Assembly (NCBI GenBank): GCA_965644265.1
Contig: OZ286477.1
Span: forward strand, 27,404,001-27,468,000
Source: Glycera tridactyla
Taxonomy: Eukaryota
Reading direction: 5' to 3'
DNA length: 64,000 nucleotides
Part shown: positions 1-64,000 of the stretch, piece after piece
Layout: each line of letters begins with the position of its first letter
How positions within the stretch are numbered: the stretch's first letter is position 1
Position numbers and translations under genes: made by a program
Notes under the pieces: model-generated
Seen by the model: the letters and a program-made list of their open reading frames with translations, nothing else
What the model was told of the DNA's origin: nothing
Databases searched by the model: none

Positions 1-28320: not shown

Positions 28321-30419
28321 ACTCAAGGACTTACTTGCTGAATGAATGACCGACTGACCCACTGACTATATTGATTGAGTCACGACCTGGATATATATGT
28401 ATAGTGCAGACTGTCATGAATACTGGTATAATCTGATCTGCTTTTGTTCCCACGTCACAAACATACACACACACACACACATTGTGGAAGAGGAGCAGGC
28501 ACGGGCATCGGGGTCCATAGTTGTTCAACCAGTGTAAAGTACATGGGACGTGGGTTGATGACAAAAGCTCATTTCAGACTAAATCAATTATGGCAGTCCG
28601 ATATGATCAATTTTCTAGTTTGAAATGTTACCCCACATCGTCACTTTCTAGCTGATAGTCAGCGAATATGAGAATGGGAGAAGAAAGGGGAGAATGTTCG
28701 ATAGACTGACCAATAGACAGACAGACTGTCAGACTGACAGTTAGAGGGACATGCAGTCAAAGAGACAGACAGACATTTTGACAGAGAGCCTAACAGACAT
28801 ATATCAAGAAACATAATAACCATAACTGTTTGATTCAGAAACTTATTTGGCAGTCAAAGACGGTCTCGCAGATTTCGTGAGCGAGCGAGCAAATACTCAA
28901 CTCAATATTCAACAAGTATTGCTTGTAATTGGGCATGTCTGGATTCAAAAAATGGAGGGAAGTAATCAATGTGGTGTTGAAATTGCTCTTCGATTGAGAC
29001 AAACATAACCGACAGAATATCGCATACCAAACTGTCAAAATCTCAGAGATACTCTCTTGTAATGCTAGCTTCTATCTCTGATAGACTGCTCTGATTCGAC
29101 AGCTGTGCGCACTTTAGGGGAGTCATAACCCTGATAGAGATGTAGAGGGGGTATAGAGTTACAAACTAACTGAGGAATGATGGCGAGGGGGTATATCTAA
29201 ACAAGGCAAAAATTTATTGCATATTATGGGTATCAGGTAACGATGTCCAGTGGGGCAAGGGGCACGCTAAGTCACACGCCAAGTCAGCCCCTCTTGCCAT
29301 CAAACACCCCATTCTCCGCACCCCACCCAGCACCCTACAAGGCACACTGATATGACCATTTGAACATGATTTGTCGCCTATTAGTTGAGCACGTTGGCCT
29401 CCTTGTTGCTTGTGGTTATTTATCTGTCTTCTCAGCATATGTCCACTGCCCACTGACTCGATGAGCATCAGGATGATGTTCAGTTGGTAGTTTCACGTTC
29501 CTCGGCCACCATCTGGGTTATATTAAGTGAGATAATCCAGGAAGTTTCCTTCTTTTGGTCCCTAACAGAGGGTTAATATCAATGGAATGCACAGATACTG
29601 AAAGATGCCGATTGATGGAGCGGGGGATATTGCCGATTTGTTTGGTATTTATATCATTCCATAACTGTGAAAGGTATTGAGAACCCATGGATTCATTCCA
29701 CAGTTAGCCTTCACCATGACCTGTTAACTTTTGGAGCACTTCATTCTAAACTTGATTTCACTCAAGTTGTTTGATTGGTTGGTCTATTGTTTAATATATC
29801 TCTGGACTTCAGGTTGGTGGCTTGGCTGTTTGGGCTATATCGAGACGCCCATGTGATGAGCATGAGTGAGATCATGTTCTTCGTAGGTCTTAAACGGAAG
29901 GCGGAATGATATGAAACTCAAAGTGAAGCCCATTCCTAGTGAAGAGAGTGGAGTGAGAGTGAGCATTTTCTTTCGGCAAAATTGGGAAGATTGGCAGGTG
30001 ATGAATGTGAGAGAAACGGGATGCGGCTTGGTCACCATGGTGATTTACAGATGCTTCTTCACACAATATGGGAAAATGATAGTGGTGAAGTCAACTCATG
30101 TGCATGATTCGTGCGTGATTCCTCGGCATCCGTCACCGTCTTGCGAAAATGAATGCGCTTTTGTTAATTATGGTTCAAAAACATCTTGTCTTTTTCTGCC
30201 TGGATGATAATAACATTGTTGTTTCCAGATGTAAGTGCAGGCAATTGAAGAAAGCCGCTACTTGTTTTGATGCCCCTCTCTCCCTTTATGCACCCAAGGA
30301 GCCTAATTTTTATAGCTCTTTTCACCCATTTGAAAATCAACGAATGAGAGGTGAGGAAATTTCGAAAGTTTATGTTTTCAGAGTGATGCTGAGAGGGGTT
30401 GGCGTTTCACTCACCCTAG

Positions 30420-30803
30420 TGGCCAATGCGTGCTCAACTCCCCATAAAATAGGGATTGAATGGCTTAAGGCAATTATAGAAACTCTCCCCCTTTCCTTGG
30501 TTCCGGATTGGCTGAGAGAGCATGCGCACGCAGAGGTCCGTCGGTGCAGTGAGTAAGGTGAAGGGACCCCCTCCCCCTCTCTCCTACTTTAATGTATGCA
30601 GCGCAGCCTCGGCTCCGGATTCAGACGGCATCGAGGCTGCATGTGACACGGATACTTGACAGTTATTGGCACTCGCAGGTCACGTGGTACAGACAGGGGC
30701 CTCCGATAGTATTCGCTTCAATCCGACCGACATGCGCTAGAAGTAGGGAGTGCCTACAAATCATTGCTTAGTTAGGGGGTGCAAAAACATACAAGTTTTT
30801 ACT
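30420..30803 (+). promoter_or_regulatory. Putative Lox5 proximal promoter / 5'UTR
   Basis: CpG-rich stretch directly upstream of the ATG. It has CCAAT/ATTGG boxes (30423, 30507, 30665), a GCATGCGC NRF1-like motif (about 30520), the E-box GGTCACGTGG (30678-30687) and ACAAATCA (30756-63). The TSS cannot be determined. Confidence 0.6.
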
Positions 30804-31293
30804 ATGAGTTCCTACTACGCGAATCTTCTACCACCGGCGAATTTGCCCAATGGCGCCACGCAGGAGCATTTCATCGGGCATGAGAGAAAGTACGAAGGGA
30901 ACTTTTACGGGAGTACCGCGGGTGTTGGGTACGACACGGACGCCGGACAGCACCCGGGTTTCCCCCGTTTCCCACCCTACGATCGGCTCGATATCAACCC
31001 GATCACTTCGGTAGCCAAGGCTGGTTACACTACGTCACCTACAAGCCAGTATGCCAATACAGGACTTGCCTATGGTTCACAACAGACTGGACAATACACA
31101 CCGGACGATATGGTGCAATGTAAATTACCGGATGCCGGACTTGTGCCTGGGTCGACGCAACTACCTCAAAGTAACAACCCTGGTCAACCTGGTATGGTCA
31201 GTCCCTACACCACCAACAGTCTCCAGTCGATGGTGAATGGGTCCCAAGCTCAAAATATACCAATATACCCTTGGATGCGTCCCATGAATGGAG
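30804..31293 (+). CDS. Lox5: Hox gene Lox5, coding exon 1 (N-terminal domain and hexapeptide)
   Basis: ATG at 30804 gives MSSYYAN (SSYF-type N-terminus of central Hox proteins). It contains PRFPPYDR (30963-30986) and the IYPWMR hexapeptide (31263-31280). It ends at the donor GAG|GTAAGC (31293/31294), phase 1. Confidence 0.93.
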
Positions 31294-33524
31294 GTAAGCA
31301 CCAACTTTTCAACTTCCGCTTGTGTGCGTGTGAAAAAAAATGGTCATAAGTTGCACCTCTGGTTGTTTAGTGCAGATTTTATGTGTTGTTGATGTCCGCA
31401 CGGCCCCTTTAAGTGACCACTCACACTGACCCTCACACTGACCACTCATACACCCACACACGCATGCCTTCTTGACTTTATATGGGAACTTGTAACTTAT
31501 CATACACCTGTAGTGGGGGACACACGTGGCTTTGTTTTTGCTCTTGTTTATGTAATGACGTAGAGATTGTGTACAAGTTGTCCGCAAGGGCGAGCCCAGT
31601 ACAGGCGATGGTACATCATGGGCTGGCTGTGATGGGCAATAACCATTAAGCTCGGGCATCCCGGTGGCCATTTGTCAACATTGGTCGGGCAATTTATGTA
31701 CCTTCGACAGGCCGGGGTCAGAGAGTATATGCTCTGATCACAACATATGACAAACATCACCCAAATTTGGATCTTCTTTCAATTCAAACTTTTCCATCGT
31801 TTTTATCAATTTTCAATCATCTTCGACTTTGACGCATTCTCTGCTGCTTGCCAGTATTCGACTCAGAGGCTTTGCATTCACACCTTAGGCAAGAGTTCAT
31901 TGCTGTTACCATTACTCACTGCTCAGCACTGACTCAGAACAGAACTTCATGAGTCATGTCAATCATAAAAAGCTTGAATGGATGAGAATTGGAGAAATTG
32001 AAAATAAGACTTGATGACTTCTGGTAACTCATCTTCATCAGTTCTTCACCTACCTGAGATGTCATTGAGTATTGCTCTGAATATCTCATGACTTGTGATG
32101 AGACTTCAAATGTGGAGTGCCTTCCCACAAAGAACATAGGGGATATGAAAGCAAGAAGGCCCTAATCAAACACAAAGTCTTCCATTGGTTCTGCAATCAG
32201 AATATCTTTTTTTGGCAACTGGTTAGGGTGGATAAGTTTACTTCAAGTGTCAAAGAACTTGAGTTTCATTGTATTGTTTTGCTTGTTGTTCAGTAAGTCT
32301 TGATGTTGTCAAAACAGTTCCTTACTTATTGAGATCTGTATTGGCCTGTCTCTCTTCCTCTCCCTCTGTCTCTCTCAATCACTCCTCCCTTCCCTTGTTC
32401 TTGCTTTTGATCNNNNNNNNNNNNNNNNNNNNNNNNNNNNNNNNNNNNNNNNNNNNNNNNNNNNNNNNNNNNNNNNNNNNNNNNNNNNNNNNNNNNNNNN
32501 NNNNNNNNNNNNNNNNNNNNNNNNNNNNNNNNNNNNNNNNNNNNNNNNNNNNNNAGTAATATTTTCCATATCTATGGATTGTTTGTTGCATGACCACAAT
32601 CATGAACAAAAGGGCATCTGACACTTTGTCTGAAATGACACATGATGGTTGATTTTTTGTGGTGTACAGTCAACACAATATAAACATGCACGCATGTACA
32701 CCCACACATACATATATATGTTAAGCGTATGTGCCTGTTTAATAATGTATGAGCACCTCATATGCATAAAGTATCCGGTTGCATATCATTAGCCTCGTTA
32801 CCTTTACACTTAACTGTCATACTTATGTATACATTGTATGCCTACGCTGTTTTGACGTCATCATGAAGTTGTGACGTTATAACAACGCTAGTTTATCATT
32901 GAGATGACGTTACACAGGCATTCGACGTCATTTGGTTGCCTTAAGATGACTCAGTATCCACTGCCATCATTTCGAGAGCCAGCCTTCAACATCTTATAGT
33001 AGGTCGGTTCGCACAAACTTGATGGTTCCAACCCAAAGGTGTCAGAGATCACCTGGAAGGCCATATGGACTTGAACTAAAACACAGCTGTTGTAGTTCTT
33101 CCGAGGGTAAAGGGCAAACAGTGCAAAGGTGTATACACACTACGGCGTGAAATGAAGGTTAGATACCAGATGGTGAAGTGGGGTAAGATAGGAGATTGAT
33201 GGAGTTTAGAGTAGTTTGGCCGAAGCTGACCAGTAGAGTAGAGGCTGCGGGGGTGTCCGGGGGTTGGGAGAGACCGAGAGATGGATAGCTTTTCGCCGGT
33301 GGAGGGCTGCTTCATCGGGTGGTCAGCCATCATCAGTTGCGCTCTCGCGCCCCGCTAATGAATCATTAGTACCCCCTTCGACCTCATTTGATTCCCCTCT
33401 ACTGACCGGTACTAGTGACCACTTTTCAATGGGTCTATTCTGCATAGCACTCCTATAGCGTCAATTTCTCACCTAGCAAAGTCATCTCCATGGTAATGGG
33501 AAAGCCCACTCATGACATGTTTCT

Positions 33525-33840
33525 GTGCGTGTGTGTGTGTATGCGTGTTTGTTTTCGATGTGTGTGCCTGTGTATGTTCTTGTGCATTTGTGTCAGTGTG
33601 TGAATCTGTGTGTCTGTGCGTCTGTATGTCCGGGATATGCGTCTGTATGTCTGTCTGCCTGTCTATCTGCCTGTCTATCTGCCTGTCTATCTGCCTGTCC
33701 GTCAGCCTGTCCGTCTTTCTGTCAGCCTGTCTGTCTGCCTGTCTGTCTGTCTGTCTTTCTGTCTGTCTGTCTTTCTGTCAGCCTGTCTGCCTGTCAGCCT
33801 GTCAGCCTGTCCGACTGTCTGCCTATCTGCCTGTCTCAGT
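33525..33840. repeat. (GT)n / (CTGT)n compound microsatellite, intronic
   Basis: Direct inspection. It explains the ORFs at 33512-34071. Confidence 0.95.
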
Positions 33841-34149
33841 CTCTTTCCTCTTTCTCATTTTCATCGGCTGTTCCTTTCTCTGGCTCTTGTTTCTTCTGCA
33901 TGTCTCTATCCCCTTTCGTTTTTGTCCTTGTTTTTTTCTTTGGTTTCACTTCAACTCCCAACACTCTCGATTCATCCAGTCAAACTCATTGTAATCGAAA
34001 GAGGTATTGCTTCTCGCACATCTGAATGGAAAAAAGCTTTGGAAAGCGTATCACATTACTTGGAACCATGATTGGTACTCTGTAAAGCTTTGGACAACGT
34101 TGATCATAGCTACAGAATCTGAACAGTGGGAACCATTTATTTCACTGTG

Positions 34150-34900
34150 CAAACATTCCAGGTCTTCCGTCCTTGTGTATGGGTTTCACTAAAGAAAATG
34201 ACTAGCTGAATGCATGTCTGGCCTGTTTCGAGAATAGGGTGATTACAAGGACTATATTGAATGTCTGTATGAACAATGCATTTACCCAGAATATCTTGCA
34301 CTGCTTTTGCACTGAATGCGAACTAGAATACCCTTCAGAACAGTTATTCGGTGTTCACTTTCGATCAATCTATACATATGTCCACTCGCATCATTTGATA
34401 GATATGGAATTTGTTTAAGAATTATAACACATCAGTGAAACTATGTCATGTTGAATTATGACATAAACTGGCTGATGGTAGCTTCAAAACTATGTTCTGA
34501 GGAGTGGCTTGATAGAGGGCGCTGACAAATTGATTCCCATCGAAGTGGCCTGATCGACTGACCAAGGCAATCTGGCTCCACGCTGACCAGCGTCCAACCT
34601 TTCCCCCTCCTTGACCGGATACGCTTCGTTTCTGCCCATTTTGATTGGAGAGCGTATACCATTGTCCAGCTCATTGTTGGTTCCTTGTCATAGTTGTGCA
34701 TGGGGGCTGTGATGAACTGGATGGAATGGGCCACATCTCGAGTGCAACTGCATCAGGGAACTGACTGTGTTTATTGTTGCCCTCCGGCACTGTCACAGTT
34801 GCACAGTATCTGACCATTGACATAGAAATCATATATGCAAACCTCTTTATCCTCACATCTCAATTCACATCTCCGCTGAAAGAAACTTTGAAGAAAATTT
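34150..34900 (-). mobile_element. Highly decayed LINE reverse-transcriptase fragment
   Basis: Minus-strand remnants occur in the expected order: FYVN (IYIND), QFPD (LFADD), LDN-VYALQSKW (LDxLYxWSxKW), KCIVHTDIQYSP (KALVRPxLEYxSP). There are many stops and frameshifts. Confidence 0.35.
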
Positions 34901-37900
34901 CCGAAGTAATCATCTAGATGAAATTGTGATGCCAATGAGTATGATATCATGCAATAACTTTTCTTGGTCCTCATCGAGGAATGAGATTAATTGAAAAACA
35001 CACTTATTGTAATATCTGGGGATCATCCTGCAAGTTAACTGAGTTCATTGAAACTTAGTTCATTGAAAAGTCGAGGGCTTATATTGATTTTGACTAGACT
35101 ATAAGCACTGGCACGATAATCATGCATTTAGCCCATTGTCAAATACATATTTCTGAATCCAATATGTTAACATAGTCTAAGATGGCTTACCAGAAGTGAA
35201 ACTGGTGACTGGCCTTGATGAATTGAGTAGCTTAGAATGCAGTTCATCAATATATGATAAAATGAGGAAGGGCTTGAGCCTTGGTCCCACCAACAAGCTT
35301 TAGCGTTGAGGTATCTTTGATGGCAAGGCTCTTATCTGGCATGGGAATGAAAAGTAAAGATAGGCTTAGGCTGGTAAAGTTCATGTTCTACATATCAACA
35401 GAGTCTAGTCTAATAAAATTACTCATTGTGCATCCACGAACAGCTGCGTCCATGTAGTATATATGCGTTGGTGTTCTTCACAAGGTGTTTCTAATGACTT
35501 TGACACCAACTCACCTCATATAACATGCAGTGACCTTACACAGTACACAACAGCACTATATGAACTCCTTTACCCAGAGAGATCATGTAGGTGCTACATA
35601 TCATGTTGATTGCTGACTTGGCATCATATGTTTTGATGATCACACATTTCTCCATTTCTCCCTACATCACTCTCAGGTTTTCTCACTTTCCTTCCTTTTA
35701 TCTTATTCAAAAGATGCCAACCATCACCATTTTTGTGCGATAATCCCTGGTCTGAGGCAACATTTTGACATTTCACGCACGATATTTCTTCATGTAAATC
35801 ACATTTTCTGGTTCAGTTTTGTGCAAATATTACCATTATTATTCCTGAAATTACTTTTGTCCATTATCAAAGGTTGGCATAGCTGTCTTTCCCGCTCTAC
35901 AATCTCTCATCTGCCTCTCTTCTTTTCCTCTTATGTCCATTTCTTTCTGCATCTGCTTATTTCTGCCCTGTTCCCTGCATCTCCCATTATCTGCAATGCA
36001 ACTATTTCTGGCCTTGTTCCCCAGCGTACATTTGTAGGTCAAGAATTTATGAGGGCAGGCACCCCGCCTTCTACATGTAGCAGATTCGATCACTTCTCCA
36101 TGCTATGCACCATTTTCATCTCAGTTGCAACCTCATTCCCCTCACAATCAACAAGAGACTCGAATGCTAGCAAGTAGCCATCTCATACAAAAACAACTGT
36201 AGGAAATCAATGATGGTCAATATCCAGTCTGATTTCAGCATCCTACTAGCAGTTGAAGAAGCGTTGTCCAGCATCTCAGCAGCATTATATTTTCTTCTTC
36301 ATGGGAGGGGATACATTTGCGAAAAGTTACTATTCTGCTTTGGGGGATGAATGACCCTGATGCATGATGTGTTAACGTATGTCAATTCGTTTATGTTGAT
36401 TGATTCAGAGACATCTGTGAGATTAAACGAGAAACTTTGCCAATCCATCAGCATTTTATTGATCATTCCCGATCGATACTAGTCATTGATCCCTGGAGTC
36501 ATACAGAATCTAAAACCCGGAATTTATAGATTTCACCGATCACTCCAAATATCCTAAAATTGTATTGACATCATCAAATCAGCAAATTCATCAAACAAGT
36601 GGAGGCAAATGTCATCGATTGTAATAATATATGGTCCATAGATTTGGTATATGGGCGATTTTGTGGGGTTCGGTTGATTCAGCAAGGTTGGTCAATATGT
36701 GATGTGACCTCCATGCATTGTATGGATCAATCCAATCGTGTGTACCACTTTATGCCGGAAATTAGGTCAACTCCAATGCAAATAGAAAAGGGGCAGTGGA
36801 ATAAATGATGCATATGCAATGCATACTAACATGGGTCGGACCTATTGACCCTTGATGTCCATTGCTCGAATTATCCTATCGGAGTCAAGTCATTTGATGC
36901 AGAGTCTCCTTTTGGTAATTTCGACATACAGTGAGACTTGATCGGGTGGGACAATTGGAGATTACCAACGATCACTGTACATATAATTTTCAGTGATATT
37001 GATAATTTGGAAGATCGATTGATTGATTGATCGATTGATTGATTGATTGATTAGCTAACGTTCATCATCATGTATGGAACTATGCATTGCATATGTCTTG
37101 TTTCTCATATCATGAATGGATGCTGTGTCCCCTCCAGATATCTATCAGTCGAATCTTCAACACAAAATGCTGGGGATCCATGTTGTCTTATGCAAGAAGC
37201 TCACAGTTCAGACACACCTCTACAGCTTCTATATATAACTGGAAGTCCCTATTGAATAAGATATGCGCCTCGCTGATAACTGATTCTTAGGTCTGATGAA
37301 ATTAGTTCAAATCTTGGAAGATATTGTGAGTGGTTTGCACATTCCCAATACTGTGAAAGATGCCTCGGACAGAGCATCAAGCTGAGTCCATCGTAGGGAT
37401 CAGCTGACTTGACATGCCATTGACCTGCATTCTTCATCATTTGGAGGAGGGATAACAAAGATGTCAAGTATTACAGTCTGGGGGTAGTTTAGCATGGCCT
37501 AGACATGGCAGAGCCTCTAGCAGCCTCTCGGGTTTTTATGCTCTCCCCCAGCGATCTACAGCTACCGTAATGCCCCCATTCCAGTATCATGTCTGCGGGT
37601 ATTATCGTCCATAAAACGCCATGCTTACGAGAAAACACGTACAAACCGAAACCACCAAATCCACCGAATACGTACAAAATCATCAAATTAAGCATTCGAA
37701 TGTTGAATTCATTAGCTGGTTTTGTATTAAGTGTTATTTCATCATTGTTATGTGTTCAGAGGTGGAATTTGAGATGTTTGGAGCAGTAATATGGGGTGAT
37801 TATGAAGGTTGTTTAGGAATGATTTATCATTACTGGTGATCAGGGTGGTTGGTAGTGGTGGTGTAATGGTTTTGCACTGAGTTCACCTAGTCTCCCCGTC

Positions 37901-38492
37901 CTAGTTCCAACCAACAACAGATCATAAACACACTTCATGCCCTTAATGTGCCATAATGACACCTCCAAGTGGTGACCTCTACCTCGACAGCTATTAAATC
38001 ACAACCATCATTTGCCCCGCGATTCTCACTTCGCCCATGATGCACACACATCACATGTTTATTACCAGACTCATTCAGTTAGTAAATTACTTCCGTGTTA
38101 CTACTACATGAGTAGCAGATGCTTGCTTGTGGTATCCACAGTTGCTCACCAGCTTCTGTTCCTCGCTTGGGGGTGATAGCCGCATAGCATATGACCTTTA
38201 AAACACCATTTCACTCAATTTCCATACCTCTCCCACTCATAGCATGTGTTTCTAATGTTCAGTCTGTTCAGAATTCATTAAGAAAAAATAACGATGGATG
38301 GCTGCCACTCAAAGCTTACAAGCTCAAAATATTCAGATGTGAAATTTGAGATGGACGGACATGCCCTAAATTCCAGAATGAACCCCGAATCATTATGGTT
38401 TCACAAACCAGCACAAAAGTACTCGTGAAAAAACTCTCTGAACAGGCAGGGTCTATCTTTTTAATCATTGCGAATAGTGTCGTCATCACTCT

Positions 38493-39256
38493 GCAGAATT
38501 TCAATCATTACTATCTTTGGTCATCAGAGGTTGGCATCACTGAGTGTAGAAAATCAGCGAAATTTCGATCATTACTATCTTAGATCATCAGAGGTTGGCA
38601 TCACTGAGTGTAGAAAATCAGCAAAATTTCAATCATTACTATTTTTGATCATCAAAGGTTGGCATCCCTGAAAGTAGAAAATCAGCAAAGTTTCAATCAT
38701 TACTATCTTTGATCATCAGAGGATGGCATCCCTGAGAGTAGAAAATCAGCAGAATTTCAATCATTACTATCTTTGGTCATCAGAGGTTGGCATCCCTGTG
38801 AGTAGAAAATCAGCAAAATTGCAATCATCACTATCTTTGGTCATCAGAGGTTGGCATCCCTGTGAGTAGAAAATCAGCAAAATTGCAATCATTTCTATCT
38901 TTGGTCATCAGAAGTTGGCATCCCTGAGAGTGGAAAATCAGCAAAATTTCAATCATTTCTATCTTTGATCATCAGAGGTTGGCATCCCTGAGAGTAGAAA
39001 ATCAGCAAAATTGCAATCATTTCTATCTTTGGTCATCAGAGGTTGGCATCCCTGAGAGTAGAAAATCAGCAAAGTTTCAATCATTACTATCTTTGGTCAT
39101 CAGAGGTTGGCATCCCTGAGAGTGGAAAATCAGCAAAATTTCAATCATTTCTATCTTTGGTCATCAGAGGTTGGCATCCCTGAGAGTAGAAAATCAGCAA
39201 AGTTTCAATAATTACTATCTTTAGTCATCAGAGGTTGGCTGAGAGTAGAAAATCAT
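38493..39256. repeat. Minisatellite, about 12 x 64 bp, in Lox5 intron
   Basis: Unit AATCATTACTATCTTTGGTCATCAGAGGTTGGCATCCCTGAGAGTAGAAAATCAGCAAAATTTC recurs at an exact 64-bp period (38503, 38567, 38631 ... 39207), with scattered substitutions. Confidence 0.97.
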
Positions 39257-40034
39257 CATTCTCATCTCGGAATAGTGACCTATGGCTATTCATGAGGGGA
39301 AAGTGAGCAATGAAACACTTGCTTTTTGAGCAGTAAAAAAATGGAGTTGACTGACTTGCACCCAGGATTTACTGGCCTCCAGTCGGTGTTAGTTTCACAC
39401 ACTTAATGTGAGTTAATGCATTGAAAGGGTCTTAGATTTTAGAAAGGAAAGCGTGGGATAGCACCTACTTGACGACCATGTTTGCACTGGACCGATGACA
39501 ACCTGTCGGTCATTGACCTTTCGCTGATCAGCTGACCTTTGTTTCAACACTGCGGCCGGACGCAAATAGGCAGATCATTGCGCTGTGCGGCGGTCATTGT
39601 GGAGTTCACACTGCGGCCAGACTGTATCCAAACACTTGCCACAATAAAACACTTGTCAACTGTGATAATTGTGCACACATTGCCGACCTTGCCGCAATAA
39701 ACATCTCGAACCCTCGAGTAATTTCCCTGAACAGAAGCATGCAATTGAAGTAGAGTGACTTGTTTCAAGGATCCTGAAAATTGCGATAGAATAAAGACAT
39801 AGAAATAGAAATATCGGCCAAAATTTGCGATTCAAGAAAGAAATTTACATATGAGACGAACATTCAACTTGCATTGAAGAAATATTTCCAGAGGTTCTGG
39901 TTCCATTGCATCGATCTCATGAATTTCTTCTATTCTGAGTTGAGATGAAGTTTTCGATCATTAACTTTTCGAAGTAGTACGTGTGCTTCCACTGTATGCC
40001 GGTACAGGTATGTCTGAACTGACAGCTACTTCCA

Positions 40035-40100
40035 CACCACAACCTTTTCTGTTCTCCATCAACTGGTCTTTAGGGTTTGTGAGAGTGATGCCTACAGGGA
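40035..40100 (-). repeat. Dispersed repeat family C, copy 1 (others at 42055-42120 on + and 55380-55440 on -)
   Basis: Shared core GG(C/T)ATCACTC(T/A)CACAAA(C/T)CCT(A/G)AA...GATGG...AAC, seen in three places. It is probably a remnant of an old retroelement, but the family is not identified. Confidence 0.6.
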
Positions 40101-40624
40101 ATAGATCATCCCGCTTTCACTGACAAGAGACAAACGGCATACATGATCCTCTTGGTTGCTACATGCCATTGAACGTCAATCAATTGATCACACACACGCA
40201 CACGTGCGTGCATGCATCTCGTCTCGTGTTATGGTCTATATCTGAGGGACTGTCTGATAGGTTGATACGGAAGGGATCACAGCTATAACAGGCTGTTGCA
40301 GGCCTCCTGTCCATTATACCTTATATGAACCATATGTGGATCACATGTGACCTATATATACGGACACATGCAAGCCATCAATACATCTGGACCATGTTAG
40401 ACCCAGTAATTGACTGATTTATAGATTCTTAATGACCCATCCTTCCTGACCTCGACTTCTATGAACTGTCAATAACAGCTATACCAACCGTTATCATTTC
40501 GTGCGCTGATGGTCTAATTTGTATATTACTTTACTTCAAACAGTGCTTGCTTGTTTCACAATATGATATCGATATCAAATATGATGAAACTTTGCATACG
40601 GGGATTAAAAGGATGATACTGCTA

Positions 40625-40636
40625 TGATGGTAATAA

Positions 40637-40668
<32 letters not shown>

Positions 40669-40712
40669 ATGGAAGTAGTGATGATAATAACGATAATGAT
40701 GATGATAACGAT
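40625..40712. repeat. (GAT)n microsatellite
   Basis: Direct inspection. Confidence 0.9.

Positions 40713-64000: not shown

What the first reader, a model, noticed from the sequence alone, without database searches (positions are those of the whole stretch)
38493..39256. Intronic 64-bp minisatellite appears to be amplified from the end of a local MITE
Seen: about 47 bp of each unit (AAATTTCAATCATTACTATCTTTGGTCATCAGAGGTTGGCATCCCTG) match the reverse complement of the left end of the family A MITE at 59495-59541 (AAATTTGCACTGCTACTATTTCTGTCCATCAGAGGTTGGCATC). The match includes the terminal inverted repeat and a 17-bp identical stretch, CATCAGAGGTTGGCATC. Inference: one transposon terminus was tandemly amplified about 12-fold inside a Hox intron, producing an array of transposase-end motifs. 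This is satellite birth from a MITE, with the progenitor family still present nearby. It could vary in length between alleles and affect Lox5 regulation or local chromatin.
Basis: partly seen in the sequence, partly recalled or inferred. Interest (0 to 1): 0.7.

Follow-up and report, generated by a model that had tools for sequence, protein, structure and literature searches.

The report
Minisatellite grown from a MITE end
A 0.76-kb run of twelve 64-base repeats in the intron of the Hox gene Lox5 was made by repeatedly duplicating, on the spot, the last 49 bases of a small resident transposon plus about 15 bases of the DNA next to it. It is a clean but ordinary example of tandem repeats born from a transposon.

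Summary
Tandem Repeats Finder gives 38493-39239, period 64, 11.7 copies, 92% matches. Read in register there are 11 full units and a 12th with a 5-bp deletion, ending at 39255.

A profile built from 30 independent genome copies of the MITE matches every unit over its last 48-49 positions, including the terminal base (E 2.6e-9 to 4.5e-7). Shuffle tests agree (0 of 5000).

The family is a real cut-and-paste MITE: 188 bp, inverted ends, a 6-bp target-site duplication, and thousands of copies.

The reading needs three refinements:
- The parent is not the copy at 59495 but a degenerate copy in place (38430-38542). Its right end is the first unit.
- Each unit is the MITE end plus 15-16 nt that resemble no part of the MITE and run on into single-copy flank. 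The duplicated segment therefore spanned the junction between element and flank.
- The 64-mer junction occurs nowhere else in the 2.04-Gb genome. This is a locus-specific minisatellite, not a satellite family.

Four other loci carry arrays (periods 16, 32, 32 and about 33 bp) grown from the same 3' region of this MITE, but inside the element. The array lies in the 16.3-kb Lox5 intron.

Function and allelic variation could not be tested. This is a known kind of event, of modest interest.

The parts
38493..39255 (+). 64-bp tandem array: 11 full units plus a 12th unit with a 5-bp deletion (the ATCCC of the terminus is missing)
   Evidence: TRF period 64, 11.7 copies, 92%; units printed in register, 1-6 differences each from the array consensus
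38430..38542 (+). Resident degenerate MITE copy (profile positions 77-188). Its last 49 nt are the MITE part of unit 1. The left half of the element is not detectable.
   Evidence: nhmmer E 1.3e-17, 59.6 bits; 82/111 identical to the consensus; 38330-38430 is no better than shuffles
38814..38862 (+). Example of the MITE-derived part of a unit: profile positions 140-188, ending at the true element terminus ...GGTTGGCATCCCTG
   Evidence: nhmmer E 2.6e-9. In 21 dispersed copies homology stops exactly after CCTG.
38863..38877 (+). Example of the 15-16-nt non-MITE spacer of a unit (consensus AGAGTAGAAAATCAG[C]). It is former flanking DNA, and its first 6 nt would be the target-site copy.
   Evidence: No similarity to the MITE consensus beyond shuffles (z -0.2). 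The same 14 nt after the last unit run straight into single-copy DNA.
39256..39289 (+). Unique right flank that continues from the last spacer
   Evidence: The 34-mer spanning spacer and flank occurs once in the genome at up to 3 mismatches
30801..31293 (+). Lox5 exon 1 (Met to hexapeptide IYPWM; donor GGAG|GTAAGC)
   Evidence: exon-1 relatives in annelid-type sources
31294..47577 (+). Lox5 intron (16,284 bp) that holds the array
   Evidence: Donor and acceptor read directly
47578..47969 (+). Lox5 exon 2: homeodomain plus the KLTGP parapeptide at homeodomain positions 64-68
   Evidence: Pfam Homeodomain E 9.5e-24; the KLTGP motif defines Lox5 (PMC5431905); sequence
59495..59682 (-).
   Evidence: nhmmer E 6e-31
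35709..35885 (+).
   Evidence: nhmmer E 1.9e-20
41461..41644 (+). MITE copy
   Evidence: nhmmer E 1.3e-14
41672..41865 (+). MITE copy
   Evidence: nhmmer E 1.4e-12
1932..2113 (-). MITE copy
   Evidence: nhmmer E 1.6e-12

Best explanation
A copy of an abundant 188-bp MITE inserted long ago into the Lox5 intron and decayed. The family has ends CAGAGATGCCAACC...GGTTGGCATC[C/T]CTG and a 6-bp target-site duplication.

Later, a 64-bp segment was duplicated in tandem at that spot. It consisted of the last 49 bp of this copy, true terminus included, plus the first 15 or so bp of adjacent host DNA. No microhomology is visible at the junction. The first duplication was therefore probably a template switch or an end-joining event (inferred).

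Once two copies existed, slippage or unequal exchange between misaligned units expanded the array to 12 units. This is the standard route of minisatellite growth (inferred). A two-unit pattern at the right end and more diverged edge units fit it.

The result is a locus-specific minisatellite. It carries 12 copies of the element's terminal inverted repeat and one subterminal ATCATTACT-type motif per unit. It is most likely neutral intronic DNA.

The same 3' region of this MITE family, which holds short direct repeats, has expanded separately at four or more other loci.
For: - Every unit matches profile positions 140/141-188 of a profile built only from copies elsewhere in the genome. Shuffle tests: 0 of 5000.
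- In 21 dispersed copies homology ends exactly after CCTG, which each unit contains in its interior.
- The family is a true MITE. The 6-bp target-site duplication is perfect in 18 of 30 copies and at least 5/6 in 24 of 30, against 0 of 30 in the mismatched-pair control. There were 3391 or more first-look candidates, and 40 scored copies were essentially all full length.
- Unit 1 is contiguous with 63 more bases of MITE body to its left.
- The last unit's spacer runs into single-copy DNA.
- The spacer and the right flank show no MITE similarity.
- All 11 full units share bases that are rare among 49 dispersed copies: positions 1, 9, 10 and 22 at 2, 5, 2 and 4 of 49. So they descend from one copy.
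- The 35-nt junction has 10 hits in 2.04 Gb, all inside this array. The 192-nt query finds no other array at 89% identity or more.
- Other loci carry arrays of the same MITE region: 32 bp x 33, 32 bp x 15, 16 bp x 13, about 33 bp x 7. All are confirmed as this MITE by nhmmer.
Against: - The left half of the resident copy cannot be recognised. Its left target-site copy therefore cannot confirm that the spacer's first 6 nt are the target-site duplication.
- No read data or second assembly was available, so assembly error in copy number is not excluded.
- The mechanism of the first duplication is inferred only.
- The genome DNA search scores only the best candidates, so a very diverged second 64-bp array could have been missed.
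Confidence: 0.85

Rival explanations
1. The 64-mer is an independent, genome-wide satellite that only resembles the MITE end by chance or by shared low complexity.
For: None found. The period (64) is twice that of two MITE-derived 32-bp arrays elsewhere, which could hint at a shared repeat family.
Against: The alignment is far above shuffles and profile E-values are 1e-7 to 1e-9 per unit. The junction is found only in this array. The half of the unit outside the MITE match has no similarity to the MITE or to the 32-bp units.
Confidence: 0.01
2. The array was formed inside a MITE variant (a tandem-repeat-containing MITE) elsewhere and arrived here by transposition.
For: Four other loci show arrays lying inside copies of this family, followed by the normal terminus. 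Such composite MITEs are known (PMC3879986).
Against: Here each unit contains the element's terminal CCTG followed by 15-16 nt of non-element DNA that is continuous with unique flank. An array that includes the terminus and host flank cannot have been carried between the element's ends. The junction is unique in the genome.
Confidence: 0.03
3. Repeated insertions of the MITE, or of fragments of it, into the same site produced the periodic structure.
For: The family is abundant and the window holds six or more copies. Two copies sit side by side at 41461-41865.
Against: All units begin at the same internal position (profile 140/141). They share the same spacer and the same rare substitutions. 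No target-site duplications separate the units.
Confidence: 0.01
4. The copy number, or the array itself, is an assembly artefact.
For: The window has ten N runs, so the assembly is not gapless. No reads could be laid.
Against: No N lies in or next to the array. Each unit has its own combination of 1-6 substitutions, and the edges join cleanly to MITE body and unique flank. That is not what a collapsed or stuttered assembly gives.
Confidence: 0.04
5. The first duplication was caused by transposase cutting at the MITE end, followed by faulty repair, rather than by replication slippage or exchange.
For: The array sits at a transposon terminus. The same family's 3' region is array-prone at four or more other loci.
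Against: Neither breakpoint of the 64-bp unit lies at the terminus: one is 49 bp inside the element and the other about 15 bp outside it. The resident copy is old (74% to the consensus) and lacks a recognisable left end, so it was probably immobile.
Confidence: 0.06

Closest known systems
Tandem-repeat-containing MITEs (DTC84 of the clam Donax trunculus; pearl elements of oysters), PMC3879986
   Same: A short non-autonomous DNA transposon is physically linked to a short array of tandem repeats with variable copy number. The four other loci found here (periods 16, 32, 32 and about 33 bp) have this layout, with the array inside the element and the normal terminus after it.
   Different: In the window the repeat unit contains the element's very end plus host flank. 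The array is therefore outside the mobile unit, fixed to this locus, and not a module of the family.
MITE-to-tandem-array transitions in Xenopus (Xstir; miDNA4), as reviewed in PMC12628747
   Same: Tandem repeats are derived from MITE sequence. Short direct repeats within the element are proposed to drive the expansion. That matches the TTGGCATC repeat, 32 bp apart in this MITE's end, which forms the junction of both 32-bp arrays.
   Different: Those arrays derive from internal MITE sequence or from a captured repeat, and occur at many loci. The window's unit has no microhomology at its junction and occurs at a single locus.
Tetris foldback transposon and its derived satellite in Drosophila virilis, PMC4079207
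   Same: Terminal-inverted-repeat sequence of a DNA transposon serves as the building block of tandem repeats.
   Different: Tetris ends are themselves built of tandem repeats and gave a genome-scale satellite. Here a plain MITE end made one 0.76-kb array.
Ordinary minisatellites (tandem duplication followed by unequal exchange or slippage)
   Same: Unit length of tens of bp, about a dozen copies, 92% similarity, edge units more diverged, non-coding location.
   Different: Only that the seed sequence can be traced to a transposon terminus and its flank.

Membership tests
MITE (non-autonomous cut-and-paste DNA transposon) | Terminal inverted repeats | tested here: met
   CAGAGATGCCAACC at the left end, GGTTGGCATC[C/T]CTG at the right end, in 30 aligned copies
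MITE (non-autonomous cut-and-paste DNA transposon) | Target-site duplication of fixed length flanking each copy | tested here: met
   6 bp; perfect in 18 of 30 copies, at least 5/6 in 24 of 30; mismatched-pair control 0 of 30 at 5/6 or better
MITE (non-autonomous cut-and-paste DNA transposon) | Small, non-coding, high copy number | tested here: met
   188 bp; 3391 or more first-look candidates; 40 scored copies essentially all full length at 80-85% identity
MITE (non-autonomous cut-and-paste DNA transposon) | Autonomous partner with the same ends | not tested
hAT superfamily | 8-bp target-site duplication | tested here: not met
   The target-site duplication is 6 bp. The CAG[A/G]GATG terminus resembles hAT ends only from memory, so the superfamily is left unassigned.
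hAT superfamily | hAT transposase encoded by a longer element with these ends | not tested
   149 or more matches to the hAT dimerisation domain exist in the genome, but none could be linked to this MITE
TE-derived tandem repeat | Repeat unit homologous to a transposon, and array contiguous with a parent copy | tested here: met
   units match profile positions 140-188, and unit 1 continues into MITE body
Tandem-repeat-containing MITE (array as internal module of the mobile element) | Array lies between the two element ends | tested here: not met
   For the window array, the terminus and host flank lie inside every unit. The feature is met structurally at four other loci.
Satellite DNA in the strict sense | Long arrays and/or many loci of the same monomer | tested here: not met
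   One 763-bp array; the junction is found nowhere else in 2.04 Gb
Lox5 (lophotrochozoan central Hox gene) | Homeodomain followed by the KLTGP parapeptide at positions 64-68; hexapeptide upstream | tested here: met
   motif definition from PMC5431905

The most novel reading that the evidence does not exclude
The twelve tandem copies of the MITE terminus are not neutral. Each carries the inverted repeat and a subterminal ATCATTACT-type motif. They might act in the Lox5 intron as a cluster of protein-binding sites or as a small-RNA or chromatin target, with a copy number that varies between individuals and modulates Lox5 expression. More broadly, the 3' end of this MITE family may be an intrinsic seed for tandem arrays across the genome.
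Probability: 0.04. Interest if true: 0.6.

Novelty: new member of a known kind. Interest (0 to 1): 0.27.

Why it matters
This is an unusually legible record of how a minisatellite starts. The parent transposon copy, the exact duplicated segment (element end plus flank), both outer junctions and the unduplicated flank can all still be read.

Together with four sister loci, it shows one MITE family repeatedly seeding arrays of different period. That supports the view that transposon ends are common raw material for tandem repeats.

Its position in a Hox intron would matter only if copy number turned out to vary and to affect Lox5. Nothing here shows that.

Tried and rejected
- A strict 24-nt search for a long inverted terminus found nothing. 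The inverted repeat is only about 14 nt; alignment of the flanks solved this.
- A first target-site-duplication count using fuzzy matching was off by 2 bp and looked negative. It was redone from alignment columns.
- I tested whether the 16-nt spacer or the right flank derive from MITE sequence (for example a second, inverted copy, or a decayed 32-bp half-unit). Neither is above shuffles.
- I tested whether 38330-38430 is the missing left half of the resident copy. It is not significant by local score, ungapped identity or global alignment.
- An imperfect AAAAT..CATCATT similarity between the unit start and the right flank was considered as the slippage substrate. It was rejected because the two motifs lie 52 bp apart, not 64.
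- A DNA fold of a unit dimer shows no unusual hairpin (z -1.27).
- Rfam gives no match in the window.
- A 32-bp array on contig C17 that shares the CATCATTACT word is not MITE-derived: no nhmmer hit.
- ARAGORN finds no tRNA in the insert that interrupts the C10 array.
- Sequencing runs: none was listed.
- The two Lox5 exons were searched separately by reference. The joined protein was not built or searched.

Full report
**The array.** Tandem Repeats Finder reports one strong array at 38493-39239: period 64, 11.7 copies, 92% matches, no indels, score 1249. Written in register from 38493/38494, it has 11 full units and a 12th that lacks 5 bases of the terminus and ends at 39255. After that the sequence is unrelated. 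Units differ from the array consensus by 1-6 of 64 bases. The two leftmost units are the most diverged. Alternating variants in the last four units suggest one two-unit (128-bp) duplication.

**The MITE family.**
- A genome search with three array units returned this array, one distant array, and about 45 single hits of 40-60 bp at 85-97% identity.
- Oriented and aligned, 21 of these hits share sequence up to ...GGTTGGCATCCCTG and diverge immediately after it.
- A full copy used as query gave 3391 first-look candidates. The 40 that were scored were essentially all full length.
- Thirty of them, none from the window, gave a 188-bp consensus with ends CAGAGATGCCAACC and GGTTGGCATC[C/T]CTG.
- Their flanks carry a 6-bp direct duplication: perfect in 18 of 30 and at least 5 of 6 in 24 of 30. 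When left and right flanks of different copies are paired, none reaches 5 of 6.
- This is therefore a genuine cut-and-paste MITE. The superfamily is left open. The terminus looks hAT-like from memory, but the 6-bp duplication does not fit the usual 8 bp, and the search for an autonomous partner could not be finished.

**Link between unit and MITE.**
- It matches each of the 11 full units at profile positions 140/141-188, through the last base of the element, with E 2.6e-9 to 4.5e-7. The 12th, shortened unit matches positions 142-181 (E 8.9e-4).
In both tests 0 of 5000 shuffles reach the observed score.

**Where the array came from.**
- The profile hit that contains unit 1 extends left to 38430 (profile positions 77-188, E 1.3e-17). 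The array thus begins inside a resident copy of the MITE. That copy is old, 74% identical to the consensus. Its left half cannot be recognised.
- The 15-16 nt of each unit that follow CCTG show no similarity to the MITE (z -0.2).
- After the last unit the same 14 nt continue into DNA that occurs once in the genome.
- The 35-nt junction of terminus, spacer and next unit has 10 matches at up to 3 mismatches in 2.04 Gb, all inside this array. The second refutation criterion is not met either.
- All 11 full units share bases that are rare among 49 dispersed copies (2, 5, 2 and 4 of 49 at four positions). They therefore descend from one copy.
- The simplest history is this. A 64-bp segment running from 49 bp inside the element to about 15 bp outside it was duplicated in place, and the pair then expanded.
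- The junction shows no microhomology. Neither breakpoint lies at the transposase cut site, which argues against a transposition by-product. The first step is inferred, not shown.

**Sister loci.** The distant array on contig C10 is a copy of the same MITE whose end is expanded as 33 units of 32 bp. The units are joined at an 8-nt direct repeat (TTGGCATC) that occurs twice, 32 bp apart, in the normal element end. The normal terminus follows the array. Three further loci are of the same kind:
- C1: 32 bp x 15.
- C31: 16 bp x 13.
- C11: about 33 bp x 7.

All four are confirmed as this family by nhmmer. They resemble the known tandem-repeat-containing MITEs. The window array differs in that its unit includes the terminus and host DNA. 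A 32-bp array on C17 that shares a 10-nt word is unrelated.

**Gene context.**
- The plus strand encodes a Hox protein. Exon 1 carries the IYPWM hexapeptide.
- Exon 2 carries a homeodomain (Pfam E 9.5e-24) followed by KLTGP at positions 64-68. A published comparison gives this motif as the Lox5 signature (PMC5431905).
- Donor and acceptor sites put the intron at 31294-47577, so the array lies 7.2 kb into it.
- The exons were searched separately by reference; the joined protein was not made.
- Exon-1 relatives reach only 60% identity. The one named hit is from the annelid Paralvinella palmiformis. No close relative was available for comparing introns.

**Comparison with what is known.** Reviews describe tandem repeats arising from transposon parts, including terminal inverted repeats and MITEs, and expansion driven by short direct repeats (PMC12628747; PMC3879986; PMC4079207). 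This case belongs to that class. Its particular points are a readable parent copy, a unit that spans the element/flank junction, and a family with several independent arrays.

**Limits.**
- No sequencing run was listed, so copy number, allelic variation and transcription are untested.
- No fold or RNA-family signal was found.
- Any regulatory role is speculation.

Noticed in passing
window 35709-35885: A further copy of the same MITE family in the Lox5 intron (nhmmer E 1.9e-20).
   Followed up: partly
window 26427-26481 and 26597-26676: Two collinear partial matches to the MITE profile (positions 3-57 and 104-183) about 115 bp apart. This may be a copy with an internal insertion or replacement.
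   Followed up: no
window 41461-41865: Two MITE copies in the same orientation about 30 bp apart, embedded in a (TTGG)n-type microsatellite. They are only 68% identical to each other, so they are separate insertions rather than a duplication.
   Followed up: partly
L006:1290-1460 (G000:C10, about 56.5277 Mb): The 32-bp MITE-end array is interrupted by an unrelated insert of about 170 bp. By eye, its reverse strand has tRNA-like A-box and B-box motifs (a possible SINE head), but ARAGORN calls no tRNA.
   Followed up: partly
L074:815-1130 (G000:C17, about 39.7382 Mb): A 32-bp tandem array that shares the word CATCATTACT with the MITE but has no profile match to it. Origin unknown.
   Followed up: partly
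window 40029-40119 and 55366-55456: A 91-nt direct repeat, 77% identical, 15.3 kb apart, one copy in the Lox5 intron and one downstream of the gene. Nature not examined.
   Followed up: no
window 14702-14900: A second minisatellite: 51-bp unit, 3.9 copies, 91% matches.
   Followed up: no
window 27747-28055: A long (GACT)n microsatellite of about 77 copies, upstream of Lox5 exon 1 and next to an N run.
   Followed up: no
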